Shown here: positions 1-12,632 of the stretch, in pieces
How the letters are laid out: each line of letters starts with the position of its first letter
Numbering within the stretch: the first letter of the stretch is position 1
Source of the DNA: a virus
Taxonomy: Duplodnaviria > Heunggongvirae > Uroviricota > Caudoviricetes
DNA length: 12,632 nt
Virus record (IMG/VR): IMGVR_UViG_2695420382_000014
Reading direction: 5' to 3' (one strand)
Made by a program: the position numbers and the translations under genes
The notes under the pieces: model-generated
The model's input: the letters and a program-made list of their open reading frames with translations, nothing else
Databases searched by the model: none
Told to the model about the DNA's origin: nothing

Positions 1-39
1 AAAAGAACAAATGGTAGTGTCCGCTATTGCCAGTACACC

Positions 40-1101
40 TCAAGTATCAGTTGCGCTCTGATTTGTTCCTTCATCTTCAAACACGCCCTTTGTAGTCAGG
101 TATTCAGTAATGTATTTGTTCAGTGCCACAGGGTCTTTGTGAATGTCGATCGGACGTTCACGGACAAGGCCAAAAATAGTCTGGCGGTCGTAGCGAAGGG
201 CATCAGGCTGTTTGCGCATTGATGCCGAGATACGCTTCCAGTCTTCGCGGTCGTTGTCGATAACTTCATTTTTTGCCCAGCGATGGATGCTGCCGTCAAT
301 GTTTCCGGCATCCACATCACCAGGCCAGAGAGCGTAGGCCAGTTCGTCATCCAGTGTTTTCCATGTCTGCTTGTATTCGCGATGAATGGCAGCAATGGCC
401 GGGCTGATTTTTCCTGTTGAATTTTCAGTGTGCTGTTGATTGGCTCTGGCACGGGCGAGATCAACAACAGACGTGTATTTTCCGGTTTCCTTGCGTTCAC
501 CTTCGCGACATTTTTTCCAGATGCGCATCTCTGCCTGAATTTCTGGCCATTTTGCACCAGGCTTACATTTATGCTTAATCCACCCGATGGCATGCAGTTT
601 AATCTCCGGACACATGGCGTTAACTTCTGGCATTTTCATCAACGCTTCAACGATATGTCCGTCGAATGTTGCCATGTCTTCCTGCAACAGTTCCTGCGCG
701 CTAATCACCATATCAACGGTGATGTTTTCACATGTGTCGAACTTAACCATGACAGCGTTCTGTACTTCAGGGGCCAGCTTGTCAAAAGTGACGTTCATCG
801 GTTCGGATTCAGTCTCAACCGGGACAAAGGAAGCAGACTCCTCATCCCAGCGGTTTTCCTGCATATATTCAGCATCCCAGGAATCGAGGGCAGGGCGGGG
901 TATACCAGGTTTATCCTCGCAGACAATAAATTTATAAGCGCAGTCCTGAGCAGCCGGATAATGTTCCAGGAATTGCCAGTGAAATTTTGCGCGGGCGCGG
1001 CGTTCGTCGCCGGCTTCAATGGCAGTGGCTACAGGTTTAGCGCCTTCTTCTTTTGTTGCCTTTTCGTCCGGAATGGCGGCGCAAATAAAGACTTTACTCA
1101 T
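40..1101 (-). CDS. Hypothetical prophage protein, 353 aa, acidic, function unknown; last gene of the leftward operon in this window
   Basis: Long uninterrupted minus-strand ORF; GAGGT Shine-Dalgarno about 9 nt upstream of the ATG at 1101; same orientation as the upstream Rha and small ORFs. No family motif recognised by eye. Confidence 0.6.
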   Translation of the reverse strand: MSKVFICAAIPDEKATKEEGAKPVATAIEAGDERRARAKFHWQFLEHYPAAQDCAYKFIVCEDKPGIPRPALDSWDAEYMQENRWDEESASFVPVETESEPMNVTFDKLAPEVQNAVMVKFDTCENITVDMVISAQELLQEDMATFDGHIVEALMKMPEVNAMCPEIKLHAIGWIKHKCKPGAKWPEIQAEMRIWKKCREGERKETGKYTSVVDLARARANQQHTENSTGKISPAIAAIHREYKQTWKTLDDELAYALWPGDVDAGNIDGSIHRWAKNEVIDNDREDWKRISASMRKQPDALRYDRQTIFGLVRERPIDIHKDPVALNKYITEYLTTKGVFEDEGTNQSATDT

Positions 1102-1194
1102 TTTGTTTTAACCTCATTACAGATTTAAGGGTGAACAAATCCCTGCCATTGCTGGCATATAAAAATGAAACCGGATATTTATTACGTGGCTGCT

Positions 1195-1386
1195 TTAAAG
1201 ACCTGCCGGGACTTCTTTATTATCCTGGTGAATGATTTTATCAACCGGATAACAGTTACCGGGAATTTTCTGTTCAGCTGCAGCAGCCACGCATTCTTTC
1301 ATGGAGTTGTATACTCCGGTAACCAGTTCAGCTGGTTCGCCCGTATTAAGAATAACGGTCAGAACGAGTGCAAATGCTGTATTCAT
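1195..1386 (-). CDS. Small protein (63 aa) with N-terminal hydrophobic segment (MNTAFALVLTVILNTG), possible membrane or secreted peptide
   Basis: Start taken at internal ATG 1384-1386, which overlaps the upstream ORF stop as ATGA (translational coupling). The track ORF 1195..1440 extends further 5' but lacks that coupling. Confidence 0.4.
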   Translation of the reverse strand: MNTAFALVLTVILNTGEPAELVTGVYNSMKECVAAAAEQKIPGNCYPVDKIIHQDNKEVPAGL

Positions 1387-1571
1387 CGCCAGCATCCTTT
1401 TTGCATCAGACGCAAACGAGCCAGCATTGAAACAATGCATATTTTATTTAATGACTCCCGTTCGTGTTTTCTCTTGTTAATGGCATCTTCAGTAAATACC
1501 GTGTTACTGATAGTGACACCAATTTCAAAACAACCTTCAGTCGTATTAACGTTTGGTAATAACGTTTCCAT
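1383..1571 (-). CDS. Small hypothetical protein (62 aa)
   Basis: ATG at 1571 with GAGGA about 8 nt upstream; lies 11 nt downstream of the Rha stop; stop overlaps the next start (ATGA). Operon context is the only support. Confidence 0.4.
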   Translation of the reverse strand: METLLPNVNTTEGCFEIGVTISNTVFTEDAINKRKHERESLNKICIVSMLARLRLMQKGCWR

Positions 1572-1581
1572 TATCGCGTCC

Positions 1582-2139
1582 TCAACAATGAATTTTGAGT
1601 AATTGCTCTACAGTCATATTTTTAATTGCGCCCCGGTTAACAAGAGTCCATCCCTGTTCTTCCAGATAAAACCGGAAAGTCTCCATGGTACAGACCCGTG
1701 CGCCATCAGGAACGGTTTCGGTGAATCTGATGTTGCCGCGTTCGTCGAAGTGAACAACCAGGGTGCGGCCATCGCCTGGAATTATTTTGTCAGTGGGTGG
1801 GGTGTTATTCTGGCGCAGTTCGGCCTCCATGCGATCGAACTCAGCAATGTAGGCTTCTTTAAATGCAGCGGCTTTTTTGCCAGTGAATCCCATCACCAGG
1901 AAAACGAAGCCGTTTTTGGTGATTTGGTACATCGGGCGTTTTTCGCCTTTGGCGTCAGTGTAGGTGACGTCCTCAAAATTGAGGGCGTTAAATTCAGGTG
2001 AGCATTCAGTATTTGCGATGGCACGTAACACATTGTCGTGACGCTTGCCAAAGAACTCTGCGATCGCAATAGACGTAGTGACAGCGCGACCATTTTCGAT
2101 GGTTACGTCAGGGTGAGAAAGGGCAGGGATAGTAGCCAT
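1582..2139 (-). CDS. Rha-family phage regulatory protein (185 aa)
   Basis: N-terminal segment VTIENGRAVTTSIAIAEFFGKRHDNVLRAIAN resembles the Phage_pRha signature. Start placed at internal ATG 2137-2139 (GAGGAT upstream), because the longer track ORF to 2436 would read through a sigma70-like promoter and a hairpin plus U-run. Confidence 0.65.
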   Translation of the reverse strand: MATIPALSHPDVTIENGRAVTTSIAIAEFFGKRHDNVLRAIANTECSPEFNALNFEDVTYTDAKGEKRPMYQITKNGFVFLVMGFTGKKAAAFKEAYIAEFDRMEAELRQNNTPPTDKIIPGDGRTLVVHFDERGNIRFTETVPDGARVCTMETFRFYLEEQGWTLVNRGAIKNMTVEQLLKIHC

Positions 2140-2308
2140 GATGGCATCCTCGAGTGATAAGTTAATTAACTCACCACCGAGGTTTTCCACGACCATAAGG
2201 GTGGTGTGACGTACAGGGGTGGAAATACCGGTCACTCGAGAACCCGGCCAGTCTTGCGACTGCCCTGCACATCCCACCATAATTTGAATGGAGCTGTGCA
2301 TTACGCAT

Positions 2309-2331
2309 AAAAAAACCGCTTCAGCGCGGCT
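2309..2331 (-). terminator. Weak intrinsic-terminator-like hairpin plus U7 run in the Rha leader (minus strand)
   Basis: Minus-strand RNA ...AGCCGCGCUGAAGCGG UUUUUUU: CCGC/GCGG stem 2316-2329 followed by the A-run 2309-2315 on the plus strand (U-run on minus). Stem is short (4-6 bp). Confidence 0.3.
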
Positions 2332-2391
2332 ATGCGCTCGAGTAACGTTCGGGTTTCCACGCCCGGCACCCGTTTTATAAGGTGCAGGTGC

Positions 2392-2420
2392 ACTATAATT
2401 CCACCCGTTCTGGTTTTCAA
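2392..2420 (-). promoter_or_regulatory. Sigma70-like promoter candidate reading leftward toward Rha
   Basis: Minus strand -35 TTGAAA (plus coords 2415-2420), 17-nt spacer, -10 TATAGT (2392-2397). A perfect TATAAT also lies on the plus strand at 2394-2399. Confidence 0.4.
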
Positions 2421-2458
2421 TAGCTACATTCAACATTTTCTCTCACCTTTCATCACCG

Positions 2459-2625
2459 AAGTGAATTTTGTTGATGCGGTGCCTGGTGCCTCCAGGTGAC
2501 GTTAACCAGTTAACAATTAACGCCGGATACAGGGAAACCCATAACCACCCGATACGGGGGAACTAATCGCTTTTTAACTGTGCCGCGTGCGCTGAGCCGC
2601 ATTCACCGCATCACAAAATTCACTT
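2459..2625. repeat. Pair of about 22-bp inverted repeats flanking a roughly 122-bp spacer upstream of the Rha promoter
   Basis: 2459-2481 AAGTGAATTTTGTTGATGCGGTG versus 2604-2625 CACCGCATCACAAAATTCACTT, whose reverse complement matches with one indel. The spacer contains GTTAAC x2 and a CCTGG-N5-CCAGG palindrome. Confidence 0.6.
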
Positions 2626-2867
2626 TAAAAAGGGCGGACATCAGCCAGCAATGAAACTGATGCCGCCAAAGGTACCAATCAACATGGAGTGTTGTGGCGT
2701 GGTTGTCACTTAAGCGTATGGTCAACCTGACAACCCGGTGTCCTCAACGGGGAAGGAATAACTCCGCCATACTTACCGCCGCGTCATTTCGCGTTGTGTG
2801 CCTGCTTTTAACCACGTCAGGCGAGGTGGTATCCTTCTTATCCCGAATAACCAAGAAGGAAATCTAT

Positions 2868-3068
2868 ATGACTAAAGAAGAATTTGTCTCTTATATTTTT
2901 GATAAAACGGTTGAAATGTATGCCGCTACTTACGGGTCCTGTAATCCTCTGAATAAACCAGAGGGAAAAGATGATTTCGACAAAATTTACCGCTTCTTGG
3001 AGGACCGCTATATCAAAAGCTTAGAGGACGCAGGGATCAAATCCCCAGTGAAGTCACCATTGTCCTGA
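2868..3068 (+). CDS. Small AT-rich hypothetical protein (66 aa), moron-like
   Basis: ATG 2868 with AAGGA Shine-Dalgarno 6 nt upstream; AT-rich by eye relative to neighbours. The track ORF from 2694 starts with GTG and has no SD. Confidence 0.45.
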   Translation: MTKEEFVSYIFDKTVEMYAATYGSCNPLNKPEGKDDFDKIYRFLEDRYIKSLEDAGIKSPVKSPLS

Positions 3069-3402
3069 GAACTTGCAGAACGTCATGATCATAACTTCCA
3101 TCCAAACCGCGACGGCGAATTGCTTCTCGTATTACCGGAAGCAGTTCGCTGGAAATCTCGGTGCATATTTCACCTGATAATACGCTTGGCTCAAGTGAGA
3201 ATATTGGTGAACTTACGGTCTTGGTCTCGACAGTTTCAGAGTCAGTGCCAACATTATAAAGCTCAACGAAAGCGGTCTTGATTTTCCGGGCCAGATCTTT
3301 TGCTGGCTCGCTTGCAATATCTTTCCCGATTTCTCGCAGCACAGAATGCAATGTATGAGCTGCTGTTTTCTGTACATCAGACGGTAAATCTTTAAATTCC
3401 AT
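3037..3402 (-). CDS. Hypothetical early-left protein (121 aa)
   Basis: Start at second ATG (3400-3402) with GAGG 6 nt upstream; sits 9 nt downstream of the YdaF-like stop; 3' end overlaps the convergent plus-strand gene by about 32 nt. Confidence 0.45.
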   Translation of the reverse strand: MEFKDLPSDVQKTAAHTLHSVLREIGKDIASEPAKDLARKIKTAFVELYNVGTDSETVETKTVSSPIFSLEPSVLSGEICTEISSELLPVIREAIRRRGLDGSYDHDVLQVLRTMVTSLGI

Positions 3403-3413
3403 CGTCAGCCTCA

Positions 3414-3566
3414 TCAGTCAGTGTTTCTGGCTAACCAGCAACGCGCGCCAGATTCGGTTTTAAACGTTTTGCTTTTGGTATACGTCATGGCGGTAAACGT
3501 TCCATCCTGGTTAGGGAACACGCCGCACACCAGAGATTCGTTGTTGCCAAGATCGATAGTATCCAT
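3414..3566 (-). CDS. Small YdaF-like (DUF1391-like) prophage protein, 50 aa
   Basis: Internal ATG at 3564-3566 has GAGG 5 nt upstream; the upstream ATG at 3620 has no SD. Sequence MDTIDLGNNESLV... resembles small Rac-type early-left proteins as recalled from memory. Confidence 0.5.
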   Translation of the reverse strand: MDTIDLGNNESLVCGVFPNQDGTFTAMTYTKSKTFKTESGARCWLARNTD

Positions 3567-3745
3567 GCTGACCTCATTTCCCCTTAACGCCGGGGTGGCG
3601 GAACAAAAAACCTGCTGCATAGTTAAAGATTGAACCCTGCCGTCATGTTCTTACGCCTCGGGCTGGCTACTTAACCCCTGACCACTGTCTGGTAACTCGA
3701 AGTATTGCCCTGCATTCTGTGGGGCGGGGTGGGTTGACGCCTGAA

Positions 3746-3786
3746 AAAATAGCATCATTATTTTTTGATGTAAATAGCATCGCTAT
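3746..3786 (-). promoter_or_regulatory. PL-like leftward promoter overlapped by two repressor-operator-like palindromes
   Basis: Minus strand -35 TTTACA (3769-3774), 17-nt spacer, -10 TATTTT (3746-3751). Operators: ATAGCatcGCTAT at 3774-3786 (perfect inverted repeat) and ATAGCatcATTAT at 3749-3761, centres 25 bp apart. Confidence 0.5.
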
Positions 3787-3801
3787 TGTTTTTGTTGGGG
3801 C

Positions 3802-3826
3802 AAGAAAAAACCACCCTAAGGTGGTT
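3802..3826 (-). terminator. Rho-independent terminator ending the repressor-antitoxin-toxin transcript
   Basis: Minus-strand RNA AACCACC-UUAG-GGUGGUU followed by UUUUCUUG: 7-bp perfect stem at 3809-3826 plus U-run, 17 nt downstream of the toxin stop. Confidence 0.6.
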
Positions 3827-3842
3827 CTGTCGGCGGGAATAA

Positions 3843-4133
3843 TTAACTGTTTTTGCCTGGATACTGTCTTCGAGAATGCACAATATTTACTACTTCTATG
3901 CTTGATGCTGTTACTCGGTAAAGGATGATGTAGTTAGGATGAGTTACAATTTCACGAAGACCAAGAACTCGCTCGCTTGGAGGATACAGGTAAGGATGCT
4001 CTGTGAGCGGCAAAACGGATGTTTCAATTCGAATTTTCATTCTGCGTGCTGCCGCGGGATTTTCTTTAGCTATGTAGGCTACGATCTGGCGCAAATCATC
4101 ACGAGCAGATGGTAGCCATAAAACGGGTAACAT
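3843..4133 (-). CDS. parE: ParE/RelE-family type II toxin (96 aa)
   Basis: Matches the ParE/RelE pattern by eye (ARDDLRQIVAYIAKENPAAARRM...GLREIV..NYIILYRV...IEVVNIVHSRRQ). Start codon overlaps the upstream small ORF's stop (TAATG). Confidence 0.75.
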   Translation of the reverse strand: MLPVLWLPSARDDLRQIVAYIAKENPAAARRMKIRIETSVLPLTEHPYLYPPSERVLGLREIVTHPNYIILYRVTASSIEVVNIVHSRRQYPGKNS

Positions 4134-4327
4134 TATTCACCTCTGTGAGTTGCAGCAGCAATTTGGGCAATAATTTGTTCCATTTCCGCCATTACCTCAT
4201 CATGCGGAATCGCCGGGCGGGGATCCGCGAGGCTTGCTGCTACTTTGGCCCGCAGCCATTCGTTGTAACTATTTTCTTGCTCAACTGTCTCAAATTCTGA
4301 AACCATTGGGGAAAGGACTGTACTCAT
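4133..4327 (-). CDS. Small acidic antitoxin candidate (64 aa), PaaA2-like
   Basis: Immediately upstream of and coupled to the ParE-like gene; GAGGAG Shine-Dalgarno; small acidic protein. The PaaA2 assignment rests on operon architecture recalled from the E. coli O157 PaaR2-PaaA2-ParE2 system, not on a recognised motif. Confidence 0.6.
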   Translation of the reverse strand: MSTVLSPMVSEFETVEQENSYNEWLRAKVAASLADPRPAIPHDEVMAEMEQIIAQIAAATHRGE

Positions 4328-4346
4328 TTTACATATCTCCTCTGAT

Positions 4347-4847
4347 TTAGGCGCGACGGCCTTTTTGTGCAGCTAACCACCGCGCAACCGTACGATCCAT
4401 TGATTCTTTTTTATCTTTCATCTCCTGAAGCATGTGTTCTTGATCTTCTTTCGGAAAAGCTCTGAACGTATGGATTAAATCTCGTTCCATCGGCTCTACG
4501 GCAAACGGTAGTTCATCCTCTGTTTGTTCTGTGTCTGCTGGTAATGCGACTATGTTATCTTGCTGTGGTTCTCGACAATACATCCTTGCAATTTGCAGCA
4601 AATCTACCATGTCTGGCCTGATTGACTCAGGGGGAACTTTCAGTAAGCCAGCAAACTTTAGAACAGCCTCAAGGTTTAGTGGGGTTTGACCATTTAGGTA
4701 GTGACTTACCGCCCCTTGTGTTGAAAACCCCATAATTTCCGCCGCACGTTCCTGAGTCAATCCCAACTGAGATTTCTTTGCCATCCAGATTTCTTTCAGT
4801 CTTCTGGCGGCGTTGAGGTCGGTGTCTGACAATGATTTTCTTTTCAT
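4347..4847 (-). CDS. XRE-family HTH repressor (cI-like, RacR/PaaR2-like), 166 aa
   Basis: HTH_XRE motif LGLTQERAAEIMGFSTQGAVSHYLNG; divergent from a Cro-like gene; operator palindromes in the intergenic region. Start chosen at ATG 4845-4847 (MKRKSL...); the track start at 4877 is GTG. Confidence 0.8.
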   Translation of the reverse strand: MKRKSLSDTDLNAARRLKEIWMAKKSQLGLTQERAAEIMGFSTQGAVSHYLNGQTPLNLEAVLKFAGLLKVPPESIRPDMVDLLQIARMYCREPQQDNIVALPADTEQTEDELPFAVEPMERDLIHTFRAFPKEDQEHMLQEMKDKKESMDRTVARWLAAQKGRRA

Positions 4848-4857
4848 ACATCCAATT

Positions 4858-4924
4858 CTAATAAGATTGCTAATCACTTTGAAATAGCATCACTATTTAC
4901 TTTTAAAAATAACAGTGCTATTAA
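4858..4924. promoter_or_regulatory. OR-like divergent promoter/operator region between repressor and cro-like gene
   Basis: Operators ATAGCatcACTAT (4884-4896) and ATAACagtGCTAT (4909-4921), centres 25 bp apart. Candidate rightward promoter -35 TTTACT 4896-4901 and -10 TATTAA 4919-4924. Candidate leftward promoter -35 TTTCAA (4879-4884) and -10 TATTAG (4858-4863), giving a near-leaderless repressor mRNA. Confidence 0.45.
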
Positions 4925-4958
4925 TTATGCATTGGTAACACATCACATAGGGCGGATT

Positions 4959-5222
4959 ATGAATCTTGGAGAATATTTGCATCATTTTCATATAACCCAG
5001 AGTTCATTTGCTGAGATTGTTGGCGCATCCCAAGGGATGGTCAGCCACGTTATAACGGGGCGTGCAAAACTTACAGGAGAAAAAATATTACGTTGGTGTG
5101 AAGCAACGGGATGGGTGGTGACCCCACATGAGATTGACAGTAAAACCTACCCCAACCCAACTGACGGCTTGCCTGCTGAGTTTCAGGCTAACACACAACC
5201 ATCGGCGGGGGTTGATTCATGA
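4959..5222 (+). CDS. Cro-like HTH protein (YdaS-like), 87 aa
   Basis: Divergent from the repressor; HTH-like segment SQGMVSHVITGRAKLTGEKILRWCEATGWVVTP; ATG 4959 preceded by AGGGCGG; stop overlaps the next start (ATGA). The track start at 4932 is TTG. Confidence 0.7.
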   Translation: MNLGEYLHHFHITQSSFAEIVGASQGMVSHVITGRAKLTGEKILRWCEATGWVVTPHEIDSKTYPNPTDGLPAEFQANTQPSAGVDS

Positions 5223-5644
5223 AAATCAAGCATGAACACATCCGCATGGCGATGAAAGCCTGGGCGCATCCGGACGGTGAAAAAGTTCCGGCAGCTGAAA
5301 TAACCAGGGTTTATTTCGAACTGGGAATGACGTTTCCGGTTCTGCATAACGACAGCAAGCACAACACGCTTTATCTCAACACCCAAAAGATTTTCCGTTG
5401 GCTGGATAAAGACACCCCTGACGCTGTTGAAAAAATTCAGGCGTTGTTACCTGCGATCGAAAGGGCAATGCCACCTCCGCTGGTGGCTCGAATGCGCAGC
5501 CACAGTTCAGCTTATTTTCGGGAACTGGTGGAGACGCATGAACGACTGGTGAGAGACGCTGATGATTTTGTCGCAGTGGCAATCGCCGGTTTCAATCAGA
5601 TGAACCGTGGTGGCCCGGCAGGAAATGCTGTGGCAGTACATTGA
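5219..5644 (+). CDS. YdaT-like protein (141 aa), CII-like regulator or putative toxin of Rac-type prophages
   Basis: Position and size match the Rac racR-ydaS-ydaT arrangement as recalled; translationally coupled to the Cro-like gene. Not confirmed by search. Confidence 0.6.
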   Translation: MKIKHEHIRMAMKAWAHPDGEKVPAAEITRVYFELGMTFPVLHNDSKHNTLYLNTQKIFRWLDKDTPDAVEKIQALLPAIERAMPPPLVARMRSHSSAYFRELVETHERLVRDADDFVAVAIAGFNQMNRGGPAGNAVAVH

Positions 5645-5715
5645 CTGACAATAGCCATATCGAATCGCTCCCGGCAACTCGTGAGTAAAAAGATTCGGTA
5701 TCAGAAGAGGTGAGT

Positions 5716-6780
5716 ATGGCTAACGCCTGGCTCAGATTATGGCATGACATGCCAAATGACCCTAAGTGGCGAACAATTGCCAGGGTGTCAGGGCAGCCAA
5801 TTGCAACAGTGATGGCAGTGTATATCCACCTCCTGGTGAGCGCGTCACGAAATGTCACGCGAGGTCACATTGATGTCACGACAGAAGATTTGGCAAGTGC
5901 GCTCGACGTGACAGAAGAGGTAATTGATTCAATTTTGCAGACGATGCAGGGGCGGGTACTTGATGGTGATTTAATCACTGGATGGGAAAAACGCCAGGTG
6001 CTTAAAGAGGACAACGGCAATATTTCGCAAACCGCAAAATCTCCTGCAGAGCGCAAGAGGGCGCAGCGAGAGAGGGAAAGAAAGCGGGAACAAAATGGCG
6101 ATTGTCACGGCGCGTCACGAAATGTCACGCACATGTCACGACGAGTCACGACAGATACAGATAAAGATACAGATAAAGAAGATCAAAACACTATGGTCCA
6201 TGGCGTAAAAAACGCCACGAACCAGGCAGGGGATGTTCAGACCGTCAATCCTGGTCAGCCAGCAGGCTCGACACCGGAAGCCGATTCAGCGTATGCGCTG
6301 AAAGCCGATTCGGGCGCTGTGCAGCAGGTGATGACCGCAAGGCCGGAGCAATCACTCCAACTGCAGCAGCCTGAAGCCGATTCCGCCATTCAGCGGGAAG
6401 CCGATCGGGTAGCCCCGGAAAACACCGGGCAGCCTGTGGGACGAGTGGATTATCCGGATGTGTTCGAACAGGTCTGGCGGGAATACCCGTTGCGTGCCGG
6501 GGCAAACCCGAAGAAATCCGCATTCAGTGCCTGGAAGGCCAGATTGCGCGAGGGGGTGCCACCAGAGACCATGCTGGATGGTGTGAGGCGTTACGCGAGA
6601 TACCTGGCGGCGACCGGGAAAGCGGGAACGGAATTTGTTCAGCGAGCGACGACGTTTTTTGGGCCGGACCGGAATTTTGAAAACCCCTGGTTGCTCCCGG
6701 TAAGCGGCACGAACAACCAGCGTTGTGTGAATCATATTTCTGAACCGGATACCGAAATTCCGCCGGGATTCAGGGGGTGA
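5716..6780 (+). CDS. Phage replication initiation protein (354 aa) with DnaT-like C-terminus and internal iterons
   Basis: ATG 5716 with GAGGTG Shine-Dalgarno (track start 5710 is GTG). C-terminal NHISEPDTEIPPGFRG resembles the E. coli DnaT C-terminus as recalled. Two internal GTCACG repeat clusters; followed by a DnaC-like gene. Confidence 0.75.
   Translation: MANAWLRLWHDMPNDPKWRTIARVSGQPIATVMAVYIHLLVSASRNVTRGHIDVTTEDLASALDVTEEVIDSILQTMQGRVLDGDLITGWEKRQVLKEDNGNISQTAKSPAERKRAQRERERKREQNGDCHGASRNVTHMSRRVTTDTDKDTDKEDQNTMVHGVKNATNQAGDVQTVNPGQPAGSTPEADSAYALKADSGAVQQVMTARPEQSLQLQQPEADSAIQREADRVAPENTGQPVGRVDYPDVFEQVWREYPLRAGANPKKSAFSAWKARLREGVPPETMLDGVRRYARYLAATGKAGTEFVQRATTFFGPDRNFENPWLLPVSGTNNQRCVNHISEPDTEIPPGFRG
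5841..5880. repeat. Iteron-like cluster 1: four GTCAC(G/A) direct repeats at 10-11 bp spacing
   Basis: GTCACG at 5844, 5854, 5875 and GTCACA at 5864; inverted copy CGTGAC at 5907-5912. The 20-mer CGCGTCACGAAATGTCACGC at 5841-5860 is identical to 6111-6130. Confidence 0.55.
6104..6150. repeat. Iteron-like cluster 2: five GTCACG direct repeats at 10-11 bp spacing
   Basis: GTCACG at 6104, 6114, 6124, 6135 and 6145, followed by A-rich tandem GATACAGATAAA x2 (6151-6180). Confidence 0.55.
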
Positions 6781-6786
6781 TGTGGC

Positions 6787-7533
6787 ATGAAAAACATTGC
6801 GGCAGCCGGGGTTCTTGAACGTATTCACAGACTTGCACCACAGGGGGCGGTTCCACCGTACCGGACGGTGGAGGAGTGGCGGGAATGGCAACTTGCTGAA
6901 GGACGAAAACGCAGCGAGGAGATTAACCGCCAGAATCGCCAGTTGCGGGTGGAAAAAATCCTGAATCGTTCGGGCATCCAGCCTCTGCACAGCAAATGCT
7001 CGTTTGCGAATTATCAGGTGCAGAACGACGGGCAAAAATACGCGCTGAGCCAGGCCAAATCCATAGCTGACGAACTGATGACCGGGTGCACGAATTTTGT
7101 GTTCAGCGGTAAAACCGGCACCGGGAAAAATCACCTTGCAGCGGCGATGGGTAACTGGCTGATGGCGAAGGGGCGCAGCGTGATTATCGTCACCGTGTCT
7201 GATGTCATGAGCGTGTTGCATGACAGCTACGACAACGGCAAATCCGGTGAAAAATTTTTACAGGAGCTTTGCGGGGTTGATTTGCTGGTCCTGGATGAAA
7301 TAGGCATTCAGCGGGAGACGAAAAACGAGCAGGTGGTATTGCACCAGATAATTGATCGCCGGACAGCATCACTGTGCAGTGTCGGGATGTTAACAAACCT
7401 GAATCATGCCGCAATGAGCACGCTTCTTGGTGAGAGGATTATGGACCGCATGACCATGAACGGTTGTCGGTGGGTGACGTTTAACTGGGATAGCTGGCGT
7501 TCAAATGTCAGCTTTCCGGGAGTTGTGAAGTAA
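6787..7533 (+). CDS. DnaC-like replicative helicase loader (AAA+), 248 aa
   Basis: Strong resemblance to E. coli DnaC: Walker A FSGKTGTGKNHLAAA, Walker B LLVLDEIG, C-terminal WVTFNWDSWRS. Starts 7 nt after the initiator stop. Confidence 0.9.
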   Translation: MKNIAAAGVLERIHRLAPQGAVPPYRTVEEWREWQLAEGRKRSEEINRQNRQLRVEKILNRSGIQPLHSKCSFANYQVQNDGQKYALSQAKSIADELMTGCTNFVFSGKTGTGKNHLAAAMGNWLMAKGRSVIIVTVSDVMSVLHDSYDNGKSGEKFLQELCGVDLLVLDEIGIQRETKNEQVVLHQIIDRRTASLCSVGMLTNLNHAAMSTLLGERIMDRMTMNGCRWVTFNWDSWRSNVSFPGVVK

Positions 7534-7554
7534 TTTTTGTTGGAGGATGTTTTA

Positions 7555-8280
7555 ATGGAAACTGTATTTGACGCACTGAAAGCACTGAAAAGAGCCTCTT
7601 CACATGTGGTGGCGTCCCGCCTTGGAATCAGCCGTGAAGATGCGGTCAACGAACTGTGGAAACTGAAGCGCCGTGGTGAAGCGGATAACAAGGGTTCGAT
7701 GTGGTGGCTGATTCAGGCTGGTGAAAGTGAACCAGTGTCACCGGTACCGAAAGTGACAGCGCAAATGCTGACTGAGGCGATTGAACAACATGGCCCACAA
7801 ACGGCGGATGAGCTGGCACTGATGTTCGGGATTACCTCCCGCCGGGCGAATTCATCGCTGGCCATGGCAATCAGCAAAGGGCGTCTGATTCGCGTGAATC
7901 AGGGCGGTAAATTTCGGTACTGCATACCGGGCGCTGATTTACCGGCAGAGCCGAAAGCCGCATCCATAGCGGAAACGGATGGTAAAGTCTTTCCTCAGCC
8001 AGCAGGTGTTGCGTTACCGGTACAGGAAGCTGCAACACAGGAAGAAATTAAAACAGAAACTGTGGCGGACATTGTGCAGTCGTTGCCATCGTTCACCGAA
8101 ACGCAAGCGGATGACCTGGTTTTACCATCGCTGCATATGGCAAACCGCGAACTGCGTCGGGCGAAAAGTCATGTCCAGAAGTGGGAGCGTGTCTGCGCCG
8201 CGTTGCGGGAGCTGAACAAGCACCGGGATATTGTTCGACAGATTGTCGATTCCTCCGGTCGTATTGTGTCGGAAAAGTGA
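7555..8280 (+). CDS. Hypothetical phage protein (241 aa) with two winged-helix-like segments and a coiled-coil-like C-terminus
   Basis: ATG 7555 with GGAGG Shine-Dalgarno 8 nt upstream (track start 7537 is TTG); two internally similar helix-turn-helix-like segments. Confidence 0.6.
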
Positions 8281-8295
8281 TTGCCGGGGGCGCTT

Positions 8296-8718
8296 ATGGC
8301 AAAAGTATTTACACAGGAAGAGCGGGAAAAAATTAAGGGGCAGGTTGTTGAACTCGTACGCCAGAGTGGGCGCGAGACGTTACGACAACTGGAAGCTAAA
8401 ACCGGGGCGACAAGATATTTAATAAGCGTTCTCGCCAGAGAGCTGGTTGCCAGTGGGGATGTATACAACTCTGGCTACGGGTTATTCCCGTCTGAACAGG
8501 CTCGTAAGGACTGGCAAAACGCCCGCAAAAAACTCTCAAGGGCAAATCTGAAGAAACCATCTGTGGTTGATCCTGACCTTATCTGGTCATTACCAGACGG
8601 AGAAATACGCCGCTACGACAGGCGTCAAAACATAATCTGTAGCGAGTGCCGGAAGAGTGAAGTTATGCAGCGTGTACCGGCTTTCTATCAGGGTGATTTT
8701 CAGGAGGCGGTACTGTGA
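8296..8718 (+). CDS. Hypothetical protein (140 aa): winged-helix-like N-terminus plus CxxC-containing tail
   Basis: ATG 8296 after a GGGGG run; the last 41 codons (8596-8718) form the first copy of a 192-bp tandem duplication. Confidence 0.55.
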   Translation: MAKVFTQEEREKIKGQVVELVRQSGRETLRQLEAKTGATRYLISVLARELVASGDVYNSGYGLFPSEQARKDWQNARKKLSRANLKKPSVVDPDLIWSLPDGEIRRYDRRQNIICSECRKSEVMQRVPAFYQGDFQEAVL

Positions 8719-8978
8719 GTGAAATTAGCTATCAGGCTTCAATTACCGCTGGCATTCGCATCAAAGGAGAGGAGCATGGAAATAAAAGACGGAGAAATAC
8801 GCCGCTACGACAGGCGCCTGAATATAATCTGTCGCGAGTGCCGGAAGAGCGAAGCTATGCAGCGTGTACTGGCTTTCTATCAGGGTAATTTTCAGGAGGC
8901 GATACTGTGAATGAAATTAGCTATCAGGCTTCAATTACCGCTGGCATTCGCATCAAAGGAGAGGAGCATGGAAATAAA
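8595..8978. repeat. Tandem duplication, 2 x 192 bp
   Basis: Unit 1 8595-8786 versus unit 2 8787-8978. The 123-bp coding-tail part is about 92% identical; the roughly 69-bp part carrying AAGGAGAGGAGC-ATG is near-identical (one mismatch). Confidence 0.85.
8776..8910 (+). CDS. Small CxxC protein (44 aa) created by the tandem duplication
   Basis: Strong Shine-Dalgarno AAGGAGAGGAG then ATG 8776; product MEIKDGEIRRYDRRLNIICRECRKSEAMQRVLAFYQGNFQEAIL is a diverged copy of the upstream protein's tail. Confidence 0.4.
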   Translation: MEIKDGEIRRYDRRLNIICRECRKSEAMQRVLAFYQGNFQEAIL

Positions 8979-9324
8979 ACCAGAAGATGAGTTAAGCAAT
9001 ATCGTTTTATTTCCGGTAAAAGAGGATGACCCTCGTAATCAGGTTAATTTTCTTTATGAGCCATCGGAAAGACCATATTGCCATCACGCCTCTGTACGGG
9101 TTGACGAAAAAGAGCGTCAGGTCCGCTGTAAAATTTGCGGTGCAGTTGTGGAGCCATTTGACTGGATGCTCTCTGTGGCGAAAAGAGAAACCAGACTGGC
9201 AGATGATGTAAGGCTCTTGCGCCAGGAGGAGCGGGAAAGGCGAAAAAATATAGAAAAGCTAATCCAGATTGAGCGTAATGCGAAAGCGCGGATACGCAGG
9301 GTGACAAAATATAGCCCCGAATAA
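8968..9324 (+). CDS. Hypothetical protein (118 aa) with zinc-ribbon-like motif and basic C-terminus
   Basis: Same SD/ATG module as the 44-aa gene (second repeat copy); contains C-H-H ... CKICG; C-terminus rich in R/E/K. Confidence 0.55.
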   Translation: MEIKPEDELSNIVLFPVKEDDPRNQVNFLYEPSERPYCHHASVRVDEKERQVRCKICGAVVEPFDWMLSVAKRETRLADDVRLLRQEERERRKNIEKLIQIERNAKARIRRVTKYSPE

Positions 9325-9538
9325 TCAAGGTTATTTCTGGAAGTCAAGTCGTGAGTGATGAGGACTAACAAATACGGTGAACTCGATAAAGAGATTCAGG
9401 ACGAACTGGAGGCCAGGAATGATTGACAAATCACCAAGTGAGTTCAGCTACAAAGATTTATTGTCATAACGGGTTATGAGATCGACTTGGTGCGTGATAT
9501 TCTTCGGGCCAGTTTGCTATGCGCCACCATGAGATGTT

Positions 9539-11371
9539 ATGGCCCGCATGTTTGATACATTAGGATTTTACATTATGAATGTGCAACATTTTGATTTTTT
9601 TACAGATAATGAGTTTTCTAATCTGGAAAGATATCAAACTTGTAAAGCCATGGCCAAAGGTTATGCGGGCAATTACAAAACCGGGCAGTCAAGGTTGATG
9701 CATGCCCGCTCATACTGCTTCAGCATCGTAGCTGCATATTGGGATACCCTTGCAAAAAAGCAAAAAAGCAGCATTAAAATGAGGGCAGTACCGCACACTG
9801 TTTACATAGAAGACATTCCATGTGATGCACGCGAGCTCGCTGAACGAACAGGTGAGCTTATTGCTCAATTTCCGGCGGAGGACGCTGGATATCTGATTGG
9901 GTCAATTTATACGGTAATGCTGCCATCCGCTTACCGTTCGGAATTGGGGGCTTACTATACCCCCCCACCTTTGGTAGCGCGTCTCTTGGACCTGGCTGAA
10001 AAGTCTGGTGTTGATTTTTCTCATGCATCGGTTATTGATCCTGCGTGTGGTGGCGGTGCATTTTTGGCACCAGTAGCCATTCGAATGTTAAAAAAAGACA
10101 AGGGGTCTTCCCCTGAATGGATGTTGAGGAGAATCAGTCGTCGTTTAAAGGGGATAGAAATCGATCCATTTGCGGCTTGGATGAGTTTGGTATTGCTCGA
10201 ATCTGTACTAATGCCACTATGTGTAAAGGTAAAACGTAGATTGCCTGAAGATACAATTATTGTTGCTGATGCGCTTCAGCAAGATAAATTTTCTGGTTAT
10301 GATCTTGTGGTAGGGAATCCGCCTTACGGACGTGTCACTCTCGATATTAAAACGAGAGAAAAATATTCTCGTTCGTTATTTGGTCATGCAAATCTATATG
10401 GATTGTTCACCGACTTAGCTGTTCGCATGGTTAAAGAGAAAACAGGAGTTATTGCATTTCTTACGCCAACTTCTTTTCTTGGTGGGCAGTATTTCACCGC
10501 GCTGCGAACCCTTTTGACCGAAAAAACTACTCCGTATGCCCTTGATTTCGTCACTGACAGGGATGGGGTCTTTGACGATGTTCTCCAGGAAACAATGTTG
10601 ACAGCATTCAAGGCGGGAGAACATAAAGTTCGGGCCCAGGTATCCTCACTTGTCCCTAAGGGGTTGAACAAAGCAAAAATTGAGAAAATAGGTAATGTTG
10701 ATATAGAAAAAGGTGGAGCAACGTGGCTTTTGCCACGCGTTAAAGATGATGCCTGTTTTCTTAATGTATTAAAACAGATGTCTACGCGTTTAGCTGATCT
10801 GGGATACTCAGTCTCTACAGGTCAGTTAGTCTGGAATCGATTTAAGTCGCAGTTGCGTACGACGAAAGGAAAAAATAGCTACCCATTAGTCTGGGCGGAA
10901 TCAATAACTTCAGCTGGTTTTCGTTTTAGTGCAGACAGAAAAAATCATGTTCCCTATATCGATATAACCCCACAACAGGGTTTCCTTGTGACAAAATCTG
11001 AATGTGTGCTTGTTCAGCGGACAACATCGAAGGAACAGGACAGAAGGATTTTAGCGGCAATTTTACCTCAGGGATTTATAGATGAAACTGGTGGCGTAGT
11101 AGTTGAAAACCATATTAATATTGTATATTCAAACGGATTGTTCTCTGCGGTTCGCCCTGATGTTATTGATATGCTACTTAATTCGCATGTTGTCGATCGG
11201 GCGTTCAGGTGTATAAGCGGAAGTGTTGCTGTTTCGGCCTATGAATTGAATTCAATCCCGTTGCCTTCTCTGGAGCAGGTGATGGAGATTCAATCGTTAA
11301 TTGATGCTGGCGTCCACAGACGGATTATTGAGAGAACTATCGCTGGTTTCTATGGAGTGATGATTGCATGA
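9539..11371 (+). CDS. Gamma-class N6-adenine DNA methyltransferase (Eco57I/TaqI-like MTase domain), 610 aa
   Basis: Motif order X (GAYYTPPPLV), I (VIDPACGGGAFL), IV (VGNPPYG), then a roughly 350-aa C-terminal target-recognition-like region. Start is uncertain: ATG 9539, or ATG 9575 which has TAGGAT 8 nt upstream. Confidence 0.85.
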   Translation: MARMFDTLGFYIMNVQHFDFFTDNEFSNLERYQTCKAMAKGYAGNYKTGQSRLMHARSYCFSIVAAYWDTLAKKQKSSIKMRAVPHTVYIEDIPCDARELAERTGELIAQFPAEDAGYLIGSIYTVMLPSAYRSELGAYYTPPPLVARLLDLAEKSGVDFSHASVIDPACGGGAFLAPVAIRMLKKDKGSSPEWMLRRISRRLKGIEIDPFAAWMSLVLLESVLMPLCVKVKRRLPEDTIIVADALQQDKFSGYDLVVGNPPYGRVTLDIKTREKYSRSLFGHANLYGLFTDLAVRMVKEKTGVIAFLTPTSFLGGQYFTALRTLLTEKTTPYALDFVTDRDGVFDDVLQETMLTAFKAGEHKVRAQVSSLVPKGLNKAKIEKIGNVDIEKGGATWLLPRVKDDACFLNVLKQMSTRLADLGYSVSTGQLVWNRFKSQLRTTKGKNSYPLVWAESITSAGFRFSADRKNHVPYIDITPQQGFLVTKSECVLVQRTTSKEQDRRILAAILPQGFIDETGGVVVENHINIVYSNGLFSAVRPDVIDMLLNSHVVDRAFRCISGSVAVSAYELNSIPLPSLEQVMEIQSLIDAGVHRRIIERTIAGFYGVMIA

Positions 11372-12450
11372 ATCTGCCTGTTGTTCCCCCATTGAATGTT
11401 ATCCGGGAAAGATTACAATTAATTTTCCCTGAAGGGACTGAGAATCGTGGATATTTAATTCGGGAAATAGCTGCAAAAACAATTTTTGTCATGTTTTATG
11501 CTGGTGCGGTTGAGGGGCTGGGGCGATGGATAAGGCCCAGCCAGGTTGTAAGTATGGGAGATTCGCAGGCTGCTCTTACTGATGATGCGTCCAGAGAAAG
11601 CTGGGTAAAGATGACTTTCTCTAAACAAAAGATAAGGCCTGCTGATGCATGGTATGCGGAAAATACGCGTGAGCCAATACGTGATGAAACTATAAAAAAT
11701 GGCCTAATACCTTGCAATGCAATTGTTGAGCGTAAAGGTATACCCACCACATCCTCTCGTCCTCGTTACAGTTTGAATCGCTCTTTTGCAGCACTCTTTG
11801 ATGCCGGGCTTGAAGGAGATTCGCTGCTGAGTGCAATAAGTTCCTGGCAAGAAAATCATTTGAACAAAGCCGCTCTTGCTAGGTTGCGTTTATTGAAATC
11901 AGGGGCAGTGATTGCTGCTGATGCCGTAGTCGTCACTTTCCCAAATGGAGAGAAGAGAACTTTAGCTCCGGGCCCGTCAAGTACAATAGCTAAGGCCGTC
12001 ATCGAAGTTTTTGCTCCTAATTTTCTTAAGAATCCAACTGTGCTCTGGTTGTCTGAATCCGGGAATAAAGTTGTTGCTCAGGATGATGTATTGGCAAAAG
12101 CATTGGGGCTGAATATTGATGCCTCAAAAGCACTTCCAGATATTATTTTGATTGATTTGGGAGAGGACCGAACGGGTTCGGACATGCTTGTAGTTTTCAC
12201 TGAAGTAGTTGCGACAGATGGGCCTATAAACAGGGAACGAAAAGTTACTCTCACTCATTTGGCTATTGACGCTGGGTTCAGCGAGAAAAATCTTGCATTC
12301 CTTACGGCATTTATGGACAGAAGTGCTCTGCCTTTTAAAAAGGCAATACCAGAATTGGCGTGGGGATCTTATGCATGGTTTGCTTCTGAACCGGAGCACT
12401 TAATTGATCTTCGGGATGGTTATCCGGTAAAGATCAGCCAGAGAAAATGA
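11368..12450 (+). CDS. Putative restriction endonuclease partner of the methyltransferase (possibly BsuBI/PstI-like), 360 aa
   Basis: Start overlaps the methyltransferase stop (ATGA); same AT-rich composition by eye. The nuclease assignment is inferred from context; no unambiguous PD-(D/E)xK or HNH motif was found by eye. Confidence 0.5.
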   Translation: MNLPVVPPLNVIRERLQLIFPEGTENRGYLIREIAAKTIFVMFYAGAVEGLGRWIRPSQVVSMGDSQAALTDDASRESWVKMTFSKQKIRPADAWYAENTREPIRDETIKNGLIPCNAIVERKGIPTTSSRPRYSLNRSFAALFDAGLEGDSLLSAISSWQENHLNKAALARLRLLKSGAVIAADAVVVTFPNGEKRTLAPGPSSTIAKAVIEVFAPNFLKNPTVLWLSESGNKVVAQDDVLAKALGLNIDASKALPDIILIDLGEDRTGSDMLVVFTEVVATDGPINRERKVTLTHLAIDAGFSEKNLAFLTAFMDRSALPFKKAIPELAWGSYAWFASEPEHLIDLRDGYPVKISQRK

Positions 12451-12632
12451 CCAAAGTTTGATATCCGCCACGCCCTGAAGGATGGGGGTTTTACGGTGCA
12501 CTGGATAAAAAATCGGTTTCATAGATTTGCCCACCGTGGTATACGCCTGCGATAAAAACTTTATTGTCATCAACGGCAAAAGCAATAATTGTTCTGTGGC
12601 GGGGTGATGCTGCCAACTTACTGATTTAGTGT

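Follow-up and report, generated by a model that had tools for sequence, protein, structure and literature searches.

The immI region of phages P1 and P7 is ordered a1 b1, c4 RNA, a2 b2, icd, ant, and in P1 a two-box target occurs twice, once upstream and once over the ribosome binding site (RBS) of the gene whose expression leads to the antirepressor. In satellite phage P4, the terminator under the control of CI is reportedly Rho-dependent. The P4 eta ORF has its start upstream of a constitutive promoter, its translation is restricted to transcripts from the upstream promoter, and translating it keeps termination from occurring, according to the passage of PMC10111431 that summarises Forti 1999. 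In Gifsy-1, the isrK promoter drives both IsrK and a read-through orf45/anrP mRNA that is translationally silent (Hershko-Shalev et al. 2016, PMC4825925). Within that mRNA, base pairing joins the 3' part of orf45 to the middle of IsrK, and IsrK supplied in trans opens the structure; translation of orf45 was demonstrated, and the authors likened STnc1160, an RNA processed downstream of IsrK, to P4 CI and IsrK to seqA (PMC4825925). Gifsy-1 lysogens show high transcription of both IsrK and STnc1160. Hfq binding and the activation of downstream translation by IsrK in trans come from the Gifsy-1 experiments only (PMC4825925). A 2023 paper reported that the C4 and isrK Rfam models match relatives of CI and seqA inside genes of the "Bro network", with Phage_ASH among the listed domains (PMC10111431), and therefore this kind of system is already known.

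We analyzed a stretch of 12,632 nucleotides of tailed-phage DNA (the window) and found in it a further copy of the known IsrK/seqA plus C4/CI immunity switch, with its own specificity loop; it is no new kind of system. Its features are listed in Table 1. Our overall reading, which we consider probable, is that positions 2139-2448 form a P4/P1-type RNA immunity switch that heads the antirepressor-like gene rha, with an eta-like frame kept open over both RNAs. The neighbors on the same strand are genes for a DicA-like HTH protein, a PaaA2-ParE pair and YdfA (DUF1391), then ash-rha, followed by DicB, YdfD (DUF1482) and YdfE. The prophage is an enterobacterial one of the Qin-like type, and the locus is its early-left (dicB) operon; we infer that the upstream promoter is likely the repressor-controlled promoter of the dicB operon. 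P4 (over seqA and CI), mEp460, ST64B and E. coli VL7S7 have the isrK and C4 pair arranged as it is here, and matches to part of the 1.3-kb region are present in 4686 of the 5426 complete E. coli genomes. A tRNA scan was negative.

Table 1. Features of the ash-rha region, with positions counted in the window
Feature	Position	Strand	Basis and remarks
DicF-like RNA	2632-2680	same as ash-rha	sub-threshold
Long STnc100-like hairpin	2467-2620	same as ash-rha	between DicF-like RNA and ash-rha
SD-like AGGUGAG for the long ORF	2442-2448	(-)	overlaps in-frame TGA 2445-2443, which closes the frame upstream
Long ORF, 284 aa (Ash + Rha), positional analogue of P4 eta	1582-2436	(-)	ORF list; Phage_ASH aa 14-109, Phage_pRha aa 120-204
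Sigma-70 promoter TTGAAA-17-TATAGT	2392-2420	(-)	consensus scan, 10/12 matches; counterpart of PisrK and P4 PLE
Predicted IsrK/seqA-type small RNA, 77 nt	2309-2385	(-)	Rfam RF01394, 61.2 bits (gathering score 50), E 2e-11, model positions 1-77
Two IsrK boxes complementary to the C4-type RNA	2337-2360	(-)	GUGGAAA 2360-2354; UUACUCGAG 2345-2337
IsrK terminator	2309-2331	(-)	GC-rich stem-loop 2331-2314 and U7 at 2315-2309
Predicted C4/CI/STnc1160-type antisense RNA	2197-2284	(-)	Rfam RF01695 (clan CL00128), 70.9 bits (gathering score 45), model positions 1-87
In-frame AUG, M53 of the long ORF	2278-2280	(-)	inside the 5' end of the C4-type RNA; nearly invariant in relatives
C4 specificity loop GUUCUCGAGUGA	2243-2232	(-)	loop of the second hairpin
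C4 conserved box UUUCCAC	2225-2219	(-)	within the C4-type RNA
Downstream box GUGGAAAA	2183-2190	(-)	second half of seqC/a2b2-type target; columns invariant in relatives
Predicted local hairpin	2148-2182	(-)	RNAfold, prediction only; would also bury the SD of ATG 2139
Target UCACUCGAGGAU	2146-2157	(-)	12 contiguous pairs with the C4 loop; covers SD GAGGA (2151-2147) of ATG 2139
Short Rha form, 185 aa, from ATG 2139	1582-2139	(-)	Phage_pRha E 2e-32; positional homologue of P4 kil and Gifsy-1 anrP

An earlier note on this DNA had placed a minus-strand promoter, a hairpin with seven U and a possible short RNA of about 75 nt inside the annotated ORF. The promoter coordinates were confirmed, and across 35 distinct close relatives its key bases, TTGA of the -35 and TAnAnT of the -10, never change, while neighboring positions do. 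The hairpin and U run are present at the position given and form the 3' end of a match to the isrK model, and by this full-length Rfam match the short RNA is predicted to be IsrK. The match starts 7 nt past the -10 and ends within the U run; the predicted transcription start is the G at 2385 on the minus strand. Scanning alone gave results at chance level, both for promoters (4 promoter-like sites versus 2.7 +/- 1.7 expected) and for terminators (4 terminator-like sites versus 1.7 +/- 1.4 expected); the two elements rise above chance because of the full-length isrK match and the invariant promoter columns in relatives. In the predicted fold, IsrK consists of hairpin 1, hairpin 2, a linker with decoy boxes, and the intrinsic terminator. 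Seven of the ten predicted pairs in hairpin 1 show compensatory changes; IsrK by itself folds no better than shuffled sequence (z = -1.1). The terminator stems vary by lineage yet keep pairing (CCGCGC/GCGG, GACGCG/CGCGUC, CACGC/GCGUG), as judged by single-sequence folds, the lineages being out of register and a MAFFT/RNAalifold consensus unusable. With its model score, its own promoter and terminator, and a C4-like RNA and an antirepressor-like gene downstream with complementarity, this RNA is, by sequence criteria, a member of the IsrK family. The earlier note had also pointed to a TATAAT on the opposite strand overlapping the -10. It is present at 2394-2399 of the plus strand, as the mirror image of TATAGT, and we rejected it as a divergent promoter because it has no -35 and is not conserved (mEp460 and ST64B have TACACT); its occurrence is incidental.

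The system centers on the C4/CI-type RNA that lies between the IsrK terminator and ATG 2139, its predicted actual regulator. Neither this RNA (2284-2197) nor its target over the SD of ATG 2139 was mentioned in the earlier note. Its minimum-energy fold shows two hairpins enclosed by a long stem (z = -3.5 versus shuffled controls). Besides its target near ATG 2139, the loop at 2243-2232 pairs with 9 nt in IsrK, UUACUCGAG (2345-2337), and the UUUCCAC box (2225-2219) is complementary both to GUGGAAA of IsrK (2360-2354) and to the downstream GUGGAAAA (2190-2183). When the read-through leader (2385-2110) was folded, both IsrK boxes were paired with the C4 loop and UUUCCAC in the minimum-energy structure, which reproduces the IsrK:C4 helix that is structure A of the Gifsy-1 paper (PMC4825925).

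The pairing network was then compared across 93 distinct related regions from viral contigs, collected with the C4 3' stem as the search pattern and hence independently of ORF calls. The collected regions contain 27 different loop sequences. Over these 27 loop types, a loop and its cognate RBS site formed a mean of 10.1 contiguous pairs, versus 5.8 for non-cognate combinations, and a loop and its cognate IsrK site formed 7.9, versus 5.5. We used contiguous loop-to-site pairs with the cognate versus non-cognate control in place of duplex energies; the whole-molecule duplexes of the C4-type RNA with IsrK and with the RBS region gave uninformative values (z = -1.9 and -4.1, respectively) because whole molecules unfold in this calculation. 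The second box is changed jointly at all three places in the P4 type (GUGAGAA/UUCUCAC/GUGAGAA). Such three-way covariation is the signature expected of an immunity-specificity RNA network. Model score and fold, together with a loop complementary to two sites, one of them over the RBS, and covarying with both, identify the RNA as a predicted member of the C4 family.

The target of the C4 loop covers the translation start of the short Rha form. In the earlier note the Rha domain was said to begin right at ATG 2139, preceded by an SD; the SD (GAGGA, 2151-2147, minus strand) and a conserved internal start are indeed there, and the Pfam Phage_pRha domain (aa 120-204 of the long ORF) begins 20 residues later. 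Codon periodicity is clear from 2139 onwards. The P4 kil start aligns base for base with GAGGAUGCCAUCAUGGCUAC of this locus, and the homologous internal start of P4, GAGGnUGCCAUCAUGGCUAC, gives MAT..SHP; at the protein level, MATIPALSHPD of the short Rha aligns with P4 MATTLTPSHPEF. Alignment thus marks ATG 2139 as a true internal start that is conserved and has its homologues in the starts of P4 kil and Gifsy-1 anrP, and by analogy the short Rha would be the gene that the IsrK and C4-type RNAs control. Alignment and translation of Gifsy-1 showed further that AUG 2280 is the same codon as the first AUG of orf45 (MVGRMGEPKG...). At this locus no stop follows AUG 2280 before Rha, resulting in an in-frame fusion that would give a 232-aa form. 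Coupling of the orf45-anrP type, with a separate small ORF whose stop overlaps the next start in AUGA, was not found at this locus. We considered a 45-codon ORF at 2308-2171 as a homologue of orf45 and rejected it, as it lies in another frame and is not conserved, 25 of 35 relatives having a stop after 2 codons; it ends 32 nt before ATG 2139.

In P4 (L003), the isrK model matches over seqA (8615-8692) and the C4 model over CI (8420-8507), in the same order as here, and the -10 TATAGT stands at the aligned place. A long ORF likewise starts upstream of the constitutive promoter, and its product Eta matches Phage_ASH over aa 37-161. Loop, upstream site and downstream site are mutually complementary in P4 as well. 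P4 differs in a 78-nt insertion in the C4-type region and in its own specificity, with the loop UCCUGUGAA and the box GUGAGAA, and its downstream product is the 65-aa Kil, which lacks a Rha domain. Moreover, P4 is a satellite phage in which the upstream promoter is the late promoter PLL; its counterpart in this lambdoid prophage would be the promoter of the dicB operon. The terminator visible here is intrinsic, in contrast to the control in P4, which is said to be Rho-dependent.

Gifsy-1 (isrK-STnc1160/orf45-anrP-isrJ) shares with this locus a presumably constitutive promoter, the IsrK terminator, which is partially read through in Gifsy-1, the C4/CI-like RNA downstream, the pairing in cis of the middle of IsrK with the C4-type RNA, the antirepressor-like gene that follows, and a conserved AUG near the beginning of the C4-type RNA. 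In Gifsy-1, however, this AUG is the start of an ORF on its own, 45 codons long, whose stop overlaps the start of anrP in AUGA, and the frame of anrP does not stay open upstream. There, orf45 owes its different frame to a 4-nt gap; no such shift is present here, where the frame extends up to ATG 2436. AnrP has an ORF6N domain instead of Rha, the neighbors differ (antQ upstream in Gifsy-1, the DicF-like RNA and dicB here), and sequence identity between the modules is low. The details may not transfer from Gifsy-1 to this locus because its downstream gene is of the ORF6N type and coupled to a separate orf45. The antisense RNA of P1/P7 immI belongs to the same family, RF01695, and the two-box layout of P1 is matched here by the IsrK boxes upstream and the target over the SD of ATG 2139. 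The Rfam family of the P1 boxes a1b1 (c4-a1b1) gave just a weak match inside IsrK (2346-2398; 24.8 bits), below the threshold of 46.7.

We next weighed what the DNA between ATG 2436 and ATG 2139 encodes. One could take the 284-aa ORF for a normal protein of two domains, with an independent function for the N-terminal Ash domain, and regard the RNA matches as secondary. The Phage_ASH (PF10554) match is strong (E 2.7e-16; 60.4 bits versus 26; 105 of 107 profile positions), PGAP and many records use the name "ash family protein", and the PGAP annotation in E. coli VL7S7 is the long form. Three-base periodicity is, however, absent in 2140-2436, where the entropy at codon positions 1, 2 and 3 is 0.32, 0.34 and 0.37, compared with 0.60, 0.45 and 1.06 in the Rha part. 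There is no synonymous excess in 2140-2436 either: for codons that differ just once, the ORF frame has a synonymous fraction of 0.235, below both other frames (0.277 and 0.301), as opposed to 0.64 in frame versus 0.16 and 0.12 out of frame in the Rha part. Variation in 2140-2436 is restricted to RNA loops and target boxes and covaries as base pairs, a conserved promoter and terminator lie inside the ORF, and frame-shifted versions are present among the relatives. Hence, a two-domain protein is a most improbable explanation. Purifying selection at the amino acid level was not detected on the Phage_ASH stretch, although the HMM match passes, and 2140-2436 is, as far as these patterns tell, constrained as RNA, with the peptide itself not under selection. 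The match to Phage_ASH seems to be a shadow that the RNA genes cast, and the Pfam family may largely be such an RNA shadow. Least probable of all is a simple promoter-proximal attenuator or an oop-like antisense RNA working without a partner RNA. Promoter, hairpin and U run are present as it would need them, and lambda oop, with which the earlier note had compared the short RNA, is likewise a short phage RNA (about 77 nt) that is made constitutively and ends at a terminator. But oop is a true antisense RNA to the convergent cII mRNA, whereas the partners here are on the same strand and nothing is encoded opposite IsrK; the plus-strand ORF at 2332-2499 matched no family. The C4-type RNA next to IsrK, together with the three-way complementarity, argues for a network of pairing in trans or in cis, and the apt comparisons are P4 seqA/CI, P1 c4 and Gifsy-1 IsrK.

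A more serious alternative accepts the same RNA switch and takes the long ORF to be functionless. The conserved RNA sequences would happen to be free of stop codons in that frame, gene callers would extend rha to the first upstream ATG, and the true products would be IsrK, the 185-aa Rha and the C4-type RNA. Apart from the added C4 RNA, this is in essence what the earlier note had proposed in calling 2140-2436 a probable leader and not coding. The missing codon periodicity and synonymous excess are consistent with it, as is the position of ATG 2436, 16 nt upstream of the -35 (2420): the start lies upstream of the promoter that is active in lysogens and can be translated only on transcripts that begin farther upstream. 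Of the 67 relatives that share the internal-start motif, 66 have no stop for at least 101 codons upstream when read in phase with ATG 2139, while the two other frames close within 4-44 codons; at this locus the frame opens 101 codons upstream of ATG 2139. An open frame is no proof of coding, for when columns were resampled independently, frame 0 was still open in 74% of sequences of the close clade, and 14 of 91 distinct relatives have no through-ORF, namely, Gifsy-1 and about 13 others with stops in the frame. The distances from the IsrK motif to the ATG in relatives with a through-ORF (220, 226, 250, 253, 262, 298, 301 and 307 nt) are all in one phase; counting all 15 length classes, just 8 are in phase. 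Against a functionless ORF, the variable DNA upstream of IsrK is open as well, with an in-frame ATG upstream of the -35, or a frame running farther upstream, in 64 of 66 relatives. Some relatives lengthen the ORF by more than 100 further codons (383-385 aa in mEp460 and ST64B, with 383 aa in mEp460). Insertions and deletions within clades are multiples of three (3, 6, 36 and 78 nt), and P4 differs from this locus by 6, 78 and 3 nt. P4 eta is reportedly translated and functional (PMC10111431). We therefore regard a functionless ORF as unlikely. As to the claim that 2140-2436 is a noncoding leader, the constraint at the RNA level bears it out, but it is too strong given the triplet indels and the frame open in nearly all relatives with the internal-start motif. 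Despite the lack of selection on the peptide, the frame is apparently kept open in most lineages, resembling P4 eta/kil, and the sequence has the layout of nested genes, a long ORF running from upstream of the promoter across both RNAs in frame with the internal start.

The immunity switch with an eta-like frame that we favor builds on the RNA family matches, the promoter and terminator, the covarying complementarities, the open frame and the lack of amino acid constraint observed at this locus, and it could work as follows. The constitutive promoter at 2420-2392 would produce the 77-nt IsrK, most transcripts ending at its own terminator (2331-2309). Transcripts reading through would carry the C4/CI-type RNA (2284-2197), which, by analogy with the homologous systems, may be released by processing. 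Its loop and UUUCCAC would pair with UCACUCGAGGAU (2157-2146) and GUGGAAAA (2190-2183), masking the SD of ATG 2139, and this would keep Rha untranslated in the lysogen. The copies of both boxes in IsrK could act in two ways, in cis by locking the read-through leader and, in free IsrK, by competing for the C4-type element. The direction of the net effect in trans is taken from Gifsy-1, where translation is switched on. When transcription comes from the upstream DicA-repressed promoter, ribosomes on the long ORF would block formation of the terminator and of the C4 structure, and translation of the long ORF, in the role that eta has in P4, would carry expression through to Rha and dicB.

We also propose, tentatively and as a possibility that we ourselves doubt, that in this lambdoid lineage the three nested in-frame starts at 2436, 2280 and 2139 each depend on an RNA state of their own: 2436 could be used only on the operon transcript from upstream, 2280 only on the read-through leader opened by IsrK, and 2139 only after the C4 loop has released its SD. 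The long frame would then be a track for ribosomes and not be kept for its peptide. If this is true, translation of the long frame erases a terminator and an antisense RNA, and the trick of P4 eta extends to ordinary prophages. It would also mean that an immunity RNA is coupled to expression of the cell-division inhibitor DicB, and that Phage_ASH in Pfam is a protein family created by RNA conservation.

The main value of the analysis lies in annotation and interpretation. Thousands of E. coli and Shigella genomes have an "ash family/Rha family" gene in which what passes for the first 100 codons is in fact a promoter, a terminator and two genes for regulatory RNAs, and the regulated start is thereby placed at 2139 and possibly also at 2280. 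The network further predicts that each prophage has an immunity specificity of its own, set by a loop of about 10 nt.

The Pfam family Phage_ASH (PF10554) appears to have been built on translated seqA/IsrK and CI/C4 RNA genes. It matches both Eta, the P4 protein encoded by a long ORF over seqA and CI, and the window ORF that runs through 2140-2436; no amino-acid-level selection was seen in window 2140-2436. In Gifsy-1 (related DNA region L125, 34076-34349, minus strand), orf45 is what remains of the Ash/Eta frame after a frameshift. Its first codon is the conserved AUG within the C4-type RNA's 5' end, and stops close the anrP frame upstream. We considered a window ORF of the same length as a counterpart of orf45 and rejected it, the equal length being coincidental. 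As its frame differs and 25 of the 35 relatives keep it open for only two codons, this ORF is probably not a gene.

Features in and around the ash-rha region of the window (all minus strand)
Feature	Window position	Remarks
45-codon ORF	2171-2308	length equal to Gifsy-1 orf45
Long hairpin, 154 nt	2467-2620	predicted -57 kcal/mol
DicF-like small RNA	2632-2680	Rfam, 38.8 bits (threshold 48), E 1e-6
Terminator of DicF-like RNA	2664-2637	hairpin plus U run
PaaA2-ParE antitoxin-toxin pair	about 3843-4327	L127 696-1180

The DicF-like RNA scores slightly under the Rfam threshold, and its position 5' of dicB (1383-1571) is that of dicF in the Qin dicB operon. The neighbouring long hairpin matches STnc100 weakly (31.6 bits versus 47). 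A sequence with about 76% identity to it is found in phage P7 (L126 1201-1316), in DNA that is unannotated and has tRNA genes on one side and terB on the other. The earlier note had reported a perfect TATAAT opposite the -10, and this is indeed present at 2394-2399 on the plus strand, mirroring the minus-strand TATAGT; no -35 was found for it, and it is not kept in mEp460 or ST64B.

On one side of the PaaA2-ParE pair is the DicA-like repressor gene, and on the other is the ydfA-like gene of this same operon. L127, an assembly that encodes an ash-rha protein identical to that of the window, carries a tandem duplication of the dicB-DUF1482 pair (3866-4242 and 4677-5053).

Among the relatives, the P4-like satellites L007, L028, L048, and L108 keep a frame of about 207 codons open across the RNA module (extract positions 59-680); owing to a spacer 1 nt shorter, this frame is not in phase with the conserved ATGGCUAC start. 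Six other relatives have an in-frame TAG immediately 3' of the C4-type RNA, and the start of their downstream gene differs (MFKF... in L013, L026, L046, and L081) or reads MMT... (L011 and L082). In view of this TAG, the through-ORF, the frame open across both RNA genes in phase with ATG 2139, is dispensable in some lineages.

What the first reader, a model, noticed from the sequence alone, without database searches (positions are those of the whole stretch)
3749..4921. Same ATAGC-N3-GCTAT operator motif at four sites, split between OR-like and OL-like positions about 1.1 kb apart
Four 13-bp sites share the half-site ATAGC: 3749-3761, 3774-3786 (perfect palindrome), 4884-4896 and 4909-4921. 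In both pairs the centres are 25 bp apart, and each pair overlaps a candidate promoter. This is the expected signature of a cI-like repressor controlling two promoters, and the two pairs bracket the toxin-antitoxin insertion. It also predicts cooperative binding or looping across the 1.1-kb spacing.
Basis: seen in the sequence. Interest (0 to 1): 0.5.

Follow-up and report, generated by a model that had tools for sequence, protein, structure and literature searches.

The report
Prophage repressor operators OR and OL

Summary
All four 13-bp sites are at the stated coordinates, 25 bp apart within each pair. A weight matrix built only from distant relatives ranks them as the four best hits in the window. 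A fifth, weaker site (OR3, 4861-4873) was missed.

The sites are the operators of a lambdoid immunity region. OR1, OR2 and OR3 lie between the divergent 166-aa repressor gene and a Cro-like gene. OL1 and OL2 lie over a leftward PL-like promoter, beyond the repressor-PaaA2-ParE operon and its terminator.

Distances from the repressor ATG to the OR3, OR2 and OR1 centres are 20, 43 and 68 bp, against 19, 42 and 66 bp in lambda.

The gene layout matches the CP-933P paaR2-paaA2-parE2 / ydaS-ydaT immunity region, which was characterised experimentally (Jurenas 2021). CP-933P uses a different operator sequence.

Here the repressor joins a lambda-cI-like DNA-binding domain to the PaaR2-type C-terminal module. 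It has no LexA-type peptidase domain.

The operator consensus AATAGCAWTGCTATT travels with this repressor domain and its Cro across unrelated prophage backbones and different cargo genes.

Verdict: a new, heteroimmune member of a known kind. Binding, cooperativity and OL-OR looping are inferred, not shown.

The parts
3414..3620 (-). First gene of the leftward (PL) operon, ydfA-like DUF1391. RefSeq homologues are annotated shorter, at about 51 aa.
   Evidence: Pfam DUF1391 E=3e-28; annotated ydfA in L003 and L011.
3746..3774 (-). PL-like promoter: -35 TTTACA (3774..3769), 17-bp spacer, -10 TATTTT (3751..3746).
   Evidence: Found by the consensus scan, 9/12 matches with a TG before the -10. It occupies the position of PL933P, which is repressed about 100-fold by PaaR2 and YdaS in CP-933P (PMC8630535).
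3749..3761 (.). OL1, ATAGCATCATTAT. It overlaps the spacer and -10 of PL.
   Evidence: Scores 17.4 bits with the independent matrix. The position is conserved in L001, L002, L003, L005, L007 and L009.
3774..3786 (.). OL2, ATAGCATCGCTAT (perfect palindrome). It touches the -35 of PL.
   Evidence: Scores 18.4 bits. Conserved in relatives, 24-26 bp from OL1.
3802..3828 (-). Intrinsic terminator ending the repressor-antitoxin-toxin transcript: a 9-bp stem with the T-run starting within its 3' arm and continuing as TTCTT.
   Evidence: RNA fold -15.1 kcal/mol, z = -3.2. The hairpin is conserved in L001-L003.
3843..4133 (-). ParE-family toxin, 96 aa.
   Evidence: Pfam ParE_toxin E=1.8e-17; 76% DNA identity to CP-933P parE2.
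4133..4327 (-). PaaA2-family antitoxin, 64 aa.
   Evidence: Pfam PaaA2 E=3e-23.
4347..4847 (-). 166-aa repressor: lambda-cI-like N-terminal HTH domain (residues 1 to about 90), a disordered linker, and a PaaR2-type C-terminal helical hairpin (residues about 119-166).
4855..4883 (-). PRM-like promoter: -35 TTCAAA (4883..4878), 17-bp spacer, -10 TAGAAT (4860..4855). The -10 lies 7 nt before the ATG at 4847, which implies a leaderless repressor mRNA.
   Evidence: Consensus scan. A -10 hexamer 6-7 nt before the ATG is conserved in all relatives. Leaderless paaR2 was shown experimentally in CP-933P.
4861..4873 (.). It fills the PRM spacer, with its centre 23 bp from OR2.
   Evidence: Fifth-best hit in the window. 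The stronger form ATAGTTTTACTAA sits at the same position in L005, L007 and L009. The score alone is not significant; the case rests on position and conservation.
4884..4896 (.). OR2, ATAGCATCACTAT. It abuts the -35 of PRM and touches the -35 of PR.
   Evidence: Scores 19.1 bits. Its centre is 43 bp from the repressor ATG, against 42 bp in lambda.
4896..4924 (+). PR-like promoter (my reading): -35 TTTACT (4896-4901), 17-bp spacer, -10 TATTAA (4919-4924).
   Evidence: Read from the sequence. It was not reported by the scan because the -10 lacks the final T. It is conserved as TT(T/G)AC(T/A) and TATTAA in most relatives (TATTTG in L009), and it is a mirror copy of PL.
4909..4921 (.). OR1, ATAACAGTGCTAT. 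It overlaps the spacer and -10 of PR.
   Evidence: Scores 18.2 bits.
4959..5222 (+). Cro analogue, an 87-aa HTH protein in the position of YdaS.
   Evidence: Pfam HTH_3 E=4e-4, below the curated cut-off. It is 61-85% identical to the Cro-position proteins of every locus that carries this operator motif, and unrelated to CP-933P YdaS.
5212..5229 (.). YdaT (cII analogue) operator, TTGATTCATGAAAATCAA.
   Evidence: Exact match to the published YdaT OM consensus TTGATT-N6-AATCAA, at the same place at the end of the cro-like gene (PMC9986795).
5219..5644 (+). YdaT, the cII analogue.
   Evidence: Pfam YdaT_toxin E=5e-9; 79% DNA identity to CP-933P ydaT.

Best explanation
The sites are the operators of the lysis-lysogeny switch of a lambdoid prophage of the CP-933P type (E. 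coli / Shigella).

Proposed mechanism:
- In the lysogen, dimers of the 166-aa repressor bind OR1 and OR2. This blocks the rightward promoter PR, which drives the cro-like gene, ydaT and the replication genes.
- Repressor dimers also bind OL1 and OL2. This blocks the leftward promoter PL, which drives ydfA-ydfB-ydfC, the Rha/Ash gene and dicB.
- Repressor at OR2 abuts the -35 of PRM, so it probably stimulates transcription of its own leaderless mRNA. That mRNA also carries the PaaA2-ParE toxin-antitoxin pair and ends at the terminator just before OL2.
- The weak site OR3 fills the PRM spacer. It is probably the preferred Cro site and the site of negative autoregulation.
- Pairs of adjacent dimers, and possibly the OL and OR pairs 1.1-1.16 kb apart, would be held together through the PaaR2-type C-terminal module.

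Status of each step:
- Shown here: the sites, their geometry, their conservation, and their co-inheritance with the repressor DNA-binding domain and Cro.
- Shown experimentally only for the heteroimmune sister CP-933P: repressor and Cro binding at OR, repression of PR, PRM and PL, and the leaderless mRNA.
- Inferred: binding here, activation at OR2, cooperativity and looping.
For: 1. Sites and spacing were verified. Weight matrices built from relatives single them out against simulations, against the rest of the window, against the CP-933P control and against 100 kb of a related genome.

2. Six lineages show the same layout. Their repressors are 45-90% identical, and the only blastn comparison run against a same-motif lineage (L001) aligned at about 80%. 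All have three sites at OR, spaced 25 and then 23-24 bp, and two at OL, spaced 24-26 bp. TA at positions 2-3 and 11-12 is invariant, and the centre varies.

3. The window's DNA homology to CP-933P stops at 3736, 13 bp left of OL1. It resumes only in parE and in paaA2 plus the repressor C-terminus, then is absent from 4413 to 5207. So the operators, the repressor DNA-binding domain and cro are exactly the immunity-specific segments. CP-933P carries its own, different operators at the same places.

4. The motif stays the same when the cargo changes to HigB+HTH, HipA_2+DUF3037 or a 91-aa gene with no Pfam hit. It therefore follows the repressor and Cro, not the toxin-antitoxin pair.

5. The repressor N-terminal domain is lambda-cI-like. 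It keeps the basic N-terminal arm and acidic residues at the positions of lambda E34 and D38 (alignment; their role in activation is from established lambda work).

6. Site centres lie 20, 43 and 68 bp from the repressor ATG, against 19, 42 and 66 bp in lambda.

7. The PL and PRM promoters were found independently over the sites.

8. The C-terminal 44 residues are 52% identical to PaaR2 (E=5e-15). PaaR2 is reported to be an octamer in solution (PMC8630535).
Against: - There are no binding or expression data for this repressor or this motif. No paper in the searchable library contains the site sequences in this context.
- PR fails the promoter scanner's criteria.
- By score alone, OR3 is within the range of chance sites in 100 kb of genome.
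- The last T of OR2 and OL2, and the TAT end of OR1 and OL1, double as parts of the -35 and -10 hexamers. Part of the right-half conservation could therefore reflect promoter constraint. The promoter-free left halves are equally conserved.
- No OL3 was found, so lambda-style OL3-OR3 repression of PRM is not supported.
- Repressor and Cro co-vary, so the sequence cannot say which protein (or both) reads the motif.
- Looping has not been demonstrated for any PaaR2-type repressor.
Confidence: 0.85

Rival explanations
1. The motif is read only, or mainly, by the Cro analogue (87 aa). The 166-aa protein would recognise something else in the same intergenic regions.
For: The Cro analogue is co-inherited with the motif just as strictly as the repressor domain is: 61-85% identity, with the helix SQGMVSHV conserved. 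In CP-933P the authors could not assign exact sequences to PaaR2 as against YdaS, and they described two overlapping repeat types.
Against: In lambda, 434, P22 and CP-933P, repressor and Cro share the operators. No second conserved repeat family appears in OR or OL here. Five sites in lambda's geometry relative to PRM fit a cI-type reader.
Confidence: 0.07
2. The sites are autoregulatory operators of the toxin-antitoxin module (the PaaA2-ParE complex), as in classical type II systems.
For: The pairs flank the operon that contains the toxin-antitoxin genes. A review of Hallez 2010 reports partial repression of the paaR promoter by PaaA-ParE (PMC4803016).
Against: PaaA2 has no DNA-binding domain. 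The same motif and layout occur where the cargo is HigB+HTH, HipA_2+DUF3037, or no toxin-antitoxin pair at all. CP-933P has homologous paaA2-parE2 (76% DNA identity) but lacks the motif entirely.
Confidence: 0.02
3. These are chance AT-rich palindromes, or promoter elements conserved only because the promoters are conserved. No dedicated DNA-binding protein would be involved.
For: The loose pattern is not enriched over the window. The right ends of the sites overlap the -35 and -10 hexamers.
Against: None of 2000 simulations gave five hits or a spaced pair. The dyad symmetry is conserved, including the halves outside the promoter hexamers. The motif is swapped for another when the repressor type changes, while the flanks stay homologous.
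Confidence: 0.02

Closest known systems
Immunity region of cryptic prophage CP-933P / Sp12 of E. coli O157:H7: paaR2-paaA2-parE2 with ydaS-ydaT, OR1-3, OL1-3, PR, PRM, PL, PRE (Jurenas et al. 2021, PMC8630535; Prolic-Kalinsek et al. 2023, PMC9986795)
   Same: The gene order is the same: ydfA-side operon, PL/OL, parE, paaA2, repressor, OR, cro analogue, ydaT. The families are also shared:
- PaaA2 and ParE.
- YdaT at 79% DNA identity, with an exact YdaT operator.
- The repressor's C-terminal 44 residues, 52% identical.
- The DNA left of PL, 93% identical.

Other shared features: a -10 hexamer directly before the repressor ATG (leaderless), no S24 peptidase domain, and OL-OR about 1 kb apart.
   Different: The DNA-binding part of the repressor is unrelated: a lambda-cI-like domain in a 166-aa protein here, against 123-aa PaaR2. 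The Cro analogue is unrelated to YdaS. The operator sequence differs: AATAGCAWTGCTATT here, against repeats built on GTTTAGTAA. There are two OL sites here against three reported. Nothing has been tested experimentally here.
Bacteriophage lambda cI / Cro with OR1-3 and OL1-3
   Same: The repressor N-terminal domain is homologous in sequence and predicted fold. Also shared:
- Three sites at OR, at nearly the same distances from the repressor ATG (20/43/68 against 19/42/66 bp).
- Adjacent-site spacing of 25 and 23 bp, against 24 and 23 bp.
- OR2 next to the PRM -35.
- A leaderless repressor message.
- Cargo genes and a terminator between the repressor gene and OL.
   Different: The core is 13-15 bp with a different sequence, not lambda's 17-bp operator. 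The recognition helix differs (TQGAVSHYLN against QSGVGALFN). The C-terminal domain is a roughly 45-aa helical hairpin instead of the S24 LexA-type domain, so RecA-mediated self-cleavage is not expected. There is no OL3. OL and OR are 1.16 kb apart rather than 2.4 kb. The cII analogue is YdaT.
Non-cleavable lambdoid repressors inactivated by antirepressors (Salmonella Gifsy prophages; recalled from Lemire et al. 2011, not checked here)
   Same: A short repressor without a peptidase domain. An antirepressor-type module (C4 antisense RNA, isrK, and an Ash/pRha protein) is present in the same prophage.
   Different: No sequence relationship to Gifsy repressors was tested. No LexA box (CTGT-N8-ACAG) occurs in the window. 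The Rha/Ash gene lies in the repressed PL operon, so it is not obviously an induction trigger.

Membership tests
Lambdoid immunity region (cI / Cro / OR / OL switch) | Divergent repressor and cro genes separated by a short intergenic region that holds several dyad-symmetric operators overlapping PR and PRM. | tested here: met
   The 111-bp intergenic region 4848-4958 holds three sites. PRM was found by the scan; PR was read by eye.
Lambdoid immunity region (cI / Cro / OR / OL switch) | A second operator set of the same sequence over a leftward promoter, beyond the repressor operon. | tested here: met
   OL1 and OL2 lie over the scanned promoter 3774..3746. OL and OR are 40-48-nt repeats, 73-75% identical.
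Lambdoid immunity region (cI / Cro / OR / OL switch) | Operators co-vary with the repressor and Cro (immunity specificity). | tested here: met
   The motif is present in every lineage examined that carries this N-terminal domain and Cro. It is absent from CP-933P, which has the same flanks.
Lambdoid immunity region (cI / Cro / OR / OL switch) | The repressor physically binds the operators and represses PR and PL. | not testable with these tools
   This needs EMSA, footprinting or reporter assays. It has been done only for CP-933P (PMC8630535).
Lambda cI protein family (HTH N-terminal domain plus S24 LexA-like C-terminal domain) | N-terminal five-helix HTH domain homologous to lambda cI. | tested here: met
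   phmmer E=3e-9 over residues 2-81; Foldseek TM 0.81-0.92, 37-40% identity.
Lambda cI protein family (HTH N-terminal domain plus S24 LexA-like C-terminal domain) | C-terminal S24 peptidase / oligomerisation domain with the RecA-stimulated self-cleavage site. | tested here: not met
   Pfam finds only HTH_3 and HTH_31. The model shows a disordered linker followed by a helix-turn-helix hairpin at 119-165. The alignment to lambda cI ends near residue 90.
PaaR2-PaaA2-ParE2 three-gene module / CP-933P-type immunity region | A PaaA2-family antitoxin and a ParE-family toxin immediately downstream of the regulator, in one operon. | tested here: met
   Pfam PaaA2 E=3e-23 and ParE_toxin E=1.8e-17. The gaps are 19 bp between the repressor gene and paaA2, and the paaA2 and parE reading frames overlap by 1 bp. 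A single terminator follows parE.
PaaR2-PaaA2-ParE2 three-gene module / CP-933P-type immunity region | The regulator is homologous to PaaR2. | tested here: inconclusive
   Only the C-terminal 44 residues match (52%, E=5e-15). The N-terminal DNA-binding parts show no similarity.
PaaR2-PaaA2-ParE2 three-gene module / CP-933P-type immunity region | Operators of the CP-933P type (repeats with consensus GTTTAGTAA). | tested here: not met
   The OR and OL sequences differ. The CP-933P locus has no site above 7 bits with this motif's matrix.
PaaR2-PaaA2-ParE2 three-gene module / CP-933P-type immunity region | A YdaT cII analogue with its TTGATT-N6-AATCAA operator at the end of the cro-like gene. | tested here: met
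   Pfam YdaT_toxin; exact operator at 5212-5229.
PaaR2-PaaA2-ParE2 three-gene module / CP-933P-type immunity region | Repressor octamerisation and a leaderless repressor mRNA. | not testable with these tools
   The sequence is compatible: a -10 TAGAAT lies 7 nt before the ATG with no Shine-Dalgarno sequence, and the C-terminal module is conserved. Confirmation needs 5' RACE and SEC-MALS.

The most novel reading that the evidence does not exclude
The roughly 45-aa PaaR2-type C-terminal helical hairpin may be a portable oligomerisation module that nature has fused to at least three unrelated DNA-binding heads. The heads are PaaR2's own, that of a 132-aa family, and a lambda-cI-like head; 244-255-aa forms carry two heads in tandem.

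In this prophage the module would replace the whole S24 domain of lambda cI while lambda's operator geometry is kept almost base for base. If so, pairwise cooperativity, PRM activation and OL-OR looping over 1.1 kb would all be supplied by a minimal domain unrelated to lambda's. The switch would be SOS-independent, and induction would run through the C4/isrK-controlled Ash/Rha antirepressor-like module in the PL operon.
Probability: 0.3. Interest if true: 0.45.

Novelty: new member of a known kind. Interest (0 to 1): 0.27.

Why it matters
It confirms that the first-stage reader can recognise phage operators from raw sequence. It also assigns a concrete operator consensus (AATAGCAWTGCTATT), promoter map and site order to an immunity type for which I found no description.

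That immunity type is carried by 72 of 5,426 complete E. coli genomes, including O104:H4 and O145:H28 strains, and the closest database proteins are named as Shigella sonnei and Escherichia albertii.

Biologically it is a natural domain-swap experiment. A lambda-type DNA-binding head sits on the small PaaR2-type tail, with lambda-like operator spacing. This could be used to ask how much of lambda's cooperativity and looping depends on the large S24 domain.

It also shows that the slot between the repressor gene and OL is a general landing site for toxin-antitoxin or defence cargo expressed from the lysogenic promoter. None of this changes current understanding of lambdoid switches.

Tried and rejected
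- **Loose pattern statistics**. They were not significant by themselves, so I replaced them with weight-matrix, geometry and comparative tests.
- **Genome-contig scan with the repressor**. No confirmed relative was found; that collection holds one genome per species. I used the search for homologous proteins and the look-up of encoding contigs instead.
- **Cultured phages.** No INPHARED phage encodes this repressor. The best match is lambda cI at 31%, and DNA matches cover only the flanks.
- **Literature.** No paper in the searchable library contains the site sequences in this context. A 'PaaR1' search returned only unrelated type VI secretion papers. The Hallez 2010 paper was cited only through a review and was not itself consulted, so I could not check whether PaaR1 of O157:H7 resembles this repressor.
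- **A third OL site.** Nothing scored above 7 bits near OL in the window or in any relative.
- **LexA box** CTGT-N8-ACAG. None occurs in the window.
- **Terminator scan.** It missed the hairpin after parE, probably because the stem absorbs part of the T-run (my guess). Folding confirmed the hairpin.
- **Toxin-antitoxin autoregulation and chance** as explanations. Both were rejected on the comparative data (see the rival explanations).
Full report
**1. Observation**

The four sites are where the finding says:
- 3749-3761 ATAGCATCATTAT
- 3774-3786 ATAGCATCGCTAT (a perfect dyad)
- 4884-4896 ATAGCATCACTAT
- 4909-4921 ATAACAGTGCTAT

The centres are 25 bp apart in both pairs.

The loose pattern with up to 2 mismatches is not enriched across the window: 8 hits against 3.8 expected, and 11 of 200 shuffles reach 8. 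The motif count alone therefore proves nothing. The arrangement does.

- A weight matrix built without the window's own sites puts the four sites and a fifth (4861-4873) at the top of the window, with a gap to background (11.6 against 8.8 bits).
- In 2000 first-order Markov simulations, a mean of 0.25 sites reached that threshold. None had five sites, and none had a pair spaced 22-27 bp.
- A matrix built only from three distant loci (L005, L007, L009), whose repressors are 47-75% identical over the shared part, scores the four sites at 17.4-19.1 bits. OR3 scores 11.0, the rest of the window at most 8.6, and the CP-933P control at most 8.6.
- In 100 kb of E. coli FDAARGOS_944, sites of 16 bits or more occur only at the four operator positions. 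The sample was its copy of this prophage with flanks, plus 50 kb of unrelated chromosome.

**2. Gene context**

On the minus strand, from right to left:
- a 166-aa HTH protein (4847..4347)
- a PaaA2-family antitoxin (4327..4133)
- a ParE-family toxin (4133..3843)
- a strong hairpin followed by a T-run (3828..3802; -15.1 kcal/mol, z = -3.2)
- the OL pair
- ydfA (DUF1391), which leads toward ydfB, ydfC, a Rha/Ash gene and dicB in the annotated relatives

On the plus strand, after the OR sites:
- an 87-aa HTH protein (4959-5222)
- YdaT (5219-5644)
- replication genes

This is the layout of the CP-933P immunity region of E. coli O157:H7. In that prophage PaaR2, YdaS and YdaT were shown to act as cI, Cro and cII analogues. 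The evidence there covers EMSA and DNase I footprints at OR, gfp reporters for PR, PRM, PL and PRE, a leaderless paaR2 mRNA, and three OL operators upstream of a PL promoter (PMC8630535). The YdaT operator TTGATT-N6-AATCAA (PMC9986795) is present exactly at 5212-5229.

**3. This is a different immunity type from CP-933P**

CP-933P operators are built on GTTTAGTAA-type repeats and contain no ATAG-N5-CTAT site.

Aligning the window to the CP-933P locus gives this pattern:
- 93% identity up to 3736, which is 13 bp left of OL1
- no match across OL, PL and the terminator
- 76% identity in parE and in paaA2 plus the repressor's C-terminus (3886-4012 and 4194-4412)
- nothing from 4413 to 5207, which covers the repressor's DNA-binding part, OR and cro
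- 79% identity in ydaT

The segments that differ are therefore exactly the operators and the proteins expected to read them. This is the classical signature of an immunity region.

**4. The repressor**

Residues 2-81 align to the lambda cI N-terminal domain (E=3e-9). The AlphaFold model has a mean pLDDT of 79, with the N-terminal domain mostly at 84-94. It superposes on lambda cI N-terminal structures with TM 0.81-0.92, rmsd 1.2-2.1 A and 37-40% identity.

The alignment keeps several lambda features:
- the basic N-terminal arm (KRK for KKK)
- Gln33 and Asn52
- acidic residues at the positions of Glu34 and Asp38, which form lambda's positive-control patch according to established lambda work

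The recognition helix differs (TQGAVSHYLN against QSGVGALFN), which fits a different operator.

After a disordered linker (residues 94-111 have pLDDT below 50; no helix until 119), the last 44 residues form a helix-turn-long-helix. This segment is 52% identical to the C-terminus of PaaR2 (E=5e-15). There is no S24 peptidase domain.

A family alignment shows this C-terminal module attached to three kinds of head:
- PaaR2's own
- that of a 132-aa family
- the lambda-like one

Forms of 244-255 aa carry the lambda-like head plus the 132-aa family's head in tandem.

**5. Comparative test**

Proteins that share the lambda-like head were located on contigs. They are 47-75% identical over the shared part. 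The loci are L005/L006 (the protein is named as Salmonella enterica subsp. diarizonae by its source), L007/L008 and L009/L010.

These loci have different cargo after the repressor gene:
- HigB plus an HTH protein (L005/L006)
- HipA_2 plus DUF3037 (L007/L008)
- only a 91-aa gene with no Pfam hit before a Rha gene (L009); the gene call for L010 lists nothing in that slot

Yet each has three sites at OR, spaced 25 and then 23-24 bp, and two sites beyond the cargo, spaced 24-26 bp.

Over 30 sites from six lineages:
- T2, A3, T11 and A12 are invariant
- position 1/13 is A/T in 54 of 60 half-sites
- positions 4-5 prefer G and C
- the centre is variable
- the flanking A and T are invariant
- the 15-bp consensus is AATAGCAATGCTATT, with 17.9 bits of information

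The Cro-position protein is homologous in all of these lineages (61-85% identity, helix SQGMVSHV conserved) and is unrelated to CP-933P YdaS. The motif therefore travels with the repressor head and Cro. It does not travel with the toxin-antitoxin pair or with the flanking genes.

**6. The missed site and the promoter map**

The site 4861-4873 (ATAAGATTGCTAA) lies 23 bp from OR2 and is the OR3 equivalent. In L005, L007 and L009 the same position holds the better site ATAGTTTTACTAA. By score alone a site of this strength turns up about twice per 100 kb, so the case for OR3 rests on position and conservation.

The consensus scan independently reports two promoters:
- a leftward promoter, TTCAAA-17-TAGAAT (4883..4855), whose -10 ends 7 nt before the repressor ATG
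- a leftward promoter, TTTACA-17-TATTTT (3774..3746), over OL1 and OL2

A -10 hexamer 6-7 nt before the repressor ATG, with no room for a Shine-Dalgarno sequence, is conserved in every lineage. This matches the leaderless paaR2 and lambda cI messages.

PR is my own reading: TTTACT at 4896-4901, a 17-bp spacer, and TATTAA at 4919-4924. It is a mirror copy of PL and is conserved. The scanner rejects it because the -10 lacks the final T.

Relative to the repressor ATG, the OR3, OR2 and OR1 centres lie at 20, 43 and 68 bp. The annotated lambda record gives 19, 42 and 66 bp. OR2 abuts the PRM -35, OR3 fills the PRM spacer, OR1 covers the PR -10, and OR2 touches the PR -35. No third OL site exists here or in the relatives.

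**7. Mechanism proposed**

- Repressor dimers at OR1/OR2 and at OL1/OL2 shut off PR and PL.
- The OR2-bound dimer probably stimulates PRM.
- OR3 probably serves Cro and negative autoregulation.
- The PRM transcript carries the toxin-antitoxin pair and stops at the terminator before OL2.

Cooperative pairing, and OL-OR looping over 1.11-1.16 kb, are plausible. The spacing is lambda-like, and the C-terminal module is shared with PaaR2, which is reported to octamerise. Neither cooperativity nor looping has been shown for any member of this repressor family. I put about 0.85 on the operator assignment and about 0.4-0.5 on looping.

**8. Rivals**

- Toxin-antitoxin autoregulation is excluded by the cargo swaps, and by CP-933P having homologous paaA2-parE2 without the motif.
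- Chance or promoter-only conservation is excluded by the simulations, by the conserved dyad halves outside the hexamers, and by the motif swap between immunity types.
- A 'Cro only' reading cannot be excluded from sequence but is unlikely by analogy.

**9. Novelty**

The architecture is published for CP-933P, and the logic is that of lambda. What I did not find described is this immunity type:
- its operator consensus
- its 3 + 2 site map
- the chimeric repressor, with a lambda-type head on a PaaR2-type tail

No paper in the library holds these site sequences in this context, and no cultured phage in INPHARED encodes the repressor. The type occurs in 72 of 5,426 complete E. coli genomes, including O104:H4 and O145:H28 strains. 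The window's protein is identical to one named as Shigella sonnei by its source.

I classify it as a new (heteroimmune) member of a known kind, of modest interest.

Noticed in passing
window 2197-2284 (-) and 2309-2385 (-); ORF 1582-2436 (-): Rfam gathering-level hits to C4 antisense RNA (70.9 bits) and isrK Hfq-binding RNA (61.2 bits). Both lie on the same strand as, and within the 5' part of, a 284-aa Ash + pRha ORF in the leftward operon. The arrangement resembles the P1 immI and Gifsy-1 isrK-anrP antirepressor modules (a resemblance recalled from memory). It may matter for how a repressor without a peptidase domain is inactivated.
   Followed up: no
window 9539-11371 (+) and 11368-12450 (+): A restriction-modification pair inside the prophage's rightward early region. 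It consists of a 610-aa N6-adenine / Eco57I-type methyltransferase and a 360-aa BsuBI/PstI-family endonuclease with overlapping reading frames.
   Followed up: no
window 5212-5229: An exact copy of the published YdaT (cII analogue) operator, TTGATT-N6-AATCAA. It spans the end of the cro-like gene and the start of ydaT, as in CP-933P.
   Followed up: partly
L005 3612-4339; L007 3787-5360; L009 4018-4293; window 3843-4327: The slot between the repressor gene and OL holds different cargo in different relatives: PaaA2-ParE, HigB plus an HTH protein, HipA_2 plus DUF3037, or a 91-aa gene with no Pfam hit. This behaves like the rexAB position of lambda, as a site for cargo expressed in the lysogen.
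   Followed up: partly
proteins P0013, P0018, P0020, P0022 (loci L007-L010, gene at 3001-3735/3768): Repressors of 243-255 aa carry two different HTH domains in tandem before the PaaR2-type C-terminal module: the lambda-like head and the head of a separate 132-aa family. Their loci show the ATAG-N5-CTAT operators. Whether a second operator type is also present was not examined.
   Followed up: no
window 3577-3736: The long 5' leader between PL and ydfA is 93% identical to CP-933P, right up to the immunity boundary. It includes a G-rich block, GGGGCGGGGTGGGTTG (3722-3737). No Rfam family matches it, and its role is unknown.
   Followed up: no
L011 (NZ_CP065613.1 635000-684999): In E. coli FDAARGOS_944 the prophage with this immunity region (98% identical) is decayed. 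It has two ISEc60 insertions and frameshifted terminase and Q genes, and it sits next to a tRNA-Ser gene and mtfA. It also carries four tRNA genes upstream of the lysis genes.
   Followed up: no

Follow-up and report, generated by a model that had tools for sequence, protein, structure and literature searches.

The stretch of DNA analysed here in full (12,632 nucleotides, hereafter the window) very probably carries the immunity region of a lambdoid Escherichia coli prophage of the CP-933P/Qin type, with a heteroimmune allele of the PaaR-PaaA-ParE system whose toxin-antitoxin pair would serve as addiction cargo. This reading is built on the identities of the genes, the anatomy of their operators and promoters, the conservation of the region and the purifying selection acting on it, all of which were established in this analysis. 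Earlier work on E. coli O157:H7 described and tested this layout of a repressor with a ParE/PaaA pair, and the window carries an ordinary variant of it.

Gene content of the immunity region

A trio of minus-strand genes runs from the repressor (4847-4347) through the antitoxin (4327-4133) to the toxin (4133-3843) and is flanked on both sides by matching operators. The trio and its neighbours are as follows.

3414-3620, minus strand: DUF1391 (ydfA-like) gene, first gene of the PL operon (Pfam DUF1391, E 3.3e-28)
3843-4133, minus strand: ParE-family toxin, 96 aa, basic, pI 9.89
4133-4327, minus strand: PaaA-family antitoxin, 64 aa, pI 4.55, without a DNA-binding domain
4328-4346, minus strand: repressor-antitoxin spacer, 19 nt, reading GCCTAAATCAGAGGAGATATGTAAAATG, with a GAGGAG ribosome-binding site and no space for a promoter
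4347-4847, minus strand: PaaR-type immunity repressor, 166 aa, lambda-CI-like N-terminal HTH and PaaR/DicA-like C-terminal region
4959-5222, plus strand: YdaS-like HTH protein, putative Cro analogue (Pfam HTH_3, E 4.9e-4), from the RefSeq start in a 99%-identical locus
5212-5229, no strand: YdaT operator OM, a PRE-like site, TTGATTN6AATCAA with 0 mismatches, spanning the ydaS stop and the ydaT start
5219-5644, plus strand: YdaT-family protein, putative CII analogue (Pfam YdaT_toxin, E 5.1e-9)

The original prediction had described a collinear repressor, small acidic ORF and toxin with 19-nt and 1-nt junctions, and the ORF list and the sequence bear this out to the base, the acidity of the 64-aa protein being confirmed by its pI. 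The repressor ORF extends over 4347-4877 (minus strand) from a GTG start, and its in-frame ATG at 4847, which yields the 166-aa protein, is the RefSeq repressor start in a 99.3%-identical E. coli locus. GAGGAG is located 8 nt upstream of the antitoxin ATG, and the toxin start overlaps the antitoxin stop by 1 base (TAATG), with GAGGTG upstream of the overlap. The names given in RefSeq are generic: "helix-turn-helix domain-containing protein", "RelB family antitoxin" and "RelE/ParE family toxin".

The toxin belongs to the Pfam family ParE_toxin (PF05016, E 1.8e-17), matches ParE2 of O157:H7 (PDB 5cw7_B) with an E value of 6.7e-37 over residues 1-93, and is 67-88% identical to E. coli alleles. 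The sole Pfam domain of the antitoxin is PaaA2 (PF21217, E 3e-23), no ParD or RHH domain being detected in it by Pfam; it matches PaaA2 of O157:H7 (PDB 3zbe_A) with an E value of 1.4e-23, and shares 67% identity with the PaaA2-type protein and 78-86% with other E. coli alleles. The earlier guess of a ParE toxin-antitoxin pair was therefore right, both proteins matching solved O157:H7 chains, and the choice that it had left between the PaaA2 and ParD families for the 64-aa protein falls to PaaA2.

The roles of the YdaS-like protein as Cro and of the YdaT-family protein as CII are assigned by analogy with CP-933P, and the position of the YdaT operator in the window agrees with the CP-933P footprint. 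On the other side of the trio, the region of the DUF1391 gene shares 90% DNA identity with the Qin ydfA region. A type II restriction-modification pair (PADLOC match), unrelated to the trio, is also encoded in the window, and the exonuclease gene at its left end is truncated relative to relatives.

The repressor

Pfam recognises only HTH_3 and HTH_31 in the repressor, whose residues 2-81 match the N-terminal domain of lambda CI (phmmer against 1lmb_3, E 2.9e-9); a PDB sequence search returned lambda CI N-domains only and no chain named PaaR. Over its C-terminal ~45 residues the protein scarcely differs from PaaR-type regulators, among them the PaaR2-type (MQKKE...) and further alleles. The alignment with PaaR-type alleles has 25 invariant columns, mostly C-terminal, and positions 74-130 of the NCBIfam DicA model match the protein with an E value of 7e-8. 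An S24 (LexA-like) autocleavage domain is absent according to Pfam, and the matches of full-length CI chains end at about residue 90. LexA boxes, which might have explained how a repressor without a cleavage domain is induced, were searched for in the window and none was found, either with the full consensus at up to 3 mismatches or as CTGT-N8-ACAG. DNA homology ends inside the repressor gene at about 4472, and a recent recombination breakpoint was considered there and rejected: synonymous divergence exceeds 1 across the conserved block, so that the similarity has been kept by selection and not by recent exchange.

Operators, promoters and terminator

The operator word specific to this repressor type, AATAGCAYCRYTATT, is present in exact copies, two at OL and two at OR. 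With up to 3 mismatches allowed, the window has 8 strand-matches where 1.9 are expected, and none of 200 shuffles attains 8. The regulatory features are listed below.

3746-3774, minus strand: PL-like promoter, TTTACA-17-TATTTT preceded by TG, directed into the DUF1391/ydfA-like gene
3748-3787, no strand: OL, two exact 15-bp AATAGCAYCRYTATT sites (3748-3762 and 3773-3787) with centres 25 bp apart, overlapping the PL-like promoter
3802-3826, minus strand: intrinsic-terminator-like hairpin, a 9-bp GC-rich stem followed by a T-run, ending the repressor-antitoxin-toxin unit
4855-4883, minus strand: PRM-like promoter, TTCAAA-17-TAGAAT
4883-4922, no strand: OR, two exact 15-bp AATAGCAYCRYTATT sites (4883-4897 and 4908-4922) with centres 25 bp apart
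4896-4924, plus strand: PR-like promoter, TTTACT-17-TATTAA, TG-extended, for the ydaS-like gene, read by eye

The OR pair lies in the gap that separates the repressor gene from the divergent gene. OL and OR form a 48-nt repeat with copies 1135 bp apart, and the geometry of promoter and operators is identical for the PL-like and PR-like promoters. From this repeat structure, together with the co-variation described below, we infer that the repressor would bind the AATAGCAYCRYTATT operators. The PL-like promoter and operators expected beyond the toxin gene are thus in place. A third candidate operator at OR (4860-4874) has 4 mismatches and is too weak to claim.

Promoter-like matches are in general at chance level in the scanner (4 found and 3.5 expected), and the promoters proposed here owe their credibility solely to where they lie with respect to operators and genes. 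An internal candidate at 4760-4732, inside the repressor gene, was rejected on account of this chance level. The scanner accepts a -10 element only if its sixth base is T and therefore did not return the PR-like promoter. Only 7 nt separate the end of the PRM-like -10 element from the repressor ATG, which predicts a leaderless repressor mRNA; loci L001 and L004 keep both TAGAAT and its spacing. The centre of operator 4883-4897 is ~43 bp upstream of the same ATG.

The single shared terminator predicted just before the PL-like promoter was recovered by folding as a hairpin followed by a T-run (-15.1 kcal/mol, z = -2.73, with 1 of 200 shuffles folding as well), and in relatives this position is taken by a different hairpin. 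The hairpin of the window escaped the pattern scanner, probably as the stem can extend into the T-run. Altogether, the 19-nt spacer, the coupled stop and start and the single terminator are consistent with one transcript.

Relation to known systems

The closest published counterpart is the cryptic prophage CP-933P of E. coli O157:H7, whose PaaR2 takes the part of CI, as Jurenas et al. demonstrated (2021, PMC8630535; for the paaR2-paaA2-parE2 system see Hallez 2010, as cited in PMC8630535). PaaR2 represses PR, PRM and a PL which, with its OL, is located beyond parE2 (PMC8630535), while YdaS acts as Cro and YdaT as CII (PMC8630535; for YdaT also PMC9986795). The operon structure, the PaaR2 footprint and the YdaT-activated PRE were determined experimentally, and the paaR2 mRNA was likewise found to be leaderless (PMC8630535). 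The window shares with CP-933P the gene order, the strand and the place of the trio between OR and PL/OL, the divergent ydaS-ydaT pair with an identical YdaT operator word, the PaaA2-family antitoxin without a DNA-binding domain, the ParE-fold toxin, the repressor C-terminus and a -10 element placed for a leaderless repressor mRNA. It differs in that toxin and antitoxin each share 67% identity with their PaaR2-type counterparts, the repressor has 166 aa instead of 123 and is 30% identical overall, its N-terminal domain is lambda-CI-like and not that of PaaR2, the operator word is AATAGCAYCRYTATT and not a repeat of the GTTTAGTAA type, and two clear operators are found per side, whereas three were reported there. 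The resemblance to the PaaR2-PaaA2-ParE2 layout noted in the original prediction consequently holds, both in the family matches and in the architecture. It had also set the window apart through a regulator doubling as the immunity repressor, and this contrast falls away since PaaR2 is itself a CI analogue (PMC8630535).

Another copy in O157:H7 (locus L003) probably corresponds to the homologue in CP-933M to which PMC8630535 refers. It has a toxin 83% and an antitoxin 78% identical to those of the window and has the repressor C-terminus and the flanks in common with it, but its repressor (133 aa) carries another N-domain and its operator word at OL and OR is AAAAACTGTT / AACAGTTTTT.

The likeness to lambda cI-rexA-rexB extends to the accessory genes on the presumed repressor transcript, the terminator before OL/PL and the homology of the N-domain to CI. 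The original prediction had compared the positions, and the pair does lie after the repressor and before OL/PL; that paaA2-parE2 replaces rexA-rexB is already stated in print (Prolic-Kalinsek et al. 2023, PMC9986795). Unlike in lambda, the cargo proteins are PaaA2-family and ParE proteins unrelated to RexA and RexB, the repressor has no S24 autocleavage domain, and no exclusion phenotype is known for the PaaA-ParE cargo. The dicA-ydfABC-dicF-dicB region of Qin in E. coli K-12 is an immunity region of the same type, and the DicA C-terminus shares 29% identity with that of the repressor (E 2e-6), but no toxin-antitoxin pair lies between dicA and ydfA, making Qin an "empty slot" version. With the canonical two-gene parDE systems (RK2, Vibrio cholerae parDE2) the pair shares a ParE-fold toxin, a small acidic antitoxin and, presumably, a function in stabilising plasmids or chromosomes; however, ParD binds DNA through a ribbon-helix-helix domain and controls its own operon, whereas PaaA has no such domain and a separate repressor regulates.

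Occurrence, conservation and selection

Relatives are present in 842 of 5426 complete E. coli genomes (~15%), the repressor type of the window in 72. The order exo-dicB-ydfA / parE-paaA-repressor / ydaS-ydaT-replication genes is identical in five E. coli loci, which include the true PaaR2 type (MQKKE N-terminus, 97-bp OR, GTTTAGTAA repeats). The repeated word, present at OL as well as OR, changes with the type of repressor N-domain; what is conserved across these types is the toxin-antitoxin pair together with the repressor C-terminus. The dN/dS ratio is 0.08 for the repressor against a 78%-identical relative, 0.07-0.14 for the antitoxin and ~0.05 for the toxin, in comparisons where synonymous sites are near saturation (divergence >1). 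By these ratios, all three genes are under strong purifying selection.

Outside E. coli, the pair is found without a PaaR gene in Alphaproteobacteria and on plasmids of Pseudomonas, Acinetobacter and Bordetella, beside replication or integrase genes; tblastn detected the PaaR C-terminus in 0 of 36 non-E. coli PaaA-ParE loci. The empty slot of Qin and the bare pair elsewhere fit a mobile stabilisation cassette captured by an immunity operon.

Proposed circuit and function

For the window, DNA binding, co-transcription, toxicity, antitoxin lability and addiction are all transferred from the homologue. By binding the four AATAGCAYCRYTATT operators, the repressor would silence transcription in both directions, that of the PL operon (ydfA-like gene ... 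dicB) to the left and that of the ydaS-ydaT operon to the right, and from the site ~43 bp upstream it would probably also stimulate its own leaderless transcript. This transcript would run through the 19-nt spacer into the antitoxin gene, continue into the toxin gene with translational coupling at TAATG, and stop at the hairpin 3826-3802, before PL. YdaT acting at 5212-5229 may provide a second, PRE-like input to leftward transcription of the repressor and the pair. As PaaA lacks a DNA-binding domain, control of the pair would be delegated to the phage switch. PaaA would neutralise ParE by wrapping round it and, by analogy with PaaA2, may be labile to ClpXP/ClpAP. If the prophage stretch were lost or replaced, leftover ParE would poison the cell through topoisomerase interference and SOS induction, and the pair would in this way stabilise the immunity region as addiction cargo. 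The tested function of the homologue is indeed post-segregational killing, seen as stabilisation of a mini-F plasmid (PMC8630535).

Toxin-antitoxin systems are often defence systems, and the original prediction hinted at a defence slot of the rexAB kind. A superinfecting phage would then stop transcription of the host or the prophage or trigger degradation of the antitoxin, and the freed ParE would abort the infection and protect the population of lysogens. The pair does occupy the lambda rexA-rexB slot, it would be expressed from the lysogenic promoter, and the type II restriction-modification pair lies in the same prophage window. However, none of the three proteins matches a PADLOC model, no publication on phage defence by PaaA-ParE turned up in our literature search, the experimental phenotype of the homologue is plasmid stabilisation, and relatives on plasmids lie beside replication genes and are named "stability determinant". 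The hint thus finds no support, and we consider this role unlikely.

The 19-nt spacer leaves the pair no space for a promoter of its own and thereby ties it to repressor transcription, which might suggest that the pair locks the lysogenic state: in the YdaS state the repressor operon would be silenced, labile PaaA would decay and ParE would kill or arrest derepressing cells. In CP-933P, however, transcription of the toxin-antitoxin genes goes on whichever state the switch is in, neither state gave detectable ParE2 activity, and SOS-positive cells are equally rare in both (0.88% and 0.95%; PMC8630535); moreover, the YdaT/PRE-like input would feed the operon in the anti-immune state too. Such a lock appears highly improbable. 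That the pair is a relic in decay which no longer has a function, as might be imagined from the truncated exonuclease gene, which suggests that the prophage may be defective, is almost certainly wrong, given three intact ORFs of full length relative to the solved structures, dN/dS values of 0.05-0.09 despite synonymous divergence >1, and intact ribosome-binding sites and coupled stop/start.

Addiction cargo remains the preferred reading, and its significance beyond annotation is small: the generic RefSeq names can be replaced by that of a PaaR-PaaA-ParE immunity module. The co-variation of operator words with the repressor N-domain gives comparative support to the published circuit, and the bare two-gene cassette outside E. 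coli prophages supports the published idea of cassette capture. PaaR2 was called a CI analogue "despite lacking sequence similarity" (PMC8630535), and the repressor allele of the window directly links PaaR-type repressors to lambda CI by sequence. It is also conceivable, if doubtful, that the pair polices the immunity region, killing lysogens whose repressor and operator set has been replaced by heteroimmune recombination, or aborting superinfection. If so, the pair would be a selfish device of "immunity-allele addiction", and the conserved C-terminus of the repressor would travel together with the toxin-antitoxin genes as one portable unit, the differing DNA-binding domains attached to it (PaaR2-like, PaaR1-like, lambda-CI-like) having arisen by exchange or divergence.

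Genes and protein identities

The original prediction described three collinear ORFs joined by 19-nt and 1-nt junctions and served by a common terminator, and the ORF list, the sequence and RNA folding all agree with this description:

4847-4347, minus strand: repressor, 166 aa counted from the ATG
4327-4133, minus strand: PaaA antitoxin, 64 aa, pI 4.55
4133-3843, minus strand: ParE toxin, 96 aa, pI 9.89
3826-3802, minus strand: hairpin (9-bp stem) and T-run, directly upstream of the PL-like promoter

At its longest, the repressor ORF starts at a GTG (4877); the ATG at 4847 is the RefSeq start in an E. coli locus 99.3% identical. The repressor-antitoxin spacer of 19 nt carries GAGGAG 8 nt ahead of the antitoxin ATG, while GAGGTG comes before the one-base overlap (TAATG) of antitoxin stop and toxin start. 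The hairpin has a folding energy of -15.1 kcal/mol (z = -2.7; 1 of 200 shuffles as stable). It was absent from the list of a simple terminator scanner, probably because its stem can run into the T-run.

The toxin matches Pfam ParE_toxin (E 1.8e-17), and its residues 1-93 resemble the solved E. coli O157 ParE2 (5cw7_B, E 6.7e-37). Profile comparison of the 64-aa protein, suggested with the original prediction, places it in the PaaA2 family (Pfam, E 3e-23); it resembles solved PaaA2 (3zbe_A, E 1.4e-23) and has no DNA-binding domain. In Pfam the regulator matches HTH_3 and HTH_31 only, with no S24 peptidase domain. Its residues 2-81 are related to the N-terminal domain of lambda CI (E 2.9e-9; roughly 40% identity by hand count on the alignment), and its C-terminal ~57 residues to the C-terminal end of the DicA model (E 7e-8). 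Over its last ~45 residues it is nearly the same as the regulators found upstream of other PaaA-ParE pairs in E. coli. A PDB search with the regulator returned lambda CI chains only and no chain named PaaR.

Operators and promoters

The 15-bp quasi-palindrome AATAGCAYCRYTATT is present in four copies in the window, forming one pair at each of two sites, OL and OR:

3748-3762 and 3773-3787: OL operators, overlapping the -10 and -35 of the PL-like promoter
4883-4897 and 4908-4922: OR operators, between the repressor gene and the divergent gene
3774-3746, minus strand: PL-like promoter, TTTACA-17-TATTTT with TG, directly downstream of the hairpin
plus strand: PR-like promoter, TTTACT-17-TATTAA
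4883-4855, minus strand: PRM-like promoter, TTCAAA-17-TAGAAT, ending 7 nt short of the repressor ATG
4959-5222, plus strand: YdaS-like HTH protein, divergent from the repressor
5219-5644, plus strand: YdaT-family protein, divergent from the repressor

Allowing up to 3 mismatches, 8 strand-matches were counted against 1.9 expected, a number reached in none of 200 shuffles. Operator centres are 25 bp apart inside each pair, and 1135 bp separate the OL pair from the OR pair. The geometry of promoter and operators is identical for the PL-like (minus) and PR-like (plus) promoters; promoter-like matches overall were at chance level in the window with our scanner. With 7 nt between the PRM-like promoter and the ATG, the repressor mRNA would be leaderless, and its start would lie ~43 bp downstream of the centre of operator 4883-4897. 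In lambda, CI bound at OR2 is placed in this way to activate PRM.

The sole candidate for a third OR site has 4 mismatches and was set aside as too weak. A rightward promoter-like sequence overlapping OL, antisense to parE (TTGACG-16-CATTAT, 3734-3761, plus), is probably a chance match. No LexA box was found in the window. An exact copy of the published YdaT operator, TTGATTN6AATCAA, spans the ydaS-like/ydaT junction (5212-5229), which is the position of the YdaT footprint in CP-933P, the O157:H7 cryptic prophage with paaR2-paaA2-parE2.

Comparison with CP-933P and other E. coli loci

In CP-933P, paaR2-paaA2-parE2 sits in the immunity region (Jurenas et al. 2021, PMC8630535). There PaaR2 functions as an analogue of CI: its mRNA is leaderless, its footprint covers PR/PRM, and at low levels it activates PRM and represses PR; YdaS is the Cro analogue and YdaT the CII analogue, activating a PRE; PL933P, with OL1-3 beyond parE2, is repressed ~100-fold by PaaR2 and YdaS (PMC8630535). 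The original prediction suggested that a regulator acting as immunity repressor sets the window apart from PaaR2 systems, a role already published for PaaR2 (PMC8630535). The rexAB-equivalent slot that it assigned to the pair is correct and also in print, paaA2-parE2 replacing rexA-rexB (Prolic-Kalinsek et al. 2023, PMC9986795).

Among 5426 complete E. coli genomes, a distant DNA search detected relatives of 3843-4847 in 842; the module is present twice in O157:H7 genomes. Matches spanning 80% or more of the query, and hence the same repressor type at ~78% identity, come from 72 genomes; only 2 genomes are at least 99% identical. Five annotated loci have a common gene order: exonuclease - DUF1482 - dicB - ... 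- ydfA (DUF1391) / parE - paaA - repressor / ydaS-like - ydaT - replication genes. Judged by its sequence, L005 represents the published PaaR2 type, with a regulator beginning MQKKE, an OR region of 97 bp and GTTTAGTAA-type repeats. Toxin and antitoxin are each 67% identical to the PaaR2-type proteins, against 78-88% and 78-86%, respectively, to other E. coli alleles; the regulator is 30% identical overall to its PaaR2-type counterpart, with conservation mostly C-terminal. In L005 (E. coli SD134209, 4730-6468), IS1203 interrupts ydaT, leaving the repressor-antitoxin-toxin genes intact.

The repeated word, found at both OL and OR, differs with the type of regulator N-domain: AATAGCA...CTATT in the window, L001 and L004, AAAAACTGTT/AACAGTTTTT in L003, CACTTTTAAAG-type in L002 and TTTAGTAA/ACTAAAC in L005. 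This co-variation is comparative evidence that points to the regulator acting at both sites, as immunity repressors do. DNA homology breaks off within the repressor gene; saturation of synonymous sites across the conserved block rules this point out as a recent recombination junction.

In K-12 Qin the slot is present but lacks the pair: a 166-nt gap separates dicA from ydfA. Its ydfA region is 90% identical to the window's, and the DicA C-terminus is 29% identical to that of the window repressor. Among sequenced phages, one genome, Escherichia phage Evi, carries a PaaR2-type module.

Pairs outside E. coli

Pairs of the PaaA-ParE type are present in Bartonella, Acetobacteraceae, sphingomonads and others, with antitoxins 45-80% identical and no detectable PaaR C-terminus upstream. 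On Pseudomonas, Acinetobacter and Bordetella plasmids they adjoin replication or integrase genes and are sometimes annotated 'stability determinant'. Bartonella antitoxins (L007, L012, L016, L017, L019, L025, L040) show 66-72% identity to the E. coli protein; so close a likeness across bacterial classes suggests horizontal spread. The same loci have a conserved XRE-type HTH gene in opposite orientation, about 500-860 bp upstream of paaA (at 3001), and, to judge by split tblastn matches, several of the parE genes in Bartonella seem to carry frameshifts or interruptions.

Other features of the window

Inside a mechanical ORF (1582-2436, minus), Rfam identifies a C4 antisense RNA (2197-2284, minus, 70.9 bits) and isrK (2309-2385, minus, 61.2 bits); a Rha-family gene of the PL operon follows downstream of both. 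The arrangement resembles the P1 ImmI / Gifsy-1 isrK-antirepressor module and could bear on inactivation of a repressor with no cleavage domain. The Pfam Phage_ASH match in the N-terminal part of the 284-aa ORF is probably translated RNA region, the real Rha start probably lying near 2140. The same operon encodes DicB-like (62 aa, 1383-1571, minus) and DUF1482 (81 aa, 1195-1440, minus) proteins, assigned by DNA homology (window 43-1597, 86-94% identical to annotated L002, L003 and L005).

The exonuclease ORF (40-1101, minus) encodes 353 aa against ~823 aa in relatives, and homology to these ends at 43, right at the stop codon of the ORF. The gene has thus been truncated or rearranged at the window's left end, and the prophage may be a defective one. 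A tandem duplication of 192 bp (8595-8786 / 8787-8978, copies 94% identical) gives rise to the repeated ORFs 8281-8718, 8719-8910 and 8911-9324, which have N- and C-terminal peptide blocks in common. A type II restriction-modification pair (9539-12450, plus), its genes overlapping by 4 nt, encodes a 610-aa methyltransferase (PADLOC MTase_II, E 1.8e-300) and a 360-aa BsuBI/PstI-family endonuclease (REase_II, E 2.8e-128).

Proposed mechanism and alternatives

Under the mechanism that we favour, the repressor would bind the four operators, turning off PL and PR, and would probably stimulate its own leaderless transcript; this would include paaA and parE and end at the 3826-3802 hairpin, with YdaT at 5212-5229 as a second input. 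PaaA would neutralise ParE, and loss of the segment would free ParE and poison the cell. The identities, anatomy, co-variation and selection are shown by the present analysis. By analogy with the homologous system, we infer operator binding, co-transcription, toxicity, antitoxin lability and addiction. The CP-933P region stabilises a mini-F as well as ccdAB does, and the pair was proposed to have inserted into the immunity region as an addiction module limiting rearrangement (PMC8630535).

We regard as rather unlikely a role of the pair in guarding the immunity allele itself or in phage exclusion. RexAB-like abortive infection would fit the position of the pair, but the three proteins have no PADLOC match and we found no supporting literature. 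A lysogeny lock, in which the pair kills cells that switch state, is contradicted for CP-933P by SOS frequencies that are equal in both states (PMC8630535). The CP-933P locus is bistable, and ParE2 activity went undetected in either switch state (PMC8630535). Intact ORFs and strong purifying selection on all three genes (dN/dS 0.05-0.09 against L004, L003 and L002; dS at least 1) contradict a decaying remnant.

The architecture and its interpretation are known, and the window holds a new allele of it. This allele adds a repressor with a lambda-CI-like N-domain joined to a PaaR C-terminus and with its own operator word; the comparison adds OL/OR co-variation across alleles, prevalence figures and, outside E. 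coli prophages, the occurrence of the pair as a two-gene cassette on its own.

Follow-up and report, generated by a model that had tools for sequence, protein, structure and literature searches.

The window, by which we mean the whole stretch of 12,632 nucleotides analyzed here, includes the early region of a lambdoid prophage of the Qin/Rac-like kind from Escherichia coli. Positions 5716 to 6780 on its plus strand hold an open reading frame encoding a protein of 354 amino acids, previously proposed to be a replication initiator (also called a phage replisome organizer). This assignment, which draws on the reading frame, on profile matches and on AF2 models, can be confirmed: the protein matches PHROG 3729 ("replication initiation protein") with an E value of 3e-250, as well as several PHROGs annotated as "DnaD-like helicase loader / replisome organizer," and a fitting partner is encoded next to it. 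That partner, a DnaC-like helicase loader (6787 to 7533, plus strand), matches PRK12377 (500 bits), DnaC PRK07952 (299.6 bits) and IstB_IS21, and putatively interacts with the C-terminal domain of the initiator. Upstream of the initiator gene are a YdaT/CII-like gene, a cro-like gene and a divergent repressor gene. From its N terminus, the initiator consists of a winged helix, then a basic helix and a disordered linker that leads to the C-terminal domain; the protein closes with a DnaT-like tail that ends in IPPGFRG, the match to the DnaT tail being below threshold. Similarly, amino acids 1 to 130 align with PF09681 (Phage_rep_org_N) over profile positions 1 to 119 of 121, at a score (16.5 bits) that does not reach the cutoff of 23.3, and TIGR01714 scores 15.4 against a threshold of 49.8; a distant kinship of the N-terminal domain to these families is possible on the basis of these alignments. 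A sequence-profile search of the PDB with the initiator returned no matches.

AlphaFold models place a winged helix-turn-helix at amino acids 16 to 88 (pLDDT, 85 to 96), encoded by 5761 to 5979 (plus strand) and putatively resembling the N-terminal domain of DnaD in fold. It is followed by a predicted basic helix at amino acids 110 to 126 (ERKRAQRERERKRE; its end falls at about 126 to 128), encoded by 6043 to 6093 (plus strand), by a disordered linker at approximately amino acids 130 to 222 and by a helical C-terminal domain. The "recognition" helix of the winged helix (amino acids 67 to 77, TEEVIDSILQT) is acidic. DnaD is a chromosomal initiation protein of Firmicutes, and its N-terminal domain is an oligomerization domain rather than a DNA reader. 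Both points make the location of the DNA-binding surface of the initiator uncertain.

Within the initiator gene, two arrays of a short direct repeat are found on the plus strand. Cluster 1 (5840 to 5882), encoding amino acids 43 to 56, consists of four phased copies of GTCAC(G/A) that start at 5844, 5854, 5864 and 5875 and are thus spaced by 10, 10 and 11 bp. Cluster 2 (6104 to 6150), approximately 230 bp further downstream in the same gene, has five phased copies of GTCACG, at 6104, 6114, 6124, 6135 and 6145 (10, 10, 11 and 10 bp apart). In between, a single inverted GTCACG is present at 5907 to 5912 (minus strand), where it encodes D-V-T. Projected on the AlphaFold models, cluster 1 encodes the end of the helix at amino acids 29 to 45/49 and the loop preceding the helix-turn-helix, whose turn is specified by the inverted copy; cluster 2, together with the A-rich repeat that follows it (amino acids 130 to 160), falls where the disordered linker between the domains begins. 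The information in the repeats is restricted to the 6-bp core (7 bp in the other repeat types described below), with spacers of low information content.

The original prediction of four and five GTCAC(G/A) copies at 5844 to 5880 and 6104 to 6150, 10 to 11 bp apart, was borne out, and shuffled sequences never came close to it. All nine plus-strand GTCACR sites of the window lie within the two arrays, reaching maxima of five sites per 50 bp and nine per 320 bp; among 2,000 dinucleotide-preserving shuffles, the corresponding maxima were three and four. The clustering is far above chance. A 20-mer had also been reported as being shared by both clusters; the match is real but its length is 21 nucleotides, the exact sequence GCGCGTCACGAAATGTCACGC being present at 5840 to 5860 and at 6110 to 6130. 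Since the two copies are 270 nucleotides, or 90 codons, apart, they duplicate the peptide ASRNVT (amino acids 43 to 48 and 133 to 138), as had been noticed. The accompanying claim that the repeats are in frame is correct for the two 21-mers relative to each other but not for the single units, since the 10- to 11-bp units are read in three frames (G TCA CG, GTC ACG and GGT CAC). Finally, the A-rich tandem repeat described after cluster 2 is indeed there: the 12-mer AGATACAGATAA occurs twice in tandem at 6153 to 6176, as part of an A-rich, purine-biased tract (6151 to 6199, plus strand) that is probably the DNA unwinding element. Other signals were sparse. No DnaA box (TTATNCACA, allowing up to one mismatch) was found in or next to the clusters and the A-rich tract; the closest ones lie upstream, at 5341 to 5349, and approximately 525 nucleotides 3' of the A-rich tract, at 6726 to 6734, and the total in the whole window is at chance level. 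A promoter or terminator reading was rejected, as the single weak promoter-like match, on the minus strand, is built by the repeats themselves and occurs at the level expected from shuffles. The repeat region has no Rfam family matches.

For comparison, we assembled 52 loci (one genome per species) and 160 viral contigs, of which one set consisted of close E. coli relatives, informative for copy number variation, and a second set, based on another lead sequence, represented diversity. The comparison covered 128 homologous loci with GC contents of 33 to 69%. The layout of the window recurs at constant gene offsets (about +128 to +159 for cluster 1, +192 for the inverted copy and about +350 to +430 for cluster 2) in Enterobacteriaceae, Pseudomonas, Bordetella, Chromobacterium, Acidovorax and other genera. 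The presence of two clusters, initially flagged as unusual, does set the locus apart from lambda but is standard for this initiator family and not an oddity of the prophage. Whether repeat number varies across homologues had been asked, and it does: cluster 1 has four or six copies, owing to a 21-bp indel, cluster 2 has three to five, and the GATA[AC]A hexamer of the A-rich tract has 3 to 11 in the E. coli relatives. Of 80 loci from the latter, 78 keep four copies in cluster 1 and five in cluster 2, and the other 2 have one mutated copy in cluster 1; the six-copy version of cluster 1 belongs to another lineage. Roughly 12 homologues have no detectable repeats, so their origin may be elsewhere.

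Whether homologues keep the peptide and lose the nucleotide periodicity had been put forward as a decisive question for this locus, and the opposite was found, with the codons at the repeats being frozen. Across 21 genes of the GTCACG type, taken from genomes with 34 to 69% GC, V47 (GTC), T48 (ACG), G50 (GGT) and V54 (GTC) use a single codon in 21/21 cases, H51 (CAC), S134 (TCA) and V137 (GTC) do so in 20/20, and S44 is TCA in 20/21. Conserved residues outside the repeats nearly all use most of their synonymous codons (normalized entropy, 0.58 to 0.99), the sole low value being that of D11 (0.28); even the spacer codon of R49, located between repeat codons, varies (0.68). Judged by this codon usage, the repeats are conserved as DNA and not as protein. 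The same holds for the inverted copy, which is found at +192 in most GTCAC-type loci and in which the codon for V65 is GTG in all 21 genes; its conservation fits recognition of double-stranded DNA.

In total, 116 loci had a cluster 2 of assignable type. The 40 bp 3' of it are richer in AT than the gene in 111 of these loci (mean, 0.65 versus 0.46), with a median rank in the top 3.4% of 40-mers, and richer in purines in 112 (0.73 versus 0.57). In the window, the AT content of the gene peaks at 6140 to 6199 (0.62 to 0.68). The tract is a modest one there, with these values holding across approximately 50 bp, which weighs against an origin. The flank of cluster 1 (5880 to 5960) has an AT content of 0.47 to 0.57.

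Five repeat types could be distinguished: GTCAC(G), GTAAC(GC), GTGAC(GC), CGAAC(GC) and GGAAC(GC). Cluster 1 was also present in 100 of the 116 loci (at most 16 lack it), and in all 100 its type was identical to that of cluster 2, without a single mismatch; no locus with cluster 1 alone was found among those typed. The peptide at amino acids 43 to 56 varies along with the repeat type, reading ASRNVTRGHxDVT, ASNATERGRTQ or NAGVTQGNA. In distant homologues, the peptide therefore differs because the repeat differs, in both clusters together. Such a switch can also be seen within a clade, where all 12 copies in one locus (L025) read GTCAC and those of its close relatives L020 and L023 read GTAAC. 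In addition, 113 of the 116 typed loci show agreement between the repeat type and the residues that follow the invariant R113 of the basic helix, the exceptions being L025, L020 and L186. The helix reads R-K-x-x-Q-R with GTCAC (34/35), R-V-x-x-Y/F-R with GTAAC (16/17), R-[ASG]-[KR]-x-W-R with CGAAC (51/51), R-K-x-x-W-K with GGAAC (8/8) and R-T-R-x-W/Y-R with GTGAC (4/5). This makes the basic helix a candidate for the element that reads the repeats, with the covariation confounded by phylogeny and linkage because the helix is encoded only some 10 to 60 nucleotides upstream of cluster 2. Taken with the concerted change of the two clusters, it suggests that each repeat type is matched to its cognate initiator.

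Three recombinant loci (L146, L037 and L149) bear on the role of cluster 1. Their N-terminal parts are 74 to 80% identical to the CGAAC clade, and their helix (ERKRxQR) is of the GTCAC type, as are the three repeats of their cluster 2. The former CGAACG copies in cluster 1 of L146 have been disrupted by nucleotide changes that leave the peptide unaltered (for example, TCG AAC to TCC AAT, both encoding S-N), and in L037 and L149 these copies are lost. Cluster 1 is thus constrained at the nucleotide level only where its type matches that of the helix and cluster 2, and it is dispensable. Elsewhere, in an E. coli mosaic, the recombination junction immediately follows the A-rich repeat on its 3' side, so that the N-terminal domain and both clusters travel as one cassette. 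The surroundings of this cassette are not constant: for 25 GTCACG loci, the upstream genes sort into at least 16 unrelated clusters and those downstream into at least 14. In the window, it is paired with a DnaC-like gene; in L056, it is joined to a DnaT-like C-terminal domain and a lambda P-like gene; in L220, a 50.9-kb circular Pseudomonas aeruginosa element, it is accompanied by a primase-helicase; and in phage Tritos, there is no loader gene at all. Only the N-terminal domain of the initiator is a constant companion of the repeats. The CII/YdaT-like neighbor was rejected as the repeat-binding protein, as it varies independently of repeat type: one cluster of upstream genes (U1) is found beside GTCAC repeats, beside GTAAC repeats and where repeats are absent. 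The complete 46-kb genome of Tritos contains no cluster of three or more GTCAC sites beyond the two in its initiator gene.

Phased direct repeats, an adjoining AT-rich element and covarying initiator specificity are the general hallmarks of an iteron-type origin, and, as far as sequence comparison can tell, all three are present here. The proposal that this is a prophage origin gains support from the conservation of the repeats at the DNA level and from their concerted type changes. We therefore consider it likely that the locus represents an iteron-type origin within the initiator gene, with cluster 2 and the A-rich tract as its core, cluster 1 and the inverted copy as accessory elements and the C-terminal domain of the initiator recruiting a helicase-loading partner. 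Initiator binding, unwinding, origin firing and the part played by cluster 1 are what we infer in the following scheme. The N-terminal part of the initiator (winged helix plus basic helix) would bind the phased repeats, whose 6-bp core GTCACG, recurring with a period of 10 to 11 bp, would present all sites on one face of the DNA; the DnaD-NTD-like winged helix would probably serve as an oligomerization scaffold. The core origin, at the interdomain linker, would consist of the protein-bound array of cluster 2 (6104 to 6150) and the unwinding element (6151 to 6199), and the C-terminal domain with its IPPGFRG tail would bring in the DnaC-like loader along with DnaB of the host. As an accessory array, cluster 1 (5844 to 5880) and the inverted copy would be recognized with identical specificity, and cluster 1 would probably either build a larger looped or wrapped complex or modulate firing.

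Other explanations for the repeats have to be weighed against this origin model. They might be regulatory sites for the initiator or another phage protein, with replication starting elsewhere; an autoregulatory roadblock, copy control by titration or handcuffing, and a replication fork barrier as proposed for SPP1 oriR are roles of this kind. As an account of the whole locus, this is unlikely, given that cluster 2 carries the full signature of iterons plus AT-rich tract in 111/116 loci, that the complete Tritos genome offers no other repeat cluster to act as an origin and that the CII/YdaT-like upstream gene is uncorrelated with repeat type. It is plausible mainly in a narrower form that concerns cluster 1 only, which has no AT-rich tract beside it (AT content of 0.47 to 0.57 at 5880 to 5960) and can be dispensed with, as up to 16 of 116 loci and the recombinants show. 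Precedents also exist, as SPP1 G38P bound at a second site has been proposed to stall forks (PMC6316719), and extra iterons in Stx phages are weakly bound yet needed for efficient replication (PMC7466680).

That the repeats merely reflect selection on the protein (ASRNVT, VTT and the DK/DT linker), with a DNA sequence devoid of function, is favored by the peptide ASRNVTRGHxDVT, which was invariant in the first alignments, and by the frame shared by the two 21-mers. It has been largely refuted, however, and seems hardly credible: the repeat units occupy three reading frames, codon choice is fixed at the repeat positions only, in genomes of 34 to 69% GC, the peptide of distant homologues differs by repeat type, the inverted copy is conserved (V65 GTG in 21/21), and L146 retains the peptide while synonymous changes destroy its repeats. 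Very unlikely, too, is the idea that the repeats act as RNA, through mRNA structure or as sites for a protein or small RNA, or as a "linker" that promotes modular phage recombination. The mosaic junction located exactly at the A-rich repeat and the microsatellite-like nature of the (AGATAA)n tract, with its 3 to 11 hexamer copies, speak for this idea. However, a linker role would account neither for the 10- to 11-bp phasing nor for five type switches made in concert by clusters that are 230 bp apart, and a strand-specific signal in RNA is at odds with the conserved inverted copies (at +192; many in L023 and L025; as the palindrome GTCACGTGAC in L220) and finds no match in Rfam at this locus.

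The origin model has experimental precedents, since origins inside initiator or organizer genes have been established for lambda and Stx phages (PMC7466680) and for SPP1, in the form of oriL (PMC5737612, PMC6316719); the origins of TP901-1 and Tuc2009, as summarized in PMC8965321, are likewise inside organizer genes. On the model proposed here, the likeness to lambda and Stx phages extends to several aspects. As in those phages, the origin would be located in the initiator gene, at the linker between a putatively DNA-binding N-terminal domain and a putatively loader-binding C-terminal domain; phased repeats that would bind the initiator are followed by an AT-rich tract; the number of iterons differs between relatives, adding in-frame residues (PMC7466680); and the N-terminal domain and origin are swapped as one specificity cassette. 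Nevertheless, the initiator falls outside the lambda O family, since Phage_rep_O (Pfam) gave no match to it even at an E value of ≤10. Moreover, the repeats here are 6- to 7-bp direct cores every 10 to 11 bp, whereas the lambda iterons are 19-bp inverted repeats, and a second array is found approximately 230 bp upstream, within the coding sequence of a folded domain. The partner differs as well, being DnaC-like here and P in lambda, although L056 does join the cassette to a P-like gene.

Like SPP1 G38P (encoded by gene 38), TP901-1 ORF13 and Tuc2009 Rep2009, which bind direct repeats in their own genes beside an AT-rich unwinding element (PMC5737612, PMC6316719; for the lactococcal proteins, as summarized in PMC8965321), the initiator described here has its putative binding sites within its own gene, and in SPP1, too, these are in the middle of the gene. 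Homology to G38P was rejected (hhalign probability of 0.05), and G38P itself matches Phg_2220_C only. The second binding site of SPP1, oriR, is separated by some 13 kb and comes with an AT-rich region of its own; here, 230 bp separate two arrays within one gene, and Tritos lacks a distant cluster resembling oriR. The hosts are different as well, namely, Proteobacteria rather than Bacillus (SPP1) or lactococci. Taking these likenesses and differences together, the system would most likely work like lambda ori/O and SPP1 oriL/G38P without being detectably homologous to either.

Gene order is shared with the Rac prophage of E. coli K-12 (ydaU-ydaV, oriJ), which likewise has a repressor gene, a cro-like gene, a ydaT/CII-like gene, an initiator gene and a DnaC-like gene. 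Rac YdaU also has a C-terminal tail of the form (D/E)xxIPPGFRG and repeats in the middle of its gene. Identity with oriJ was rejected, since the N-terminal domain of YdaU is the unrelated DUF1376 and its repeats are ATGTTCAA-like, leaving only the tail in common. The modules known as replication types Eru1 to Eru3 in Stx phages are different ones, too. What distinguishes the origin proposed here from known ones is its bipartite array, with one part inside the coding sequence of a folded domain, and its five concerted specificity types. In the literature searched, we found no paper on this initiator family or its origin.

A more far-reaching reading, to which we give only limited credence, is that of a self-referential cassette, in which the binding sites also encode the loop, the helix-turn-helix turn and the linker of the very initiator that would bind them. 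Any change in specificity would then mean that the protein and both DNA arrays are rewritten in concert; cluster 1 would be a specificity lock or a handcuffing or fork barrier element; and the five rewrites would amount to a simple code from helix residue to base, at the first and fourth positions after R113. If this is true, such a code could guide the design of orthogonal phage origins, and cluster 1 might allow up to four coresident prophages to discriminate between their origins or to cross-fire them. Independently of that reading, the type switches, the recombinants and the covarying helix constitute a natural data set on how specificity evolves where the binding site is itself coding, and this data set suggests a testable route to orthogonal replication origins. 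Prophages with a common repeat type may be incompatible or may activate one another's origins. Finally, once the cassette is defined, origins could be annotated in a large class of prophages in proteobacteria, among them phages of Pseudomonas, Aeromonas and Bordetella. In E. coli alone, the cassette (5716 to 6180) is present in 1,817 of 5,426 complete genomes, a single one of which can have as many as four copies, and its initiator is often annotated as "hypothetical protein."

The first two repeats of cluster 1 (window positions 5844 to 5880), one of two sets of phased GTCAC(G/A) repeats within the initiator gene, recur together with their spacer in a Pseudomonas aeruginosa element (L220, positions 3634 to 3650). 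This stretch, GCGTCACGAAATGTCACGCG, is exactly the sequence of the Escherichia coli window, despite the fact that the proteins of the element and the window are only about 70% identical. In the P. aeruginosa element, the third repeat of cluster 1 is a perfect palindrome, GTCACGTGAC. No phased repeats whatever were present in some homologues (L042, positions 3001 to 4190; L050, positions 3001 to 4300; and L216) that have kept the N-terminal winged helix and that carry a GIY-YIG-like segment (YVYYVATTDGDVVRVGISRNPWARCKDLK) instead of the basic helix, cluster 2, and the linker. The E. coli K-12 Rac prophage (L053) encodes an unrelated initiator, ydaU, and this gene likewise contains, within L053 positions 4261 to 4563, mid-gene direct repeats, with five ATGTTCAA-like copies preceding a DKDTDKD-type linker; these repeats may underlie oriJ at the sequence level.

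Downstream of the initiator, the DnaC-like gene is absent from phage Tritos (initiator locus at L221 positions 32105 to 33638) and from many E. coli prophages, the latter being those with matches spanning only positions 1 to 1179 of the query. Since the initiator is often present without this downstream partner, host DnaC/DnaB alone may suffice for its function.

The A-rich tract and mosaic junction are directly followed on their 3' side by a 13-pair inverted repeat (window positions 6194 to 6224; TGGTCCATGGCG TAAAAAA CGCCACGAACCA). This repeat has a terminator-like score on the minus strand and could represent a hairpin close to the origin or, alternatively, a terminator of antisense transcription.

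Two adjoining Rfam matches, both on the minus strand and above the gathering score, correspond to the C4 antisense RNA (window positions 2197 to 2284; 70.9 bits) and the Hfq-binding RNA isrK (2309 to 2385; 61.2 bits); they overlap or flank a minus-strand open reading frame (ORF; 1582 to 2436). The arrangement resembles a P1/P7-type antirepressor control region in this lambdoid prophage. At the other end of the window (9539 to 12450), two ORFs of 610 and 360 amino acids have similar counterparts in an annotated E. coli prophage, through which they are assigned as an HsdM-family methyltransferase and a BsuBI/PstI-family restriction endonuclease; they would be restriction-modification cargo in the early-right region of the prophage. 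On the 3' side of the replication genes, a 192-bp unit is tandemly duplicated (positions 8595 to 8979; 2.0 copies, 94% identical), and the duplication covers several small ORFs.

Follow-up and report, generated by a model that had tools for sequence, protein, structure and literature searches.

A probable type II restriction-modification cassette of the PstI/BsuBI/SdaI family in the remnant of a lambdoid prophage

Introduction

PstI and BsuBI, the founding members of the Pfam families PF06616 and PF17728, have the target CTGCAG; the methyltransferase (M) and endonuclease (R) genes are divergently arranged in the PstI system and reportedly co-directional in that of BsuBI. SdaI of Streptomyces is an 8-bp cutter with the cleavage site CCTGCAGG, and its Lys-251 is said to be the lysine of the catalytic triad; YenI is reportedly a fused PstI isoschizomer. 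PF06616 is a family of PD-(D/E)XK type II restriction endonucleases (PMC3424549). The closest characterised relative of the system described here is EcoGIII, known from the Stx2 prophages of E. coli O104:H4 C227-11, O111 and O145 (target CTGC(m6A)G): According to two papers, it methylates and cleaves CTGCAG and protects against lambda-like phages (PMC6602927, PMC3893438, citing Fang et al. 2012), and the former reports that EcoGIII methylation changes the expression of about 1,900 genes.

The window analysed here (the whole stretch of 12,632 nucleotides of the viral record IMGVR_UViG_2695420382_000014) contains a methyltransferase gene followed by a gene for a 360-residue protein (Table 1). 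Since this partner belongs to the BsuBI/PstI family of restriction endonucleases, the pair is interpreted as a conventional two-gene type II restriction-modification (R-M) system of the PstI/BsuBI/SdaI family (probability about 0.88), which forms a mobile cargo module of approximately 3 kb (about 9416-12455) in the variable slot that separates the nin/Q region of a lambdoid prophage from its replication genes. An earlier note, made from the letters of the window alone, had already delimited both open reading frames correctly and had regarded them as a type II R-M cassette acquired horizontally by prophage DNA; this core reading is supported by the present analysis.

Table 1. Features of the R-M module and its right-hand flank (positions in the window).
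Feature	Position	Strand	Remarks
Leader carried along with the cassette, likely promoter and 5' UTR	9416..9574	+	Delimited by homology boundaries
M, gamma-class N6-adenine DNA methyltransferase gene	9539..11371	+	Longest ORF 610 aa; 598 aa from ATG 9575
Translational-coupling junction	11353..11371	+	GGAG Shine-Dalgarno within the 3' end of M, then ATGA stop/start overlap
R, BsuBI/PstI-family type II restriction endonuclease gene	11368..12450	+	360 aa; Pfam, PADLOC and SdaI matches
ParE/RelE toxin gene remnant	12492..12602	-	C-terminal 36 codons only; right-hand neighbour of the module, outside it
Start of element encoding IS1 transposase domains	12603..12632	.	Cuts the prophage 152 bp past the R stop codon

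Results

Comparison with described systems

Like EcoGIII, the cassette is carried by a lambdoid prophage, combines a gamma-class N6-adenine methyltransferase with a BsuBI/PstI-family endonuclease in the order M then R, and joins the two genes by a 4-bp ATGA overlap (1324/1327 in the EcoGIII locus L003). The identity to EcoGIII is approximately 26% in M and in R each, and similarity at the DNA level is absent; EcoGIII adjoins the cI region, whereas the present cassette is located downstream of the replication genes. The EcoGIII proteins are shorter (M: 489 versus 598-610 aa; R: 317 versus 360 aa), the EcoGIII endonuclease being devoid of about 40 N-terminal residues. With PstI and BsuBI the cassette shares the two-domain architecture of the endonuclease and the gamma-class N6-adenine methyltransferase partner; unlike in these systems, R and M are 40-100 residues longer and other PADLOC profiles match best (the profiles of approximately 317 aa for the endonuclease and 494 aa for the methyltransferase, presumably those of the PstI group, gave E-values of 2e-28 and 2e-50 with the cassette proteins). 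The YenI-type fused proteins (PADLOC PDLC03359, profile of 840 aa) consist of the same modules, with M matching profile positions 28-257 and R positions 595-831; in contrast to the fused type, M and R are separate polypeptides here that are joined only by translational coupling. A type IIG or fused M-R enzyme was rejected for the present cassette, as the two open reading frames lie in different frames with the M stop within the R start.

Prophage context and boundaries of the module

The host element is a decayed lambdoid prophage, most likely of Shigella sonnei. In the matching chromosomes it is an IS1-truncated remnant from which the late genes are absent; the term prophage in the earlier note applies with this qualification. 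Precisely at 12603, the window parts from two intact prophages (L001 and L009); it is identical to another locus (L005) across this junction, where an InsA/DDE_Tnp_IS1 open reading frame comes next. The 30 bases from 12603 to 12632 are presumably the IS1 terminal inverted repeat. The translation of the adjacent ParE remnant (RHRTIIAFAVDDNKVFIAGVYHGGQIYETDFLSSAP, then the stop) is identical to the C-terminal end of ParE in E. coli FDAARGOS_943, where the protein is intact and 103 aa long.

On the left-hand side, the match to a phage without the cassette ends at 9339, and the homology among cassettes begins at 9416 (versus Kluyvera) or 9466 (versus Citrobacter). The cargo interpretation is supported by these module boundaries and by the fact that a related phage has other contents in this slot. 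The GC content of the cassette is low in every host examined. The AT-richness that had previously been judged by eye is confirmed by computation: The GC content of the cassette is 0.436, compared with 0.487 for positions 1-9538; the replication genes next to it have 0.52. The GC3 values of the two genes (0.37 and 0.355) contrast with 0.44-0.62 for the five genes upstream, and GC3 of the pair is 0.36 versus 0.50-0.62 for its neighbours. In Burkholderia, and in four other hosts among the enterobacteria, the GC content of the homologous cassettes is likewise lower than that of their flanks, by 6-14 points.

The methyltransferase

The motifs X, I and IV follow each other in M in the gamma-class order that the earlier note had described (YYTP at residue 139, DPACGGG at 167, NPPY at 260). 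The Pfam domains Eco57I (PF07669; 51.4 bits, cut-off 25.3, E 1.7e-13) and N6_Mtase (PF02384; 37.6 bits, cut-off 20.4, E 2.1e-9) were both matched, and the PADLOC profile MTase_II PDLC03338 was covered from position 2 to 602 of 604 (1.8e-300). The similarity to M.EcoGIII (26% identity across 355 residues, E 7e-27) includes the C-terminal target-recognition half. Membership of the Alw26I/Eco31I-type and BREX PglX families of NCBIfam was rejected, as these partial, sub-threshold matches reflect the shared core of gamma-class methyltransferases. Because of a 1-nt indel between ATG 9539 and ATG 9575 in the Kluyvera homologue and the lengths of the homologues (596-598 aa), the downstream codon is the probable start of M.

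The restriction endonuclease

The R protein consists of an N-terminal helix-turn-helix (HTH) DNA-binding domain and a C-terminal nuclease domain of the PD-(D/E)XK type. The profile search that the earlier note had proposed for the partner returned both BsuBI/PstI families far over threshold: BsuBI_PstI_RE (PF06616) was matched at residues 188-349 (152.2 bits, cut-off 27, E 9.3e-45, profile positions 2-152 of 154) and BsuBI_PstI_RE_N (PF17728) at residues 10-172 (106.6 bits, cut-off 27, E 1.2e-30). The PADLOC profile REase_II PDLC03589 matched end to end (2.8e-128), and the identical protein in RefSeq bears the name "BsuBI/PstI family type II restriction endonuclease"; among the NCBIfam models, none was found for R. 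The only solved structure that matched is SdaI (PDB 2ixs; phmmer E 1.8e-16, residues 96-349), which leaves the N-terminal ~95 residues of R uncovered.

The partner had been described as a protein of no obvious catalytic motif; this does not hold, as Pro-257, Asp-258 and Glu-279 align with PD233 and Glu-248 of SdaI. No variation was seen at these three residues among 24 members of the subfamily and EcoGIII; Lys-234 and Arg-291 are likewise invariant across the subfamily and EcoGIII. R also retains over 100 positions that do not vary within the subfamily. The position of SdaI Lys-251 is occupied by Ala-282, which is invariant in the subfamily and replaced by Thr in EcoGIII. The alanine in place of the triad lysine might count weakly against R activity: Since the biochemically active EcoGIII contains threonine there, this lysine is not family-defining. 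The invariant Lys-234 and Arg-291/Lys-292 are candidate stand-ins.

An AlphaFold model of R, built from an alignment of 24 sequences, had a mean pLDDT of 62.7; its confident part is the N-terminal HTH domain (79-93 over most of residues 1-160), and the nuclease core is disordered (below 50 at residues 179-267). SdaI was the sole significant Foldseek match of this model (E 1.7e-9, probability 1.00), with a TM-score of only 0.27-0.30 as a result of the low confidence of the modelled nuclease domain; in consequence, the fold assignment is mainly derived from sequence and Foldseek adds little to it.

Leader, gene junction and control of expression

The leader contains the element TGaTATTCT at about 9494-9502, an inverted repeat (TCATAAC/GTTATGA, 9464-9479) and an AGGA Shine-Dalgarno sequence preceding ATG 9575. 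Positions 9470-9575 are near-identical in three cassettes, at an overall DNA identity of only about 80%. A scan of the plus strand upstream of M for consensus sigma-70 promoters found no site, and no stable RNA fold was predicted in the conserved M leader (z = 0.39). The leader may have a regulatory role, with TGaTATTCT as a candidate promoter element.

The ATGA overlap of M and R, noticed before, is directly legible at 11368-11371, where the M stop (TGA, 11369-11371) overlaps the R start (ATG, 11368-11370; ...GCATGAAT...). Kluyvera, Citrobacter and Serratia all keep the TATGGAGT...ATGA junction; in Klebsiella the junction is the same except that the two genes do not overlap.

A controller (C) protein gene had been noted as absent, and indeed none was found: The spacer at 9325-9538 (214 bp) contains no open reading frame of at least 50 codons, the nearest upstream one (137 codons) is a phage gene that also occurs in a phage without the cassette, and the 78-aa open reading frame preceding the Burkholderia homologue gave no HTH match in Pfam. 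A C-protein-controlled type II system was rejected, as no small HTH controller is located upstream of or overlapping R.

Distribution and recognition site

At least 1000 contigs, mostly named Shigella sonnei, encode exactly these M and R proteins, and most sequenced strains of this species seem to carry the system. Kluyvera, Citrobacter, Serratia, Klebsiella and Burkholderia have the same M-then-R module in prophages and islands; M and R stay paired in six genera, and their divergence runs in parallel (89/89, 86/84, 75/68 and 72/69% identity). Among 50,697 phage records, the cassette DNA had no match, and the protein search found only distant EcoGIII-type genes (27-28% identity).

A literature search for the recognition sequence of the subfamily, S. 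sonnei methylomes included, found nothing relevant. As the documented characterised relatives cut CTGCAG, a palindrome with a TGCA core would be the default guess for the target; an identity of 26% does not allow the specificity to be carried over from the CTGCAG enzymes. The palindrome counts in the window are too few to interpret (CTGCAG: 3, none of them in the cassette; ATGCAT: 6, including 4 in the cassette).

Discussion

According to the family membership of the two proteins, M would use SAM to methylate the N6 position of an adenine within a short target that is probably a palindrome; R would bind the same target via its N-terminal HTH domain and cleave unmethylated DNA at a Mg2+-dependent PD-(D/E)XK-type active site comprising Asp-258 and Glu-279. 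M would be translated first and R would start at the GGAG/ATGA-coupled site inside the end of M, so that it is plausibly the gene order, and not a C protein, that makes R lag behind M. For the host, the expected effects would be the restriction of incoming unmethylated phage or plasmid DNA and a post-segregational "addiction" disfavoring loss of the module.

The earlier note had also considered that the 360-residue protein, if not of the BsuBI/PstI type or another known nuclease, might be an undescribed methyltransferase-linked effector. The sole point in favor of such a non-restriction function is that published biochemistry on the exact subfamily (~598/360 aa) was not found in the literature searched; the proposal is effectively refuted by the matches of both BsuBI/PstI Pfam domains, PF06616 and PF17728 (152 and 107 bits versus cut-offs of 27), by the full-length match to PDLC03589, the SdaI match and the RefSeq name, and by the homology to the active R.EcoGIII with aligned catalytic residues. 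Improbable, but less remote, is the alternative that the R-M system has decayed or fallen silent, in which case R would be inactive or unexpressed in the IS1-truncated, repressor-bearing stub and M would in effect be a solitary epigenetic methyltransferase. The loss of the late genes from the host element and the negative result of the consensus promoter search are compatible with this view, and a precedent for an epigenetic role is given by EcoGIII (about 1,900 affected genes, according to PMC6602927). However, the module brings along a conserved leader, which suggests that it has expression signals of its own, and R retains all subfamily-invariant residues and is identical and of full length in a very large number of isolates (at least 1000 contigs and 4192 index blocks). 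The dN/dS ratios against homologues, about 0.06 (M: 0.056-0.063; R: 0.055-0.062), indicate strong purifying selection on both genes and likewise argue against decay. In one assembly (GCA_040189005.1, locus L007) a frameshifted M stands beside an intact R, which, if real, would require a silent or inactive R in that strain; this lone frameshift is situated in a C7 homopolymer, a typical site of sequencing errors.

The conventional R-M reading is therefore preferred, and the cassette is an ordinary system that is already annotated and catalogued. A further-going proposal is tentative, and we would rather bet against it: that the ~598/360-aa subfamily may recognise a site new to the PstI family (a new prototype specificity), that the module may also be an addiction element keeping the IS1-truncated stub fixed in Shigella sonnei, and that its genome-wide m6A marks might then affect gene expression, as is reported of EcoGIII.

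The main value of the finding is a correct annotation, with little beyond. It adds another temperate-phage case of a PstI-family R-M system in the moron slot that follows the replication genes, parallel to EcoGIII in Stx phages. In view of its apparent presence in most sequenced S. sonnei, the R-M system may have an influence on the host range of phages, on phage therapy and on the transformation of this pathogen.

Family assignment of the two cassette proteins

The M-R cassette, formed by the methyltransferase gene M and its partner gene R, belongs to a known family; RefSeq already annotates it as BsuBI/PstI family, and a defence-system database has profiles dedicated to it. Both Pfam domains by which the BsuBI/PstI restriction endonuclease family is defined are found in the R protein, which the earlier note had regarded as an unknown partner: residues 10-172 match PF17728, the N-terminal HTH domain, with E 1.2e-30, and residues 188-349 match PF06616, the nuclease domain, with E 9.3e-45. 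Both scores greatly exceed the gathering cut-off of 27 bits. The PADLOC type II REase profile PDLC03589 is matched end to end (2.8e-128), and SdaI (2ixs; E 1.8e-16) is the only solved structure with a sequence match. The note's alternative of an undescribed methyltransferase-linked effector is thus effectively refuted by the profile search that the note had proposed as a check.

In the alignment to SdaI, P257-D258 and E279 of R are located opposite P232-D233 and E248, which were reportedly found to be catalytic by Tamulaitiene et al. in 2006; the R residues are invariant across 24 subfamily members and EcoGIII, a type II restriction-modification system of Stx2 prophages. Ala282 of R is positioned opposite SdaI K251; as the biochemically active EcoGIII has Thr there, the lysine appears to be no family requirement. 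PF06616 has been placed among the PD-(D/E)XK type II endonucleases (PMC3424549). The AlphaFold model of R, based on a shallow alignment, was confident in the N-terminal domain only; its only significant PDB match was SdaI (Foldseek E 1.7e-9, TM 0.27-0.30), a predicted fold similarity that weakly corroborates the family assignment.

The M protein contains YYTP (residue 139), DPACGGG (167) and NPPY (260) in the order of the gamma class and scores above the Pfam thresholds of both Eco57I (PF07669) and N6_Mtase (PF02384), which confirms its proposed identity as a gamma-class methyltransferase; the PADLOC profile MTase_II PDLC03338 gave 1.8e-300. The true start is probably ATG 9575, correcting 9539, because the homologues are 596-598 aa in length and the Kluyvera homologue has a 1-nt indel separating the positions of both ATGs; ATG 9575 is preceded by AGGA. 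A C7 homopolymer (~9960-9966) falls within the T-P-P-P codons of motif X. At one locus (L007; GCA_040189005.1, ~8590-8720) it is replaced by C6, and this 1-bp deletion divides M into ORFs of 133 and 428 aa and leaves R intact: either a sequencing error, for which a C7 run is a classic site, or a real M-minus, R-plus genotype.

Coordinates of annotated features in the window
Feature	Position	Strand	Basis or remark
M, 610-codon ORF	9539-11371	+	ORF reading
R, 360-codon ORF	11368-12450	+	ORF reading
ParE/RelE toxin gene remnant, last 36 codons	12492-12602	-	intact prophages have full ParE-ParD pair
IS1-type element start (junction)	12603		locus comparison
HTH_3 regulator or repressor	4347-4877	-	toxin-antitoxin arrangement
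PaaA2 antitoxin	4133-4327	-	boundary 4133 common with ParE gene
ParE toxin	3843-4133	-	boundary 4133 common with PaaA2 gene

Gene junction, leader and base composition

The proposed coupling overlap can be read directly in the sequence, the M stop codon lying within the R start (...GCATGAAT...), and the GGAG...ATGA junction is kept among enterobacterial homologues. The stretch 9464-9575 upstream of M contains an inverted repeat (TCATAAC/GTTATGA), a GATC site, two ATGAGAT repeats and a TGaTATTCT extended -10-like element. A scan upstream of M found no consensus sigma-70 promoter, and no stable RNA fold was predicted in the leader. The non-coding leader (9470-9575) is near-identical in the Kluyvera and Citrobacter cassettes, whose overall DNA identity is only ~80%; it may act as operator or promoter of a C-less system.

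The GC content of the cassette is 43.6% versus 48.7% in the left remainder of the window and 52% in the adjacent replication genes; GC3 reaches 0.36-0.37 in M and R and 0.44-0.62 in the five upstream genes. The AT-richness first judged by eye is therefore upheld by computation. Cassette GC lies 6-14 points below the flanks in every host examined, and the interpretation as horizontally acquired cargo is supported. A closely related phage, which has other small genes (one hok-like) at the position of the module, stops matching the window at 9339, and the cassettes of Kluyvera and Citrobacter lambdoid prophages match 9416-12455 and 9466-12410, respectively. From these match limits, the mobile unit measures ~3 kb and includes its own upstream leader.

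Distribution and genomic setting

Identical M and R proteins are each present on at least 1000 contigs of the protein collection, with names mostly of Shigella sonnei (e.g. 'BsuBI/PstI family type II restriction endonuclease [Shigella sonnei]'), from which the species of the matching chromosomes was inferred; in the assembly index, R is listed in 4192 blocks. Among 5426 complete E. coli genomes, only 2 harbor the cassette (99.3-99.9% identity), labeled in RefSeq as HsdM-family methyltransferase and BsuBI/PstI family type II restriction endonuclease. The matching chromosomes carry, in order, genes for a cI-like repressor and YdaT; the replication functions O and a DnaC/IstB-like protein; DUF1627, DUF977 and a 118-aa product; M and R; and IS1. 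Immediately beyond IS1, the host chromosome resumes with mannitol dehydrogenase-, YdfZ- and GntR-family genes, which we take to be ydfI, ydfZ and ydfH, and then genes for a short-chain dehydrogenase and an M3 peptidase.

Up to and across the IS1 junction, the window and these loci do not differ in sequence. The IS1-type element has removed ParD, the antitoxin, together with every late gene of the prophage. ParE is cut to its last 36 codons where intact prophages hold the full ParE-ParD pair, and the "prophage" is thus an IS1-truncated remnant without late genes. Of the proposed type II restriction-modification-like cassette carried as acquired cargo in a prophage, the first two parts thus stand, the host element being only a truncated remnant.

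In intact E. coli prophages, the module has the replication genes on one side and ParDE, DUF968, RusA and Q on the other. In Serratia marcescens (L013, 2208-5083), it is situated in a P2-like prophage between the gpA replication gene and portal/terminase genes, and in Klebsiella (L017, 4209-7086) in an island adjoining an IS3-family transposase and two ScoMcrA-like HNH (type IV restriction-like) genes; the module also occurs in the Burkholderia chromosome.

Elsewhere in the window, a three-gene toxin-antitoxin arrangement (3843-4877, minus strand) resembles paaR2-paaA2-parE2. A 192-bp tandem duplication (8595-8979; 2.0 copies, 94% identical) takes in the DUF977 gene at its 3' end and the following gene at its 5' end, so that an additional hybrid ORF of 63 codons (8719-8910) arises; a matching chromosomal locus (L005), which is elsewhere 98-99% identical in that region, lacks the duplication.

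Function, recognition site and proposed mechanism

Both proteins are full length compared with their PADLOC profiles. Their dN/dS versus the Kluyvera and Citrobacter homologues is 0.055-0.063 (dS > 1), and purifying selection on both genes is strong. R/M identities in four homologue pairs (89/89, 86/84, 75/68 and 72/69%) reveal an in-step divergence as expected for a co-adapted pair. Full length, purifying selection and in-step divergence support a predicted function; the L007 frameshift, the missing consensus promoter and the leader of presumed role would count against it or leave the matter open.

PstI and BsuBI cut CTGCAG, and SdaI cuts CCTGCAGG. The closest characterised system is EcoGIII, which has in common with the cassette the family of each protein, the M-then-R ATGA overlap and the prophage carrier; in contrast, its proteins are shorter, its prophage position is another and it has no DNA similarity to the cassette. 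CTGCAG is cut by each characterised relative for which documentation was found (EcoGIII: PMC6602927, PMC3893438); R and M are ~26% identical to the EcoGIII proteins, and this specificity is therefore not transferable. No recognition sequence for the cassette emerged from the literature search or from counts of sites in the window.

According to family membership, M would N6-methylate adenine within a short target, and R, bound to that target by its HTH domain, would cleave unmethylated DNA at a Mg2+-dependent active site formed around D258 and E279; the M-before-R balance would be set by gene order and translational coupling without a C protein. The module may help to retain the prophage stub in S. 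sonnei. The host would benefit because DNA that enters unmodified is restricted; post-segregational killing would lend stability to the module itself.
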